Positions 1 through 64,000 of a DNA stretch of 64,000 nt are shown piece by piece. A model generated the notes under the pieces. It was not told the DNA's origin. It saw nothing but the letters and a program-made list of their open reading frames with translations, and searched no databases. Origin of the DNA: Patescibacteria group bacterium (GTDB lineage Bacteria > Patescibacteriota > Patescibacteriia > Patescibacteriales > UBA12465); contig JBAZJV010000001.1 in NCBI GenBank assembly GCA_041651095.1, positions 83,835 to 147,834 of the forward strand, in the 5' to 3' direction. Position 1 is the stretch's first letter. The number at the start of each line of letters is the position of its first letter. The position numbers were made by a program, and so were the translations under genes.

Positions 1-3000
1 TTAAAAAAGAAAAAGACGGGGCGCCCGGCCAACCGATTAGCGGCCTTCCTGCTCGCGCTCAGCTTCATATCCGTTTTAATTTTGCCGCTCAGGCCGGCGC
101 AAGCCCAGTTCGGCGGTTTCGTGACCGATATCGGCAATACCATGGTCAATACGGCGGCCTGGATCTGGGACAAGACCTCGACCGTTATTTGGGAGGCCAT
201 TCAAAAGGCCGGCTCTATCGCTTTCCAGCGAACCCTTTCCTCGGCTTTGAATAAGATCGCTTACGACGCCGCCAACTACATCGGTTCCGGCGGCAAAGGA
301 CAAAAACCGCTGTTTGTGACGCAAAGCTTGGGCGACTATCTGTTGCAGGCCGGCGATGAAGCGGCTGGCACTTTTATTGAGAGCTTCGTCAATAATCTGA
401 ACGCGCCGGATCAGAACATGACTTGCCAGAGGCAATATGATTCTGATGTCGAGACCTGTTCCGACGTATTTTTTGACGACGCGACCAGCTACCGTTATTG
501 CATTACCCAGGCCGATATAGCGGCGACAGAGTGCGCGTCCAAGAACGCCAATTCCAGCAATGTCGGCAACGTCACGCCGTCTTTTAACGTCTGCAGCCCG
601 TCCTCGATAGAAGCGAAGATCAGGATCGGCTTGGGTCTGGTCGACCAGACCCGGCCGCAAGGGCCGAACTGCACGGCTTCCCAGATGATCAAGAGCTGGG
701 GCGATGATATCAACAAGAAGATCAGCGATCTCCGCGACCCTAATTATCTCAATCTCTTCACCAGTATTTTTGATCCGCGTTCCAATGACGTCGGCATCTA
801 TGTGACGGCGCGATCCGATCTTTCCAGCCAGGCTAATTTTAAGAAAGAGGTCACGCAGAGCGACTTCATCACTAATAAAGGTTTTCTGGATGTCCGCGAC
901 ATTTCTGGCGCTATCCAGGGCGTGCCCGGCGAGGCGCAGCGGGAAGCGGACGCCGCCGCCAAGGCTCGCCAAGACGCCTTAGGCAAGACGACCGGCGACA
1001 TTCTGGTCGATTCCGCCAATATTTTCTTGAATCAATTATATATCGCCGCTTTCAATAATTTATTGCAGAACCTGGCCAAGAAATCCGGCGGCAGCAGCAA
1101 CGCCATTTTAACCAATCCGGAAAGCGACCCGGGCGCCAGCCAGGGAACGACCGCCGTGAAACAGCTGACCACTTCGTTATTACAGCCGAAATTCGGTGTT
1201 CGCGCCGATTATGATATTTTGTCCTCCTTGGCGATTTGTCCGGACCCGAAGAATCCCGGACCGGACAACTGCGTAATGGACGACAAGTTCATGCAAGCGA
1301 TTACCGAAAAGAAGACGGTAGCGGAAGCGATCCGCGAAGGATATCTGCACGGCGACTGGCAGATTACGGCCGATAGCACCGGCGACAGCTATAATCGCAG
1401 CTATGCTTTGCGCAATCTCTTAATTTTGCGCAAATACCGGATCTTGCCGGCCGGCTGGGAAGCGGCCGCCCAGCAGCTTATTGCCGACCCGGAACATCCG
1501 AAGAAAGCGACGCTTAACGATCTGGTCTCCTGTTTCGACCGCAATGACCAATATAATTCTTTCAGCGCCGATTTCTTGCCGGATCGCGCCTGGTGCGAAG
1601 GCTTGGTCGACCCGAACTGGGTTCTGAAGGCGCCTTTGAATTATTGCAAGAAAGAAGGAGTCGGCGCCCAGATCATCGATCTGAACGTCATCGGCGGATA
1701 CGGCATGTCTTCCAGCACCTTGAGCATCACCCGGGCGGACGGTTACTGTGCCGACAACCAGACCTGCATCAAGGAGAAGAGCGACGGCAGCTGCGAAGCT
1801 TATGGCTACTGCACAGGCGAAAAACGGACCTGGGCCTTTGATTCCGAGGCCTGCGAGCCGATCAATAATACTTGTCAGTCTTTTTCCGACGCGTCCGGTC
1901 GCCGCTTTTCTTATCTGAAGAATACGCTTGATTATGCCGGCTGCAATTCCAATAACGCCGGTTGTCGGCAATATGCTTTGGTTGGCGCTTTTGCCACTTC
2001 CACTCAGACCGTGGCTTGGAGCGGCGGCGCCGTCCGTTACTTCAATAAGACTCTCGGTGTTTGCTCTAATGCTGAAGAAGGTTGTACGGCCTTACTTCGC
2101 CTCAAGCCGACCTGGGGCGCCAACCTGGTCATGAATTCGAATTTTGGCAACGATCAGATTGGCGACAGCGCCGTCAGCGGCCGACTTAATGATTGGCCGG
2201 TGTACGGCCAGGGGCTGATTGTTGACGGCAGCCAGGAGCCGGGCGGCACGAGCGGCAAAGTCTTGCAACTTTCCGCTTCATCCGGCGTGGCCGGCCTCTA
2301 TTCCGATGCCGGACACTCGCTGCTACCGGCCAATTTCCAGATTATCGCCGGCCAGTCCTATACGGTGAGCGCCGATGTTTATTTGGCGGCTCATGACGCG
2401 TCTGGCGCCGGGGTCAAATTGAATATTGGGAGCGGCGAGAATATGATTTCCGCCGGCACGACGGCGTTAAACCGCTGGCAGCACCTGACCGTGACCATGC
2501 CGGCGGGCAATTCCTATAATGAGCCGGCTTTTAGCCTGACGGCCGGCGCCGGAGCGATTTTCTATGTCCAGAACCTAAAATTCGAGATGAGCGATTGGGA
2601 GACCGCTTATACCACTTACGGCGCGGCTAAATTCTACGAGCGATTATTGCCGCCATATCTGGAGAAAGCCTGTTATGTTAATGCGACGGGTGGGACCAAG
2701 GACTATAATCTGCGTGCGGACGCGCCGGCGATTTGCGGCAACTATGCCCGCAAGTGCAATCGGGAAGAAGTCGGTTGCGAATTATATACCTCGGTCTCCG
2801 ATCGGTTCTCGGTCGGAGCCAAGACTACGAGCGCCGATTATTGTCAGGCCGAATGTCTGGGTTACGATGTTTATGTTGCCAAAGCCAGCTATTTCAATAT
2901 TGCGACAGCGGACAAGCTGATTCCGGCCAAAGCTACGGACTGTCGGGCGTCGGCGGCCGGCTGCAATGAATTCACTAATTTGGACGCCCTGAACCAGGGC

Positions 3001-6000
3001 GGGGAACAGAAGGAGTACTATACGCAGTTGAAGCAATGCATTAAGCCGGACACCAACAGTTGCGCCAATTTTTATTCCTGGGAAGGGACGGCTAGCGGTT
3101 ATCAGCTCAAGGCCTATAGCCTGAAAAAGAGCGGCAATGAGCCGGCCGTCACCGCCCCGGAAGTAACCGGCGATGGAGACGCTTTATGCGACGCCGCCAT
3201 TTACCATCTGCCGGCCAGCGATCCGCGCTATAATCCGGATTGCCGGGAATTCTATAACGCCGCCGGCCAGGTCTCCTATCATCTCAATTCCCGGACCTAT
3301 ACTTGTTCCGACGATTGCCATACTTACCGGATGACGGCGAAGAACGCTGGCAATGTCTGCCTGAATGGCGGCACCTGGGACGCGGTGTCCGGCGCTTGTA
3401 TCTATAAAGCTATTCCGGGAGAAGGGCAGATCTGTCGAGCCGAAGAAAACGGCTGCCGCGAATATAATGGCAATAATGGCAGCAATGTCCGACTTTTAGC
3501 TTCTTATGACTTTGAAAACGGCGCTGGCGGCTGGTTTTCACCGGTCGGCGGCGCCCTGCAGATTACCAATATCGCTAACAATAAGGACGGGCATTCATTA
3601 CTGATACCTGCTCATGTTCCGATCGAGCTGCCGGTCAGCCGCCTGGTGCGTTCCGGTTCGGCCTATACCATTAAATTCCTGGCCCGCTCGGGAGTCGATA
3701 CTGATCTGCGCGTCTATTTCCAGAACCCCAATACCAGTGCCAGCACTGATTTCTCCACCATTACGGTCAAGGGCGGCAACGAATGGCGCATCTATCAGGC
3801 TAATCTGCCCGCCTTGGATCACGCGGTCGGCCAGCCGAACGCCAGCTATCCGAACGGCGAAGTAATGTTCGTGGGCAGCGACAACGGCGATCTTTATCTT
3901 GATAATTTCATTCTATCGGAGATCGTTGACCGCTATTATCTGATCCAGGGCTCCAGCCAAGTGCCCGATGCCTGTTATTATGATAATCAGAACCGGTATC
4001 AAGGCGCTGACTTTAATCTCGGTTGCGCCCAATATACCGATCGCAACAACCTGAAGCATAATCTGCACCGTTTTACCCAACTCTGTTCCGATTCGGCGGT
4101 CGGATGCGAGCAGATGATCGATACCAAGAATTATTCTCCCTATGGTGCCGGTTTCTGGGAGAAGGGAGTCGCCACGTCCAGCTGCGATACCGCCAACAAT
4201 CCGGATTGCGTCAAAGTAGAGGGCGATAGCGCGATCTATGCCGTTTATGACCAGACCAAGCTCTGTACGGCCGCCAACCAGGGCTGCAGCCGTTTAGGCG
4301 AAGGGCAGGGCGGTGCTAATTTTACCGGCTGGTCAGATGTTTTCAAGAACAATAACCCTGATAATTATGATACAGCCCTTTGCAGCCAGGCTAATGTCGG
4401 TTGCGAAGCCTGGCAGAGCGAGGACGACAACACAACCAGCTATTTCAAGAACCCCGGTTCGGCGGTCTGCGCTTATCGGACCAGCACCAATCCCGGCGTT
4501 ATCGGCAAGCGCTGGTTCAAGGTGCCGGTCAAGCGTTGCGATGTTAACGGCAACGGCGCGATAGATATCGCCACGGAAGGGAAAGGGATAATTTGCTCCA
4601 GCGACAGCAATTGCGGCAGCCGCAAATGCCTGATCGATAATAACGACTATGAATGCCCGGTCACCTATACTAAGACCATCGGGTTCGGCGGTGCCGGCGG
4701 TCAGATCCCGACGCCGCTGGGCAATGCCGGCCAATGCACCGCGGCCGCTTCCGGCTGCACGGAATATATCGACCCGGTAACCAAGTTTGCCCAGAATCTG
4801 GTAGAAAATCCCGGCTATGAAACCGTTTTCGGCAATCTGGACGGCTGGGGGGCGGCGGCGAAACAGAAATGGAACGGCGCCGTACCGGGCATCGGCCAGC
4901 AGGCCGTCAAATTAGAACCCTATAAATTATATAGCGCGGTGGCTATTAATGCTTCGGAGGCCAGTCCGGTGAGCCTGAACTTCCTGCATGTCGCTAGTCG
5001 TTTGGGGGATGATAACCTCTTAGCCGCGGCGACCAGCACCTTCGTGCTCGCTAATAGCCAGCCGGTGATTTTCGATGCCTTGAATAATTCGGCCGTTCTC
5101 ATCACCGGCGGCGCCCTCGGCAAGACTATCAGCCTTAAAGAACTGGCGGTTGATTATCAATTAAAGAAGAATATTGACAAGAGCGGCTGCCAGGGACAGA
5201 CCAAATTCGATAACGGCTGCATCCTGTTCAATGAGCGGGCAGTCAACGGCGCCGCTCCGGTCAGCTTGAACAGCGACGCTTATGCCACGCCGGACGGATC
5301 TACGCCGGTGCTCTGCAGCCAGACCGGCTCCTGCACGGCTAACCAGCTTATAAAGGTGCGGCCGGATCGGGTCTGCGCTCGTTGGTTGGACTGCGTCAGC
5401 TATACCAAGGATCCGGACACCCAGAAGAAGACCTGTTATGCTTTCGGCGAATGCGACCGCCTGGACGATAAGGGCGAATGTGCCGATTTCCTCAACCCCA
5501 ACCCCTCTCCTTTCGCCTTGAATCCAAAAACGGACCAGAACGCAAGCGGCTATTCTCTGGCCGGCCATTACGATCTCAGCGACATGGTTCTGGCCGGGCG
5601 CAGCTTGGATCAGGATTTCCGTTATGATTTTGAAAGCGGCCAGACTCGTCCCGACCAATGTTCCGGCGCCCTGACTACCAATTGTGTCATTGATAATCCT
5701 GATTTGGCCGGCAGTTTTGGTACGGATTATCCGGCCCATGGGTTGTCCTATCTGAAAGTCGGCTCCACCGATTATCCTTTAGCGCAGAATATCGTTGCCA
5801 AACCGGCTTCCAGCACGGACGAATACTTCATCAGCTATCTGGTCAATACCAAGGATTCCGGTGGCTCTTTCGCGACTATTACCTTTACCGATCAGAACGG
5901 TTCGGTTATCAAGGCTACTTCCAGCGCGCCGACCGGCTGGCAAAGAAAGGTGCAAAAATTAAATTTCGGTTTGGGCAAGAAGATCATGACAGTCGCTTTA

Positions 6001-7887
6001 TCGTCAACCTCCAATACCGCCCCCGGTCCGGTCTATTTTGACGATATCAGCATCGCGCCGGTCTTGAAAATGTCGGGCGGAGACGATATTGCCGCGCCGG
6101 AATGCCGGTTGTATCCGTCGACGACTAGTCTGACTTGCGAGAACCGGAACCAGAACGTAGTGTCCGACGGCCTGGAAGGCTACTGCTTGCAATATGATCC
6201 GGCTAATCCCAAAGTCTGCTTGCTCTGGTATCCGATGGATAATATCCCCTTGCCGTCCCGTTCGGTCCTGGGCTATGACGGCAATTTCCCCTTGAATTTC
6301 TGTACGGCGGTAAGCGGCAACTTCGCGCTGGTGGAGAAGCGGGTAGGGTATCATTTGAAAGGGTTTCCCTCTAATGAATGGCGTTTATGCGGCGAGAACG
6401 GAGAGACCCATCCATATGATGATGGCACCAATGATGAATGTACTAATTTTGGCCGTGCTTATACTGGTAGTTGCGGTAGTGGCGGCGAATATTATTGTCC
6501 GGCCGATTATGACCTTTTGGTCTCCGTTAAGAAAGGGGACGGCGGCGCTTCCCAGGGCCATTTCAACCTGATGTGCGTGCCTAAGAAGGATAAATTATTG
6601 ATAGTGACAAATTCCCAGGCTACTTCCGAACAATCAGCCAATGGCGGCAACTGGGAAACTTGCCAGATGAATAAGCAAGGCTCTTATCATGTTGAAGGCT
6701 ACGGCGTCCATAACGGCTTCCAGGGCTGCGAAGGCGCGGGCGGCGGTGTTTCCGGCTGTAATTATCCGCAGCCGAGTTTGCGGATATATGATTATAGTAA
6801 AGATTATAGTCAATTTGCCTCTTCAGAGGCGGAAGCTAAATTGGGCGTTATCCCCGGCTTAAACTCAGGCGCGGCCGCCGATGCTAGTTATTTTCATTTC
6901 AATTGTACGAACCTAATCCAGGCCGTGGAGGCTACCGGTGCTAATAATGCCTGGGTGCAGCGCAATAAGGCTGATTCCGGATTTGTCTTAAAGTCGTCGC
7001 TTTTTGTTTCCGATTACGGTCAGGCTCTCGCTAGCCCGCCTTTCGGCGCCGCTAGCATCGGCCGCAATGTCGGTGATGGTGTGCTTCCTTTGCGTGACCG
7101 GGCGCTTCCTTCGGCCGATCCTTATGCCGGGCGACCCTATGGTTGCGTAAACGGCAGCGGTACTGATTCCGCTCAGAATTGCAAGCTGATCGGCGTCTGT
7201 TCGAACGATGCCAATACTTATTGTCTGGCCACTTCCACTGCCAGTCTTTCAACGGCAACCTGTAAAGGCGGCACTTGCCAGGCGCTTTGGAAGCCGGGTA
7301 GCGGTTATTTCAATGACATCGGCTTGGTCAAAAATACGGCCAAGAATATCCTGAAATACATTTTTCTCAGCGCCAAGAACTCCTTGGTCCTAGATAGCGC
7401 CAGCAATCAGGATAAGCCGACATATACTCTGGATCCGGACGCCAACTTTGATTTTAGCAGGACCGGCAGTACGCCCATAACGAAATTATGTAACGACACC
7501 GGCTTGGGGCCGCGAAAAGAGCCCACTTATCAGGATAATGATCCCAGTTTCTGCGCCATTTTACCGAAGTTGACTAATGTCAGGCTATATTTCAACGACA
7601 GTCAGATTGGCTCCGACACTAATCCTTACATCATCGAACAGAAAGGGATTTACCGCTTGGAATTGAACAGCGAAATAGATGATGAGCAGCAGCCGCTCAA
7701 GAGAATCACTATCGACTGGGGCGACGGCTATAGCCAGACCGTGACCAACCAGGACCATCATCCGACCGTGGGCGACCCGCATACTTTCTACCACTATTAC
7801 TATCAGACTGGTCCGAAGGAAATCCGCGTCCGGATCGTCGATAATTGGAGTTTTTACAAATGTAATTATAATTGTCAGCCTGATTAA
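1..7887 (+). CDS. Giant (>2,600 aa) secreted cysteine-rich surface protein; 5' end runs off the window
   Basis: Frame 1 is open from nt 1. Nt 1-105 encode LKKKKTGRPANRLAAFLLALSFISVLILPLRPAQA: a basic n-region, a hydrophobic core and an AQA cleavage-type site. The TTG at 82 used by the ORF track is therefore probably internal. The body holds nine C-x5-G-C-x2-[YFLMW] motifs, four jelly-roll/CBM-like modules and a C-terminal PKD-like segment (ITIDWGDGYSQT...HTFYHYY..GPKEIRVRIVDNW). Confidence 0.85.
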   Translation, partial: LKKKKTGRPANRLAAFLLALSFISVLILPLRPAQAQFGGFVTDIGNTMVNTAAWIWDKTSTVIWEAIQKAGSIAFQRTLSSALNKIAYDAANYIGSGGKGQKPLFVTQSLGDYLLQAGDEAAGTFIESFVNNLNAPDQNMTCQRQYDSDVETCSDVFFDDATSYRYCITQADIAATECASKNANSSNVGNVTPSFNVCSPSSIEAKIRIGLGLVDQTRPQGPNCTASQMIKSWGDDINKKISDLRDPNYLNLFTSIFDPRSNDVGIYVTARSDLSSQANFKKEVTQSDFITNKGFLDVRDISGAIQGVPGEAQREADAAAKARQDALGKTTGDILVDSANIFLNQLYIAAFNNLLQNLAKKSGGSSNAILTNPESDPGASQGTTAVKQLTTSLLQPKFGVRADYDILSSLAICPDPKNPGPDNCVMDDKFMQAITEKKTVAEAIREGYLHGDWQITADSTGDSYNRSYALRNLLILRKYRILPAGWEAAAQQLIADPEHPKKATLNDLVSCFDRNDQYNSFSADFLPDRAWCEGLVDPNWVLKAPLNYCKKEGVGAQIIDLNVIGGYGMSSSTLSITRADGYCADNQTCIKEKSDGSCEAYGYCTGEKRTWAFDSEACEPINNTCQSFSDASGRRFSYLKNTLDYAGCNSNNAGCRQYALVGAFATSTQTVAWSGGAVRYFNKTLGVCSNAEEGCTALLRLKPTWGANLVMNSNFGNDQIGDSAVSGRLNDWPVYGQGLIVDGSQEPGGTSGKVLQLSASSGVAGLYSDAGHSLLPANFQIIAGQSYTVSADVYLAAHDASGAGVKLNIGSGENMISAGTTALNRWQHLTVTMPAGNSYNEPAFSLTAGAGAIFYVQNLKFEMSDWETAYTTYGAAKFYERLLPPYLEKACYVNATGGTKDYNLRADAPAICGNYARKCNREEVGCELYTSVSDRFSVGAKTTSADYCQAECLGYDVYVAKASYFNIATADKLIPAKATDCRASAAGCNEFTNLDALNQGGEQKEYYTQLKQCIKPDTNSCANFYSWEGTASGYQLKAYSLKKSGNEPAVTAPEVTGDGDALCDAAIYHLPASDPRYNPDCREFYNAAGQVSYHLNSRTYTCSDDCHTYRMTAKNAGNVCLNGGTWDAVSGACIYKAIPGEGQICRAEENGCREYNGNNGSNVRLLASYDFENGAGGWFSPVGGALQITNIANNKDGHSLLIPAHVPIELPVSRLVRSGSAYTIKFLARSGVDTDLRVYFQNPNTSASTDFSTITVKGGNEWRIYQANLPALDHAVGQPNASYPNGEVMFVGSDNGDLYLDNFILSEIVDRYYLIQGSSQVPDACYYDNQNRYQGADFNLGCAQYTDRNNLKHNLHRFTQLCSDSAVGCEQMIDTKNYSPYGAGFWEKGVATSSCDTANNPDCVKVEGDSAIYAVYDQTKLCTAANQGCSRLGEGQGGANFTGWSDVFKNNNPDNYDTALCSQANVGCEAWQSEDDNTTSYFKNPGSAVCAYRTSTNPGVIGKRWFKVPVKRCDVNGNGAIDIATEGKGIICSSDSNCGSRKCLIDNNDYECPVTYTKTIGFGGAGGQIPTPLGNAGQCTAAASGCTEYIDPVTKFAQNLVENPGYETVFGNLDGWGAAAKQKWNGAVPGIGQQAVKLEPYKLYSAVAINASEASPVSLNFLHVASRLGDDNLLAAATSTFVLANSQPVIFDALNNSAVLITGGALGKTISLKELAVDYQLKKNIDKSGCQGQTKFDNGCILFNERAVNGAAPVSLNSDAYATPDGSTPVLCSQTGSCTANQLIKVRPDRVCARWLDCVSYTKDPDTQKKTCYAFGECDRLDDKGECADFLNPNPSPFALNPKTDQNASGYSLAGHYDLSDMVLAGRSLDQDFRYDFESGQTRPDQCSGALTTNCVIDNPDLAGSFGTDYPAHGLSYLKVGSTDYPLAQNIVAKPASSTDEYFISYLVNTKDSGGSFATITFTDQNGSVIKATSSAPTGWQRKVQKLNFGLGKKIMTVALSSTSNTAPGPVYFDDISIAPVLKMSGGDDIAAPECRLYPSTTSLTCENRNQNVVSDGLEGYCLQYDPANPKVCLLWYPMDNIPLPSRSVLGYDGNFPLNFCTAVSGNFALVEKRVGYHLKGFPSNEWRLCGENGETHPYDDGTNDECTNFGRAYTGSCGSGGEYYCPADYDLLVSVKKGDGGASQGHFNLMCVPKKDKLLIVTNSQATSEQSANGGNWETCQMNKQGSYHVEGYGVHNGFQGCEGAGGGVSGCNYPQPSLRIYDYSKDYSQFASSEAEAKLGVIPGLNSGAAADASYFHFNCTNLIQAVEATGANNAWVQRNKADSGFVLKSSLFVSDYGQALASPPFGAASIGRNVGDGVLPLRDRALPSADPYAGRPYGCVNGSGTDSAQNCKLIGVCSNDANTYCLATSTASLSTATCKGGTCQALWKPGSGYFNDIGLVKNTAKNILKYIFLSAKNSLVLDSASNQDKPTYTLDPDANFDFSRTGSTPITKLCNDTGLGPRKEPTYQDNDPSFCAILPKLTNVRLYFNDSQIGSDTNPYIIEQKGIYRLELNSEIDDEQQPLKRITIDWGDGYSQTVTNQDHHPTVGDPHTFYHYYYQTGPKEIRVRIVDNWSFYKCNYNCQPD

Positions 7888-7917
7888 CGGTTGATTAGCG
7901 CGGGGACACCTTAAAAT

Positions 7918-8544
7918 ATGAGCGTAGACTACCGGCTCCTCAATCAGAATAACAATGCCGAACGGGCCGCGGATCGGGCCGGTAATTTGCGAGCGGCGCA
8001 GCGCGGCTCAGATTCTGACGCTAGCGGTGATATGGGAGCTAGCGGCGAGGCGGAACAGCCGCGCAGCCTGAGAGAAATGGTTTTGGCCCGGAAACGGGAG
8101 TTGGCGTTGGCAGAGGCTAAAGGAGAGGCAGCCGGCGGTTTAGCCGGCGCCGCTACCGCGCCGGTGCGGCGAGGAACCTCGAAATTGTTGCAGCAGTCTT
8201 GGCTGAACCTGATCGATAGTTTCGGTTTGACCCTGATTTGGATAAACATCCATGTTTTTCTGAAAATGGTCGTTGGTGAAAAATTCTTTTGCAAGCTGGG
8301 TGAGGAATGGGCCTCGCTGGTGCCCGGTGGCGAAGCAGATCCGTTGGCGAAGGAGGCCGCTGCTAAATTTGGTAAGCCTATCGGCACAGTTGAGGCGATA
8401 GCACTGGCTCTTTGCGACCTAATCCTGCTCTTATTGATTCTCGCCATCATCAGTCTAGTTGCCATGATTGTCGGAGTAATGGAGAATCCCCTAAAAGCCA
8501 TAATGGCTTTATTGAAAACTATTACTGGCTCTATGTGGGAGTAA
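7918..8544 (+). CDS. Small membrane protein with a disordered N-terminus and two C-terminal TM helices; possibly a T4SS pilin-like component
   Basis: ORF of 208 aa. Hydrophobic segments are LTLIWINIHVFLKMVV and ALALCDLILLLLILAIISLVAMIVGV. It lies immediately upstream of a VirB6/TrbL-like gene. The functional call rests on context only. Confidence 0.45.
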   Translation: MSVDYRLLNQNNNAERAADRAGNLRAAQRGSDSDASGDMGASGEAEQPRSLREMVLARKRELALAEAKGEAAGGLAGAATAPVRRGTSKLLQQSWLNLIDSFGLTLIWINIHVFLKMVVGEKFFCKLGEEWASLVPGGEADPLAKEAAAKFGKPIGTVEAIALALCDLILLLLILAIISLVAMIVGVMENPLKAIMALLKTITGSMWE

Positions 8545-8568
8545 GGTTTATAATATTAAGACAAGGCC

Positions 8569-11487
8569 ATGTTTCTAGAATCTATGAAATCATCAAGCCG
8601 AAACAGAATATTAATGTGCACCTTTAGCTTCCTAGTGGCGATCGGCATCTTTTTGATTGGTCGGCCGGCGCTGGCTGACTGGCCGACTGAAATCATGTCC
8701 GGCCTGCTTAGTATTTTCATCTGGGCGCTGGGCGTTATTCTTGGGCTAGTCTTACAAGTCCTTATATTAATTGCCGGCTACCAGGATTTTATTAACTCCC
8801 AGGCAGTAGTTTTGGGCTGGGTGATAGTACGCGACATCTGCAACATGTTCTTTGTGATTGTTTTAATGATTATTGCTTTTGGCACGATTTTACACTTAGA
8901 GAACTATAGCTATAAGAAATGGTTGCCCAAACTGATTTTGATGGCCGTCCTGATTAACTTTTCCAAGACGATTTGCGGCATCTTGATTGATATCACCCAG
9001 GTGGCGATGCTCACTTTCGTTAATGCTTTTAAGGATATCGGTGGTGGCAACGCTACCGAGATGTTGGGTATCGCCAAAATTGTTACTTTATCACAAACCA
9101 GTAATGATACCGGTTTTTTCACGGTTGTCGGCGCCTATATTTTGGGCATGATTTATCTGATTGTGTCGATCATCGTCATTGTGGCAATGATGATGATGCT
9201 GGTGATGCGTCTGGTTATGATCTGGATTTACGTTGTTTTGTCGCCTGCCGCTTATTTGTTATCCGCCTTTCCGGGCGGTCAAAAATATGCTTCGCAGTGG
9301 TGGTCGGAATTCATTAAAAATTTAATTGTCGGACCGGTATTAGCTTTTTTCATCTGGCTATCGCTAGCTTCTCTCGGAGCGACCAGCCCTAGTTTTGATA
9401 CTACGGCGGCAGATAAAAATCTTGCCGATTATAATACGCAGATTACTACTAGTGCGCAAAGCGCTAAATTAACCACGGGCGGAGAGCAGTCTGATGCCGC
9501 AACAGCCGGGACGGAAGCCTCTAAACCTAGTGTGCTTATTAAGTTCATTATCGCCATCGGCATGCTCTTAGGCGGTATGATGGTGACCCAGCAGATCGGC
9601 GGCGCGGCCGGCAGCATGGCCGGCAAAGTCTTTGAGAAGGGGAAGGGCCTGAGCCTTAAGGGGGCTAAAGGCCTGGGTAAATGGGCTGGCCGGCGTTTAG
9701 CGGACGTGCGCGATATCGCCAGCGAGAAAGCCGGCGTAGATTTGAATTTAGCTGCGGTCTGGCGGAGGCGTAACGAGCAATCAGAGGCTAACCGTCAGCT
9801 GCGCTTGATGCATATCCGGAAGAATACTTTGGCCACGGCCGCTGGCGATAAGAATGCTGAAGGCCAGCGCCCCGGTTGGCTGCATCGCAAGCTGGCCTTG
9901 GCCAGCACGGGAGACGTCGCCTGGCAGAACATCGTGGATAAGAAATTTGGGGTGCTGACGGCAGGTGATGTAAATGTGGCTGAACAAGCCATGACAGATA
10001 TCAAGAAAGTGGAGGACGATAAGAATAAAGCTGGTGAAAATATTGAAAGTATCCGCGGCGAATCCGAGCGGACCATTACCCAAGCGGAGCACGTCGACAA
10101 TGTCCAGAAAGCCAAAAATCTTCGGACGGCCAATCAAGAATTGGCAGATAGAAAGAAAGAAATTACCGACTCCGCTGATTATAAGACGTTGAAAGAAAAA
10201 GAAGACAAATATCAGATTACCGATTCAGAGCAGAAGTCGCTGGATAAATATAAAGAACAGATCAAGAAGATAGATGAAAAAACGGCAACTAATGAAGAAG
10301 ATATCGAGCGCTTAGATCCGGGCGCCATTACTTTCGATCAGGTTCAGGCTAATCGGGCCAATATTAATAGTCTCGAGCTGGATAATGCCGCGCTGGAAGA
10401 TAAGAAACAGAAGTTTATCGAGAAGGAATCATATCAGAATTTGCTGCGCGAAGAAAGTAGCGGCCAGATTAGCCCGGCCAATCAAGCATTGCTAGATACG
10501 CAGAGGAACTATGTTAAAAGTTTAGATGACCGGATTAAGGTTAATAACGAGAAAAAAGACAAACTGAGCAAGACGACGGTAGTCGTAAAGGATGAGGCGG
10601 CTAAGAAAGAAGCCCAAAATTCGTTCAAACGGGAAATTATCAGCCAAGAGAATAACATTAAGCAATATGATAAGCAATTGGACGGACTCAATAAGGCTCT
10701 GCGCCATAATCAATTGTCGGAACTGTCTACGGCCCGCGGCCATGTTGACGCGCAGGCGGAAGGAGAAGCAGCTAAAAAAATCGCCACTTTCGTTAATCCG
10801 GACCAATTAGTCGGTATCTTTAAGGAAGCAGTAGAGTCTAAAGATCAGGCTTTGATGGCCGCGGTGTACAAAAAATTAGCTAAGACCGCAAATTATAACG
10901 AATTGCACAAAGCCTTAAATATCGGCACCGGTTATGATGGCATGATCGAGATGTCTAAGCGGCTACAGACCAAAGAGGGGGGCGGTATGAATGAACAAGA
11001 TGCTAGGGGTCTAGTGGCGGAAGTCGGCGAAATCTGCAAAGGCATCGGTCATATGGAAGCTTTTGCTTCCATGAGTATGAATAAAGCTGGCCAGTGGGAG
11101 GAGACCGGCAAAGATCAACAGGAGGCAGCCATTCTTAGTGAGAAATCCAAGATTCAGGTTCAGCAATTTGTTCGTAACATCAATCGCCTAGGTGCGGGTT
11201 CTTATGAAAACGACAAGCCGCATACGGCGGATAATTGGACTTTAAGCCGATCGACCCTGGCCTTATTTGCGGCTAAGGACGCTAAATACGCTGATGAAAT
11301 GAGCAAAACCGGTAATATCAATACTATCCAGTTTATTGGCAGCAATCCCAAGAACCTTCAAGCCTTGAAAGACGCTGGCGCCAAGGAAGTGGCTAAAGTC
11401 ATTGAAGATGTCATGAGGAAGGCTAGGGTTACCAGCGCTAACGTAGCGAAGCCTCTGGACTCTATCCGGGCTGTCAGCCGGTCTTAA
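8569..11487 (+). CDS. Polytopic membrane protein, putative VirB6/TrbL-like T4SS component with a long Lys/Glu-rich coiled-coil tail
   Basis: The N-terminal ~340 aa contain at least 6 predicted TM helices (e.g. GILIDITQVAMLTFVNAF, MIYLIVSIIVIVAMMMMLVMRLVMIWIYVVL), typical of VirB6/TrbL topology. The C-terminal ~550 aa are charged and coiled-coil-like. Confidence 0.55.
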   Translation: MFLESMKSSSRNRILMCTFSFLVAIGIFLIGRPALADWPTEIMSGLLSIFIWALGVILGLVLQVLILIAGYQDFINSQAVVLGWVIVRDICNMFFVIVLMIIAFGTILHLENYSYKKWLPKLILMAVLINFSKTICGILIDITQVAMLTFVNAFKDIGGGNATEMLGIAKIVTLSQTSNDTGFFTVVGAYILGMIYLIVSIIVIVAMMMMLVMRLVMIWIYVVLSPAAYLLSAFPGGQKYASQWWSEFIKNLIVGPVLAFFIWLSLASLGATSPSFDTTAADKNLADYNTQITTSAQSAKLTTGGEQSDAATAGTEASKPSVLIKFIIAIGMLLGGMMVTQQIGGAAGSMAGKVFEKGKGLSLKGAKGLGKWAGRRLADVRDIASEKAGVDLNLAAVWRRRNEQSEANRQLRLMHIRKNTLATAAGDKNAEGQRPGWLHRKLALASTGDVAWQNIVDKKFGVLTAGDVNVAEQAMTDIKKVEDDKNKAGENIESIRGESERTITQAEHVDNVQKAKNLRTANQELADRKKEITDSADYKTLKEKEDKYQITDSEQKSLDKYKEQIKKIDEKTATNEEDIERLDPGAITFDQVQANRANINSLELDNAALEDKKQKFIEKESYQNLLREESSGQISPANQALLDTQRNYVKSLDDRIKVNNEKKDKLSKTTVVVKDEAAKKEAQNSFKREIISQENNIKQYDKQLDGLNKALRHNQLSELSTARGHVDAQAEGEAAKKIATFVNPDQLVGIFKEAVESKDQALMAAVYKKLAKTANYNELHKALNIGTGYDGMIEMSKRLQTKEGGGMNEQDARGLVAEVGEICKGIGHMEAFASMSMNKAGQWEETGKDQQEAAILSEKSKIQVQQFVRNINRLGAGSYENDKPHTADNWTLSRSTLALFAAKDAKYADEMSKTGNINTIQFIGSNPKNLQALKDAGAKEVAKVIEDVMRKARVTSANVAKPLDSIRAVSRS

Positions 11488-11496
11488 ATATAAACT

Positions 11497-12459
11497 ATGC
11501 CTACTCTTACAACCGAATTACTACAACAGGAAATAGACTATGTGCTGGCTAACGACGATTGGCAGGGCGCTTTTGAGGCGTATTCGATTACTCGCGACTG
11601 GCTGGCGGCTAATAAGACCTTGAAAAGTAATTCTCGGGAATATGCCCAGTACCAGAATCTGCTGATGAAATTGAAATTCCTTAGCCTGAATTATTTCGAC
11701 GACGTTCAGGATTATTATGATTTACTGAAGAATTATTTGCCGTTAGCTCTGGAAATGCCGGATTATGATCTGTGGGGCCGCTTATCAGCCCAATTGACCT
11801 ATCTGCCGTTAATCGAGTCGCGCGATACTTTCAAGGCCAAACTGCGCGAAGCCTTAGAACACTCCGACAGCCTCCTGCTCAACCGGCAGAAGTATCCGCA
11901 GGAAGGCATGCCGTATAAAGTCGGCGATTGGATTAAGGATTTTGTGGCTAACCTTGGTTTGGATAATTTTGATAAGTTGAAGAAAGTGGAATATCTGGAG
12001 CACGGCAAATATATCAAATTGCTAAAACCGGAGGATAAGGAAAAAATCAAAGTCCTGCTGAACGTTTATGAGAATCTTAAATTATCTTCCCGGACGCCAG
12101 TCGGCTATGACAACGCGGTGGCGATGAATATTGACGGCAAGCAGATCATTTTTGATCATGGGCAAGCGGAAGAAGTATTACCGACCCTTTTAGAGGATAT
12201 TAAGAAGCTCTCAGGCGAGGCACCCGCCGCCCTGGCGCCGGCTGCCGCCCCGGCCGCCCCGGCAGTTGCTGTCCGTCCGTCTAGCCAGTCCGCAGCGCCG
12301 GCCTCAGCGCCCGCCGATCCGATTGCTGAATTAGAAAAACTGTTGGCCGAATATCCGTCCAGCAGCCTGGAGCATAAAGCGATCAAGCAGGAAATCAACC
12401 GTTTGAAAGTCGCCGCGTTCAAAGCGGCTCAACAGTCCAAAACCAATGTCAAGAAATAA
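11497..12459 (+). CDS. Hypothetical protein with an Ala/Pro-rich linker
   Basis: Intact 320-aa ORF, 9 nt after the preceding gene. No motif recognised. Low-complexity stretch APAALAPAAAPAAPAVAVRP. Confidence 0.65.
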   Translation: MPTLTTELLQQEIDYVLANDDWQGAFEAYSITRDWLAANKTLKSNSREYAQYQNLLMKLKFLSLNYFDDVQDYYDLLKNYLPLALEMPDYDLWGRLSAQLTYLPLIESRDTFKAKLREALEHSDSLLLNRQKYPQEGMPYKVGDWIKDFVANLGLDNFDKLKKVEYLEHGKYIKLLKPEDKEKIKVLLNVYENLKLSSRTPVGYDNAVAMNIDGKQIIFDHGQAEEVLPTLLEDIKKLSGEAPAALAPAAAPAAPAVAVRPSSQSAAPASAPADPIAELEKLLAEYPSSSLEHKAIKQEINRLKVAAFKAAQQSKTNVKK

Positions 12460-13423
12460 GTCCGCCCGTCTTAAGCGGCGACTGGTCGTTTCCGGTTCTT
12501 TAGCCTATGACCAAATAATGGATTTTCCCGGGCGTTTCAGCGACCATATCCTGCCCGAGGCCATCCATCAGCTCAATCTTAGCTTCTTCTTAAGCAGCTG
12601 CCGCCAGAGTTTCGGCGGTACGGCCGGAAACATCGCTTATAATTTATATTTATTGCAGGAACGGCCGACTATCCTCGGGGTAGCCGGTCCGGATTTTTTA
12701 AATTACCGGAAACGCCTGAAACAACAGGGCGCCGAGGTCGGCCGGATTAGCCTGGTACCAGATAGCCGGACCGCCAGCGCTTATATCATCACTGACCAGG
12801 CCGACAATCAGATCGCCGCTTTTTACCCCGGTCCGTTGCCGAAAGATTACGCGCGCACCGCCGCCAGCGGCTTAGAAGGTATTGATTTGGCCATCATCGC
12901 GCCGGACGATAAGGATCGTATGTTGGCCTATGCCGCCGTTTATCAGAAAAGAAAGATCCCCTATATTTTTGATCCCGGCCAGGCCCTGATCGCTTTTTCG
13001 CCGGCGGAACTGCGCCGGGCGGTTAACGGCGCCAAGGTGCTTATCGGCAATGATTATGAAATCAAGCTGATCTTGGATAAATTGGGCGCCGCGCATCGCG
13101 AGCTCCACAAGCTGGTGGAAATATTAGTCGTGACTAAGGGCGGCCAAGGCTCGGAAATCTATCACCACAACGAAAAAATCAGCATCCGGCCGGCTAAGCC
13201 AAAGAATACCAGCGACCCGACCGGCGCCGGCGACGCCTATCGAGCCGGCTTGATAAAAGGCCTGTTAAAAGGGTATAATTTAAAGACTTGCGGCCAATTA
13301 GGCTCGCTCGCCGCCGTTTATACCGTAGAAAAATTCGGCACCCAGACGCATAAATTTACTTTGGCCGAATTCCAGCGGCGTTATCGGGAAAATTTTCAAG
13401 AAAAATTAGATTTATCATTATGA
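12446..13423 (+). CDS. PfkB-family carbohydrate/nucleoside kinase, adenosine-kinase-like by context
   Basis: PfkB signatures [11 protein letters not shown] near the N-terminus and [16 protein letters not shown] near the C-terminus. The stop overlaps the ahcY start (ATGA). Confidence 0.85.
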
Positions 13424-14673
13424 AGTATCACGTTAAGGATCTAGGCCTAGCGGCCCAGGGTGAAAAACGCTTGGAATGGGCCGGCCGCGATATGCCGGTG
13501 CTTTCCGGCATCAAGACGACTTTCCAGAAAAGCCGGCCGTTCAAAGGCCGGCGGATTTCCGCCTGCATGCACGTGACCGCCGAGACCGCCAACCTGATGC
13601 TGGCCTTGCAGGCCGGCGGCGCCGACATCACCCTGGTCGCTTCCAATCCGCTTTCTACGCAAGATGACATTGCGGCCACTCTGGTCAAGAACCATGGCCT
13701 GAAAGTACTGGCGGTACATGGCGAAAGTACCAAGGTCTACTATGAACACTTGAATCAAGCTTTGAAGAATAAGCCGCAGATTACCATGGATGACGGCGCG
13801 GACCTGATTTCTCTGTTGCATAATAAATATAAGGATCAGGCTAAAGATATCCTAGGCAGCATGGAAGAGACGACGACCGGCGTTATCCGCTTGCGAGCTT
13901 TGGCCGCGCATCATAAACTGCTGCTGCCGGTCATTGCCGTCAACGACGCTAAGACCAAGAATCTGTTTGATAACCGCTATGGCACGGGGCAGTCTACCTT
14001 GGACGGCATTATCCGGGCGACCGGCATCCTGGTTGCCGGCAAGACTATCGTCGTGGCGGGCTATGGCTGGTGCGGCCGCGGTTTTGCCATGCGGGCGCGC
14101 GGCTTGGGCGCCAAGGTGATAGTGACCGAAGTGGACGAAATTAAATCTTTGGAGGCGGCCATGGACGGATTTTCCGTTATGCCCATGGCGGAAGCTGCCA
14201 AGGTCGGTGATGTTTTCTGCACCCTGACCGGCGATATCAAGGTCATTGACCGGCCGCATTTCCAGTTGATGAAAGACGGAGCCATGGTCTGCAATTCCGG
14301 GCACTTCGACGTGGAAATAAACCTGCCGGCCCTGAAAAAAATGTCGCGGCGGGTCAGTCGGGTAGCCGATCAAGTGGAAGAATATCTGGTCGGCCGGAAA
14401 CGGATTTACGTGCTCGGCCAAGGGCGCCTGATCAACCTGGCGGCGGCCGAAGGCCATCCTTCCAGCGTGATGGACATGAGTTTTGCGACCCAGGCTCTGG
14501 CCGCGCAGTATGTCGCCAAGAATGCCGGCAAATTGAGCGCTAAGGTCTATAATGTGCCGGAGAGCATTGAAAAACAGGTAGCGACCCTCAAGCTTAAATC
14601 ATTAGGTATTAAAATAGATAAATTAACCAAGGAGCAGGCAGCCTATCTGGCTTCCTGGGAATTGGGCACTTAA
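13420..14673 (+). CDS. ahcY: Adenosylhomocysteinase (S-adenosyl-L-homocysteine hydrolase)
   Basis: The N-terminus [24 protein letters not shown], the NAD-binding [11 protein letters not shown] and the 417-aa length are typical of the short AhcY form. Confidence 0.95.
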
Positions 14674-14716
14674 TCGGTCATTTTTAATTTCCGTTACCAG
14701 AGCGGAGCAAACAAAT

Positions 14717-15868
14717 ATGGAAATAAAATTAATCACCTCTGAGTCGGTCACCGAAGGCCATCCGGATAAGGTTTGCGACCAGATCAGCGACGGCATCCTG
14801 GATGAGATCTTGAAGAAAGACCCGAACGGCCATGTGGCCGTGGAATCTTTCGCGACCAACGGCCTGGTCGTGGTCGGCGGCGAAGTCCGGACCGATCATT
14901 ACGTGCAGATAGACGACCTGGTCAGGAAGATCCTCAAGGGGATCGGCTATGATAACGCCGATTCCGGTTTCGATTGCGATAGCGTCGGCATCGTTTCCGC
15001 CCTGCATTCCCAGAGCGCGGAAATCGCTCAGGGCGTCGACGAAGGCCAGGGTGATTTCAAGGAGCAGGGAGCTGGCGACCAGGGCTTGATGTACGGCTAT
15101 GCGACCAATGAAACCAAAGAGCTGATGCCGTTGCCGATCATGCTAGCCCATAAATTAACGGCGCGTTTGGCTTATGTCCGCAGGCATAAGATCATGCCGT
15201 ATCTGAAACCGGACGGGAAGAGCCAGGTCACCGTGGAATATCATGACGGCAAGGCTAAACGGGTCGAGACCGTGGTCATTGCCGCCTGCCATAGCGACAA
15301 GGTTAGTTTAAAGAAAGTTAGAACTGATGTCTTGAATAAAGTTATCAAGCCGGTCTTGGGTAAATTGCTGGATAAGAAGACTAAGGTATATATCAATTCC
15401 ACCGGCGCTTTCACTTTCGGCGGCCCGGCCGCCGATACCGGCCTCACCGGCCGCAAGATCATCGTTGATACCTACGGCGGCGTAGCCCGGCATGGCGGCG
15501 GCTGTTTTTCCGGCAAAGACGCTTCCAAAGTCGACCGCAGCGGCGCTTATATGGCTCGCTATGTAGCCAAGAACGTGGTCGCCGCCGGCTTGGCGGATAA
15601 ATGCGAATTGCAGGTCGCTTACGCCATCGGCGTGGCCCAACCGGTCGGCATCTATATCAACACCGACGGAACGAATAAGGTATCGGAGGCTAAGATCCTG
15701 CAGGCGATCAGGAAAGTTTTTGATTTCCGCCCTAAAGCCATTATCGAGCAGTTGGGGTTAAAGAAGCCGGTTTTCCTGCAGACCGCCGCTTACGGCCATT
15801 TCGGCCGGCCGGGTTTTGCCTGGGAAAAAACGGATAAAGCCGCGGCCTTGAAAAAGGCGGCGAAATAA
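14717..15868 (+). CDS. metK: S-adenosylmethionine synthetase
   Basis: [50 protein letters not shown] and 383 aa. Confidence 0.97.
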
Positions 15869-15919
15869 ATTACGGACACTGCCTAATAGCGGGATAGCCG
15901 ATCTTTATAGTCTTATCAT

Positions 15920-16336
15920 ATGAGCCGAGCCATGGTATTCGGAACTTTCGACCGTTTGCATCCGGGCCATCTGGATTATTTCCGCCAGGCCCGGCGCTTT
16001 GGCGAGGAACTGGTCGTGGTCGTGGCGCGGGATGTCAATGTCCGGCGGTTCAAGGGGCATCTGCCCCAAGAAGGAGAAAAGACGCGGGCCCGCCAGATCA
16101 GGCGAGCCTTGCAGGAACTCGGCTATTCGGGCAAGGTCGTACTCGGCAGCCTGCGGAACCGTTGGCTGGTCATCAAGAAATACCGTCCGGATTTCATCTG
16201 CTTAGGCTACGATCAGCAGGTGGATTTGCCGGCTTTAAAGAGCGAAATTGCCAAATTTCGCCTTTTTTGTAAGATTAAGAGATTGAAACCGTATCACCCG
16301 GAAAAATATAAGTCGAGTTATTATCGGAAAATATGA
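15920..16336 (+). CDS. Small nucleotidyltransferase of the cytidylyltransferase/RibL-like family
   Basis: The GTFDRLHPGH motif is the (H/T)xGH nucleotidyltransferase signature. 138 aa. The stop overlaps the start of the first swivel-domain paralog (ATGA at 16333-16336). Confidence 0.7.
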   Translation: MSRAMVFGTFDRLHPGHLDYFRQARRFGEELVVVVARDVNVRRFKGHLPQEGEKTRARQIRRALQELGYSGKVVLGSLRNRWLVIKKYRPDFICLGYDQQVDLPALKSEIAKFRLFCKIKRLKPYHPEKYKSSYYRKI

Positions 16337-17760
16337 AGTGGGACACCTGGACCAGAGGAACTATTCATCCGCACCGCGCCGATATCATCATGCGCGGCCT
16401 GGCTTTTTGCGCTTTGCCGGATTTTATTACCCTGCGCGCTTTATACGTGAATAACCGCGGTAATCTATGGTGGTCTTGGCATCATCAAGATTTAGCTAAT
16501 CTTGGCAATAAATTAAAGAAAGAATTGTCTTCAGCCAAGACCGCGTCGCGGCATTTCCGCATTTTTGATAAATATACCAAGCGGGCCGCCGGGGAATCAG
16601 CGCGAATCATCGGTCGCGATTTAAAATCTTTAAACGATCAAAACTTGGCCGCGCTTTATGACCGGCTATTTGCCGCGGCATATCCGGCAAACATTATCTT
16701 GGCGGCCGATATTGATGCTTTCGATACCTTGCTGGAAGATTTTATCGGAGCGAAAATCCGGCAGGAACTGGTACGACATTTACCGGCCGGCGACGTAGAG
16801 CCGGCTTATCAAATATTATCCGCCACCATTCATCAGACCTATGTTAGTAAGCAAGAATTGGCGGTCATGGCTTTGGCCCTACGGAAAAATATTTCTTCGG
16901 CGGCCGTTAAAAAGTTATGGCGACAGTTCTGGTGGACTAATTTAGGCTGGGAAAATATGCGGCCGCATACCCTGGCTTATTTTAAAAGTCTAGTCAATCG
17001 TTATCATCGTCGCCCCGGCTTGGCGCTGGAGCGGCAGAAATTAGTTAAAGCCAGGTTGGATTTAAAAAGACGCCGTTCCAACTTATTGAAAAAAATAGGG
17101 CGGCCGCCAGTTTTGCTCCATTGGTTAGAAATCGTCGATCGCTATGCTTCCTACCATGATATCCGCAAAGAACTGGAATGCCGTAGTCTCTACGCCTTCC
17201 ATTTATTACTGTTAGAAACGGCGCGGCGGCGGCATTTGCGGCCGAATAATCTGGAATGGCTCTGGCATCATGAGGTCAAAGCCATTTTGGCCGGCCAACC
17301 GCTGGATCTGGCGGAAATAAGGCGGCGCCGGAACTGGGTGGCGGCAATAGCTCGACCGGGCCGGCTATCCTTTTATAGCGGCGAGCGAGCCAAGCAAATC
17401 AAAGAGCGGGAATTGCTGGTTAAGAAACAAAGGCTCGCGGAATTCAAGGGTTTAGGGGTGACCAGCGGCATCGTGCGCGGCCGGATCAAGATATGTATGG
17501 GGATAGTCGAGGCCAGGCGCAAAGTCAAGCCGTCCGACATCCTGGTCACTAATATGACCACGCCGGATTTCGTGCCAATCATGAAGCGCGTCAAAGCGAT
17601 AATCACTAATGAAGGCGGCGTGACTTGCCACGCGGCTGTTATCGCCCGAGAGTTTCATATCCCTTGCATCGTCGGCACTAAGGTGGCGATGCAAGTCCTG
17701 CATGACGGCGATAGAGTAGAGCTTGACGCCGCTCAAGGTACAGTTAAAATTATTAAATAA
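16333..17760 (+). CDS. Paralog 1 of 9: helical N-terminal domain plus C-terminal PEP-utilizer swivel phosphohistidine domain (no TIM barrel)
   Basis: The C-terminus reads SDILVTNMTTPDFVPIMKRVKAIITNEGGVTCHAAVIAREFHIPCIVGT. The putative catalytic His codon is at 17629-17631. Confidence 0.85.
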   Translation: MKWDTWTRGTIHPHRADIIMRGLAFCALPDFITLRALYVNNRGNLWWSWHHQDLANLGNKLKKELSSAKTASRHFRIFDKYTKRAAGESARIIGRDLKSLNDQNLAALYDRLFAAAYPANIILAADIDAFDTLLEDFIGAKIRQELVRHLPAGDVEPAYQILSATIHQTYVSKQELAVMALALRKNISSAAVKKLWRQFWWTNLGWENMRPHTLAYFKSLVNRYHRRPGLALERQKLVKARLDLKRRRSNLLKKIGRPPVLLHWLEIVDRYASYHDIRKELECRSLYAFHLLLLETARRRHLRPNNLEWLWHHEVKAILAGQPLDLAEIRRRRNWVAAIARPGRLSFYSGERAKQIKERELLVKKQRLAEFKGLGVTSGIVRGRIKICMGIVEARRKVKPSDILVTNMTTPDFVPIMKRVKAIITNEGGVTCHAAVIAREFHIPCIVGTKVAMQVLHDGDRVELDAAQGTVKIIK

Positions 17761-17768
17761 ACCAAGCT

Positions 17769-19304
17769 ATGTCTCTAAAAAAAGCCTTTGACCGGAATGG
17801 CATCCTGATTTATCCCTGGTATATTTCCGATCTGGTCGCCACCCGGGAGATTCGGCGGGTGACCAAAGGTCCGGTCATCAGTCGGATATTTTACGGCGTC
17901 AAAAACGATTTGGCGACTTTGTATTACGATCAGGATTCGACCGATGCCCTGGGGCGGCGGCTGTTGGACAAGATTATCAAAGACCGTAAATTCTATCGTT
18001 TGGTTATCCGGCAAATCTATCATTATAGCGACCAATTGATGTCATTTTGCCGCCATCTGGATGAAGTCGTTCCGGCCGAGTTGAGCGACCGGCAATTGTT
18101 GGAAATTTATGCGGAATATGAACGGCGTTTAAGCGAACTGCGAGCCTGGGGTTGGGTGCCGGTAATCTTGGACGGTATTTTCACGCCGTTTTTGTCCGAT
18201 CGGTTAATGGCTGATTTCCGGGATTTTTTAGCCAAACACGGCCAAGCCGCTAAATTGCCGGAGTATTATAGCCTGCTTAGCGCCAGCGATCAGATGAGCG
18301 AAGTGCAGACGGAAACTTTGGAGCGGCTGCGTTTATTAGAGAAAATCAGCCGAACTGGAGGGCAGAGCTCTCTACTAGCGATTAAGAATGGGACGGCCGC
18401 TGGTTTTAAAAAGCGCTTCCCGGCCGAGAGTGCCCTGATGGACGCCCATTTGCAGCGTTTCGGTTGGCTGACTTATGCTTACACCGGACCGGTGATGAGT
18501 TTTGCTTATTTGTTTTCAGTATTGCGCGCCGACTTATCGAAAGGGCAACCGGCTAAGCAGATTAATAACATCACCAGGCACTTTAGGACGATCAAGCCGC
18601 AAAAGCGCCGTTTGGTCCAGCGGATAAAACTATCACCTCGTCTATCTTATCTCTTCGCCGTTTCCTCGGAGTTCATGTTTATCAAGGATTACCGCAAAGG
18701 GATTTATCAGAAATCTTATGTCGCAATGGATAAAATCTTATCAGAATTAGCTAAACGTTTGGGTGTGAGTCGCCGCGATATCCGCAATCTGACCCGGGCG
18801 GAAGTTACCGAGGCCTTGCTGAAAGGACAGGCCGGGGTTTACCGGCGCCGGGCCAGCCAGCGCACCAAATTCGCTTGTTATGAAATCAAAGCCGGCCGGA
18901 TAAAGGTTTATGAAGGAAGCCGTGCCAAACACCGGTTAGCCGTCGCGGCGCGAGGCGATAAGCCGGTTGGCCAATTAGCCAAACAGTTATCCGGTTCCAT
19001 CGCTTACGCCGGCCGAGCGCGCGGTTTGGCTAAGATCATTCTAACCAAAGCTGATCTGCCAAAAATGCGTCCTGGCGACATCCTGGTTTCTTCGGCTACC
19101 AATCCGGACCTGATTGCGGCCATGGAGCAAGCGGCCGCTTTCGTGACCGATACCGGTGGCATTATCTGCCATGCCGCGATAGTGGCGCGGGAGCTTAAAA
19201 AACCTTGCGTCATCGGAACCAAGGTGGCGACTAAAGTCATTAAGGACGGCGATCTGATTGAAGTCGACGCCAATCAGGGAATAGTTAAGATCATAAAGAA
19301 ATAA
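17769..19304 (+). CDS. Paralog 2 of 9: helical domain plus swivel phosphohistidine domain
   Basis: GDILVSSATNPDLIAAMEQAAAFVTDTGGIICHAAIVARELKKPCVIGT. His codon at 19170-19172. Confidence 0.85.
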   Translation: MSLKKAFDRNGILIYPWYISDLVATREIRRVTKGPVISRIFYGVKNDLATLYYDQDSTDALGRRLLDKIIKDRKFYRLVIRQIYHYSDQLMSFCRHLDEVVPAELSDRQLLEIYAEYERRLSELRAWGWVPVILDGIFTPFLSDRLMADFRDFLAKHGQAAKLPEYYSLLSASDQMSEVQTETLERLRLLEKISRTGGQSSLLAIKNGTAAGFKKRFPAESALMDAHLQRFGWLTYAYTGPVMSFAYLFSVLRADLSKGQPAKQINNITRHFRTIKPQKRRLVQRIKLSPRLSYLFAVSSEFMFIKDYRKGIYQKSYVAMDKILSELAKRLGVSRRDIRNLTRAEVTEALLKGQAGVYRRRASQRTKFACYEIKAGRIKVYEGSRAKHRLAVAARGDKPVGQLAKQLSGSIAYAGRARGLAKIILTKADLPKMRPGDILVSSATNPDLIAAMEQAAAFVTDTGGIICHAAIVARELKKPCVIGTKVATKVIKDGDLIEVDANQGIVKIIKK

Positions 19305-19318
19305 GGATATTTAAATAT

Positions 19319-19930
19319 ATGTCATCATTACTAAAATCATCGTCTCCTTTCCGCGTACCGCCGCGCTATCAAGCGATTTGGCGCCGAGCTGAACCGCTGT
19401 TAAAGGTCGGCCGCGCCGGCGATTGGCAGCATGCCCGGGAAACGGTCCAGACGATTTTAAATTATCGCGGCCGTTTGAAATTCGATCCGACGGTCATGAT
19501 TCCGGTAGCGATGATGCATGACATCGGTCATTACGCTATCTTACCGGAACATTTTAAATTCATCACCGGTCCGGCCAAGGTCAAGAACAGCAAATTGGTC
19601 CATATGCTGGCCGGCGCCAAGATCGCCCGAGACATCCTCAGAGCAGTGCATTATCCGGCTAAAAAAACGGCGGAGATCGTTGAAATTATCAGTATCCATG
19701 ACGCTGATAATTTAGAGGGAGTTGATTTACGGAAAATATACAACACGGCTAATAAGAAATTTTTCCACGATATCGATTCCTTAGATCGTTACACCGAAGA
19801 TCGTCTGCGTAGCTTTCAATCAATGTACTCCCGGCCGCACTTCTTGCGCCTATTGGCCGAGCTGTCCGACAATTTCTTTTATGACGAATTCAAGCGTCTG
19901 GCCAAACAACGCCTGCAGGCCTTAGGATAA
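19319..19930 (+). CDS. HD-domain metal-dependent phosphohydrolase family protein
   Basis: H...HD...D pattern: VAMMHDIGHY and ISIHDADNLEG. 203 aa. It is inserted between paralogs 2 and 3. Confidence 0.65.
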   Translation: MSSLLKSSSPFRVPPRYQAIWRRAEPLLKVGRAGDWQHARETVQTILNYRGRLKFDPTVMIPVAMMHDIGHYAILPEHFKFITGPAKVKNSKLVHMLAGAKIARDILRAVHYPAKKTAEIVEIISIHDADNLEGVDLRKIYNTANKKFFHDIDSLDRYTEDRLRSFQSMYSRPHFLRLLAELSDNFFYDEFKRLAKQRLQALG

Positions 19931-19938
19931 GCGAAATT

Positions 19939-21411
19939 ATGAAGCGCGATCGCTCTCAGACAACCCGTTCCTCTAATCGCCTGTTGGTCAACCCTGACCA
20001 GGACCTTTTCCGTTGGAAGGTGGACGCTTATCCTTCCCTGGTTTACGCCGTCTGTCGCGACATGACCAAGTCGCCGTATGGCTGGCCGAAGTCGGAAGGC
20101 TTTTTCTTCGGGCATGATTTCTATTGGTATGATAATTGGTCGGTTATTTGGGCGCATGGTGACAAGTTTATCGCCAAGTATCTGAAACATTCCCGCGGTC
20201 GCTTGCCGGCTGAACGAATAAGACGGTATGGGGCCGCTTTTAAGAGTCTGCGCCGTTTGGTAGCGCGTAGCGCCAAGGCAAATTACGCTCAGCTGGAGTT
20301 ACCGGCTTTGCGTCGCCAGTGGTTCGCTTTTTTTAAAACTTATGCCCATTTTTGGCTGGTCATCACCGATATAGAGGTCCTGAATTACGCCGCCAGCCGC
20401 CGGTTGGAAAAGTTGATCGCTCAACGCCGGATCAAGCTCAGCCCGGATGAAATTTCCCAGCTGACTGCTTTCCCGCAGCGGTCTTATATTTTGGAAGAGG
20501 AATATGAATTATTGAAAATCGCTTTTGCGTTGTCAGCCTCCCGCCGCCCGGCCGCGCTCCGACGCCACGCCAGTAAATTTTCCTGGATTTTAAACGGCTA
20601 CCATGGCGTCCGGCCGGCAACGGCGAAATTCTTTGTCGATCGCCTGCGCCGCTTCTTAACTGACCGGCAGGCCAGGGAACATTACCAGCAACTGAAAGAT
20701 TATTATCGCCTGACGGAGAGAAAATTCAAACAGATAGTTAAACAGCATAACCTGGATTCCGAAATCGTTAAATACGCCCGACTAGCCCAGCAGGCTTCTT
20801 TTATCCAGGATCGGCGCAAAGCCTTGGCCTGGCGGGCCACGACTTATATCATTGCCCTATATCGGCGTCTGGCTCAGCAACTTGATTGCAACCTGGAACA
20901 GGCCCTGTATATTCTATGGGATGAATTCGATACCGCCGTTAAAAATCCCGGAACGATGCTCAAGGAAGTCGCCCGGCGTCAGAAATGTTCCCGTCTGCGT
21001 ATTTGGGGCGATCGGACCACGATTTCTACCAAGGATGTCGCCAGGATTTTCGCCGTCTTTGAAAAGCAATATGTTGCTGCTCTGGGTCAGGAGGTCAAGG
21101 GGACGATTGCCTATACCGGACGAGTGGTCGGCCGGGTACAAATAATTTCGGGCGGAAAGGATATCAGCCGTTTCCAACCGGGCCGGATCCTGGTAGCGCT
21201 CATGACCTCGCCGGACTATATCGCGGCGATCAAGAAAGCCAAGGCCATCGTGACGGATGACGGTGGCCTGACCTGCCATGCCGCTATCGTGGCGCGGGAA
21301 TTAAAAAAGCCCTGTATTGTCGGAACCAGGAACGCGACGAAGGTCTTGCATGATGGCGATCTGGTGGAAGTAGATGCCAACCACGGGATAGTTAAGGTTA
21401 TTAGTCAATAA
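19939..21411 (+). CDS. Paralog 3 of 9: helical domain plus swivel phosphohistidine domain
   Basis: GRILVALMTSPDYIAAIKKAKAIVTDDGGLTCHAAIVARELKKPCIVGT. His codon at 21277-21279. Confidence 0.85.
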   Translation: MKRDRSQTTRSSNRLLVNPDQDLFRWKVDAYPSLVYAVCRDMTKSPYGWPKSEGFFFGHDFYWYDNWSVIWAHGDKFIAKYLKHSRGRLPAERIRRYGAAFKSLRRLVARSAKANYAQLELPALRRQWFAFFKTYAHFWLVITDIEVLNYAASRRLEKLIAQRRIKLSPDEISQLTAFPQRSYILEEEYELLKIAFALSASRRPAALRRHASKFSWILNGYHGVRPATAKFFVDRLRRFLTDRQAREHYQQLKDYYRLTERKFKQIVKQHNLDSEIVKYARLAQQASFIQDRRKALAWRATTYIIALYRRLAQQLDCNLEQALYILWDEFDTAVKNPGTMLKEVARRQKCSRLRIWGDRTTISTKDVARIFAVFEKQYVAALGQEVKGTIAYTGRVVGRVQIISGGKDISRFQPGRILVALMTSPDYIAAIKKAKAIVTDDGGLTCHAAIVARELKKPCIVGTRNATKVLHDGDLVEVDANHGIVKVISQ

Positions 21412-21416
21412 AATAT

Positions 21417-22940
21417 ATGTCTTATCAACAGTATAATTGGGAAGCAGCCGGCAAGGATTACAATTCTCCTTATTTGCGCAATCATCTTTGGACCGTCGCT
21501 ATCACTAAATATCGTGATTTAATGGGTATCTCTTGTCCGATGCTCGGCATTGCTTCCCGCAATAACCAGATCGAGTATATCGGTGATCTGGCTACTTGGG
21601 GTAAAACGCATGAAGAACTAAAGGCGAAAATATTAGCCGATTATAACCTGCTCGATGAGTTGATCGATAAAACCCTGCAATGGGGAGAAGAATTCAACCG
21701 TTGGACCGAAATTAAAATTTACCAAGCGGATTTAAGCCGGGCTACCAATAAACAGCTCCTAAATCTACTGCTGGAATTCATTGATCGCCAAGCGACGGGT
21801 TATGCCTACGGGACCGCCTTGCCAACCCTAGATTTTCAGAATTTTTCTTTTGTCGAGAGCAATTTAAACCGTTTTCTTAAGGCTAAAGCCAATCCGGCGG
21901 ATTTTGCCGATTGTTACACCGTTTTTACGGAACCAATCCATAATTCTTTCGCCCAAGACCAGGAAGAGGCTTTGTTAAAACTGATGGCCGACCATTACCT
22001 GGATGCTGAGTGGCGGCACTCTGTCCAAGAACAGGAAATTGGCGTAATCCAAGAAAGGTACCCAGAATTCTGCCGCCGATTAGCCGAACATACCCAGACC
22101 TACGCTTGGGTATACTATGTTTATATGGGGCCCGCTTTTACGATTAATGATTTTTACGGTTTTATCCGTGATTATCTGAATAGGAATGTTAATCCGACTG
22201 AACGGCTGGCAGAAATTAAGGCTAAATCGATCCGGGTTGCTGAGGCGAAAGAGCGTTATTTAGCCAAATTCCGGCCCAGCGGTCTTGATGAGTTTATTCT
22301 TAAGATCGCTGGCAAGGTGGTGTGGGCGAAGCCGCGCCGGAAAGACTATCAGAGCAAGTCTTATTATCATGCTGAGAAATTATTACGGGAAATCGCTAAA
22401 CGTCTTTTTGTCTCCCTGGACCAGATCCGTTCATTACCGACCCCGCTAATTATTCAAGCCTTGCAGGGCGGGGAACCTGACCTGACCGTAGCTAACGACA
22501 TTAAAAAATTACACGTTTGCCTACCAGATAATGGGCAAGTTGTTGATTTATTTGGTAAAGCGGCGGAACACTTTTGCCGCAAAGTGTTAAAGGTTGAGTC
22601 AACGCCGATTGGCGCAGACGCCAAAGAGTTTGGCGGTGTCAGCGCTTGCGCCGGACGTGCCACTGGTTGCGCTAAAATCATTAATCTCCCGGAGGATATG
22701 GCCAAAATGGAATATGGCGACATTCTAGTATCATCTGGCACCACCCCGAGCATCGTACCGGCCATGAAAAAAGCCGCGGCTATTATTACTGACGAAGGTG
22801 GACTCACCTGTCATGCCGCCATCGTTTCCCGGGAATTGAATATTCCCTGCGTGGTTTCTCTGAAAATAATTAGTCGGGTCGTAAAAGACGGCGATCAGCT
22901 GGAAGTAGACGCGACACAAGGGAAGGTGAAGAAGCTGTAG
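21417..22940 (+). CDS. Paralog 4 of 9: helical domain plus swivel phosphohistidine domain
   Basis: GDILVSSGTTPSIVPAMKKAAAIITDEGGLTCHAAIVSRELNIPCVVS. His codon at 22812-22814. Confidence 0.85.
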   Translation: MSYQQYNWEAAGKDYNSPYLRNHLWTVAITKYRDLMGISCPMLGIASRNNQIEYIGDLATWGKTHEELKAKILADYNLLDELIDKTLQWGEEFNRWTEIKIYQADLSRATNKQLLNLLLEFIDRQATGYAYGTALPTLDFQNFSFVESNLNRFLKAKANPADFADCYTVFTEPIHNSFAQDQEEALLKLMADHYLDAEWRHSVQEQEIGVIQERYPEFCRRLAEHTQTYAWVYYVYMGPAFTINDFYGFIRDYLNRNVNPTERLAEIKAKSIRVAEAKERYLAKFRPSGLDEFILKIAGKVVWAKPRRKDYQSKSYYHAEKLLREIAKRLFVSLDQIRSLPTPLIIQALQGGEPDLTVANDIKKLHVCLPDNGQVVDLFGKAAEHFCRKVLKVESTPIGADAKEFGGVSACAGRATGCAKIINLPEDMAKMEYGDILVSSGTTPSIVPAMKKAAAIITDEGGLTCHAAIVSRELNIPCVVSLKIISRVVKDGDQLEVDATQGKVKKL

Positions 22941-22972
22941 GCAATGTTCAGAATATATCAAGCTGCTTAACT

Positions 22973-24409
22973 ATGTGGTCAAAATATATAACCAGAAGAT
23001 TAGCCGTCCAGGTCGCCCAATCCTGGAATTTCGCCTGGGGAGAGGCGATGCGCCAAGTTTATGGGGTTTCCGTACAGGACACCCTGGTATTCCGCGACCA
23101 GCGGAAGACCGAATATTATGTTGATGATAAGCAGTATCAACGTTATATCCGCGAGCTTTATCGATTGTTGTCCCGGCCGGATTTCGTTAAGAACTTTCAT
23201 CGCCAAGCCGAGAGTAAACTAGCTAGCATCTTAAAAAACGTCCAGCGCCGGTTTGACCTAGATTTCGGCGGCTTGTCCAACGCCGAATTGCTCTCTTTAT
23301 ATCGTGATTTCACTTTGCCGCAAGTAGAGCAGTTCTATATCCGGATGTGGACCGTTTTTAATATCGCCGAACCGCTTACGGCTGTCGTACGAGCTGAATT
23401 AGTGGATCGCTTGAAAGATGAGAGGTGCGTTGATGAATTTTTGCTCAAGCTCGCTTCGCCGCTCCGGCCTAACGACGTTTTGCATAAACAGATCGACATC
23501 CTTAGTCTGGCGGCGCGGCGACGAAGCTTGTCCGCCAGGCAATTGGCAGCGGGAATCATGAAATTGGTCGCCAAGTACCGCCACATCCCGATGTTCGATT
23601 TTGACCATGAGCCATATGGACGGGATCATTTCCGGCAAGAGTTACAATCAGTGAAGCGGCCGGCTCAGAAATTACTAGCCATTAAACGACTTCTGGCCTC
23701 TCACCGGCGCGAGGCGGCGGCGATAATCAAAATACTCAAGCCGGATCGAAAATTGCGGCAGCTATTAAAATTCTTGCAGGACAATGTTTTCCTGCGGGAC
23801 CATCGCGATATGCTCCGGCAGAAGCTTAATTTGGAGTTACAGAAGCTGTATCAGGAAATCGCCGATCGTCTAGGATTAAAGCTGGAACAAGTGGCGACCC
23901 TGACTAACCAGGAGATTATTTATCATTTAAAAACAGTTAAACATTTTCCTCGCGTCGAGGCGGTCCGGCGGGGTCGGGCCTATCTATTGGTCCAGAAAGG
24001 CCGCCGGGCGCAAATATATTCCGGTCGTCAGGCTTTGGCTAAATTCCGTCAAGAGTTAGCGCCGAATCGGCAAACGGCCAGTCGAGAATTGCGGGGCATT
24101 GCCGCTTCGCCCGGCCGGGCGACTGGTCCGGCCAGGGTTATCTATACTAATCGCGATCTGTCAAAGGTAAGGACCGGCGATATTCTGGTGGCGGCCATGA
24201 CTAGACAGGATTTTGTCCCGGCTATGGGACGAGCTAAAGCGATTATCATTGATGAGGGTGGCATCATTTGTCATGCGGCCATCATTGCCAGAGAATTGCA
24301 TAAACCTTGCGTGGTCGCCCTTAAAACAGCCACTCATTTCATTCAGGATGGCGACCGGGTTGAGGTCGACGCCGACAGAGGAATAGTGAAAATACTATCC
24401 CATATTTAA
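22973..24409 (+). CDS. Paralog 5 of 9: helical domain plus swivel phosphohistidine domain
   Basis: GDILVAAMTRQDFVPAMGRAKAIIIDEGGIICHAAIIARELHKPCVVA. His codon at 24272-24274. Confidence 0.85.
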   Translation: MWSKYITRRLAVQVAQSWNFAWGEAMRQVYGVSVQDTLVFRDQRKTEYYVDDKQYQRYIRELYRLLSRPDFVKNFHRQAESKLASILKNVQRRFDLDFGGLSNAELLSLYRDFTLPQVEQFYIRMWTVFNIAEPLTAVVRAELVDRLKDERCVDEFLLKLASPLRPNDVLHKQIDILSLAARRRSLSARQLAAGIMKLVAKYRHIPMFDFDHEPYGRDHFRQELQSVKRPAQKLLAIKRLLASHRREAAAIIKILKPDRKLRQLLKFLQDNVFLRDHRDMLRQKLNLELQKLYQEIADRLGLKLEQVATLTNQEIIYHLKTVKHFPRVEAVRRGRAYLLVQKGRRAQIYSGRQALAKFRQELAPNRQTASRELRGIAASPGRATGPARVIYTNRDLSKVRTGDILVAAMTRQDFVPAMGRAKAIIIDEGGIICHAAIIARELHKPCVVALKTATHFIQDGDRVEVDADRGIVKILSHI

Positions 24410-24412
24410 CTT

Positions 24413-25825
24413 ATGGAGCGATTAAATCCGCAAAATTATATTTGGGAATGGGAACGGAACATGTTTCCTTATTACACCTACTTAATGGCTAATGGCTGGT
24501 TAGTCTTTTCCCATTGGCCGGTTTATACAGTCAATATATGTGAACGGGGAGTTGCGAACGGCTATCTGGAGAAAAAATCATTGGAGCAAGCGGCGGCCAA
24601 GATTGTCGCCAAGGTTAAAAAAACCGATGCCTATCGGCGTAATTGGGAGATTGTAGTTGATCGTACCGGTCGTGAATTATTGAAATTTTGTAGCTATTTG
24701 GACCGGATCGATTGGCCAAAGTTAAGTGATCGTCAACTTAAGGAAATTTGCCGTTTATCTCTTAAAAAATTTTATGCCCACAATAAACAGGTCGTTATGA
24801 TTCGGGTGCCTAATCGTTTAATCCAGTCCATTCTTTTAAAGAATTTTGATCCAACTACCACGGCTTTACTGTTGTCGGCCACCAAAAAAAGCTTTTTCGT
24901 GAGCGAACACGAAAACCTATTGCGTTTAGCGGAAAAAATTAAACGACGCCGCTTGAAAAGAGCGGAACTTGATATGCTAATAAACGCCCATGTTCAAAAA
25001 TATCGCCATATTTTAGCCGGTTTTTATAAAGAACGGCCGTTGACAACTCTCTCCATCAGAAAGAGTCTGGCTCGTCTAATAAAAAGTCGGGAAACCCTGC
25101 CAGACTTTCAAGGACAGATCAGGCAGGCTGCCGCCAGAAGAAAACGCCTCTTGCGGGGCTTATCACTTTCTCCTGATTTACGGCGCATTATTGAATTTGG
25201 AGCGCTTTGCACCTATTTTAAGGATTTAATCCGAGTTAATTGTAACCGTTGGCTTTATTCACAACGTCAGATTTTTAAAGAAATCGGCCGTCGTACCGGC
25301 AAGAGCTGGGAGGTCGTTGCCAGCTTATCGCCCGAAGAAGTAGAGGGGCTGATCAATAAACCGAAAAGAATATTACCGTTCCGGTCCAGGATTTTCTACT
25401 CTAATGTCTCCGGCATTCAGGTCGTATCCGGCCGGCCGGCTCAAATAATTGCTCGACGTTTTCATAATTATTTTTTTACTGCTACAACGAAAGAAATAAC
25501 CGGTACCGCCGCCAATAATGGCCGAGTCAGCGGCAAAATTTTAGTTATTCATCATGCTCAAGAAGCCGCTGGTCGGCGAGATTATATTTTGGTAGCAACC
25601 ATGACTACGCCAGATCTGATGCCGGCGATTAGAAATGCGCGGGCGGTTATAACCGATGAAGGCGGCCTAACTTGCCATGCCACCATTATCGCTAGAGAAC
25701 TAAACTTGCCGTGCATCATCGGCACTAAGATTGCCACAAAAATTTTACATACCGGTGACTTAGTAGAGGTTAATGCCGATAAAGGGATTGTTAAATTAAT
25801 AAAACCAGCTAAACGGCAACATTAA
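24413..25825 (+). CDS. Paralog 6 of 9: helical domain plus swivel phosphohistidine domain
   Basis: YILVATMTTPDLMPAIRNARAVITDEGGLTCHATIIARELNLPCIIGT. His codon at 25676-25678. Confidence 0.85.
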   Translation: MERLNPQNYIWEWERNMFPYYTYLMANGWLVFSHWPVYTVNICERGVANGYLEKKSLEQAAAKIVAKVKKTDAYRRNWEIVVDRTGRELLKFCSYLDRIDWPKLSDRQLKEICRLSLKKFYAHNKQVVMIRVPNRLIQSILLKNFDPTTTALLLSATKKSFFVSEHENLLRLAEKIKRRRLKRAELDMLINAHVQKYRHILAGFYKERPLTTLSIRKSLARLIKSRETLPDFQGQIRQAAARRKRLLRGLSLSPDLRRIIEFGALCTYFKDLIRVNCNRWLYSQRQIFKEIGRRTGKSWEVVASLSPEEVEGLINKPKRILPFRSRIFYSNVSGIQVVSGRPAQIIARRFHNYFFTATTKEITGTAANNGRVSGKILVIHHAQEAAGRRDYILVATMTTPDLMPAIRNARAVITDEGGLTCHATIIARELNLPCIIGTKIATKILHTGDLVEVNADKGIVKLIKPAKRQH

Positions 25826-25852
25826 TAATATAGTATTTTTTACCATATTATA

Positions 25853-25905
25853 TTGACAAATATACTATATATTAGTAAGATTGATTAAAACTATTAATCA
25901 ATCTT
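25853..25905 (+). promoter_or_regulatory. Candidate sigma70-type promoter overlapped by a perfect 12-bp inverted repeat (candidate operator) upstream of paralog 7
   Basis: TTGACA (25853-25858), then N17, then TAAGAT (25876-25881). AAGATTGATTAA (25877-25888) and TTAATCAATCTT (25894-25905) are exact reverse complements with a 5-bp spacer. The repeat ends 6 nt before the ATG at 25912. Confidence 0.4.
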
Positions 25906-25911
25906 TTTAAT

Positions 25912-27726
25912 ATGTTAGACCGTCTCATCAATTCGCAGACCCGGCTAGCCATCTTAAATTTGTTCTTCCAAGACCCAGCCAAGAAATATTACAGCCGGGA
26001 AATCGTCAAGTTGCTCAAGCTGGATCCGGCCAATGTCCATAAAGAGTTGGCCAACTTAGTGGCCGGCAATTTTTTGCTGACGGAAATCGCGGCCGGAAAA
26101 AAATATTTTCTGATCAACCGGCAGAACCCCTTCTTCGGCGGTCTGCAAGAAATATTCTCTCGTTATCAGGCCAAATCAGCCATACCGCAGCTCATCTGCG
26201 TGGAAGAAATGCCGAACTATTATCCGATGATGGTGACTTTAGCCTGGAATACTTATTGGGCTAACGGCCTGTTCGCTCGCTTCGGGATAAAACGGCGCTT
26301 TTCCTGCCTGTTATCGATCTATCAGGATAATCTCTGCCAGTTGCTGGTGCCTAAGCAGGGATTTACCGCTATCGGCGAAGAAATACTAAGTCTGGTCGTC
26401 AATGATCCGGCTTGGGGCGACCGTTATATCCGGGAATTGAAAGAGCAGGAAGGGAAGTTGTACCGCGTTTCCGAGGAATTAAAGAAACTGAATCTAAAGA
26501 AATTCTCCGATCGGGATTTATTCAAGGTCTATGCTGATTATTATGAAATATACAGCCAGTTGCACGTTTTCCACTGGATCCAGACCGGCCTGGATTTTGA
26601 TGAGAACGTCTTTTCCAAGTACTTGATGGCCTATCTGAAAAAACAGATTGTCGGTACCGCCTATTCCTTGGGCGACGCCTTTTCCGTCTTAACGACTCCT
26701 TTGGCCGAGGCCAAGCCGGCGGAAGAGTATCGGGACTTATTGCTGATTTATCAGAGCATTTGCCAGGAAGCAAAATTGAAAAAATATTTTGCCGATACGG
26801 AAACTAGGCTGATCGTTTCCGAATTGCCGGAACGGCAGCTCAAATTATGGCATACGATCCAGCGGCATGCGGCCGATTTCGGATTTTTGGGCTATAATAC
26901 GGCCGGGCCGGCCTGGGACGCCGCTTATTTTATCGATATCTTAAGCAGCCTGGTCCGGCAGGCCGCCAAACCGGAGGTCCTGTTGGCTGAAATTGCCGCC
27001 AATAAGCAAAATACGCAGGCCAAACAGCGGCAACTGGAAAAAGATTTGCGCCTGGATGAAAACCATCTCCGTATTTTCCATTTTGCCCGCGACCTGATCT
27101 TTTCCAAAGGCACCCGCAAGGATTCTATGTTTTACAGTTATAGCATCATCGAGAATCTCTGGCGGGAAATCGGCCGGCGCCATTATTTATCCGTGCGGCA
27201 AGTCCGCTATCTCCATCCCCATGAAGTTAAGAAATTGCTGGTCGAGCATAAGTTCGATACCGCTATTTTGAACGAACGCTATAAGTTCAGCCTTAATTTT
27301 TCCGTTGGCCGTTATGAAGAAGATAAGAATCTGACCGGCCAGGCCGCCAAGGATTTCATCGCTACGTTGGATATCATCCAAGAAGATATCAGCAACGTCA
27401 AGATCCTTTACGGCGACTGCGCCTCGCCCGGGCGGGTGCGCGGGGAAGTCAAGATCATCAATGAACCCAAGGATATGGCCAAAATGAACAAAGGAGATAT
27501 TCTGGTTTCTTATGCCACGACGCCGGATCTGGTGCCGGCGATCAAGAAAGCGGCGGCGATTGTCACGGATGCCGGCGGCATCACCTGCCACGCCGCCATC
27601 ATTTCCCGAGAGCTCGGCGTGCCCTGCGTCGTCGGCACCAAGATCGCTACCAAAGTCCTGCATGATGGTGATATAATAGACGTGAACGCCACCCACGGCA
27701 AAGTGGATATCATTAAGAAAGGATAA
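25912..27726 (+). CDS. Paralog 7 of 9: N-terminal winged-HTH, helical domain and swivel phosphohistidine domain
   Basis: The N-terminus SQTRLAILNLFFQDPAKKYYSREIVKLLKLDPANVHKELANLVAGNFL is ArsR/MarR-like wHTH. The C-terminus reads GDILVSYATTPDLVPAIKKAAAIVTDAGGITCHAAIISRELGVPCVVGT. His codon at 27589-27591. Confidence 0.85.
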   Translation: MLDRLINSQTRLAILNLFFQDPAKKYYSREIVKLLKLDPANVHKELANLVAGNFLLTEIAAGKKYFLINRQNPFFGGLQEIFSRYQAKSAIPQLICVEEMPNYYPMMVTLAWNTYWANGLFARFGIKRRFSCLLSIYQDNLCQLLVPKQGFTAIGEEILSLVVNDPAWGDRYIRELKEQEGKLYRVSEELKKLNLKKFSDRDLFKVYADYYEIYSQLHVFHWIQTGLDFDENVFSKYLMAYLKKQIVGTAYSLGDAFSVLTTPLAEAKPAEEYRDLLLIYQSICQEAKLKKYFADTETRLIVSELPERQLKLWHTIQRHAADFGFLGYNTAGPAWDAAYFIDILSSLVRQAAKPEVLLAEIAANKQNTQAKQRQLEKDLRLDENHLRIFHFARDLIFSKGTRKDSMFYSYSIIENLWREIGRRHYLSVRQVRYLHPHEVKKLLVEHKFDTAILNERYKFSLNFSVGRYEEDKNLTGQAAKDFIATLDIIQEDISNVKILYGDCASPGRVRGEVKIINEPKDMAKMNKGDILVSYATTPDLVPAIKKAAAIVTDAGGITCHAAIISRELGVPCVVGTKIATKVLHDGDIIDVNATHGKVDIIKKG

Positions 27727-27737
27727 ACTTAGTTTTC

Positions 27738-28358
27738 ATGTCTAAAACTATCGCGCCAGCCAGGATCAAGCTGATCATTATTGATTTATACGGCATCATG
27801 ACCTTCGGCAGTTATAAGGACACCTGCCAGTGGCTGTGCCGGAAATACGGGTTCGATTATCAGCAGTGCTATCAATTGGTCTATCATAAATATTTCTGTC
27901 AGGCCGTAGAGCGGAAGATTTCCGAGCGGGAATCGTTTGCCTTAACCGCGAAGGCTCTGGGAATAGAAGAGTCAGGCGACCAGTTGCGCGATCTACATAT
28001 TTCCTACTTTATCCTTAACCGAGCAGTCTTACGTTGGGCTCTGGCCAGGAAGAAAGAAGGCTATAAAATCCTTTTATTATCTAAGAATACGCCGAGCCAA
28101 TTCCGGTATGTAGTTGAAAAATATAATTTAAAAAAATACTTCAGGGTCATCAATACTTATTATATTGGCATTGACAAAAAGTCGCCAAATATGGTAAAGT
28201 ATATTTTAAAGAAGTATGGGTTGGAGCCAGCAGAAATCCTGATGACCGACGATCAAGACTTCAATTTGGCTTATCCGGCTAAGATCGGCGCGCACACTAT
28301 CTTATATAAAGATTTCACTAGTTTTAAGAGAAAAGCCAAATTAATACTTAATAATTAA
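27738..28358 (+). CDS. HAD-like hydrolase-fold protein with a non-canonical motif I
   Basis: Motif I-like IIIDLYGIM, where the second Asp of DxD is Tyr. Motif II-like LLLSKNT. Motif IV-like MTDDQDFN. 206 aa. Confidence 0.45.
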   Translation: MSKTIAPARIKLIIIDLYGIMTFGSYKDTCQWLCRKYGFDYQQCYQLVYHKYFCQAVERKISERESFALTAKALGIEESGDQLRDLHISYFILNRAVLRWALARKKEGYKILLLSKNTPSQFRYVVEKYNLKKYFRVINTYYIGIDKKSPNMVKYILKKYGLEPAEILMTDDQDFNLAYPAKIGAHTILYKDFTSFKRKAKLILNN

Positions 28359-28412
28359 GACCTTGGCTTAAATTTTAGCTAAACTCTAATTTAAGTCTAA
28401 GCTAATAAATTT

Positions 28413-29306
28413 ATGGGTTTATTCAACTTTAACTTCGGAGAAAAGCCGGCGACATCCGAGAAAAAGGCCGAAGATTTCGGTCGTAATATTAAGGCGACTC
28501 TGGAGTTTAAGCGCCATCAAGATCCAGGCAAAGATCAGGCCACTGGTATGAGCGCCGATTGGTTAACTGAAAAAGGGAAAACAGCCTCTATTCAGGACGG
28601 GAAAGCGATAGAAGAAAATTCTGTCAAGGGATATGCTTCACCCAAGAAAAGAGCACAGGAGACTGTGGACTTGATGTTGGATAATGTTTATACTAGCCCA
28701 GCTTATTCCGTTGATGTAATTAATAAATCCACAGCTTCGCTGGAAGGGACTGGTGCCGAAAAGCTAAATAATAATCAGCGGGAAGAAAATAAATTTAATA
28801 TTAGGACCCGGCAGGAATTAGATGCAACCGCCAACTTCGTCAAGATAATGCCGATAGCCAGCGCTTGGGCGGAGGAGCAGCTTAAAGGTGGCGCAAAATT
28901 AGATAAATATTCTCTAATCGTCCAGTGGTATTTGGATAATCCGGAGAAGTGTAAAGAAAATGGAGTTTTAACTGGCCATGAAACAGCGGCGGAAATTGCC
29001 GAGCGGGTCGCGGTCGAACTTGGTATGACGGAGAGATTTTATAGAAATAGCGTAGTACGGTTAATTAATGTCACGCATGGTCCGAAAATTGAACCATTTC
29101 TTCAGGAATTAGTAGGCTTTAAAAATTTAGCCGAGATTGGCGGCGCTTTACAGCCGGGAGAAAGTATTAATTTTGCGGTCAGAATCGACGCCAATAAGCG
29201 AAAAACGGTAAAATTATTATTCCGCGATAAGGAATATCCGATCGACGAAGCGCAGATCAAAGCCCTAGCGCAGGAGTATCGGGATAGGATTGAAGGGAGA
29301 AAATAA
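28413..29306 (+). CDS. Histidine-phosphatase (phosphoglycerate-mutase-like) superfamily protein, divergent
   Basis: FKRHQD (RHG-like), ASPKKRAQETVDLM (SPxxRAxxT-like) and VTHGPKIEPF (late HG motif). 297 aa. Confidence 0.45.
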   Translation: MGLFNFNFGEKPATSEKKAEDFGRNIKATLEFKRHQDPGKDQATGMSADWLTEKGKTASIQDGKAIEENSVKGYASPKKRAQETVDLMLDNVYTSPAYSVDVINKSTASLEGTGAEKLNNNQREENKFNIRTRQELDATANFVKIMPIASAWAEEQLKGGAKLDKYSLIVQWYLDNPEKCKENGVLTGHETAAEIAERVAVELGMTERFYRNSVVRLINVTHGPKIEPFLQELVGFKNLAEIGGALQPGESINFAVRIDANKRKTVKLLFRDKEYPIDEAQIKALAQEYRDRIEGRK

Positions 29307-29322
29307 AAAATATTTAGCAATT

Positions 29323-29352
29323 AAAAAAGAGATACATTAGTATCTCTTTTTT
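29323..29352. terminator. Bidirectional intrinsic terminator between convergent genes
   Basis: A-run, AGAGATAC (29328-29335), loop ATTA, GTATCTCT (29340-29347), then T5. Confidence 0.65.
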
Positions 29353-29414
29353 GATCTGTCTCCCTCCAGATCGTTTAGAAATTTTTGAAAAAAATTTTTT
29401 TGCCGTCCGCAGTG

Positions 29415-30047
29415 TTATCCGATCAGGGCTACTGGCGTGATTTTGATATCGTTATTTCTGACGAAGTCAAAATCTTGGACGAATAATATGCCTTGTAATT
29501 CCTTTAAAGCTAAATCCGGTCGTAGGTTCAAGGCGATGCTTGGTTCAACATCTTCTGCTTTGCAGGAATGAGCCAAGAGTTCGATCATTGGGGTGTGCCC
29601 GATGATAATGAGGAATTCGTTCTCTTCTATTTCGGCGAACTTTCTTTCCAGAGCCTCTGCCTGGTCTTTTTGTATTTTCGTCAATAGATCAGGCGCCACC
29701 GTCTTCAGGGCATTATACCAGCCGGAGCGTTTTTGCTCGGCCATTAATTCGGCGTTGCCGGTCATTTGTTTGAATAAATCAGCATTACCGAATCGTGGAT
29801 CGGCAGGCAGAATTTGTGTCGCCACAATCCCTTTATCGTAAATATAATCTAGATATGCCTGTGCGGTTTGGGCGGTTCTTTCCAGACCGCTACCTTCGCA
29901 TACCGATACCGGCAGCCCGTTTTCAGATTGGTTAAACACTAGGCCGTTTAATCCGGTGATTCCATTTATTTTAATTTCAGTTAGTTGATCCGCGGCGATT
30001 AATTCGCCGCCTTTTCTTCCGTGGCGTACAAATGCGATTTTTTTCAC
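29415..30047 (-). CDS. Histidine-phosphatase (phosphoglycerate-mutase/SixA-like) superfamily protein
   Basis: MKKIAFVRHGRKGG (RHG motif at the extreme N-terminus), SGLERTAQTAQ and LIIIGHTPMIELL. 210 aa. Confidence 0.6.
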   Translation of the reverse strand: MKKIAFVRHGRKGGELIAADQLTEIKINGITGLNGLVFNQSENGLPVSVCEGSGLERTAQTAQAYLDYIYDKGIVATQILPADPRFGNADLFKQMTGNAELMAEQKRSGWYNALKTVAPDLLTKIQKDQAEALERKFAEIEENEFLIIIGHTPMIELLAHSCKAEDVEPSIALNLRPDLALKELQGILFVQDFDFVRNNDIKITPVALIG

Positions 30048-30136
30048 GATTAACTCCTATTGGTTGTTGGTTGTTGTTATTTATTGTTAAAAAAACGAAA
30101 ACTCTTTATAAATAGCCATTTTTTGACTATTAAAAT

Positions 30137-30165
30137 ACTATAGCACTTTTAAATAATTATGTCAA
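30137..30165 (-). promoter_or_regulatory. Candidate consensus promoter for the minus-strand histidine-phosphatase gene
   Basis: On the minus strand: TTGACA (30165-30160), N17, TATAGT (30142-30137). Confidence 0.45.
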
Positions 30166-30226
30166 TACTTTCAAATTTAATCCTAAAATATGTGCAATAG
30201 ATGGGGATACGTTAGCCAACATATCA

Positions 30227-30292
30227 TTGACAAACACGGGCTTTATGATATTATTGTTTTGTAAACAATATCGATTGTCTATTAAACAAATA
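30227..30292 (+). promoter_or_regulatory. Candidate promoter plus two TTGTN-N5-NACAA half-palindromic sites upstream of paralog 8
   Basis: TTGACA (30227-30232), N16, TATTAT (30249-30254). TTGTT-TTGTA-AACAA lies at 30254-30268 and TTGTC-TATTA-AACAA at 30275-30289, 21 bp apart. The second site ends 5 nt before the ATG. Confidence 0.35.
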
Positions 30293-30293
30293 T

Positions 30294-32171
30294 ATGAAAA
30301 ATCTTTTTAAATCCCAGACCGCCTATGAAATCTTGGAACTTTTAAGCACTAATCCGGACTATGGTTTTTCTTTGCCGGAAGTCAGAAAGCAAGTGAAAAA
30401 GGATGCCGCTAACGTAGTGCGCGAATTAGGCAAGCTGGTCAAAGAGGGGATAGTGGACCAGCAAACTAAAGACCGCAAGAAGACCTATCGTTTCAATAAA
30501 GACTATTCGCTCGGGCCGGAGCTGATCAGCTTATTGCAGAAAAACAAGGCGGCCGCTATTGAGCCGCGCTTTAAGCGTGAATGGCTGCTGGCGGAAGAGA
30601 TTATGAATGCTAATCCTTGGTTTATGGCCATTCCATTCTATTGCTTTACCAATCAATTCGCGGCGCCGGGCGGTCGTGCCTATCAGCACCAGGCCTGCGT
30701 CTATAAGGATTATCATCTCTGGTTCTATTTTGATAAGCAGGATGCCTACGAAGTCGGCGAGCATCTAGTTAATAAGTTCGAGGGCGATATCGACTTCATG
30801 GAGGAAGTGAATACCCAGATCAGGTCCTTCGCTGATAAATTAGTGGCGACGGTCGATAAGATCCCGGAGTCTAATTTGCACAAGTTAAGCGCCGATAAGC
30901 TCTGGCAATATTATCAGGAACATGAAAGCGTGCACCATGAATATTACCAATGGGGCTGGATTCCGGTCGCCGCCGATATGTTCGGCGACAATCTGACCAA
31001 CCGCGGCAAGCAGATTTTAGCCGGTCTGCGGGTGTCGGCCGATAAGATCGAGGAATATCTAGCCTTATTGACTCAGCCGGATAAGGCCTCATTGCTTAAG
31101 GAAGAGCAGGATAATTTGGTAAATATTGGTATCCAAGTCCAGTTTAATGCCCAGCAGTTTGAATTGTTCAAAGAATTGTTCCGCAAGTTCAAAGAGGAAG
31201 ATGTAAAATTCTTTGGCTTATACACGCATAGCGAAGAGTATGAGATTAAATTCGAAGAAGCGGTACGGGCAATAAAAAAGAAGATTGACCCAAAGATTTT
31301 AGACGCTTTGCAAAAGCACTATGCCAAGTATTTTTATACCAAGTTCATCTATACGGAAGAGCAGGGGGTCTACAGCTTTGAGCATTATCTGAAAGAATTG
31401 GTCCGGTTGGTCAACGGTGATTACAATTTGGCCGCCACGCAGCAGAAACAGGAAGAAGGCATCGCCGATATGTTGAGACAGAAGCGGACGTTGGCTGAAC
31501 GGCTCAAACTGCCGGAAAAGATTAGCCGGTTTTTCAATGCCTGGGGCGATTTCATGGTGACTAAGATCTATCGCCGCTATGCCCAGCTATTCGCGCTCTA
31601 CAAGACGACCTATATCCTGGAAGAGATCGCCCGGCGCCTCGGATTAACCATCAAAGAAGTCCGCTTCATGACTTCGCGGGAAATCAAAGCGGCTTTATTC
31701 GACCATAAGCTGGATAAAGAAGAGGTTAAATCCCGGGTCAAGCTTAGTGTCTACTATACGGCAAAGGATACCGAGATTTATTATAGCGGTTCAATTGCCC
31801 AGGAAATCGTGGTAAAATATATCCAGAAAGAGACAGACCAGAATGTGGCTGAGCTGAAAGGCCAGTGTGGCTGCCGCGGCCAGGCCAAAGGCCGGGTGTG
31901 CATCGTCAATGTGATCAGCGACATGGCCAAGATGCAAAACGGGGATATCTTGGTGTCTATTTCCACTCAGCCGGACCTCTTGCCGGCCATGAAGAAGGCG
32001 GCCGCTTTCGTTACCGATCAAGGCGGCGTCACCTCGCATGCGGCCATCGTCGCCCGGGAAATGAATACGCCCTGCGTCATCGCTACCAAGATCGCCACTC
32101 AAGTCCTGCACGACGGCGACCTGGTCGAAGTCGATGCGGACAAGGGAATTGTCAAAATAATTAAAGCATAA
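30294..32171 (+). CDS. Paralog 8 of 9: N-terminal winged-HTH, helical domain and swivel phosphohistidine domain
   Basis: The N-terminus TAYEILELLSTNPDYGFSLPEVRKQVKKDAANVVRELGKLVKEGIV is wHTH-like. The C-terminus reads GDILVSISTQPDLLPAMKKAAAFVTDQGGVTSHAAIVAREMNTPCVIAT. His codon at 32037-32039. Confidence 0.85.
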   Translation: MKNLFKSQTAYEILELLSTNPDYGFSLPEVRKQVKKDAANVVRELGKLVKEGIVDQQTKDRKKTYRFNKDYSLGPELISLLQKNKAAAIEPRFKREWLLAEEIMNANPWFMAIPFYCFTNQFAAPGGRAYQHQACVYKDYHLWFYFDKQDAYEVGEHLVNKFEGDIDFMEEVNTQIRSFADKLVATVDKIPESNLHKLSADKLWQYYQEHESVHHEYYQWGWIPVAADMFGDNLTNRGKQILAGLRVSADKIEEYLALLTQPDKASLLKEEQDNLVNIGIQVQFNAQQFELFKELFRKFKEEDVKFFGLYTHSEEYEIKFEEAVRAIKKKIDPKILDALQKHYAKYFYTKFIYTEEQGVYSFEHYLKELVRLVNGDYNLAATQQKQEEGIADMLRQKRTLAERLKLPEKISRFFNAWGDFMVTKIYRRYAQLFALYKTTYILEEIARRLGLTIKEVRFMTSREIKAALFDHKLDKEEVKSRVKLSVYYTAKDTEIYYSGSIAQEIVVKYIQKETDQNVAELKGQCGCRGQAKGRVCIVNVISDMAKMQNGDILVSISTQPDLLPAMKKAAAFVTDQGGVTSHAAIVAREMNTPCVIATKIATQVLHDGDLVEVDADKGIVKIIKA

Positions 32172-32175
32172 ATTT

Positions 32176-33693
32176 ATGCCCTCTCCTATCAGCTTATCGC
32201 TGATCAAGGGTCACAAATGGTATCGCCAGCAGACCGAAGGCACGCCATACTTCATCTATTTGCCGTGCCGCGGCGTGGTTGATTATTTCCGGAGCCGGGC
32301 AGGCATCATTTGGTTTTGCAGCTTGGACGAAGCGCGCGGTTATCTGGAACAAGGCTATATTCGCCGTCTGGCGGAAAGACATTTAGCCTTGGAAAAACAG
32401 CATCCCGGCCGCTCGAAAAAAATGTATGCCAAGTGGCAGCGGGCTATTCCGGATAAGAACAGCCGTTTATTCCGGGCTATCGACAATTTGGATTTATCAT
32501 CAATTAGCAATCAGAAATTATTAAAATTGAATCACGCCCTCGGCCGGCAGGCTTATAATATGTGGCTGCAGTTTTTCATGGATATCTTTGACGCCGACGC
32601 CGAGAGCCTTATTGAACAGGAGTTGATTAGGGCCGGCCGGACTTTAACGGCCGATGAAAAAAATATCCTGACCATGCCGCCCTGCTTATTGGTCAATCAA
32701 GCCCAGGAATTAGCGCTTTTGAAAATAGCCAGGTTAGCCAAACAAGAACCAGATTGCGTCTATTTGCTTAGCCGCATTCAATCTCAGGATAATATCCATC
32801 GTTTGAAATTGCAGCCGCAACTGTTGCGGCACATTGAAACCTATTTGCGCGATTACCACTGGGCTAGGAACAGCTGGGCACATGTTAACACCATCAGCGC
32901 CTTCGACGTGGTCGATCAGGTCAAGCAGATTATCACCAGTTCGCGTGATATTGAGGCCGAAATCAGGCAGCTGGATAATTATCGGCGCGATCTGCCAAAG
33001 AAAAAAAAGATGATTCGCCGGAAACACCGCTTATCGCCTTGGCTAGGGCAGATGTTCGAGATGTTCGGACTCTTGGCGCTCTGGCGCGACGGTCGCAAGG
33101 AAAATATGCAGCAGCTGCATTATTATTTGCAGCTGGTCGGCACGGAAATCGCCCGACGCAGCCATATCAGTTGGGATAAGATCAAGTTTGCCGATCCGTT
33201 CTGTATCCAGTCGATTCCGGTTAAGCCCCGGGTGCTGGAGCGTTGTTACCGCTTGCATCGGGATAATAAGCTGCTGTATTGGGATGGCGCGGTCAAGCAT
33301 TTCTCTAAGGAGGCGAGCCGTAAGTTCGAGAAAGCGCTTGAAGACACTTTCTCCACCAGCGTGACCGAGGTGCGCGGTTTTATTGCTTGTCCGGGCAAGG
33401 TGAAGGGGGAAGTGGTAATTATTAATAAAAAAAGTGAATTTAATAAAATGTCGCCAGGCAAAGTTTTGGTCACGACTATGACCCGGCCGGATTTTCTGCC
33501 TTTGATGAAACAGGCGTCCGCTGTTATCACCGATGAAGGCGGTATCACCAGCCATGCGGCCATCGTTTCCCGGGAACTGAAGATTCCTTGCATCATCGGC
33601 ACCCAAGTGGCGACCAAAGTTTTGCAGGACGGCTATCAGGTGGAGGTGAACGCCAACCATGGCGTGGTGTTGGTTATTGGTAAAAATAAATAA
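32176..33693 (+). CDS. Paralog 9 of 9: helical domain plus swivel phosphohistidine domain
   Basis: GKVLVTTMTRPDFLPLMKQASAVITDEGGITSHAAIVSRELKIPCIIGT. His codon at 33553-33555. Confidence 0.85.
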   Translation: MPSPISLSLIKGHKWYRQQTEGTPYFIYLPCRGVVDYFRSRAGIIWFCSLDEARGYLEQGYIRRLAERHLALEKQHPGRSKKMYAKWQRAIPDKNSRLFRAIDNLDLSSISNQKLLKLNHALGRQAYNMWLQFFMDIFDADAESLIEQELIRAGRTLTADEKNILTMPPCLLVNQAQELALLKIARLAKQEPDCVYLLSRIQSQDNIHRLKLQPQLLRHIETYLRDYHWARNSWAHVNTISAFDVVDQVKQIITSSRDIEAEIRQLDNYRRDLPKKKKMIRRKHRLSPWLGQMFEMFGLLALWRDGRKENMQQLHYYLQLVGTEIARRSHISWDKIKFADPFCIQSIPVKPRVLERCYRLHRDNKLLYWDGAVKHFSKEASRKFEKALEDTFSTSVTEVRGFIACPGKVKGEVVIINKKSEFNKMSPGKVLVTTMTRPDFLPLMKQASAVITDEGGITSHAAIVSRELKIPCIIGTQVATKVLQDGYQVEVNANHGVVLVIGKNK

Positions 33694-33704
33694 AGCCAAA
33701 ATAT

Positions 33705-34643
33705 ATGTTCATCAAATTTTTCAAGGACATTACTAAAAAGAGCGTAGGAGAAGCTGGCGGCAAGGGCGCTTCGCTCGGAGAGATGACCAATGCCAAGATT
33801 CCGGTACCGCCTGGTTTCGTGATTTTAGCCGAGGCTTTCTATCAATTCTTGGCGGAAACGGATCTGACCCAGGCCATCCAGGCGGTGCTAGATAAGATCA
33901 ACTATAAGGATATCAACGCGGTAGACGGCGCTTCCGCGGAGATTCGCTCTTTGATCATGAAAGCGCCGATGCCCAAAGATTTGGAGAAGCTGATCAAGGC
34001 TGATTTTAAAAAACTAAAAGCCAAATTCGTCGCGGTCCGCTCCAGCGCCACAGCGGAAGATTCTTCCTCCGCTTCCTGGGCCGGGGAATTGGAAACCTAC
34101 TTGAATACGACGGATAAGACCTTGCTGTTAAACGTAAAGAAATGCTGGTCTTCGCTGTTTACGCCGCGGGCTATTTTCTACCGCCATGAGAAAAAATTAT
34201 TAAAGACCAAAGTCGGCGTGGCGGTCGTGGTGCAGCAAATGGTGGAGTCGGAAATCTCCGGCATTGCTTTTACTGTCCATCCGGTCACCCAGGACAAGAA
34301 CCAGATGATCATCGAAGCCGGCTACGGCCTGGGCGAAGCCATCGTCTCCGGTTCAATCACGCCAGACTCCTATGTCCTGGACAAAAGGGATTATTCTTTC
34401 ATCGATATCAATGTCGCCGGCCAGGAACGCCAAATCATCAAAGGGCCGTCCGGCGGCACGAAATGGGTGGCGGTTCCGGCGGCCCGCCGGGAAAAACAGA
34501 AGCTCAGCGGCCAACAGATCGTCGGATTGGCGAAGATCTGCGCCGGAATAGAGAAGCACTATAAGTTCCCCTGTGATATCGAATGGGCTCTGGCCAAGGG
34601 CAAATTCTATATCACTCAGAGCCGGCCGATAACTACGCTCTGA
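33705..34643 (+). CDS. Stand-alone PPDK_N-type ATP-grasp (nucleotide-binding) domain protein of the PEP synthase/PPDK/RPH family
   Basis: SVGEAGGKGASLGEMTNAKIPVPPGFVI, FVAVRSSATAEDSSSASWAGE and VAVVVQQMVESEISGIAFTVHP. It is 312 aa and ends where full-length enzymes continue into further domains. Confidence 0.9.
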   Translation: MFIKFFKDITKKSVGEAGGKGASLGEMTNAKIPVPPGFVILAEAFYQFLAETDLTQAIQAVLDKINYKDINAVDGASAEIRSLIMKAPMPKDLEKLIKADFKKLKAKFVAVRSSATAEDSSSASWAGELETYLNTTDKTLLLNVKKCWSSLFTPRAIFYRHEKKLLKTKVGVAVVVQQMVESEISGIAFTVHPVTQDKNQMIIEAGYGLGEAIVSGSITPDSYVLDKRDYSFIDINVAGQERQIIKGPSGGTKWVAVPAARREKQKLSGQQIVGLAKICAGIEKHYKFPCDIEWALAKGKFYITQSRPITTL

Positions 34644-34766
34644 CAGCCTGTTCCGCCGCTTCGGCCAGCCGGCAAATCTATTTCCTCTTCCCATAAAAAT
34701 GTGCTAAAATACAAAAAGAACAGCCCGCGTTGTTTTCCCCGATTTTTTTGATATTTTAGCGCCCCC

Positions 34767-36296
34767 ATGTTTGATTACTTACAAAAATTTAATAGTCTGC
34801 CCAAGGAACTGCGCGACCGGATTTCCGCGCCGGCCGTCATGGCGGCGGTGACGGAATTGGAGGATAAGTACCAGGTCGATCTGGCCATGACTGTCATGAA
34901 AGTGATGATCCGCAGCCTGACCGTTAAGGAATTGCCGGTTTTTTTTGTCAGTGAGGCGGGCTTGCCGCAGAATGCGGCGGAAAACCTGACCCGCGAACTG
35001 AAAGAGCGGGTTTTTGCTGTCGTGGCTGATTACCTGGGCCTGCAGTCGGAAATGCGCGCTCTGGATTTGGAACGGGATATCAGCGGCCTGATCAAAGAAG
35101 CCGGCTTATCTTTGGCCAGCGATAATCTGGTCAGCCGTTTGAAGAATATTCTGGCGACTTATCTGCGCGGCGTACGCAACAAGATCGATACCAGGAACGC
35201 TTTGGCTAAGGATGTGAAAATCGGCGGCCTTAACTTGAGCGCCGCGGAAATCGACCGTCTTTTAAAAATCTGCGATAGCGGCAAATTAAGCGCCGTTTCT
35301 CCGGTTTCTGCCGCGGCCTCGGCGTCCGCTCACCCCAAGCCGGCCGTTTTCGCTTTGCCGCCGGAAGAGTACGATCTTAAGCAGGCTTTAGCCAGTGGCC
35401 AGGTAAAACCTGTCGTGAAGCCCGCTCCGAGCCAGGCCCAACCGTCGCCGCTGCAACCTGCCGTCGGCTTAGATACCAGCCACGAGATCAGCGCGCCGGA
35501 TCGCCAGCTGGATCTGGCCGCGCCAACAAAACCCGTGGCGCCAGTTAACTTACCTATTCCGCCAACCGTCCCGTCGTTGTCCGACAAGCCGACCGTCGCG
35601 CCCTCTTCGCCGGTCGTCATCCAGCCGACCCAGACGGTTCAGACAGTCCAGCCGATCAAGCCGGAACCGGTCAAGAAGATCGAATTAGTCCATGCGCCTA
35701 AGAATATCCAGGCTATCACGAATATTCAGGTAAATACTCAGTCTAAGGTCCAAACTAAGGCCGGCTCTCCGGTTGCCAGCCGTTTGGCGCCTCTTTCGGC
35801 GACGCCGCCGGGGACGCCGGGCGTCCCGCCCCAGTCTTCGGCAGCAGCCTCGCCGACTATCGCCGCTGCCGCCCAGGCCGCGGCGCCAGCGCGGCCGACC
35901 CCGGCCCGTCGTCCGGTAGTGGCGCCTCCTTCCGCCCGGCCGCGGATGCATGATATCAGGCCGGTACCCAAGGTCATGGGGCCGATAGAAGAATTGCAAT
36001 TCTTGGATCCGGTCAATTTCCGCCGCTTGGGTCAGGCGCCGGCGGAAGCGACCGCCAAGATTTTTGCGAAGATAAAACTTTTGGAAAAAGACGGCTATGA
36101 TAAGATGATCGCCGGCGTCCGGGCCTGGCGCCAGAGTCCGGTCAACCGGCTGTACTTGCGCATCGGCCAGGAAGCGATCGCCGGCGGGCTGTTATTGAAA
36201 GACGCTGTTTCAGCCCGACAGCAGGCCGGCCAGGAAACTCTGAGCATGGAAGAGATTGAGGCCGTAGTCAAGCTGAACAGCAAGCTGGTATTCTAA
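34767..36296 (+). CDS. Hypothetical protein with a long Pro/Ala/Val-rich central region
   Basis: Intact 509-aa ORF. No catalytic motif recognised. Confidence 0.65.
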   Translation: MFDYLQKFNSLPKELRDRISAPAVMAAVTELEDKYQVDLAMTVMKVMIRSLTVKELPVFFVSEAGLPQNAAENLTRELKERVFAVVADYLGLQSEMRALDLERDISGLIKEAGLSLASDNLVSRLKNILATYLRGVRNKIDTRNALAKDVKIGGLNLSAAEIDRLLKICDSGKLSAVSPVSAAASASAHPKPAVFALPPEEYDLKQALASGQVKPVVKPAPSQAQPSPLQPAVGLDTSHEISAPDRQLDLAAPTKPVAPVNLPIPPTVPSLSDKPTVAPSSPVVIQPTQTVQTVQPIKPEPVKKIELVHAPKNIQAITNIQVNTQSKVQTKAGSPVASRLAPLSATPPGTPGVPPQSSAAASPTIAAAAQAAAPARPTPARRPVVAPPSARPRMHDIRPVPKVMGPIEELQFLDPVNFRRLGQAPAEATAKIFAKIKLLEKDGYDKMIAGVRAWRQSPVNRLYLRIGQEAIAGGLLLKDAVSARQQAGQETLSMEEIEAVVKLNSKLVF

Positions 36297-36298
36297 AT

Positions 36299-36718
36299 AT
36301 GCAACAATTTACCGTTCCCCAATTCATCGACGTGGAAAACCAGATCATCGGTCCGATCACGACCCGGCAGTTTATGATCCTCCTGGTCGCGGCGGTAGCT
36401 ATCGGCCTCAGTTACAAGCTGTTTGATTTCAGCTTGTTCGCGACGGTAGCTATTTTGATCCTCATCATCGCCGCCACCCTGGCTTTCGTCAAGATTAACG
36501 GCCGCCCCTTCCACCTGTTCATCCTGAATACTATCCAGACTTGGCGTCGGCCGGGTTTGCGGGTCTGGAACAATCAGGCGCTCATCAGCGAGCAGTCGGA
36601 CAAGGAACCGGTCGTGTTGCCGGTATATCGTCCGACGCCGCCGAAAATTTATAAAAAATCGCGTTTAGCCGAACTGGCCCTGATCGTCGATACCAAGGGC
36701 CGGTATAAAGGAGAATGA
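36299..36718 (+). CDS. PrgI-like (VirB3-like) small T4SS membrane protein
   Basis: The N-terminus VPQFIDVENQIIGPITTRQFMILLVAAVAIGLSY is followed by a second TM helix. 139 aa. It lies directly upstream of the VirB4-like ATPase genes. Confidence 0.55.
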   Translation: MQQFTVPQFIDVENQIIGPITTRQFMILLVAAVAIGLSYKLFDFSLFATVAILILIIAATLAFVKINGRPFHLFILNTIQTWRRPGLRVWNNQALISEQSDKEPVVLPVYRPTPPKIYKKSRLAELALIVDTKGRYKGE

Positions 36719-36719
36719 T

Positions 36720-37400
36720 ATGGCCGGAAGGAATTTAGCCAAAAACAAGATCGGGGCCTTTACCCAGCAATATCTGAATATTGCCGAGATTAAGGGCAAC
36801 ACGGTAGTCATGAAAGACGGCACCCTGCGCGCCGTGCTCTTGGTTTCCAGCATCAATTTTGCCTTGAAGAGCGAAGACGAGCAGAACGCGGTCATTGACT
36901 CCTATATCCGTTTCCTGAACAATATCAGCTTTACGGTCCAGATCGTTATCCAGTCGCGCGAGTTGAACATCGACAATTACCTGCAATACCTGAAAGGGAA
37001 GGAGAAGGAACAGACCAACAAGCTGCTTAAGGTCCAGACGGCCGACTATATCGAATATATCAAGGAGCTCACTTCGTTGGGTAAGATCATGAATAAGCGC
37101 TTTTACGTCGTCGTCCCCTACGATCCCTTGACTGACAAGCATAAAGGCTTCTTTTCTCTGCTGGGCGAAGCGATGCGGCCGGCGACCATCATCAAGCTGA
37201 AAGAGAAAACTTTCCAAAAATACCAGGAGATGCTGGAGCGCCGGGTGGAAAGCGTGATGGGCGGGCTGGAATCTATGGGTGTTGCGGTGGCGCGCCTGGA
37301 TACGCAGAGCCTCATTGAATTATATTACAAGACTTATAATCCGGAGACCTCCGTCAATCAGGAACTCGCGGATTTGGATAAGATCCGCGTAGAACAATAA
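36720..37400 (+). CDS. T4SS-associated protein resembling the N-terminal region of Gram-positive-type VirB4/TraE ATPases
   Basis: FTQQYLNIAEIKGNTVVMKDGTLRAVLLVSSINFALKSEDEQNAVIDSYIRFLNNISFTVQIVIQS matches the pattern I associate with VirB4 N-termini. It starts 1 nt after the PrgI-like stop and ends 7 nt before the VirB4-like ATG, in a different frame. Confidence 0.5.
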   Translation: MAGRNLAKNKIGAFTQQYLNIAEIKGNTVVMKDGTLRAVLLVSSINFALKSEDEQNAVIDSYIRFLNNISFTVQIVIQSRELNIDNYLQYLKGKEKEQTNKLLKVQTADYIEYIKELTSLGKIMNKRFYVVVPYDPLTDKHKGFFSLLGEAMRPATIIKLKEKTFQKYQEMLERRVESVMGGLESMGVAVARLDTQSLIELYYKTYNPETSVNQELADLDKIRVEQ

Positions 37401-37407
37401 AGCCTCT

Positions 37408-39321
37408 ATGATCGATTTCAATAAAGACGACCAACAGAATAAGCTGACGCTGAATACGCCCGTCACCTTGCGGACGCCCGGCGCGGCGCCGGCCGTGGAA
37501 AGCAATCCGACCCTGACGCGGGAGGTTATCGAAGAGGAGAAAGCGTTCCGCCGCGGCGTCCTGTCCGTCCGGGACATCATCGCGCCCGCCAGTTTGAAAG
37601 TAGAGGCGAATTTCCTGCACCTCGGCAATAAATTCGTCCGGACGGTCTTCGTCATCAGCTATCCGCGCTATATTTCCGTCGGCTGGTTCGCTCCGATCAT
37701 CAATCTAAATGTGACTTTCGACGTGTCCATGTTCTTTTATCCGGTCAAGAGCTTCATCATTTTAAAGCAGCTGAAAAACAAGGTCGGCGCTTTGGAGGCC
37801 CAGATCGTGGCTGACGCCGAGAAAGGCGCCGCTCGCGACCCGCTCCGGGAAACCGCTCTGCGCGATATTGAATACCTGCGCGACGCGCTTACCCAGGGGA
37901 CGGAAAAATTCTTCCAGTTTTCTCTCTATGTCACCTTATATGCCGATAATCTGCCCGAGCTCGACCGCTTATCCGACCAGCTAGAGGACATCTTCGGTTC
38001 GCGGCTGGTCTATTCCCGCCGCGTCTATTACCAGGCGGAGCAGGGCTTTAATTCTACGTTGCCCTTGGGTGACGACGAGCTCTTTATTACTTTTAACATG
38101 AATTCTTCGCCTATCGCCTCGTCTTTTCCGTTCATTTCCAGCGAACTGACCAGCGATCAAGGTATTTTGTACGGCATTAACCGCCATAATAACAGTCTCA
38201 TCCTCTTCGACCGTTTTACCCTGCAGAACGCCAATTCCGTCGTCTTTGCCACTTCCGGCGCGGGCAAGAGTTACGCCGTCAAGCTGGAGGTTTTGCGGTC
38301 TTTGATGTTAGGTTCCGACGTCATCGTCATCGATCCGGAATACGAATACAAGCATCTGGCGGAAGCGGTCGGCGGCACCTATATCAATATCTCCCTGGCT
38401 TCGGAAAACAAAATCAATCCTTTTGATCTGCCGCGCTCTATCGGCGGCGAAGCCAAACCCAAGGACATCATCCGCAGCGCCGTCATTACCCTGAAGGGCC
38501 TGGTCCGTCTGATGCTCGGCAATCTGAACTACGACGAGGACTCCATCGTCGACCGGGCGCTCCTGGAGACCTACGCCAAGAAAGATATTACTCCGGATTC
38601 CGATTTGTCCAAGATCGAATCGCCGATCATGTCCGATTTCGAGCAGATTCTTGACGGCATGGAAGGCGGCGCGGACCTGGCCTTGCGTCTGCGCAAGTTC
38701 ACCGCCGGCACTTTCGCCGGACTCCTTAATAATCAGACCAACGTGGAGATGAATAACCAGCTGGTCTGCTTCTCGGTCCGCGACCTGGAAGACGAATTGC
38801 GGCCGATCGCCATCTATACGATCGTCAACTATATCTGGAACGTCGTCCGGAGCGAGATGAAAAAGCGGATTTTGGTCATTGACGAAGCCTGGTGGATGAT
38901 GCAGCACGAAGACAGCGCCAAATTCATCTTTGCCCTAGTCAAGCGCTGCCGCAAGTATTATCTGGGCGTGACCACGATCACTCAGGACGTCAACGATTTC
39001 CTGACCTCGCCTTACGGCCAGGCTATCGTCACCAATTCTTCCATGCAGCTCCTGTTCAAGCAGTCGCCGGCCGCCATCGACCTGGTCCAGAAGACCTTCC
39101 TGCTGACTGAAGGCGAAAAATACCTGCTCCTGGAATGCGGCGTCGGCGAAGGTATTTTTTTCGCCGGCAATAAGCACGTCGCCATGAAAGCCGTCGCCTC
39201 CTATACCGAGGACCAGCTGATCACTTCCGACCCGCGGCAGCTCTTGGAGCTGGAAGAAGCCAAGAAGGAATTTGAGGAAAGCCAGGCGGAACAGGGCGCG
39301 GCCAGCGGCCTGGCGACCTGA
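37408..39321 (+). CDS. VirB4/TraC-like T4SS ATPase
   Basis: Walker A FATSGAGKSYAVK, Walker B RILVIDEAWWMM, and ITQDVNDF. 637 aa. Confidence 0.85.
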   Translation: MIDFNKDDQQNKLTLNTPVTLRTPGAAPAVESNPTLTREVIEEEKAFRRGVLSVRDIIAPASLKVEANFLHLGNKFVRTVFVISYPRYISVGWFAPIINLNVTFDVSMFFYPVKSFIILKQLKNKVGALEAQIVADAEKGAARDPLRETALRDIEYLRDALTQGTEKFFQFSLYVTLYADNLPELDRLSDQLEDIFGSRLVYSRRVYYQAEQGFNSTLPLGDDELFITFNMNSSPIASSFPFISSELTSDQGILYGINRHNNSLILFDRFTLQNANSVVFATSGAGKSYAVKLEVLRSLMLGSDVIVIDPEYEYKHLAEAVGGTYINISLASENKINPFDLPRSIGGEAKPKDIIRSAVITLKGLVRLMLGNLNYDEDSIVDRALLETYAKKDITPDSDLSKIESPIMSDFEQILDGMEGGADLALRLRKFTAGTFAGLLNNQTNVEMNNQLVCFSVRDLEDELRPIAIYTIVNYIWNVVRSEMKKRILVIDEAWWMMQHEDSAKFIFALVKRCRKYYLGVTTITQDVNDFLTSPYGQAIVTNSSMQLLFKQSPAAIDLVQKTFLLTEGEKYLLLECGVGEGIFFAGNKHVAMKAVASYTEDQLITSDPRQLLELEEAKKEFEESQAEQGAASGLAT

Positions 39322-39369
39322 TTAGCGTCGTAATAAGAATATCCTGCTTCAGGCAGGGATTATAAATAT

Positions 39370-39993
39370 ATGCAAAACAACCGGAGAAACTTAGGCATTT
39401 TAATCATCGTCATCGGCCTGATCATCCTGGCCCTGGTCATTTATTTCGGCTTCCTGCGGCCGGGCGCGACGCCCGAAACAGCGCCGACGACCTCGACGCC
39501 GGCCGCGATTTCGTCATTGCCGACCAGTCCGGCGGCCGGAACCACCACGCCGAGCGACAAGCCGACTAACCATCAGCTGTACGATATTTCCAAGGAAGCC
39601 CCTCACCAATTCAATCTGAACGACCTGGCCAAGCTGGCTGAATTCTTCGCCGCCCGTTTCGGTTCCTATTCCAGCCAGTCCGATTACAGTAATTTCACCG
39701 ATTTGCGCCTGTTCATGACCCAGAGCCTGCAAGACTGGGTGGACGGCTATGTCCAGAAATTGCGGCAATCCAAGCCCGGCACCTCTTATTACGGCATTAC
39801 CACGCGGGCACTTTTGACTAAGACCAAGAGTTTCGATGATCGGGCCGGCACGGCCGATATCGTCGTGACCACGGAGCGCAGCGAAAGCACGGAGCAGATC
39901 GGCGGCGGCACGCCTTATCAGCAGGACCTGGAATTGAAATTCAAGAAAGTGGGCGGCGACTGGCTGGTGGACGAAGTCTATTGGCAGAAATAA
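39370..39993 (+). CDS. Membrane-anchored hypothetical protein
   Basis: N-terminal TM helix LGILIIVIGLIILALVIYFGFL, a Thr/Pro-rich linker and a globular C-terminus. 207 aa. Confidence 0.6.
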   Translation: MQNNRRNLGILIIVIGLIILALVIYFGFLRPGATPETAPTTSTPAAISSLPTSPAAGTTTPSDKPTNHQLYDISKEAPHQFNLNDLAKLAEFFAARFGSYSSQSDYSNFTDLRLFMTQSLQDWVDGYVQKLRQSKPGTSYYGITTRALLTKTKSFDDRAGTADIVVTTERSESTEQIGGGTPYQQDLELKFKKVGGDWLVDEVYWQK

Positions 39994-40017
39994 TGATCGC
40001 GCTCTTATTATAGCCCT

Positions 40018-41361
40018 ATGGCCAATCCGTTAAAAAGCATTTTTGTCTGCACTAATTGCGACGCCCAATTCCCGAAATGGAGTGGGCGTTGTTCGGAGTG
40101 CGGCGCCTGGGGCTCTTTGGCCGAGCAGGTGACGGACAGCAAGCAAGCCGAGCGATCGGCCGCCAAAAAATTAGGCGGCGCCGCCATCATCGATTTGGCT
40201 CAGGTGGAAACCGCCGCCTTAAACCGTCTGAAGACCGGCATCTCCGAAATCGACCGGGTGCTCGGCGGCGGCCTGGTGCCGGGTTCGCTGGTCTTGCTGA
40301 GCGGTGAACCGGGCATAGGCAAGTCCACGCTGGTCGCTCAGTTGGCGACCGCCTTAGGTCGTGATGTTATTTATGTGAGCGGCGAAGAGTCCGCCGCCCA
40401 GATCAAAGACCGGCTGCAACGCCTACATTGCGATCTGAACCGTTTGAAATTCATTTCCGAAACCAATGTGGAAAAGATTTGCGCCGCCGGCGCCCAGGCC
40501 AAAGCCTCGCTGATGATCATTGATTCCATCCAAACGGTCTATTCGGCGCTGATTCCGTCGGAAGCCGGCAGCATCGCCCAGATCCGGGCGGCGACCGTTC
40601 ATTTCTTGGAACTGGCCAAGCAGCATAATCTGGCCGTCGTCCTAATCGGCCATATCACCAAGGACGGCCAGGTGGCCGGCCCCAAGTCGCTGGAGCATAT
40701 CGTCGACACGGTCCTGTATCTGGAAAATGAATCGACCAATAATTATTGCCTGCTCCGGACCACCAAGAACCGCTTCGGCTCGGTTAATGAGCTCGGTGTC
40801 CTGGAGATGACCGGCGCCGGTTTCCGGGAAGTGAAGAATCCCAGCCAGATTTTCGTAGAAACGGCGCAGGCCGACATTCCCGGTTCGGTCATCAGCTGCC
40901 TGATAGAAGGGACGCGTCCTTTCCTGACCGACTTGCAGGCTCTGGTAACCAAGACGGTCTTCGGCTACCCGCAGCGCAAAGCCAGCGGCTTCGATCTTAA
41001 CCGTTTGCAGGTTTTGTCCGCCGTCATTACCAAACGGACCAAGATCAATCTGACGGCCCAGGATATCATCCTTAACGTAGTCGGCGGCCTGAAGATCAGC
41101 GATCCGGCTCTTGACCTGGCGGCTTGCGCGGCAATCATCAGCTCGCAGCTGAATAAGAATTTCGATCGCCGGACCGTCGTGCTCGGGGAAGTGGGCCTGG
41201 GCGCCGAAGTGCGCAACGTTTTCAAGTTGGAGCAGCGCCTGCAGGAAGCCGAACGCTTGGGATTTACCACCGCGATCGTGCCGGCTACGCCGGTCAAGGC
41301 CGGCAAGCTGAAGCTCATTCCGGTTGAGCAATTAGGGGAGCTAGTGGAGATTATCAAGTAG
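40018..41361 (+). CDS. radA: DNA repair protein RadA/Sms
   Basis: Zn-finger CTNCDAQFPKWSGRCSECGAW, Walker A GEPGIGKST, KNRFG motif and a Lon-like C-terminus. Confidence 0.95.
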   Translation: MANPLKSIFVCTNCDAQFPKWSGRCSECGAWGSLAEQVTDSKQAERSAAKKLGGAAIIDLAQVETAALNRLKTGISEIDRVLGGGLVPGSLVLLSGEPGIGKSTLVAQLATALGRDVIYVSGEESAAQIKDRLQRLHCDLNRLKFISETNVEKICAAGAQAKASLMIIDSIQTVYSALIPSEAGSIAQIRAATVHFLELAKQHNLAVVLIGHITKDGQVAGPKSLEHIVDTVLYLENESTNNYCLLRTTKNRFGSVNELGVLEMTGAGFREVKNPSQIFVETAQADIPGSVISCLIEGTRPFLTDLQALVTKTVFGYPQRKASGFDLNRLQVLSAVITKRTKINLTAQDIILNVVGGLKISDPALDLAACAAIISSQLNKNFDRRTVVLGEVGLGAEVRNVFKLEQRLQEAERLGFTTAIVPATPVKAGKLKLIPVEQLGELVEIIK

Positions 41362-41410
41362 GGATTGATCGGCACGGAGCGAAAAATTGATAAAATTTGG
41401 GAAATAAAAA

Positions 41411-41437
41411 ATGGACAACCGATTGGCTGTCCATTTT
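41411..41437. terminator. Bidirectional intrinsic terminator after radA
   Basis: ATGGACAACC (41411-41420), loop GATT, GGCTGTCCAT (41425-41434) with one A/C mismatch. It is flanked by an A-run and TTTT. Confidence 0.5.
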
Positions 41438-41450
41438 AAGCGAGAATTTT

Positions 41451-41816
41451 TTATAGAACTAGAGCATAGGCCGGGATTGGTTCGTGTTTTTTGAATCCAA
41501 GTTCAATATTTAAGCTTTTTTGATCTGCAGATATTATTTCATCAAAATTTTTATTGAAAAATTTTTGGCAAACATCATTAGCAGATTTTTTGCTTGTGAA
41601 ACTATAATTGGAGACCAATGTTTCATAAGTTTTTTCTACTTTTTTTTCTTTGCTATCAGGATTAGTTTTAGAAGAGAATAAATGCCCTTCATTACTAACT
41701 CTACCAGCGGTGATGATTACGTCTTCACCGTTCAAAAAAGCTTCAAAATTTTTACTGACCATGTTTTCCTCGCTTTGCCTTGTTAGGCGGTTTTGCTGAC
41801 GAGATAATCTCGTCAA
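41451..41816 (-). CDS. Hypothetical protein in an AT-rich islet
   Basis: 121-aa ORF with AT-rich codon usage unlike its neighbours. Confidence 0.45.
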   Translation of the reverse strand: MTRLSRQQNRLTRQSEENMVSKNFEAFLNGEDVIITAGRVSNEGHLFSSKTNPDSKEKKVEKTYETLVSNYSFTSKKSANDVCQKFFNKNFDEIISADQKSLNIELGFKKHEPIPAYALVL

Positions 41817-41936
41817 GGTTTTAAAAGAAGGTTGATTATGAACTAATAATACTATTTATTATGGATTAAGTCAATGGTATTTGGTGGATAAAGTTAGCTT
41901 ATTTTAGCCTCTAGATATAAAGAATTATCAGTATAC

Positions 41937-41965
41937 TTGACAGTAATTATTAAAGGTGTTATAAT
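41937..41965 (+). promoter_or_regulatory. Consensus sigma70-type promoter
   Basis: TTGACA (41937-41942), N17, TATAAT (41960-41965). Confidence 0.45.
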
Positions 41966-42161
41966 TATTTTATGTTCATTTAAAAGATATTTGGGTTTTT
42001 TGACCTGTTTTGAGGCGATGAGCCTGAAAGCAGATCAAAGAAACTAAACTAAATAGAAACAATACAAAAGGATAACTGATGAAAACTTTAAAGAAGTTCT
42101 TCGCACCGGCAGTTGATTTATTAATAAATCTTTCCATCATCTTCAGGGGGGGGCACTCGTC

Positions 42162-42395
42162 ATGGGCGGGCTTTTCTCAATCTTCATATTAGGGATTGGG
42201 ATATTCTGCTTCGGCTTGTATCTTGGATCGCCTGATGACTATCCTGGAGATTTATTATTATGGATAAGACAACCGTCGGTAATCGTAACTTTGTTAATTT
42301 TATCCGTATTGTTCTTTGTTTTTAAAGGAACGAGGCGGAAACTTTTGACCAAGTTCGAAAATTCTAAATTGGTTAAACGGTTTGAGGCTTTATAG
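42162..42395 (+). CDS. Small membrane protein, possibly the 3' part of a gene interrupted at a G8 tract
   Basis: 77-aa ORF with two TM helices. An upstream 37-codon ORF (42079-42192) reads into the G8 run (42146-42153). One extra G would fuse the two frames. Confidence 0.35.
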   Translation: MGGLFSIFILGIGIFCFGLYLGSPDDYPGDLLLWIRQPSVIVTLLILSVLFFVFKGTRRKLLTKFENSKLVKRFEAL

Positions 42396-42405
42396 AAACA
42401 ATAAG

Positions 42406-42437
42406 GAGTCGTCGACGAATGTCAGCGACTCTTTTTT
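42406..42437. terminator. Intrinsic terminator between convergent genes
   Basis: GAGTCG (42406-42411) pairs with CGACTC (42426-42431), followed by T6. Confidence 0.5.
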
Positions 42438-42451
42438 AATTAATGATTTAT

Positions 42452-44488
42452 CTATTCCAAATGCACCCGGTTTTCCCATTCACCCAGCTTAGTTTTCAGG
42501 AGCGGGTGTTTTTTTAAATCCGGATCGGCCGTCACCAGAGCGGCGGCTTCAGTCTGAGCTTTCTTGATATTGTCATAATCGAACAGCGTGGCGATTTGGA
42601 ATTCCGGGAATCCGCTCTGGCCGGTGCCGTATAATTCGCCGGCGCCGCGCAACCTCAGGTCTATCTTGGCCAAGGCGAAACCGTCCTGGTATTTAGTCAT
42701 CGCCTCCAGGCGGGCCAAGGTCTTGGCGTTGCTGATTTCTTCGCTGGAAGGGAACAGGAAACAATATGATTGGTGTTCACTGCGTCCGACGCGTCCCCGG
42801 AATTGGTGCAGACTGGCCAGGCCGAAACGTTCCGCTCCTTCTATCAGCATCAACGTTGCGTTTGGTACATCCACGCCGACTTCCACTACCGAGGTCGACA
42901 CCATGATCTGCGTCTGGTTGGCCAGGAACTCGGCCATCACCCGTTCTTTTTCTTTGGCGCTCAGGCGGCCGTGCAGCAGGCCGACTTTCAACTCGGGGAA
43001 GATGTCTTGGTCCAGCTTGGCATGTTCGGCTTTAACTGATTTGACGCCCAGGCGGTCCGATTCGTCGATGAGCGGACAGATGACGAAGGCCTGCTGGCCG
43101 CTCTTGATTTGCTGCCGGATGAAATCATAAGCTACTTGGCGGTTAGCCTCGGTGACTACTCTGGTGATGATCGGCTTCCGGCCGGCGGGCCGCTGGTTAA
43201 TGACTGAGAGATCCAGATCACCGTAAATAGTCAGGGCCAGGGAACGGGGAATAGGCGTGGCCGTGAGCGACAGGAAATGCGGCGTTAAGTCATCAAGTCC
43301 GTGGGAATCCAGGACCTTTTGCCGTTGGCTGACGCCGAAACGGTGCTGTTCATCTACTACCGCGAGCGCTAGGTTATCGAATTTCAAGCCTTTCTGGATC
43401 AAAGCATGCGTGCCGATGATGATATCAGCCCGGGTCGCCTCGGCGTCCTTGCGGCCGCCGGTCATTAGCGCGATCCGGAAACCATAACCGGCTAGAAGAT
43501 TGGTAACATAGGCAAAATGCTGCCGGGCCAGGATCTCCGTCGGAGCCATTAATAGTGCCTGCTTCTTATTCAAGGCGACGTTCAATAAGGCCAGAATAAC
43601 GACCAGGGTCTTGCCGCTACCGACATCACCTTCCAAAAGCCGGCTCATCGGCGCCGTTTTTTCCAGATCGCGCAGGATTTCCCAGGCGGCTTGGCGCTGG
43701 GCATCGGTCAGCTTGAAAGGCAGGGTTTTGACGAATTTTTGCGTGGCCGTTTCCTGAAATTTTATGGGCCAGGCTTGGCGCGATTTCAATTCGCGCTTGA
43801 TCATCTGGGCTTTCACCTGGCGCAGGAATAATCCCGTAAAACCGAGCCGCTGCCGCGCGGCGAGCGCCGCCGCTTGGTTAGACGGGAAATGAATCTGGCG
43901 CAGAGCCGTGCCAAGATCCAACAAACCCAGCCGCTTCTTGATGTCCGCCGGCAGCCAATCCGGCTCCTGGTCGGCTAAGGCGATAATCTCTTTTACCAGA
44001 AAGCGGATCTGCTTCTGGGTGAGATTGGCGGTCAGGTGGTAATTGGGAATCAGGCCTTTGGTATGGATGAGATCGGCGGAATATATTTTTTCGATCACCG
44101 GCGAAACCATGGCTAGGCTGCCATAACTCTCGCTGACCCGGCCGGCCAGCGAGACCCGGTCGCCGACCTTATAAGTCCGGGTCAGGAAAGGCTGGTTGAA
44201 CCAGATCGCTTTCAAGGTATCGCTCTCGTCGCTGATGAGCGCTTCCGTCAGGTACATCCGTCGCCGCGGGCTTTTCTTGTTCTGAATAAGCTCAATAGTA
44301 CCGCTCACGTTGGCGGCTTGCCCCTCCCGCAAGTCGGCAATCGCCGCCTGCCTTGAAAAATCTTCGTAACGGAACGGGAAATAAAAAAGCAGGTCGTGGA
44401 CGGTTTCCAGACCCAGCTTTTTTAATAGTTTAGCGGTAGTTTTTCCGACCCGGTAGAGTTCGGTGATCGGCGAAGTGAGAGTAACCAT
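42452..44488 (-). CDS. recG: ATP-dependent DNA helicase RecG
   Basis: Wedge/OB N-terminus, helicase motifs GDVGSGKT, VVDEQHRFG and QFRGRVGR. The start is set at the third in-frame ATG of the tracked ORF (MVTLTSPITELY; start codon at 44486-44488) because the longer ORF overlaps tRNA-Arg. Confidence 0.93.
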   Translation of the reverse strand: MVTLTSPITELYRVGKTTAKLLKKLGLETVHDLLFYFPFRYEDFSRQAAIADLREGQAANVSGTIELIQNKKSPRRRMYLTEALISDESDTLKAIWFNQPFLTRTYKVGDRVSLAGRVSESYGSLAMVSPVIEKIYSADLIHTKGLIPNYHLTANLTQKQIRFLVKEIIALADQEPDWLPADIKKRLGLLDLGTALRQIHFPSNQAAALAARQRLGFTGLFLRQVKAQMIKRELKSRQAWPIKFQETATQKFVKTLPFKLTDAQRQAAWEILRDLEKTAPMSRLLEGDVGSGKTLVVILALLNVALNKKQALLMAPTEILARQHFAYVTNLLAGYGFRIALMTGGRKDAEATRADIIIGTHALIQKGLKFDNLALAVVDEQHRFGVSQRQKVLDSHGLDDLTPHFLSLTATPIPRSLALTIYGDLDLSVINQRPAGRKPIITRVVTEANRQVAYDFIRQQIKSGQQAFVICPLIDESDRLGVKSVKAEHAKLDQDIFPELKVGLLHGRLSAKEKERVMAEFLANQTQIMVSTSVVEVGVDVPNATLMLIEGAERFGLASLHQFRGRVGRSEHQSYCFLFPSSEEISNAKTLARLEAMTKYQDGFALAKIDLRLRGAGELYGTGQSGFPEFQIATLFDYDNIKKAQTEAAALVTADPDLKKHPLLKTKLGEWENRVHLE

Positions 44489-44498
44489 ATGGCAAAGG

Positions 44499-44570
44499 TG
44501 CATCCACCAGGAATCGAACCTGGATTTCAAGCTCCGCAAGCTTGCGTCCTATCCGTTGAACGATGGATGC
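44499..44570 (-). tRNA. tRNA-Arg (anticodon GCG)
   Basis: The minus strand reads GCATCCA-TC-GTTC-AACGGATA-GGAC-G-CAAGC-TTGCGGA-GCTTG-AAAT-CCAGG-TTCGATT-CCTGG-TGGATGC-A. This gives a full cloverleaf of 72 nt, followed by CC. Confidence 0.85.
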
Positions 44571-44607
44571 TTATCCGGCCTGTTTGCCGAAAACTGCTTC
44601 CATCTTA

Positions 44608-45126
44608 TTATAGTTTCAACAATTTAGTCAACTGTTCGGATAAGGGCGGGACCGTGCGATCCAGGTCCTCGTCCAGATAGCGGACCAGGAAGTTCCGGAC
44701 GGTGAGCGCGTCCATGCGCCGGAGCGGCACGGACAGGCGGGGGCGCATGCTATTCTTGTATTCCAGATAAAGATTCTTGATACTATCTTTGGGCTTGTAG
44801 AGGACGGAGAAGTTCTTGAATTCGTCATAGTCGTAGAAATTCCGGCCGATTTTTACTCCTTCCGGGCCCAATTCAAACCCGACCTGAGTCGGCTTCTGAC
44901 TATCGTTGATGATCATGACGATAGCCGATAAGACGATAATCAGGGCAAAAAGGAAATTGGAGTTGAGGCCGAGGAAGACCAGGCGCCAGCCGCTAAAACT
45001 GAAAAAGCTGAAAAATAGGAGCAGCACAGCCAGGACGGCGGTGATGATATACCAGTTGCGGCTGCGGTCGTGCTTTTTATATTCCGGCACGGGCCAGCGC
45101 AGGTAAATAGCTTGGTTTTCGGGCAT
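44608..45126 (-). CDS. Membrane protein (two TM helices plus a soluble C-terminal domain), hypothetical
   Basis: 172-aa ORF with TM segments WYIITAVLAVLLLFFSFFSF and FLFALIIVLSAIVMII. Confidence 0.65.
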   Translation of the reverse strand: MPENQAIYLRWPVPEYKKHDRSRNWYIITAVLAVLLLFFSFFSFSGWRLVFLGLNSNFLFALIIVLSAIVMIINDSQKPTQVGFELGPEGVKIGRNFYDYDEFKNFSVLYKPKDSIKNLYLEYKNSMRPRLSVPLRRMDALTVRNFLVRYLDEDLDRTVPPLSEQLTKLLKL

Positions 45127-45221
45127 ATTTTTATGGCTAACTGGCCAATTTCAGATTGACAAGGCCAAGTATATTTTATATATTGATTATAACATAAAAT
45201 CCGGAAAAAGAGGACATTTAT

Positions 45222-45315
45222 GGAGAGGTGGCTGAGTGGCTGAAAGCGGCAGGTTGCTAACCTGTTATAGGGTGTTAAAGCCCTATCGAGGGTTCGAATC
45301 CCTCCTTCTCCGCCA
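45222..45315 (+). tRNA. tRNA-Ser (anticodon GCU), CCA encoded
   Basis: Acceptor stem GGAGAGG/CTTCTCC, 3-bp D stem GCT/AGC, anticodon arm GCAGG-TTGCTAA-CCTGT, long variable arm TAGGG..CCCTA, T arm GAGGG-TTCGAAT-CCCTC, then G-CCA. Confidence 0.9.
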
Positions 45316-45390
45316 GGACAATTTAGTATCGGATAGACCCATTTAATATAGAGAAATGAGCGACCCGAGTGGTTCGAATCCCATTGTCCT
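45316..45390 (+). pseudogene. Degenerate tRNA-like element, either a pseudo-tRNA or an att remnant
   Basis: A perfect 7-bp acceptor-type pairing joins GGACAAT (45316-45322) and ATTGTCC (45383-45389). CGAGTGGTTCGAATCCC copies the tRNA-Ser T-arm (CGAGGGTTCGAATCCC) with a 1-nt insertion. The D and T stems do not pair, and the anticodon-like stem CATTT/AAATG closes a 9-nt loop. Confidence 0.35.
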
Positions 45391-45475
45391 TGTCAAAAAG
45401 GCGTTCTTTAAAAAGGACGTTTTTTTGTATAATTTTGGATAAGGTGTATAATATAATCAATATATTTTAGTAAAA

Positions 45476-45679
45476 ATGAATATGTCTACAATCAGTAAAA
45501 ATATCCGCAAGCTAAGGGAACGAAAAGGAATATCTCAAGATAGGCTTTCTAAACTTGCTGATATTTCTTTGAACACCATTGCCAAGTTGGAACTTGATGA
45601 CACTCAAAACCCCACTATTGAAACATTGCAGAAAATTGCGAAAGCTTTAGATGTTGGGGTTGAAGACTTAATTAAATAA
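45476..45679 (+). CDS. XRE-family HTH transcriptional regulator, possibly an R-M controller
   Basis: IRKLRERKGISQDRLSKLADISLNTIAKLE is a classic Cro/C1 HTH. 67 aa. It ends 6 nt upstream of hsdM. Confidence 0.8.
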   Translation: MNMSTISKNIRKLRERKGISQDRLSKLADISLNTIAKLELDDTQNPTIETLQKIAKALDVGVEDLIK

Positions 45680-45685
45680 AAACAT

Positions 45686-47272
45686 ATGACAACTAAAGAA
45701 ATGACATTAAATACAACCAAAGAACAAGAACGAGCAGAATTGCATCGTGCTATTTGGCAGATTGCGAATGATTTGCGTGGGAGTATTGATGGTTGGGATT
45801 TCAAGCAGTATGTTTTAGGAATGCTTTTTTATCGTTTTATTAGTGAAAACTTAACTAATTATATCAATGCCGATGAGAGACGATCTGGTAATAAAGATTT
45901 TGACTACTCAACTCTTTCTGACAAAGAAGCAGAATTTGGTCGAGCTGATACCGTGAGAGAAAAGGGATTTTATATTTTACCAAGTGAGTTATTTGTAAAT
46001 GTGTGTAAAAAGGCTCGCAATGACGCAAACCTCAACGAAACATTGGCAAGTGTATTTCGTAGTATTGAAAATTCGGCGAAAGGTTCTGATAGTGAGGATG
46101 ACTTGAGAGGTTTGTTTGATGATCTAGACGTTAACTCCAACAAGTTAGGTAATAGTGTTGAAAAGAGGAACCAAAAATTAGTTAAGCTTTTAGAAGCTAT
46201 TGGTGATCTTCGTTTGGGGAATTATGCTGATAACACTATTGATGCTTTTGGTGATGCCTACGAATTTTTGATGACCATGTATGCTTCAAATTCTGGAAAA
46301 TCTGGCGGTGAATTTTTTACACCACAAGAAGTCAGTCAACTGCTTGCCGAAATTACAACAGTTGGAAAAAAAGAAGTAAATAAAGTTTATGATCCAGCTT
46401 GTGGTTCAGGTTCATTGCTTCTCAAGTTTGCAAAAGTTTTAGGGAAAGAAAATGTTCGCATTGGTTTTTTTGGACAAGAAATCAATCTTACCACTTACAA
46501 CCTGTGCCGTATTAACATGTTTTTGCATGATATAAATTATAATCATTTTGATATTGCACACGGTGACACACTGACTGACCCAAAGCATTGGGATGATGAA
46601 CCATTTGATGCTATTGTCTCAAATCCTCCATATTCTACTAGGTGGGAGGGTGAGGATAATCCAATTTTAATTAACGATCCACGCTTTGCACCAGCAGGTG
46701 TGCTTGCCCCAAAAAGTAAAGCTGATTTAGCTTTCACTATGCATATGTTATCTTGGCTTTCTACGAGTGGCACAGCTGCCATCGTTGAATTTCCGGGTGT
46801 TCTTTACCGTGGCGGAGCAGAGCAAAAAATTCGTAAATATTTGGTAGACAATAATTATGTTGATACGGTTATTCAATTACCAGCGGATTTATTTTTTGGT
46901 GTGACTATAGCCACTTGTATTATTGTTTTGAAAAAGAGCAAAAAAGACAATAAAGTTCTATTTATTGATGCTTCTGCTGAATTTGTTCGTAATGGCAATA
47001 AAAATAAATTAAGTGACTTAAATCGTACAAAAATATTAGGAGCATTTACTGATCGTAAAGATGGTGATTACTTTTCCAAGCTGGTAGATAATAGAATAAT
47101 TGCTGAGAATGATTATAATATTGCCGTTTCAAGTTATGTTGTCGCGGAGGACACTAGAGAAATAATAGATATTAAAGAATTAAACAACAAAATTACTGAA
47201 ATAGTAAAAAGACAAAATGAACTTCGCCAAGCAATTGACGAAATCGTTGCTGATATTGAACAAAGTAAATAA
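45686..47272 (+). CDS. hsdM: Type I restriction-modification system, methyltransferase subunit
   Basis: HsdM_N-like LHRAIWQIANDLRGSIDGWDFKQYVLGMLFYRFISE, motif I YDPACGSGS and motif IV SNPPYS. Confidence 0.93.
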   Translation: MTTKEMTLNTTKEQERAELHRAIWQIANDLRGSIDGWDFKQYVLGMLFYRFISENLTNYINADERRSGNKDFDYSTLSDKEAEFGRADTVREKGFYILPSELFVNVCKKARNDANLNETLASVFRSIENSAKGSDSEDDLRGLFDDLDVNSNKLGNSVEKRNQKLVKLLEAIGDLRLGNYADNTIDAFGDAYEFLMTMYASNSGKSGGEFFTPQEVSQLLAEITTVGKKEVNKVYDPACGSGSLLLKFAKVLGKENVRIGFFGQEINLTTYNLCRINMFLHDINYNHFDIAHGDTLTDPKHWDDEPFDAIVSNPPYSTRWEGEDNPILINDPRFAPAGVLAPKSKADLAFTMHMLSWLSTSGTAAIVEFPGVLYRGGAEQKIRKYLVDNNYVDTVIQLPADLFFGVTIATCIIVLKKSKKDNKVLFIDASAEFVRNGNKNKLSDLNRTKILGAFTDRKDGDYFSKLVDNRIIAENDYNIAVSSYVVAEDTREIIDIKELNNKITEIVKRQNELRQAIDEIVADIEQSK

Positions 47273-47282
47273 AAAAGAAGGT

Positions 47283-48293
47283 ATGGAAAAAGATTTAATA
47301 AAAAATGAAATCAATATTGAATTACATTATAATTTCATTGATAGTAATAGCCATTCAATAAATTTTCATACCAGAAATATTTGTGCACTGGCTCAGGTTG
47401 AACTCATATCTTATATCATAAGAACATTGTATCCTGATGAAAATTTTGAAATATTATCACTGCCACCTCAGGAGGGATCTTTCAAGGATTTAACCGTTGT
47501 TAAATTTTTAAATAAAAATCAGGGTGTAATTTTAACAGTTGGTACTTTATTTACTGTTTTATTATTTAATAGTCAAGTAAGGGTTAATAATACAACTGCA
47601 GATTTTAACACTTTAGAAATTGTAGAGAAATGTAAAAATTTTGATGTAGATGATGAAAAAATTAAAAAAATTGAGGATATTTGTAAGTCGTACTATCCTA
47701 AAAAACAAAAAAATATCTTCTATGAATCAGTTATAGCGGATGCAAGTGTTACTAGTATAAAACCAACCATATCAGAGAATGAAAACATTTTTGAAAAAGA
47801 AATCAATAAGAGTGATTTTGAAAATTATCTTGAGGATATACCCAAAGAAAAAGAATTTTTAAAAACCGATTTGTCTGGGCATATACAGTTATCTCAACCA
47901 TTCATCGATAAACAACAGCAGTATGGTAGAGGTGTCGCTTGGAAAGGAACGTATTATGGTGATGATATCTTTGATGAAAATAATGAGCTTATTATAGAAG
48001 ACGGGGAATATATATTTTTTTACATGCAGGATGACGAGTATAAAGAGCAAATCCTAAAGCAAGAAATTTCTTTTACTAGTGGTGATAATATAGGTGTTAT
48101 TTTCGATGTTAGTCGTTATTATGATTATTTTAATGATAAATATGGTAAGCCAAGATTATATATAAAAAGAGTTGTATCTCATAATGATAATTTAGTACAA
48201 CATAAAAAAGACTTGGCATTAAAAAATGAAAAAAGAAAATTTGAGAAAAAAAATAAAAATCAAAGATCATTATTCGAAATTGCTCAAGAATAA
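47283..48293 (+). CDS. Hypothetical protein embedded between hsdM and hsdS
   Basis: 336 aa counted from the ATG at 47283. The tracked 47217 start overlaps hsdM. No motif recognised; the sequence is Asn/Lys/Asp-rich. Confidence 0.65.
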   Translation: MEKDLIKNEINIELHYNFIDSNSHSINFHTRNICALAQVELISYIIRTLYPDENFEILSLPPQEGSFKDLTVVKFLNKNQGVILTVGTLFTVLLFNSQVRVNNTTADFNTLEIVEKCKNFDVDDEKIKKIEDICKSYYPKKQKNIFYESVIADASVTSIKPTISENENIFEKEINKSDFENYLEDIPKEKEFLKTDLSGHIQLSQPFIDKQQQYGRGVAWKGTYYGDDIFDENNELIIEDGEYIFFYMQDDEYKEQILKQEISFTSGDNIGVIFDVSRYYDYFNDKYGKPRLYIKRVVSHNDNLVQHKKDLALKNEKRKFEKKNKNQRSLFEIAQE

Positions 48294-48294
48294 T

Positions 48295-49497
48295 ATGATT
48301 AAACATCAAAATAAAATTGAAAAGTTAATATTGGAATTATGCCCAAATGGCGTTAAGTATTTTACTGTTGGGGAAATCTGTGAGATAAATCGTGGCAGAG
48401 TTATGTCGAAAGACTACCTTCGAGAAAATGTTGGCGAATATCCTGTGTACTCTTCTCAGACGGCAAATGAGGGTGTTTTTGGTTATATTAAAACCTATGA
48501 TTACGATGGAGAATACGTGACCTGGACGACTGATGGTGCAAATGCAGGATCAGTGTTTTATCATAATGGAAAATTTAGTATTACAAATGTTTGTGGTTTA
48601 TTGAAACCAAAGACAAGTAATTTAAATGTTAAATATTTACTGTATAGTTTAAGCATCATAGCAAAATCTTATGTAAATGCTGGCATGGGTAATCCAAAGT
48701 TAATGAGTAATGTAATGGCAAGAATTAAAATTCCTGTTCCACCTCTTACAATCCAAGAAGAAATTGTAAAAATTCTTAATAGTTTTACAGAGCTGGAAGC
48801 AGAGCTGGAAGCAGAGCTGGAAGCAGAGCTGGAAGCAAGAAAGAAACAGTATAATCATTATAAAGACGAGTTACTGAATATTGAGGGTGCAGAAAATAAA
48901 GTTTTGGGAGATATAGGAACCATGATTAGAGGAAACGGATTACAAAAGAAAGATTTTATGGAAACAGGAGTCGGGTGTATTCACTATGGCCAAATATACA
49001 CCTATTACGGAACTTTTACAGATAAAACTAAATCATTCGTATCACCAGAATTAGCAAAAAAATTAAAGAAAGCCCAAAAAGGAGATGTAATAATTACCAA
49101 TACGAGTGAAAATCTCGAAGATGTGGGAAAAGCTGTCGTTTGGTGCGGTGAGAATGAAATTGTAACAGGTGGACATGCAACAATTTTCAAACCTCAAAAA
49201 GTTACTGGAAAATATTTTGCATATTATACACAAACAAAAATGTTTTTTGATCAAAAGAAAAAATATGCAAAAGGTACAAAAGTGATAGATGTTTCAGCTA
49301 CAGATATGAAAAAAATTAAAATACCCGTTCCACCACTCGCCGAACAAGAACGAATCGTCTCGATTTTGGATAAATTTGATGCACTTGTTAACAATATTTC
49401 AATTGGTTTGCCTGCCGAACTTAATGCACGCAGACAACAATATGAATATTACAGAAACAAACTTCTAACATTTAAGGAATATGCCAACGAAAAATAA
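48295..49497 (+). CDS. hsdS: Type I restriction-modification system, specificity subunit
   Basis: Two target-recognition halves (VGEICEINRGRVMSKDY and LGDIGTMIRGNGLQKKDF). Conserved IPVPPL..EQ..IV..L helices follow each half. There is a central (ELEA)x4 coiled-coil. The start is set at the ATG 1 nt after the upstream stop. Confidence 0.9.
   Translation: MIKHQNKIEKLILELCPNGVKYFTVGEICEINRGRVMSKDYLRENVGEYPVYSSQTANEGVFGYIKTYDYDGEYVTWTTDGANAGSVFYHNGKFSITNVCGLLKPKTSNLNVKYLLYSLSIIAKSYVNAGMGNPKLMSNVMARIKIPVPPLTIQEEIVKILNSFTELEAELEAELEAELEARKKQYNHYKDELLNIEGAENKVLGDIGTMIRGNGLQKKDFMETGVGCIHYGQIYTYYGTFTDKTKSFVSPELAKKLKKAQKGDVIITNTSENLEDVGKAVVWCGENEIVTGGHATIFKPQKVTGKYFAYYTQTKMFFDQKKKYAKGTKVIDVSATDMKKIKIPVPPLAEQERIVSILDKFDALVNNISIGLPAELNARRQQYEYYRNKLLTFKEYANEK
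48789..48836 (+). repeat. Four perfect tandem copies of the 12-bp unit AGAGCTGGAAGC inside hsdS
   Basis: Read directly from the sequence. It encodes ELEAELEAELEAELEA in the central conserved region between the two TRDs. Confidence 0.95.
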
Positions 49498-52400
49498 ATA
49501 TAATTTAGTAGCTGAGAATTCACAAAGCACAGTCGTGGCTGAATACACTCCAGATAAAAAACGGATTGCCCATTATCAAAGTGAAGCCGAACTGGAACGT
49601 GCTTTTATAAAACAGCTTGAGACGCAGGCTTACGAATATATAGAGATAACATCGGAAGATGATTTGGTTTTGAATTTGCGTAAGCAGATAGAAAAACTTA
49701 ATAATTTTGAATTTTCGGACAAGGAATGGGAACATTTTTTTGTAAGTGAGTTGGCGAACTCTAATCAAGGCATTGAAGAAAAAACAACAACAATACAAGA
49801 AGACTATATAAAAAATTTAGTTCGTGACGATGGTTCAATAAAAAATATTTATCTTATAAAAAAAGATAATATTCATGACAATAATTTGCAGGTTATTAAT
49901 CAATATGCGACAGAAGACGGTCAACGTTCTAATCGTTATGATGTAACAGTGCTTATTAATGGATTACCTTTGGTTCATATTGAACTTAAGCGTCGTGGCG
50001 TGGCTATTCAAGAGGCTTTTAATCAGATTAATCGCTATCAAAGAGAGAGTTTTTGGTCTGCTTCTGGTCTTTTTGAGTATATACAGCTGTTTGTTATTTC
50101 CAACGGGACACATACAAAATATTATAGTAATACAACACGATCACAACATATTAAGGAATCGAGCGAAGGTGCGGTCAAAAAAGGTAAAAGAACAAGTAAC
50201 AGTTTTGAGTTTACTAGTTGGTGGGCAGATGCTACAAATAAACCAATAATAGATTTGATGGATTTTGGTAAAACTTTTTTCGCTAAACATACTCTTTTGA
50301 ATATTTTAACTCGTTATTGTGTTTTTACAACCGAGCGACTCCTTCTCGTGATGCGTCCTTATCAGATTGTGGCAACCGAAAGAATATTAAATCGCATTGA
50401 AGTTAGTACAAATTATAAAAAGTTAGGTACTGTAGAAGCTGGCGGATATGTTTGGCATACGACAGGCTCTGGAAAAACCTTGACTAGTTTTAAAACTGCA
50501 CAACTGGCAAGCAAATTATCATACATTGATAAAGTTGTTTTTGTTGTCGATCGCAAAGATTTGGATTATCAAACAATGAAAGAATATGATAAATTTGAAA
50601 AAGGAGCGGCGAACAGCAATACCAGCACCACGGTATTAAAAAAACAATTGGAAGACTCAAACGCAAGAATCATTATTACGACAATTCAAAAATTAGACCG
50701 ATTTATTGATAAGAATAAGGGGCATAGTATATTTGATGGACATGTGGTAATTATATTTGACGAATGCCATCGTTCTCAATTTGGTGAGATGCATGGGGCC
50801 ATTACCAAAGCATTCAACAATTATCATATCTTTGGATTTACTGGCACGCCAATTTTTGCCGTGAATTCTTCTTCTGGTGGAAGAATTGATTTTAAAACAA
50901 CCGAACAAGCTTTTGGTGATAAATTGCATACCTATACCATTGTAGATGCGATTGCAGACAAAAATGTTTTACCATTTAAGGTGGACTATATTTCTACTGT
51001 TAAAGAAGCGGAAGATATTGAGGATAAAAAAGTTAGTGACATTGATCGTGAGGCAATATTATCAGCACCAGAACGCATAACAAATATTGTTAACTACATT
51101 CGTGAACATTTTGATCAAAAGACAAAGCGTAATAGTTTCTATAAATTAAAAGAGCGACGATTAGCTGGTTTTAATTCCATATTTGCTGTTTCCTCAATTG
51201 AAGTTGCAAAAAAATATTATGCCGAATTTAATAAACAGTTTGCTGATCTGCCAAGTGATAAGCGTCTTAAGGTAGCTCTAATTTATAGTTTTGGTGTAAA
51301 TGATGAAGATGCAGATGGGATGATAGATGAAAATCTTGATGATACAAGCGGTTTAGATGCCAGTTCCAGAGACTTCTTGGATAGAGCCATCGTTGATTAT
51401 AATAAGATGTTTGGTACTTCTTATGATATTTCATCAGACAAATTCCAAAATTATTATAAAGATGTTAGTCAACGAGTAAAAGATCGGGAGATTGATGTTC
51501 TGGTCGTAGTGAATATGTTTTTGACTGGATTTGATGCTACTACCCTTAATACTTTGTGGGTTGATAAAAATTTAAGACTACACGGCCTACTTCAGGCATA
51601 TTCTCGTACTAATCGTATTTTGAATAGTGTAAAAACCTTTGGTAATATCGTATGTTTTCGTAACCTAGAAAAAGCAACAAATGAATCTATTTCATTATTT
51701 GGTGATAAGGAAGCGAGCGGTATCGTTCTTTTGAAATCGTATTCTGAATATTATAATGGCTATAAAGATGGCAACAAGGAAGTTCGTGGTTATGCAAGCT
51801 TAGTGGCTGAATTATTAGAAAAGTTTCCAGTAGGTCAAAGAATAGATAGTGAACAAGCACAAAAAGATTTTATTAAACTTTATGGCGGAATATTGCGAGT
51901 AAGAAATATTTTAACTACTTTTGATGAATTTGTTGGAAATGAAATATTAACCGAGCGTGATATACAGGATTATCATAGTATGTACATTGACCTGTATAAC
52001 GAATTCCGCAAAGCCGAGGAAAATGAAAAAGAAAATGTTAATGATGACATTGTCTTTGAAATGGAACTTATTAAACAAGTTGATATCAATATTGATTATA
52101 TATTAGGTCTCATTAAAAAATACCACGAAGATCACACAAAGAATAAAGAGCTTTTACTTGATATCAACAAGGCCATTGATTCTAGTGTCGAACTTAGAAA
52201 TAAAAAAGACCTCATTAATCAATTTATTACTTCTCTTGATATAAAGTCTGTAGTTGATGAAGACTGGCAAAGGTTTATAAATGAAAAGAAGATCGAAGAG
52301 TTGGAACAAATTATTGAGAATGAAAATCTTGACCGAGATGCGACCTACACTTTTGTAAAAAATGCTTTTCGTGATGGAGGCGTTGCAACCACTGGCACCG

Positions 52401-52534
52401 CTATTACAAAAGTTCTGCCACCTGTATCACGTTTTTCTCCAACAGGCGAACGTTCACAGAAACGTGAAAGTGTTCTGGGTAAATTAACAAGTTTCTTTGA
52501 AAGATTTTTTGATATTTCTGGTGGCAATTTATAA
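49481..52534 (+). CDS. hsdR: Type I restriction enzyme, R (endonuclease/translocase) subunit
   Basis: HsdR_N-like N-terminus (YQSEAELERAFIKQLETQAYEYI). Nuclease-core-like segment YDVTVLINGLPLVHIELKR. Helicase motifs HTTGSGKTLT and FDECHRSQ. 1,017 aa. Confidence 0.93.
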   Translation: MPTKNKYNLVAENSQSTVVAEYTPDKKRIAHYQSEAELERAFIKQLETQAYEYIEITSEDDLVLNLRKQIEKLNNFEFSDKEWEHFFVSELANSNQGIEEKTTTIQEDYIKNLVRDDGSIKNIYLIKKDNIHDNNLQVINQYATEDGQRSNRYDVTVLINGLPLVHIELKRRGVAIQEAFNQINRYQRESFWSASGLFEYIQLFVISNGTHTKYYSNTTRSQHIKESSEGAVKKGKRTSNSFEFTSWWADATNKPIIDLMDFGKTFFAKHTLLNILTRYCVFTTERLLLVMRPYQIVATERILNRIEVSTNYKKLGTVEAGGYVWHTTGSGKTLTSFKTAQLASKLSYIDKVVFVVDRKDLDYQTMKEYDKFEKGAANSNTSTTVLKKQLEDSNARIIITTIQKLDRFIDKNKGHSIFDGHVVIIFDECHRSQFGEMHGAITKAFNNYHIFGFTGTPIFAVNSSSGGRIDFKTTEQAFGDKLHTYTIVDAIADKNVLPFKVDYISTVKEAEDIEDKKVSDIDREAILSAPERITNIVNYIREHFDQKTKRNSFYKLKERRLAGFNSIFAVSSIEVAKKYYAEFNKQFADLPSDKRLKVALIYSFGVNDEDADGMIDENLDDTSGLDASSRDFLDRAIVDYNKMFGTSYDISSDKFQNYYKDVSQRVKDREIDVLVVVNMFLTGFDATTLNTLWVDKNLRLHGLLQAYSRTNRILNSVKTFGNIVCFRNLEKATNESISLFGDKEASGIVLLKSYSEYYNGYKDGNKEVRGYASLVAELLEKFPVGQRIDSEQAQKDFIKLYGGILRVRNILTTFDEFVGNEILTERDIQDYHSMYIDLYNEFRKAEENEKENVNDDIVFEMELIKQVDINIDYILGLIKKYHEDHTKNKELLLDINKAIDSSVELRNKKDLINQFITSLDIKSVVDEDWQRFINEKKIEELEQIIENENLDRDATYTFVKNAFRDGGVATTGTAITKVLPPVSRFSPTGERSQKRESVLGKLTSFFERFFDISGGNL

Positions 52535-52544
52535 TTTTATTATA

Positions 52545-52577
52545 AAAGCGTCAACGATATTATGTTGGCGTTTTTTT
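52545..52577. terminator. Intrinsic terminator shared by hsdR (+) and the recombinase gene (-)
   Basis: AAAA, CGTCAAC (52549-52555), 8-nt loop, GTTGGCG (52564-52570, one G-U pair), then T7. Confidence 0.55.
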
Positions 52578-53922
52578 ATTCTTCCAACAATGTTAAGACT
52601 TTATCTTGATACTTTATTCTTGACCTTAAGTTTCCAAGCAACTCTCTCTTCTCACTTACTGATCCCTCTTTCAAGATATACTTCGCATAGTTTCTAATGT
52701 CAGTCTCTTTTGGGGCTTTCACCTTATCAGTGCTACCCAGTACTGATCTTTGGAATATATTAAATCTTGAAATTTCATCCTCTAATCTTTGTCGCATGCC
52801 AAGTTCGTTGATATTTACTTTATCTAATATTTTCAGCAGTTCAGTAATAAGTTCTTCTTCCCGAATGTATTTATTTTTACAATTTCTATCTCTGGCTCTT
52901 GAGCAAGAGTAGTAAATATACCTCGCATGCGTTCCATCTTTAAGTTGTTTGTATTTTTCTTCGGCAGATATACCACTTCCACAATATCCGCAGGTAAACA
53001 ATTTAGTGAAGGCGAATTCTTTATTTTCTCTCACTATTTGATCACGTTTCAACTGAGCTTTGGCTTTTTCAAATAACTCTTGCTTTATAATTGGTTCATG
53101 TTTACCGGTATACCAATTTCCACTATCCTTTGGGTGTTCGAATACTCCATAATAAAAAGGGTTATCTAGTATTCTATAAATTCCACTTAAAGTTAGTGGC
53201 TTATTGCCCCTCGTATAGAAGTTAATTTCATGTTTAAGCCAGTTGTATATTTTTCGTCCTGAATAATGTTCGTAGGCAACTTTTTCAAACATTTTCTTAA
53301 TTACTGGAGACCTAAGCGGATCAATAATTATCTGACATTTTTTATCCATCCTATTTTGATTCAAATATCCAAGTGGTGCCACGCCTGGCCACAAGCCCAT
53401 CTCGACTCTTGTGCGTAATCCTCGTTTTACATTGATGCCTCTGTTGTCATTTTCTAGTTTGGCTTGCGATCCTAAAATCATGAGTAAAAACTTTTCATTT
53501 GGATTGTTGCTGAATTTCTGTCCGTAAGTTCGTATTTCTTGAAGTTTGCCACTATCCATTAAATCCACAACTTTACCGAGATCGCCAGCATTTCTTGAAA
53601 TTCGGTCAGGTGCCCAAGTTAGAATTCCATCAAATTTACCTTGTCTTAAATCTTCGATTAATTCGTTAAAGATTGGTCGTTGGCCAGTCTCTTTGGCTGA
53701 GTGTGATTCTCTCTTAATATCTGTCACTAAGAGTCCTTCTTTTTCTGCCAGCTGAAGCATTTCTTTCACCTGCGAGTCTATTGAAAGCACTTGGCGTTCC
53801 TCGCTCTCGGTTGATTTGCGAGCGTAAAGACAGTATTTAACAGGAGAAGGAGCTAAAACCTCTCTGGACTTAGTGGCCGTCATTTGGCCCACAGCCAGGC
53901 CATAATTTGCGTTATACGTCAT
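52576..53922 (-). CDS. Large serine recombinase (resolvase catalytic domain, recombinase domain and zinc ribbon)
   Basis: CLYARKSTESEERQVLSIDSQ carries the catalytic Ser context. Also RISRN, the recombinase-domain pattern LGYL..., and the zinc-ribbon CGYCGS...YYSC. 448 aa. Confidence 0.9.
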   Translation of the reverse strand: MTYNANYGLAVGQMTATKSREVLAPSPVKYCLYARKSTESEERQVLSIDSQVKEMLQLAEKEGLLVTDIKRESHSAKETGQRPIFNELIEDLRQGKFDGILTWAPDRISRNAGDLGKVVDLMDSGKLQEIRTYGQKFSNNPNEKFLLMILGSQAKLENDNRGINVKRGLRTRVEMGLWPGVAPLGYLNQNRMDKKCQIIIDPLRSPVIKKMFEKVAYEHYSGRKIYNWLKHEINFYTRGNKPLTLSGIYRILDNPFYYGVFEHPKDSGNWYTGKHEPIIKQELFEKAKAQLKRDQIVRENKEFAFTKLFTCGYCGSGISAEEKYKQLKDGTHARYIYYSCSRARDRNCKNKYIREEELITELLKILDKVNINELGMRQRLEDEISRFNIFQRSVLGSTDKVKAPKETDIRNYAKYILKEGSVSEKRELLGNLRSRIKYQDKVLTLLEE

Positions 53923-54025
53923 ATATTTGTGTTATTTCTCTTAACACATTAATGACGCAATGGCTGTGGGGCGTCCAGAGTGGTTTTAGCCCTACCTGTT
54001 GGTAACTTTTACCTCTCTAAATTCT

Positions 54026-54253
54026 CTAATTTACTTTACGCCAATGACCATCTCGAGTTAATTCAAGAGCCGGTCTTTGCATATCTTCTATTTCCCAATC
54101 ATCCCACCCACGATTACCAGATCCACGATTCCACCCGCCATATAATCCACTGGTAAAATTTGGTCCTTGATCCCTACCGCCAAACAATCTACCACTTAGT
54201 AATTGTTTTAGGATTTTTGTGGGAATAAAGTTTTTATCTACGTTAAATAACAT
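54026..54253 (-). CDS. Small hypothetical protein
   Basis: 75-aa ORF between the recombinase and TerL genes on the same strand. Gly/Trp/Arg-rich. Confidence 0.4.
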   Translation of the reverse strand: MLFNVDKNFIPTKILKQLLSGRLFGGRDQGPNFTSGLYGGWNRGSGNRGWDDWEIEDMQRPALELTRDGHWRKVN

Positions 54254-54277
54254 ATGCGTAAAATTAATAATAAATAA

Positions 54278-55837
54278 TTAACGATGGTACGGGTAAAACC
54301 CACCCTTTCCTAGTTGATAGGAACGTCCCCATCGAGTACCGCCATGTAACATCTTGTACAAAGCTCGTTCGCCTGGATCTGCATCCCAAGAAAATTTCGC
54401 CTCAACTGCTCCTTCAAATAGTTCATCCTCTTTATCTCGTCTGATGACTTCCATTAGCCCCATTGAAAAAGCGTCAGCCAAATCATGATACTTCTCAGTA
54501 TCAAAGTTTACGATTTGATTAATCAGCTCTTCACAACCTTTGCTCGGAAAAAATACCACTCCAGATTGAACCAAATGACTGACAACTTTCAATCGGCTTC
54601 GCTTGTCCTGTCCGTAGACCGCAAAGCCAGTCACGGGATAATTAAAGCGTTCCAACTCCTGCACAAAACCTTTCTGCATACCAACATCCTCAACCACTAA
54701 ATCAGTGGCATGACCTTTGCCTAAGGCGTCAGATAAAGATTTGGCGTGTTCAATTGTTTCTTTCATACTCAATCGGTCGTTTACTGGATTGGGCAATACC
54801 AATATTTTCAACCTGGCACCAGAATTGTACACTCGGAATGAAACCATGGCGGTTTTACACGCATTTTCGTCTTTGGAAATAGCAGGATCAATTGAAGTTA
54901 GTGTTAAACTTCTACGGTCTGTATTTCCAATAACGTCATACATGTCATCATATTTTTTAATCCATTCTGGCAAGATAACTCGACCTTTATTAGATATTAT
55001 CTTGAGCATGTATTCACGATGCCAAGCATACTCATCAAAAATCTGTCTTTTCTTTTTTTCCACTGCTTCCATGTTTGGATACATTCCTGGCCAAGTAATT
55101 TTGCCTTTTTCATCAACCAGCGGAATTTCCATAAATACAGCATCCAATTCTTTATTTTGTATTTTTCTTTTCAATCTCATGAGCATTGAATCCTCGTGCA
55201 ATAAGTTACCAATGCAAATAACCTTAGTGTTAAGTTGCCCAGCTGGTAAAACTTCGCTGGCAATCCAGTTGAATATTTTATCTCTGCCTTCCATAGTTTT
55301 TACACTTTCCAAATCCTCAATATCGTCAAGCAGAATTAAATCTGGACGATATTTGCCGTGACGAATACCACGAATAGTTTGCTCCATTGAAACAGCGATG
55401 ATCTTGGCGTCGTACCAAGGTAGATACAAAGTATACGACCCTAAATCACTATCCTGTTCCTTAAATGGTCCCATATCTTTGCATAGAGGGACATTACCCT
55501 CTAATTCCTTTTTCAAGTTATCAATCATGAGTTTGGTTTGACGCTGTGTTCTACCAACAATCACCACTAATTTCTTTTGCAATTTGCCCATTATTGCCCA
55601 CAACGGAAAGGAGGTTGTCATAATCGTGGATTTTGACGATCCTCTAAAACTCACGATTACCGCCATACTAATATTTTCATCCTCTGTAATACCAAAGAAG
55701 CGTTTGTGAAACGGAGCGGCTGGACAGTCAATATAATGTGGAAAGTAAAGGTTAAAAAACCAATGATGTGATTCACGAGCTAAGGCGACCCTTAATTTTC
55801 TTTCATCAAGAATGTTTTGCAAGTATTCGTTAGTCAT
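54278..55837 (-). CDS. terL: Phage terminase large subunit-like protein
   Basis: Walker A-like FRGSSKST and Walker B-like DLILLDDIED. The C-terminal nuclease-like region contains acidic residues. 519 aa. It is preceded by an overlapping HTH small-subunit-like gene. Confidence 0.7.
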   Translation of the reverse strand: MTNEYLQNILDERKLRVALARESHHWFFNLYFPHYIDCPAAPFHKRFFGITEDENISMAVIVSFRGSSKSTIMTTSFPLWAIMGKLQKKLVVIVGRTQRQTKLMIDNLKKELEGNVPLCKDMGPFKEQDSDLGSYTLYLPWYDAKIIAVSMEQTIRGIRHGKYRPDLILLDDIEDLESVKTMEGRDKIFNWIASEVLPAGQLNTKVICIGNLLHEDSMLMRLKRKIQNKELDAVFMEIPLVDEKGKITWPGMYPNMEAVEKKKRQIFDEYAWHREYMLKIISNKGRVILPEWIKKYDDMYDVIGNTDRRSLTLTSIDPAISKDENACKTAMVSFRVYNSGARLKILVLPNPVNDRLSMKETIEHAKSLSDALGKGHATDLVVEDVGMQKGFVQELERFNYPVTGFAVYGQDKRSRLKVVSHLVQSGVVFFPSKGCEELINQIVNFDTEKYHDLADAFSMGLMEVIRRDKEDELFEGAVEAKFSWDADPGERALYKMLHGGTRWGRSYQLGKGGFYPYHR

Positions 55838-56253
55838 AAATTTTCTTTATTATCTTGATGAATTAAACCCGAGAGAGTTAATGCTTTTTCAATTAACGCT
55901 TTTTGATCATCTGTCAGTGGTTCATTTTCTACACGCAATTTTCCATTTAGTTCAATTTTGGTAGCATAACGAGTAGAATGCGAGCGTAGCCAAAATAGGA
56001 CGGCACGAAGATTGCGATCACGAATGGCCTCAACCAATCTACTCTCAGCTAAATCTGATACAAAATCCGTTCCTTCTGCCACAGATTCGTCAACGGCTTT
56101 GGAAAACTCCTTGTCTTGTTCTTTCCAGCGGTAAAAAGTACTCCTACCAATATTCATTTTTTCGCAAGCCACTTGGATTATTGGTGTTTTTTTAAGTTGT
56201 TCGATAAGAAGAGATTTTATCCTTTCTTGATTTTGTTGTTCTTGACTATCCAT
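55834..56253 (-). CDS. HTH protein, terminase small-subunit-like
   Basis: CEKMNIGRSTFYRWKEQDKEFSKAVDES is an HTH typical of TerS-like proteins. There is a 4-nt overlap with terL. Confidence 0.5.
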   Translation of the reverse strand: MDSQEQQNQERIKSLLIEQLKKTPIIQVACEKMNIGRSTFYRWKEQDKEFSKAVDESVAEGTDFVSDLAESRLVEAIRDRNLRAVLFWLRSHSTRYATKIELNGKLRVENEPLTDDQKALIEKALTLSGLIHQDNKENL

Positions 56254-56257
56254 AAAA

Positions 56258-57040
56258 TTAGTTGTTAATTATGTTAGCTTTTTTGCCTGTTAATTTTTCC
56301 CAACGGAAAATTGTGCTGGCACAGTGTATCGGTTCCAATTCCACACCAATGCACTTTCTTTTAGTTTGTTCGCAAGCAAGTAAGCATGTACCACCACCAA
56401 GGAATCCGTCAAAAACTGTGTCCCCAATATTCGTGCTGTTCAAAATTAAGTGACGAATAAGTGCAACTGGTTTTGATGTGGGGTGGAAGGGGCTACTTTG
56501 TGGTTTCGGGTAGAATAATAATGATTTATCTTTGCTTTTCATAAACTTGTGCGTGCCATACCAACCATAGGCAATAAGTTCATACATAGGAAGGTAATCT
56601 TTTCTGCCAATTACTGCTGAATTTTTGATCCAGATCAGCATTTGCGAAAAGTTAACTCCAGCCTGCTTCATACCTTCACGCAACGCAAATATCATTTTGT
56701 CGCAGTTAAACAGATAAAAACTATTTTTACTCGCCAAGTATGGTTTTATTACTTCAATCCAATCTTTCGTAAATTTGATGTATTCATCATCGGATTGAAT
56801 GTGGTCGTTTTGTATAACTGTTCCATTAGCAAGTTTTTGTTTGAATCCTTGTTTACTTTCAACAATTGCCACACCGTAAGGTGGGTCACTGTTTACACAA
56901 TCAATTTTGCGACCGTGTAAAAATTTGTTCATCATTTCTTTATTGCGACAATCGCCACAAAGGAGGAGGTGTTCTCCCAGCTCAATAACCGTGCCGAGCT
57001 TAATTAAGCTTGATAACTTTTTGATTTGCGTATTGTTCAT
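56258..57040 (-). CDS. Orphan DNA methyltransferase (N6-A/N4-C, beta-class order)
   Basis: Motif IV VNSDPPYG precedes motif I FDGFLGGGT. Confidence 0.85.
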   Translation of the reverse strand: MNNTQIKKLSSLIKLGTVIELGEHLLLCGDCRNKEMMNKFLHGRKIDCVNSDPPYGVAIVESKQGFKQKLANGTVIQNDHIQSDDEYIKFTKDWIEVIKPYLASKNSFYLFNCDKMIFALREGMKQAGVNFSQMLIWIKNSAVIGRKDYLPMYELIAYGWYGTHKFMKSKDKSLLFYPKPQSSPFHPTSKPVALIRHLILNSTNIGDTVFDGFLGGGTCLLACEQTKRKCIGVELEPIHCASTIFRWEKLTGKKANIINN

Positions 57041-58268
57041 ATCTGTTTATGATTAGTTGAGTAAAAATTGGATCAAGTTCGACAACAAATGCTTTTCTTC
57101 GCATTTGTTCGCAGGCCAGTAGAGTTGTTCCTGAGCCACCGAATAAATCTAAGACGTTTTGTCCTGGCCTAGAACAGCGTCGAAGTGGCTTTTCATAAAG
57201 GTCAACTGGTTTCTGTGTCGGATGTAAATACTCATTGCCTGGCAAACGCTTTACTAGCCACAAATCAATCATATCTAAGATGTCATCTGAAGCACGATTG
57301 CCATTACTAACTCCCTTATTGAGTATTTCGTTTAGATTGCGGTTATTGTCGTTTAAGTAAGGTCGCCCAACTGACCCGTAAACAACTGGCTCATAGCATT
57401 TGTTAAACGCATTTTTAGGAGTACTATTAAAACCATTTTTCACCCATATATTTACCCGTTCGTTTTTAATACCGAGTTCATGATAAGTAGTTTGTAGCAC
57501 CCAGATGTATCGCTGGTCACAGAAGTAGAAACAATGCAGGTCTGATTTAGATACAAACAATGCGTTCGCCACTGTTTTTTTAATGAACTGCTTGTATTCG
57601 TCATCACTTTTATTGTCGTTAGCTGAACCACCGTAGTTAGCTTTACCGCCGACACCTTTGTTATAACTCAATCCAATATTGTAAATTGGGTCAGAAATTA
57701 TTAAATCTATCTTTTCGTTACCAACCAGTTTTTTAACAACCTCAAGGTCAGTGCTGTCCCCACAAATTAATCTGGAGTTACCTAGTAAAAACATATCTCC
57801 AATTTTTATATCTGTGGTTTTAGCTACTTCAATTTCTTTTTCTACGTCAAAATTATCGTTTTCAATTTCCAATGCCGAATCCCACATATCTGAAATTGTC
57901 TGATCATCAAAGCCAGCACCGAGAAGAATATCCAAATTTATTTCTCTTAATAAGTCTAAGTCCCATTCGCCCAAACAAGCATTAAATTTTAGATTCAAAT
58001 CCTGTTCAGCTTCGAATGGTAAATCTAAATACACGACTGGTACTTCTTTGTATCCAAGCTTTTTTGCAATCTTATATCTCTGGTGTCCCCCGATGATAAT
58101 ATTTTCTCGACCTTGATGTTTATTGACGATGATGGGATCTACCAAAGAGTATTTTTTGATACTCTCTGTTAGATGTCGTTCCTGATCCTCTGTCATCCGA
58201 CGAGGATTATACTCACTTTCGTGAAGAAGTGAGATTGGCACCTGTACGATTTCAATTTGCTGTTGCAT
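57000..58268 (-). CDS. ParB-like nuclease domain fused to a DNA methyltransferase
   Basis: ParB N-terminal domain VPISLLHESEYNPRRM...IIGGHQRYKIAKKLG. Methyltransferase motif IV variant ISDPIYN and motif I LDLFGGSGTT. The start is set at MQQQIEIVQV; the tracked ORF extends 20 codons further. Confidence 0.85.
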   Translation of the reverse strand: MQQQIEIVQVPISLLHESEYNPRRMTEDQERHLTESIKKYSLVDPIIVNKHQGRENIIIGGHQRYKIAKKLGYKEVPVVYLDLPFEAEQDLNLKFNACLGEWDLDLLREINLDILLGAGFDDQTISDMWDSALEIENDNFDVEKEIEVAKTTDIKIGDMFLLGNSRLICGDSTDLEVVKKLVGNEKIDLIISDPIYNIGLSYNKGVGGKANYGGSANDNKSDDEYKQFIKKTVANALFVSKSDLHCFYFCDQRYIWVLQTTYHELGIKNERVNIWVKNGFNSTPKNAFNKCYEPVVYGSVGRPYLNDNNRNLNEILNKGVSNGNRASDDILDMIDLWLVKRLPGNEYLHPTQKPVDLYEKPLRRCSRPGQNVLDLFGGSGTTLLACEQMRRKAFVVELDPIFTQLIINRYEQYANQKVIKLN

Positions 58269-58371
58269 ATTGTTGTAAATTAAAAATGGATTATGTGTTC
58301 TACATAATCCATTATAAATTGAGTGCAACAGCTTGGCACGATTAAGGGGGCCGTTTATCGAGCTTTTTGGC

Positions 58372-59235
58372 TTATTTGAGATGTTTCAATAATTTTTTTC
58401 TTTTATTTTTATCTACTTTTTCAAACAAGCTATCGTATTGGCTCATCTTATATGGTTGTGATTTATCAATATTATTTTTATTAACGTATGTATTCTCTAC
58501 ATTTAAATTTTTTTGATAATCAGAATCCTTTAATGGTCTATTCTTAACTTGATAACCAGGTAATTCATGTAGTAAAGGTGTAACTTCTTTGGTCCAAATA
58601 TCTATAATATTTTGTCTCGAAGTATTGGAATATATGCTTATCTCTACATGATCATCTTTTTTGACAACTTTAATTCTTCCTTTACCAACTAAACTTTTAA
58701 AATGTTCAATTTGCTTTTTATTTCGACGCCAACAATCTTTAAATTTATTTAATCCAGAATTCTTATATACTTTAAAAAACAATTTTCTTCTTGATGCATC
58801 TCCTACATAATGCAAGGTGATGTCTAACAACTTTTTAACCTTGTCTTTAATTCCATCAAAAAGTATGCAGTCTATAATGGCACTGACTGTTTGTTCGTCA
58901 CTATTAAGTTTGTTACTAAATTTGTTAATTACTCTCGACGCTTCTTTTTTTAATTCAGCAAGTGATATTTTTACTTTTTGAGCAGAAACCAGATCAACGA
59001 TTCCGTTTTTATGTTCAAGGCTAATTACCATTTTATTATTTTTAAATACAAATGTTGCACCTGTTATCTTTTTTAATTCCGCAGGTGAATATATTATATT
59101 GTCCTTTATGAATTCTTGTTCGGTTTTATAAATTTTAAACAAACCCAGAGCTACTCTAGATTTATTAATCTCTTGCCAGAATTTATGATTCCTCGGGTGG
59201 GTTATGTATTTTAAATTTTGTATCATGGTTGCCAT
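58372..59235 (-). CDS. Hypothetical protein
   Basis: Intact 287-aa Lys-rich ORF in the same operon orientation. No motif recognised. Confidence 0.6.
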   Translation of the reverse strand: MATMIQNLKYITHPRNHKFWQEINKSRVALGLFKIYKTEQEFIKDNIIYSPAELKKITGATFVFKNNKMVISLEHKNGIVDLVSAQKVKISLAELKKEASRVINKFSNKLNSDEQTVSAIIDCILFDGIKDKVKKLLDITLHYVGDASRRKLFFKVYKNSGLNKFKDCWRRNKKQIEHFKSLVGKGRIKVVKKDDHVEISIYSNTSRQNIIDIWTKEVTPLLHELPGYQVKNRPLKDSDYQKNLNVENTYVNKNNIDKSQPYKMSQYDSLFEKVDKNKRKKLLKHLK

Positions 59236-59306
59236 ACATGGATATTATACCGCCAAAAGCAAAATCAAAAAAGACCAGTTATACCCTGATCTTTTTTGCC
59301 TTATCA

Positions 59307-59738
59307 TTATCCTCGTGGATGTGCCTGTCTGTATTTATCCATCAGCCACTGAAAGCTTTTATTACTAACGGATATTGGGTATCCAGTTTCATCAAAATAT
59401 ACCGAAATGGAAATCATTTTCTTGTTGGCCAACGAGAAAATTAAATAAATCAAACCTGGCAATATCCATAGCAACAACAGTATGACCAAAACGACCCCAT
59501 TCAATCCACGCCACTCTTTGTTTAAAATGATGTAGTTTTGTTTGTAGTTTTTAGAAACTACATTGTATGACGGGTATTCCTGTTTTACAAAGTCTATAAA
59601 GCTATCGAACCGGTCATCCCCAGTTTCATTACCAGAGGATGAAGTAGCTTTACCTGCCTGGTTCAGGAATTCGCCACAGTGTTTACACTTTTTGGCATCT
59701 TCTTGCACCTCTTCGGCGCAGAATGGACACTTCTTCAT
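59307..59738 (-). CDS. Zinc-ribbon membrane protein
   Basis: The N-terminal CPFCAEEVQEDAKKCKHCGEF is a C-x2-C...C-x2-C ribbon. TM helix VVLVILLLLWILPGLIYLIF. Confidence 0.65.
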   Translation of the reverse strand: MKKCPFCAEEVQEDAKKCKHCGEFLNQAGKATSSSGNETGDDRFDSFIDFVKQEYPSYNVVSKNYKQNYIILNKEWRGLNGVVLVILLLLWILPGLIYLIFSLANKKMISISVYFDETGYPISVSNKSFQWLMDKYRQAHPRG

Positions 59739-59777
59739 AATGTATGAAGTTAATAATTAGACGGGTAAAACAAAAAA

Positions 59778-59918
59778 GGGCAGTCTTACCCGACTAGCCA
59801 CTTTTCGCGAAACCCAAAGGCTCCGTTTGTGGAGGTAGACTGCCCATCCTTATCCGCAAACGGAAAAGACGGGCTGTCTTTGACCCTTGGATTTATCGCG
59901 ATTAAATTGTGGCTAGTC
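59778..59918. ncRNA. Candidate structured RNA or leader element (strand unresolved) in the divergent intergenic region
   Basis: Five complementary segment pairs. (1) 59792-59801 with 59909-59918, 10/10. (2) 59805-59810 with 59896-59901, 6/6. (3) 59814-59820 with 59884-59890, 6/7. (4) 59822-59833 with 59853-59864, 12 bp including one G-U. (5) 59778-59790 with 59834-59845, 12 bp plus a 1-nt bulge, which pairs the apical loop with the flank. Confidence 0.4.
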
Positions 59919-59995
59919 ATATACAATTATAGGTTATTTGACCCTTTTTTACAATAGGCCTACACCTTCGACCTTTACTAATACAGATGACACAC

Positions 59996-60054
59996 CTGGC
60001 AAATTAGTCCAGTTGGTAAACTGTAGGTAACTTATTACCAAAAGCCAGTTTTTT
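59996..60054 (+). terminator. Possible plus-strand intrinsic terminator
   Basis: CTGGC (59996-60000) pairs with GCCAG (60044-60048), and TTGGTAA (60013-60019) with TTACCAA (60035-60041). T6 follows at 60049-60054. There is no annotated plus-strand gene upstream. Confidence 0.3.
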
Positions 60055-60078
60055 AAGCTAAAATGAAGTCAAATCTGA

Positions 60079-60107
60079 TTGACTAAGCGGTCTGGAAGGG
60101 GTAAAAT
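60079..60107 (+). promoter_or_regulatory. Candidate promoter of the Gabija-like operon
   Basis: TTGACT (60079-60084), N17, TAAAAT (60102-60107), 35 nt upstream of the ATG at 60142. Confidence 0.45.
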
Positions 60108-60141
60108 TAAACTGTGTTGTTCAGATAACCTATTCAAATTT

Positions 60142-61956
60142 ATGAAAGTAATTTATTTAAAAATTGAAAATTTTCGCGGCATAAAAACTGCTGAATTATT
60201 TTTTAGTGGACATACTTTATTTGTAGGCAACAACAATGTTGGTAAATCGACTATTTGTGAAGCGCTGGATTTGTTGCTTGGGCCAGATCGGTTAAGTAAA
60301 CCAATTGACGAATATGATTTTTACAATGCTAAATATCTAGCTGAAGATGGTAGTGCAATTTCAATTTCAATTGAGGCTGTTTTAATTGATCTTTCCGAGG
60401 AATTTCAGAGTAAGTTTTCAAATCATCTTGAATTCTGGAATAAGGTTGAAGGTCGTCTACTTGGTCAGGAAGAAATTGAAGCCACAAACAACGAAAATGT
60501 TTGTCCGTGTTTAAGATTACATTTTAAAGCAAATTATGATTCAGAGGAAGATGAATTTGTAGCTAAAACGTATTATAGCCATAGTCCTGATGAAGATGAT
60601 GGGAAGTTTACGGAAGTTTACCGGTCTCAAAAGCGAGAATTTGGTTTTTTATATTTGAGGGCTTTGCGGACAGGTAGTAGAGCTTTAAGTCTTGAAAAAG
60701 GAACTCTATTAGATGTTTTACTTCGTCTAGGTGAAATCAGACCTCACTTATGGGAGGATACTAGAAACACTTTACTAAATTTAGACCCTGCAATTGATGC
60801 GTCTATTGACCCACTAAGATCTGTATTAAATAATATTGAAGAGAGAATAAGCCAATATATACCACTTGATACTCGTGAAAAAAGAACCAGATTGTTTGTG
60901 TCACAATTGACTCGTGAGCATTTGCGAAAAACTCTTTCATTCTTCATGTCTACAGCTCCAGATCAAGCACCTATTCCTTTTCAGGATTTAGGAACAGGCA
61001 CATTAAGCACCTTAGTTTTTGCACTTCTTTCAGCTATAGCAGAATTGAAAAAGGATAATGTTATTTTTGCTATGGAGGAACCAGAAATTTCAATTCCACC
61101 ACATACTCAGAGACGAATAATAAATTACTTACTTGGTAATACTTCACAATCTTTTGTTACATCACATTCACCATATATAATAGAAAAATTTGAACCAGAA
61201 CAAATCATAATACTTAGACGAGGTGATGATGCACAAATGACAGGAACTTCTGTGACCTTGGCTTCGGGGATGAAAGCGAAAAATTACCAACGTAAATTAA
61301 GACACTCAATAGCCGAATGTTTATTGGGAAGAGCAGTTATCATTGGAGAAGGATTGGTTGAGCAACAAGTATTGTCCGCAGCCAGTGAAATAATGGAGAA
61401 AAATATTGCGAATTACCCATTAGATCTATCGGGAGTTTCCATCTTCGATTCTGGTGGTGATGGAACCTTGCAAGAATATGGAGCCTTTTTCCGTTCTTTA
61501 GGTCTTAAGGCATACGCATTTTATGATAAGAAAAAAAGATCCAACGAGGAAATCCAAAAAATAACAGCAAATTTTGATTATGCTAAAGAAACAGATTATA
61601 AAGGCATTGAAACATTGTTGACGACTGAAATACCAGTTGATGTCCAGTGGCAGTATCTAGAAATTATGTCATCTTCCGGTCTTCTGACTAAAGGTCCAAC
61701 AATTCCAGCAAATAAACCGACGGATAAAGAAATTCGTAGTCTAACACAGCAGATATTGGTTGATCACAAAGGAGATTCCCGTGGTGCTGATTTAATCAAA
61801 TTATGTTCTGAAAATAACTTACCAAATAGTGTAAGTGAGTTTTTACAGAAAGTGTATCAAGATTTTCCTAAACCAACGGAAGTGCAACCCGTTGTATTTC
61901 AACCCGCTCTCGTTCAAGTTGACCTTGATCTTAAGGGGGAGGAAACAAATTTTTAA
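60142..61956 (+). CDS. gajA: OLD-family ATPase/Toprim nuclease, GajA-like
   Basis: The N-terminus MKVIYLKIENFRGIK...FVGNNNVGKST is the ABC/AAA_15 Walker A region. Walker B-like VIFAMEEPE and SHSPYII are present. The Toprim-like segment is AVIIGEGLVEQQVL. A UvrD-like helicase gene follows directly (class 2 OLD arrangement). Confidence 0.8.
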   Translation: MKVIYLKIENFRGIKTAELFFSGHTLFVGNNNVGKSTICEALDLLLGPDRLSKPIDEYDFYNAKYLAEDGSAISISIEAVLIDLSEEFQSKFSNHLEFWNKVEGRLLGQEEIEATNNENVCPCLRLHFKANYDSEEDEFVAKTYYSHSPDEDDGKFTEVYRSQKREFGFLYLRALRTGSRALSLEKGTLLDVLLRLGEIRPHLWEDTRNTLLNLDPAIDASIDPLRSVLNNIEERISQYIPLDTREKRTRLFVSQLTREHLRKTLSFFMSTAPDQAPIPFQDLGTGTLSTLVFALLSAIAELKKDNVIFAMEEPEISIPPHTQRRIINYLLGNTSQSFVTSHSPYIIEKFEPEQIIILRRGDDAQMTGTSVTLASGMKAKNYQRKLRHSIAECLLGRAVIIGEGLVEQQVLSAASEIMEKNIANYPLDLSGVSIFDSGGDGTLQEYGAFFRSLGLKAYAFYDKKKRSNEEIQKITANFDYAKETDYKGIETLLTTEIPVDVQWQYLEIMSSSGLLTKGPTIPANKPTDKEIRSLTQQILVDHKGDSRGADLIKLCSENNLPNSVSEFLQKVYQDFPKPTEVQPVVFQPALVQVDLDLKGEETNF

Positions 61957-61958
61957 AT

Positions 61959-63698
61959 ATGGAACTCTGTGAGGAAGATATTTATAGTCAAATTATTAAC
62001 GCAAAAGGACATGTATTAGTTACGGGTGGGCCTGGTAGTGGAAAAACAACAACTGCTTTAAAGAAAGCAATTAAATTTATTGATGATAAAAAACTAAGAG
62101 CTGGTCAAAATGTATTATTTTTAAGTTTTTCTAAGGCTGCAGTTGCTCGTATTAATCAAACCTCTCACTCACTAGATGAAGGCGGTATTCATAAAAAAGA
62201 ATTATGTATTCAAACATTTCATTCTTTTTTTTGGGAAATAATTAAAACACACGGCTACTTGTTAGGTTCATCAAAAAAAATAAAAGTTTTACCACCTTAT
62301 GAGGAAGATTCCTTAAAACTTGGTCGTAAGGATGATAGTGAGGAGTGGATAGCTGAAAGGAAAAACATGTTCATTAGACAAGGATTAGTATCATTTGATC
62401 TGTTTGCACCGTTAACTCTTGAAATAATGACGCATAGTCCTAAAATTTTAAATATTATAACTAGAAAATTTCCATTAATCATAGTGGATGAATCACAGGA
62501 TACCGATACAGAGCAATGGGAGTGTATTAAAAAGTTATCACAAGGATCAGAAATTACTTTGCTGGCTGATATAGATCAACAAATCTATGATTACAGAAAA
62601 AATGTCTCAAGCGAAAGACTTAATGAAATAGTAAATCAATTAAATCCAATTCAATTTAAACTTGGTACTAAAAATTTCAGAAGCTCAACCACAGAAATTC
62701 TTGCATTTGCTAGTGATTTAAAAAACAATTTACCACGGGCTGAAATATATAGCGGAATTTCCTGTTTAAATTATAGCCCCCAAGCAGCGTACAGAGATAA
62801 ACAGATACGACAAAGTATCGGTATTTTATGTTCAAAAATTGAAAATGCTAAAGGTGGAAAGGCATTAAATGTAGCAATTTTGGCAACATGGGGCCGAGGA
62901 GTAAAGATAATTTCCCAAGCACTTCGTGGGAACGAACAAAAAAAAGAAATAAAACACAAAGTACAATTTGATGAAACAACAGCACTGCTGTCGAGCAAAG
63001 TAATCGCATTTTTACTTGAGCCAAAATTTCCTGGTAAAGTAAACGAAGATTTGATTACCATTTTGTGCTACATGTCAGATATTTTGAAGGCTAAAGGAAA
63101 AAAGAAGGAAGATTGGGAAAAATATGATAATTGGTGTAAAAACATACATAATAATCAGATTCCTAGGAGAGGTAAAATTATTTCTGAACTTAAAGGAGTT
63201 TTAAATAAAATATACAACATAAAACACTCTGGAAATCCAGGAAAAGACTGGCTTAGAATCAAGGAATTTTTATTAGTGGCTGACTCTAAAGAAATTAACG
63301 AACTTGGTAAAAATGCTGAATACCTTATGGTGTTCAATCGTGGTAAAAAGATATCTGCTGGCTTAAATGGTGTTTGGAAAGAAAAAGGAATATATGAAAA
63401 CGCTAGGACCATATTAACAAATGCCATTGTTGAATCTCAGATCATGTCAGATGATAACGAGCTTAGGGGAGTTCATGTAATGACCATCCATAAAGCAAAG
63501 GGGAAAGAATTTGATGGTGTAATTATATTTTATGATCCAAATTCATCACCGTTAATCTTGTCCGGTGATAAAACACCATTTGCACGGAGCCGTAAATTAT
63601 TATTTGTAGGTATTACCCGCGCTCGTTTTCACACGTTGATTCTTAAAAACGCAACTGTAAGATGTCCTATTTTGGATGGTTTTAATATCTCAAACTAA
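61959..63698 (+). CDS. gajB: UvrD/PcrA-like superfamily 1 helicase, GajB-like
   Basis: Walker A VTGGPGSGKTTTA, motif II IIVDESQDT, and late motifs VMTIHKAKGKEFDGVII and LLFVGITRAR. It starts 2 nt after the gajA-like stop. Confidence 0.8.
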   Translation: MELCEEDIYSQIINAKGHVLVTGGPGSGKTTTALKKAIKFIDDKKLRAGQNVLFLSFSKAAVARINQTSHSLDEGGIHKKELCIQTFHSFFWEIIKTHGYLLGSSKKIKVLPPYEEDSLKLGRKDDSEEWIAERKNMFIRQGLVSFDLFAPLTLEIMTHSPKILNIITRKFPLIIVDESQDTDTEQWECIKKLSQGSEITLLADIDQQIYDYRKNVSSERLNEIVNQLNPIQFKLGTKNFRSSTTEILAFASDLKNNLPRAEIYSGISCLNYSPQAAYRDKQIRQSIGILCSKIENAKGGKALNVAILATWGRGVKIISQALRGNEQKKEIKHKVQFDETTALLSSKVIAFLLEPKFPGKVNEDLITILCYMSDILKAKGKKKEDWEKYDNWCKNIHNNQIPRRGKIISELKGVLNKIYNIKHSGNPGKDWLRIKEFLLVADSKEINELGKNAEYLMVFNRGKKISAGLNGVWKEKGIYENARTILTNAIVESQIMSDDNELRGVHVMTIHKAKGKEFDGVIIFYDPNSSPLILSGDKTPFARSRKLLFVGITRARFHTLILKNATVRCPILDGFNISN

Positions 63699-63699
63699 A

Positions 63700-64000
63700 A
63701 TGCAATATCTCCAGCCAAAACAATACTACATTGACCTCTACGACAAAATGACCATATCTGAATGCAGAGGTTTAATCGAACGAGGTAATAACCCCGTTTT
63801 TGATGACAAGGGCGAATCTCCAGAAATAAAAAAAATACGTCGTGAATTTATCGGTGGTCCTTTAACCGAGATGATTGTCTATTTTTGCAAGGGTGAAAGG
63901 TATCTAAAAAAGGAAGAAACTATTCTCAAATGGATGGACAGAGATACCAAAAAAGACAATCAACTAGAATCTGCCAAACCGCCTGTTGGAATAAATTGTT
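63700..64000 (+). CDS. Partial ORF (3' end beyond the window) tightly coupled to the gajB-like gene; hypothetical
   Basis: The ATG at 63700 is 1 nt after the gajB-like stop. The frame is open for 100 codons to the window edge (MQYLQPKQYYIDLYDKMTISECRGLIERG...). It is absent from the ORF track because no stop is in the window. Confidence 0.5.
   Translation, partial: MQYLQPKQYYIDLYDKMTISECRGLIERGNNPVFDDKGESPEIKKIRREFIGGPLTEMIVYFCKGERYLKKEETILKWMDRDTKKDNQLESAKPPVGINC

Follow-up and report, generated by a model that had tools for sequence, protein, structure and literature searches.

The element at 59778-59918 of the analysed window is a conserved, structured RNA of about 150 nt, read from the minus strand at the start of a mobile-element operon, that probably acts as a transcription stop/go switch and is an undescribed relative of the orphan LOOT RNA. 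The window is the whole 64,000-nt stretch of contig JBAZJV010000001.1 (positions 83,835 to 147,834; assembly GCA_041651095.1) of a Patescibacteria (CPR) genome. A first-pass annotation had described a densely paired rod with loop-to-flank pairing in the spacer between divergent genes, and had left open a minus-strand terminator/antiterminator leader and a plus-strand ncRNA of about 300 nt. Here, folding, covariance model searches and comparison with related loci were used to examine these readings. All conclusions rest on sequence analysis, as no transcript, termination or structure-probing data of any kind exist, and the proposed function is inferred.

Structure and strand of the element

The observation of the first-pass annotation was confirmed, since every helix it had listed was present in the sequence. 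The segments 59792-59801/59909-59918 pair over 10 of 10 positions, 59822-59833/59853-59864 pair over 12 nt at 92%, and 59778-59786/59837-59845 pair over 9 of 9 positions, the latter extending to 12 bp with a 1-nt bulge; the TCGCGA/TCGCGA pair (59805-59810/59896-59901) and the pair 59814-59820/59884-59890 are also present. The promoter matches TTGTAA-17-TATAAT (minus strand) and TTGACT-17-TAAAAT (plus strand) and the U run after the loop/flank helix were likewise recovered. The direct repeat TTTGACCCTT is real, but it is not conserved in the near-identical locus L083 (the compared loci are referred to by such running numbers) and is probably due to chance. The structure is far more than chance would give: the minus strand folds at -73.9 kcal/mol against -39.9 +/- 3.7 for shuffled sequences (z = -9.1), whereas the plus strand folds at -58.5 kcal/mol (z = -5.6).

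The first-pass statement that wobble positions do not resolve the strand is right within this one sequence, but comparative data do resolve it in favour of the minus strand. A covariance model of the element scored 167 bits on the minus strand and 20 bits on the plus strand, and in the aligned copies G-U outnumbers A-C by 27 to 5 cells for the minus strand. In addition, the closing stem of the plus-strand hairpin followed by T6 is not kept in L083, although the DNA is conserved there. The plus-strand ncRNA reading is thus not supported.

On the minus strand, a sigma-70-type promoter (59926-59954) consists of TTGTAA (59954-59949), a 17-nt spacer and TATAAT (59931-59926), with 10 of 12 matches, and ends 6-7 nt before helix P1; the predicted transcription start is at about 59920-59918, the first bases of P1. 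A -10 box sits 6 nt before the first G of P1 in all window-type loci. The 5′ strand of P1 (59909-59918, GACUAGCCAC) pairs with 59792-59801, that of P2 (59896-59901, UCGCGA) with 59805-59810, and that of P3 (59884-59893, AAUCCAAGGG) with 59811-59820. A small side hairpin, P3a (59865-59881, AAAGAC-AGCCC-GUCUUU), lies at a three-way junction and is followed by the 5′ strand of P4 (59853-59864, UCCGUUUGCGGA), which pairs with 59822-59833 with one C-A mismatch on this strand. The 19-nt apical loop of P4 (59834-59852) contains segment X (59845-59834, GGGCAGUCUACC). After the 3′ strands of P4 (59822-59833) and of P3, P2 and P1 (within 59792-59820) follows segment Y (59778-59790, GGU-A-AGACUGCCC), which pairs with X over 12 bp with a 1-nt bulge. 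A U run (59767-59777, UUUUUUGUUUU, U6GU4) directly after Y is the predicted termination point and gives an RNA of about 152 nt. A further segment D (59758-59771, GUUUUACCCGUCUA) pairs with 59783-59796, that is Y plus the end of P1, across the U run (-17.3 kcal/mol, z -5.7), and a U-U mismatch in this pairing becomes U-G in L083.

The first gene downstream (59307-59738, minus strand) encodes a 143-aa protein with a predicted N-terminal zinc ribbon and one membrane helix, and its start codon lies 28 nt after the U run. Pfam searches of this protein gave only weak, sub-threshold zinc-ribbon matches, and its AlphaFold model (pLDDT 83.5) had no PDB fold match at E <= 0.001. On the other side, DNA upstream of the promoter (59955-60058) is conserved in L083 and contains GTTGGTAA-type motifs, and the variable cargo, Gabija in the window, begins beyond about 60058. 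A 44-codon ORF runs from an AUG at the predicted start (59920) to a UAA in Y; as it stops after 3-8 codons in L261, L169 and L087, a leader peptide was rejected.

Conservation and covariation

The same architecture was found in eight other Patescibacteria mobile-element loci, so that nine copies share the promoter, RNA and U-run layout followed by a co-directional ORF. Exact-pattern scans of viral contigs gave 0, 1 (L257) and 7 hits, the seven being chance matches without a covariance model hit. Protein-guided scans of viral, metagenome and genome collections were swamped by the generic CPxCA zinc-ribbon word, and only L087/L167, L168 and L169 were useful. As a control, no model hit was obtained in 200 loci (about 1 Mb) that carry generic zinc-ribbon genes.

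In the alignment of the copies, 96.2% of 422 pair cells are paired and 39 of 53 pairs show double (compensatory) changes, with a covariation score of 0.59 against 0.05-0.11 when the partners are slid; however, the helix alignment used for these counts was fitted by hand to the structure, which inflates the percentage paired. P1 is 97.8% paired with double changes in 6 of 10 pairs, P2 shows double changes in 6 of 6 pairs among the five sequences that have it, P3 is 90.5% paired with double changes in 9 of 10 pairs, P4 is 95.5% paired with double changes in 10 of 15 pairs, and X:Y is 100% paired. Over 11 sequences including the LOOT loci described below, X:Y is 98.4% paired and all 12 pairs covary. 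Between the window and L083, none of the seven substitutions in the RNA, leader and D falls in P1, P3, P4, X or Y; five lie in unpaired positions and one improves Y:D.

These data bear on the possibility that the element acts only as DNA, its repeats being binding sites for a recombinase, repressor or terminase. X, Y and D are indeed three copies of one short motif in alternating orientation close to recombinase genes, and conserved DNA motifs exist just upstream. However, compensatory changes preserve pairing and not sequence in five helices, the excess of G-U over A-C is strand-specific, which DNA sites would not show, and the promoter and U run frame the structure exactly. A DNA-level explanation is not supported and is considered very unlikely.

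A small-molecule riboswitch was also considered, because the element is a promoter-proximal structured leader with a three-way junction and a P1 helix whose 3′ strand can, in this lineage, alternatively form a terminator hairpin with Y. Among 7 diverged copies, though, only two unpaired positions outside X, Y and the U run, A13 and one loop A, are invariant, junction sequences and lengths vary freely, the downstream genes are mobile-element genes of unknown function and not metabolic or transport genes, and completely different scaffolds, LOOT and the L277 type, substitute for this one. This reading is regarded as improbable.

Genomic context and relation to LOOT RNA

The RNA travels with the zinc-ribbon/membrane-protein gene module next to the recombinase, and not, as the first-pass annotation had implied by placing it in front of an operon including terS and terL, with the terminase genes as such. 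In L258, L257 and L277 the terminase genes lie on the other strand, and islands that lack the zinc-ribbon gene (L085, L086) lack the RNA. Three further loci, L249, L268 and L269, carry Rfam LOOT RNA (RF03000) in the same position, and one, L277, carries a third scaffold; all have the same X:Y-plus-U-run module, and 12 of 12 family loci carry such an RNA of one of three scaffolds. In all 12 loci tabulated for the leader layout, a U-rich run (U4-7, G, then more U) starts within a base of Y, although for two LOOT loci it was read from the sequence because no run was scored automatically; it is also present in L277. The RNA is 129-165 nt long to the end of the U run, the figures for these two LOOT loci being measured to the end of Y, and 147-165 nt in the ten loci where a run was scored. 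A co-directional ORF starts 25-46 nt later in 12 of 12 loci. No second promoter was called in the window leader, but in some other loci an AT-rich TATAAA-like box between D and the start codon could be a second promoter.

Rfam searches on both strands gave no family match for the window element, which the first-pass annotation could not assign to any known RNA family by eye, the best hit within the element being a 15.8-bit small-SRP match on the wrong strand. No LOOT match was found in 59400-60500 at E <= 10, in the whole window at gathering threshold (46.4 bits for RF03000), or in the window-type loci L087, L247 and L258 at E <= 1, while L269, L249 and L268 as positive controls scored 84, 73 and 63 bits. 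Conversely, the window-type model gave no hit on the LOOT loci. However, the element is a positional and modular relative of LOOT RNA, tied to it by position and by a shared output module.

Alternative pairings and proposed mechanism

Several pairings compete with the rod, with comparable energies by computation alone. The X:Y duplex has an energy of -14 to -21 kcal/mol and ends at the U run, giving a G+C-rich stem immediately followed by a U run, although this main stem is long-range. Y:D hairpins of -10 to -21 kcal/mol were predicted, with z of -2.1 or lower in 10 of 12 loci. The 5′ part of P3a is also the 5′ strand of an alternative hairpin (Alt, 59837-59879) that hides X and competes with P3a and P4, at -22 to -26 kcal/mol and in the window, L261 and L169 only; in these three loci Y can also pair locally with the P1 3′ strand (-9.4 kcal/mol in the window), a hairpin called by the terminator scan of the window. 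In the second subgroup of loci the U run has no local hairpin, so X:Y is the only candidate stem.

The first-pass interpretation was thus partly supported, its minus-strand leader holding up. The analysis is taken to show a conserved, structured RNA of about 152 nt on the minus strand, with its predicted start at the foot of P1, forming the 5′ leader of the operon that begins with the zinc-ribbon/membrane-protein gene in an AT-rich integrative element, together with its rod, the displayed segment X, the complementary Y and the U run; how it works, including any regulated termination or read-through, is inferred. The favoured reading, held with moderate confidence, is a cis-acting transcription attenuator with an as yet unidentified trigger. 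In this view X:Y is the stem of an intrinsic terminator, so pairing of loop X with tail Y would stop RNA polymerase at the U run and release a short RNA. If X is hidden by the Alt hairpin, conserved in this lineage, or is held too far from Y by the fully formed rod, polymerase would read through, Y would be captured by D and the zinc-ribbon operon would be expressed; in this lineage Y could also invade P1 to form a conventional local terminator hairpin. The near absence of invariant unpaired bases argues for a protein, an RNA partner or folding kinetics and against a small-molecule ligand. Some points speak against this model. As a nested replacement of the whole rod, X:Y is 14.5-27 kcal/mol worse and was rejected, so it must form as a pseudoknot or at the expense of P1 only, and that the geometry allows this is inferred. 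A terminator stem with a structured loop of about 44 nt is unconventional, no demonstrated example being known to us, and D lies after the U run, so that Y:D cannot itself decide termination and its role is unexplained.

A less likely possibility is a stand-alone small RNA gene acting in trans on a protein or another RNA, with X:Y merely part of its compact pseudoknotted fold and terminator and with incidental read-through into the zinc-ribbon gene. The element has its own promoter and U-run end and a constant length, its structure is conserved but its sequence is not, LOOT is typed 'Gene; sRNA' in Rfam and not as a cis-regulator, and the rod is so stable that a constitutive fold is plausible. 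On the other hand, in all tabulated loci it lies at the 5′ end of a co-directional ORF, Y has a conserved second partner D that has no role in a terminated sRNA, and the alternative hairpin hiding X is conserved in this lineage. No convincing trans target of X was found in the window: apart from Y, the best sites were the antisense of an AhcY-like ORF and one weak site at 20014, and an exact 12-mer at 13987-13998 lies in a conserved coding motif and was treated as chance.

An address-coded immunity RNA, working like phage P1/P7 c4 or plasmid countertranscripts, is unlikely on present evidence. In this hypothesis loop X of RNA made by a resident element would pair in trans with Y on nascent transcripts of an incoming element of the same type and force termination at the U run, X, Y and D being the specificity code. 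X, Y and D covary as a set while the scaffolds differ, the RNA sits in the divergent control region of integrative elements next to recombinase or CI-like repressor genes, and X lies in a large loop as in antisense kissing systems. However, Y (GGUCGGGUGUCC) is invariant across five loci whose proteins share only about 50% identity with the window protein, the opposite of a diversifying address, and nothing shows action in trans. If true, although this too is unlikely, the X:Y-plus-U-run module would be a programmable terminator addressed by base-pairing and shared by at least three unrelated scaffolds, an RNA-only superinfection-immunity system of Patescibacteria mobile elements that would give LOOT its first function.

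The element adds a well-supported structured RNA motif, absent from Rfam 15, from a lineage with very few known regulatory RNAs, and gives LOOT a concrete genomic context, the leader of a zinc-ribbon membrane-protein module in integrative elements beside recombinases and defence cargo, which yields a testable mechanism. If the loop-to-tail helix really is the terminator stem, it would be an unusual long-range or pseudoknot form of intrinsic termination. The RNA also marks the conserved edge of a hot spot for defence cargo, Gabija in the window and CBASS in L083.

Comparison with known systems

LOOT RNA, an orphan motif introduced in 2017 and of unknown function, lies in L249, L268 and L269 just upstream of the same zinc-ribbon/membrane-protein gene family in recombinase-bearing loci of the same kind. 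In these three loci it has a long hairpin whose loop pairs over 10-12 bp (12 bp with one bulge in L249 and L269) with a tail segment, followed within a base by a U-rich run and then by a Y:D-type hairpin, and the X/Y sequences of L249 (GGUCUUCCGACC / GGUUCGGGAGACU) resemble those of window-type loci (GGACAUUCCGACC / GGUCGGGUGUCC). LOOT differs by a 5′ domain with conserved CUAAAC...GCAUGG enclosing a hairpin and by two GNRA-capped hairpins 3′ of the long hairpin, present in all three loci. The window RNA begins GACUAGCCAC, has neither motif, and instead closes everything into one rod (P1-P3) with a three-way junction, the 3′ strands of P3, P2 and P1 following P4. As aligned here, the Rfam LOOT model ends before Y and the U run.

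With classical attenuators and riboswitch expression platforms, such as the trp leader, the element shares a promoter-proximal position, a chain of mutually exclusive pairings (Alt:X, X:Y, Y:D, and P1 against P1-3′:Y) around a U run and a co-directional ORF within 50 nt. It differs in that the candidate terminator stem joins an apical loop to a tail about 45 nt away across three helices, that no conserved leader peptide or ligand pocket is present, and that the last partner, D, lies after the U run.

Phage P1/P7 c4 antisense RNA (immI) is likewise a structured RNA encoded at the head of an operon of a temperate element, with an exposed loop complementary to a site further down the same transcript. 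There is no Rfam c4 match, and c4 blocks a ribosome-binding site and is cut out by RNase P, whereas here the target directly abuts a U run.

The HK022 put and Bacillus EAR antitermination RNAs are also folded RNAs in the leader of a long mobile-element or operon transcript, and a comparable processive antitermination role was considered because the element is promoter-proximal in a roughly 7-kb phage-like operon that includes terS and terL. This role is improbable, since in several loci the RNA precedes only one or two short genes with the terminase genes on the other strand, and no match to the EAR or put models was found in Rfam. Those RNAs suppress downstream terminators, while the RNA described here carries its own terminator-like module, the conserved X:Y helix and U run.

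Genomic setting of the element

In this Patescibacteria (CPR) genome, the G+C content falls from about 0.52 to about 0.34 from about 45.7 kb of the window onwards, just after a tRNA-Ser gene, and the genes located there are those of an integrative element. In map order these are a type I restriction-modification system, a large serine recombinase gene (52576-53922, minus strand), terL, a terS-like gene and two DNA methyltransferase genes, one of them fused to ParB, a gene for a 287-aa protein of unknown function, a gene for a 143-aa protein with a zinc ribbon and a membrane helix (59307-59738, minus strand), the 403-bp spacer that holds the element, and gajA and gajB (Gabija) on the plus strand. 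The HsdS-like ORF of the type I restriction system (48226-49497) contains a fourfold ELEA tandem repeat between its two target-recognition halves.

The helices listed in the first-pass annotation are present, and its observation of a densely base-paired element was thus confirmed. An inverted-repeat scan returned three of these helices at the coordinates listed there, the remaining pairs were checked base by base, and the two promoter matches and the U run were found by a consensus scan. The element folds much better than shuffled sequence on both strands and far better on the minus strand, with -73.9 kcal/mol (z -9.1) for the minus strand and -58.5 kcal/mol (z -5.6) for the plus strand. A search against Rfam returned no family matching the element.

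Identification of related loci

In order to find relatives of the element, the adjacent 287-aa and zinc-ribbon proteins were followed to other contigs. The locus L083 is a sister island with the same conserved gene module, but its cargo is a CI-like repressor plus CBASS instead of Gabija, and it carries a near-identical element. None of the seven substitutions between the two copies falls in the helices P1, P3 and P4 or in the loop and tail segments X and Y described below; five lie in unpaired positions and one turns a U-U mismatch in the hairpin between Y and the downstream segment D (Y:D) into U-G. Homology between the window and L083 stops at about 60058, beyond which the window has Gabija with its own promoter while L083 has the CI-like repressor and a CBASS operon. 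This looks like a cargo (defence) hot spot at the edge of the conserved module. Two islands that lack the zinc-ribbon gene, L085 and L086, lack the element. They share a different conserved leader (L085 5660-5860 and L086 2820-3020), which contains two TTAAGACT repeats and a CTAG...CTAG hairpin and has no U run.

A covariance model was built from the window and L083 and refined once. It found the same architecture in the loci L261, L169, L087 (=L167), L247, L168, L257 and L258-260; the zinc-ribbon proteins in these loci are only 45-57% identical to that of the window. Minus-strand scores were 64-168 bits, while opposite-strand scores were 35 bits or less. As a control, 200 loci (about 1 Mb) carrying generic zinc-ribbon genes from other phyla and from viral contigs were searched and gave no hit at E <= 1. 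A weak second copy of the motif (28 bits, E 0.003) was found in L257, a 32.5-kb IMG/VR contig, at 11790-11942 (minus strand), immediately upstream of a second serine recombinase gene, and its minimum-energy fold uses the X:Y-type helix instead of the rod. In L247, a group I intron match (93 bits) lies at 5938-6177 (minus strand), just downstream of the serine recombinase gene, which is called as 510 aa in L247 but is split into 346 + 146 aa in the locus L248.

RNA architecture and covariation

The RNA is read from the minus strand and all coordinates of its parts refer to the window. The foot of the rod is formed by P1 (59918-59909 / 59801-59792), followed by P2 (59901-59896 / 59810-59805) and P3 (59893-59884 / 59820-59811). 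A small hairpin, P3a (59881-59865), is located at the three-way junction, and the 12-bp helix P4 (59864-59853 / 59833-59822) closes a 19-nt loop (59852-59834). The segment X (59845-59834) lies in the P4 loop and pairs over 12 bp plus a 1-nt bulge with the segment Y (59790-59778), directly after which the U run follows (59777-59767, U6GU4). In L087 (2837-2850) and L247 (3841-3857) the P3a hairpin is followed by a U-rich junction and was flagged as terminator-like by the consensus scan, whereas the equivalent P3a hairpin of the window (59881-59865) is followed by UCCGUUU and was not flagged.

For the analysis of covariation, the helices were aligned by hand and the alignment was used unchanged for counting. 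Standard pairs are formed in 96.2% of 422 pair cells, as compared to 72% for shuffles and 31-45% for slid partners, 39 of 53 pairs carry changes on both sides, and the covariation score is 0.59 against 0.05-0.11 for slid partners. X:Y is paired in every sequence. Since the alignment was fitted to the structure the percentage paired is optimistic, but the size of the effect and the slid controls leave little doubt. G-U pairs outnumber A-C mismatches 27 to 5, which is expected only if the minus strand is the RNA and which argues against any explanation of the element as a DNA site, the least likely of the alternatives considered.

Promoter, U run and downstream genes

In every locus of the window type a -10 box ends 6 nt before the first G of P1. 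The distance from this G to the end of the U run is 147-165 nt in the ten loci in which a run was scored; in L249 and L269, two loci carrying LOOT RNA, a C separates Y from the run so that no run was scored, and their values (149 and 129 nt) were measured to the end of Y. A co-directional ORF begins 25-46 nt after the U run in 12 of 12 loci. The first ORF usually encodes the zinc-ribbon/membrane protein, but in some loci another short gene precedes it, and in L257 it encodes an unrelated membrane protein. The genes terS and terL are located downstream in the window and L083, but they lie on the other strand in L258, L257 and L277 (the last a locus with a further scaffold, described below). The RNA therefore belongs to the zinc-ribbon module beside the recombinase and not to the packaging genes, whereas the minus-strand reading of the first-pass annotation had placed a possible leader in front of the operon that includes terS and terL.

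A 44-codon ORF (59920-59786, minus strand) begins at an AUG at the predicted transcription start and ends at a UAA inside Y, but it is not conserved, as stops occur after 3-8 codons in L261, L169 and L087. A 13-nt inverted repeat, ATAGGTTATTTGA / TCAGATAACCTAT, at 59929-59941 and 60121-60133 is 92% complementary; one arm overlaps the -10 box of the minus-strand promoter and the other lies just downstream of the -10 box of the gajA promoter. It could be a shared operator for the divergent promoters. Moreover, a GTTGGTAA(C)/TTACCAAC motif recurs upstream of the leader promoter in many of these islands (window 60012-60020 and about 60036-60042; L087, L257 and L258 at -49 from P1; L085 5747; L086 2905), including islands without the RNA. 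An exact copy of the 12-nt loop X (GGGCAGTCTACC) was found at 13987-13998 (plus strand) of the window inside an AhcY-like ORF, within a conserved GQST coding motif. About 0.008 copies are expected by chance, but the match was noticed after the fact and is regarded as a coincidence.

Alternative pairings

Y also pairs with D just beyond the U run (window 59796-59783 with 59771-59758), with an energy of -17.3 kcal/mol in the window and -10 to -21 kcal/mol elsewhere, and ten of 12 loci reach a z of -2.1 or lower. In the subgroup of the window (window, L261 and L169) a strong alternative hairpin at 59879-59837 buries X; it scores -22 to -26 kcal/mol, with compensatory differences between the three loci. 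In the same subgroup the 3′ strand of P1 can pair with Y to give an ordinary terminator hairpin of -9 to -13 kcal/mol. The second subgroup has neither the alternative hairpin nor the local terminator, so X:Y is the only stem available at its U run.

In the window, the fold with X hidden is about 10 kcal/mol more stable than the fold with X displayed, and the X:Y duplex is worth about -20 kcal/mol. The competing states are therefore of similar energy. X:Y cannot replace the whole rod, because this costs 14.5-27 kcal/mol, and it must form as a pseudoknot or at the expense of P1 only. Y starts 0-2 nt after P1, while X sits about 26 bp away along the rod, from which it is inferred that full P1 and X:Y exclude each other. 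That would make P1 the anti-terminator.

Proposed mechanism

The interpretation given in the first-pass annotation was supported in part, as the reading as a minus-strand leader is supported while the plus-strand reading was rejected. The element is real, conserved and an undescribed RNA motif, and that it is a functional structured RNA on the minus strand is held with very high confidence. The best-supported reading of its role, which is regarded as only somewhat more likely than not, is a cis-acting transcription attenuator in which X:Y together with the U run would be the terminator, and in which hiding X, or keeping P1 closed, would give read-through, after which D would capture Y. The analysis established the RNA with its strand and helices, the complementarities X:Y and Y:D, and the layout of promoter, U run and ORF, whereas termination of transcription at the U run, the role of X:Y as the terminator stem and the mutual exclusivity of the states are inferences.

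Among the alternatives a stand-alone sRNA ranks as the most likely, followed by a c4-like immunity RNA acting in trans. The invariance of Y across five diverged loci weakens the idea of a diversifying address and suggests that Y or X is under an additional sequence constraint. With respect to the trigger, only two unpaired positions outside X, Y and the U run are invariant and whole scaffolds are interchangeable. A metabolite-sensing riboswitch, third in order of likelihood, is therefore unlikely, and a protein, an RNA partner or folding kinetics is more likely. An antiterminator of the put/EAR type ranks fourth, ahead only of the DNA site.

Comparison with LOOT RNA

Three loci with the same zinc-ribbon gene family, next to recombinase or integrase genes, did not match the covariance model (L249, L268 and L269). 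Instead, they match Rfam LOOT RNA (RF03000) at 63-84 bits in exactly the same position upstream of the zinc-ribbon gene (L249 3269-3401, L268 3792-3929 and L269 3493-3609). As aligned here, the Rfam model ends before the tail. In all three loci the loop of the long LOOT hairpin pairs with a tail segment, over 12 bp with one bulge in L249 and L269 and at about 10 of 12 positions in L268, a U-rich run starts within one base of this segment, and a Y:D-type hairpin follows. Counted together, 11 sequences give 98.4% pairing in X:Y, with compensatory changes at all 12 positions. A search of the available literature library returned no assigned function for LOOT, an orphan RNA.

A twelfth locus, L277, matches neither LOOT nor the window-type model. 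It has yet another rod-like scaffold (3790-3960), with a closing rod of ~19 bp and X (GGGCACUCCUGA) pairing 12/12 with Y (UCAGGGGUGUCC), followed by UUUUGUUUUU, and it lies upstream of another family member beside a serine recombinase. Hence, every full-length family locus examined has an upstream RNA with this output module on one of three scaffolds. The window RNA does not reach the LOOT model score and has neither the 5′ CUAAAC/GCAUGG domain nor the two GNRA hairpins of LOOT, and it is best described as a new structural variant related to LOOT.
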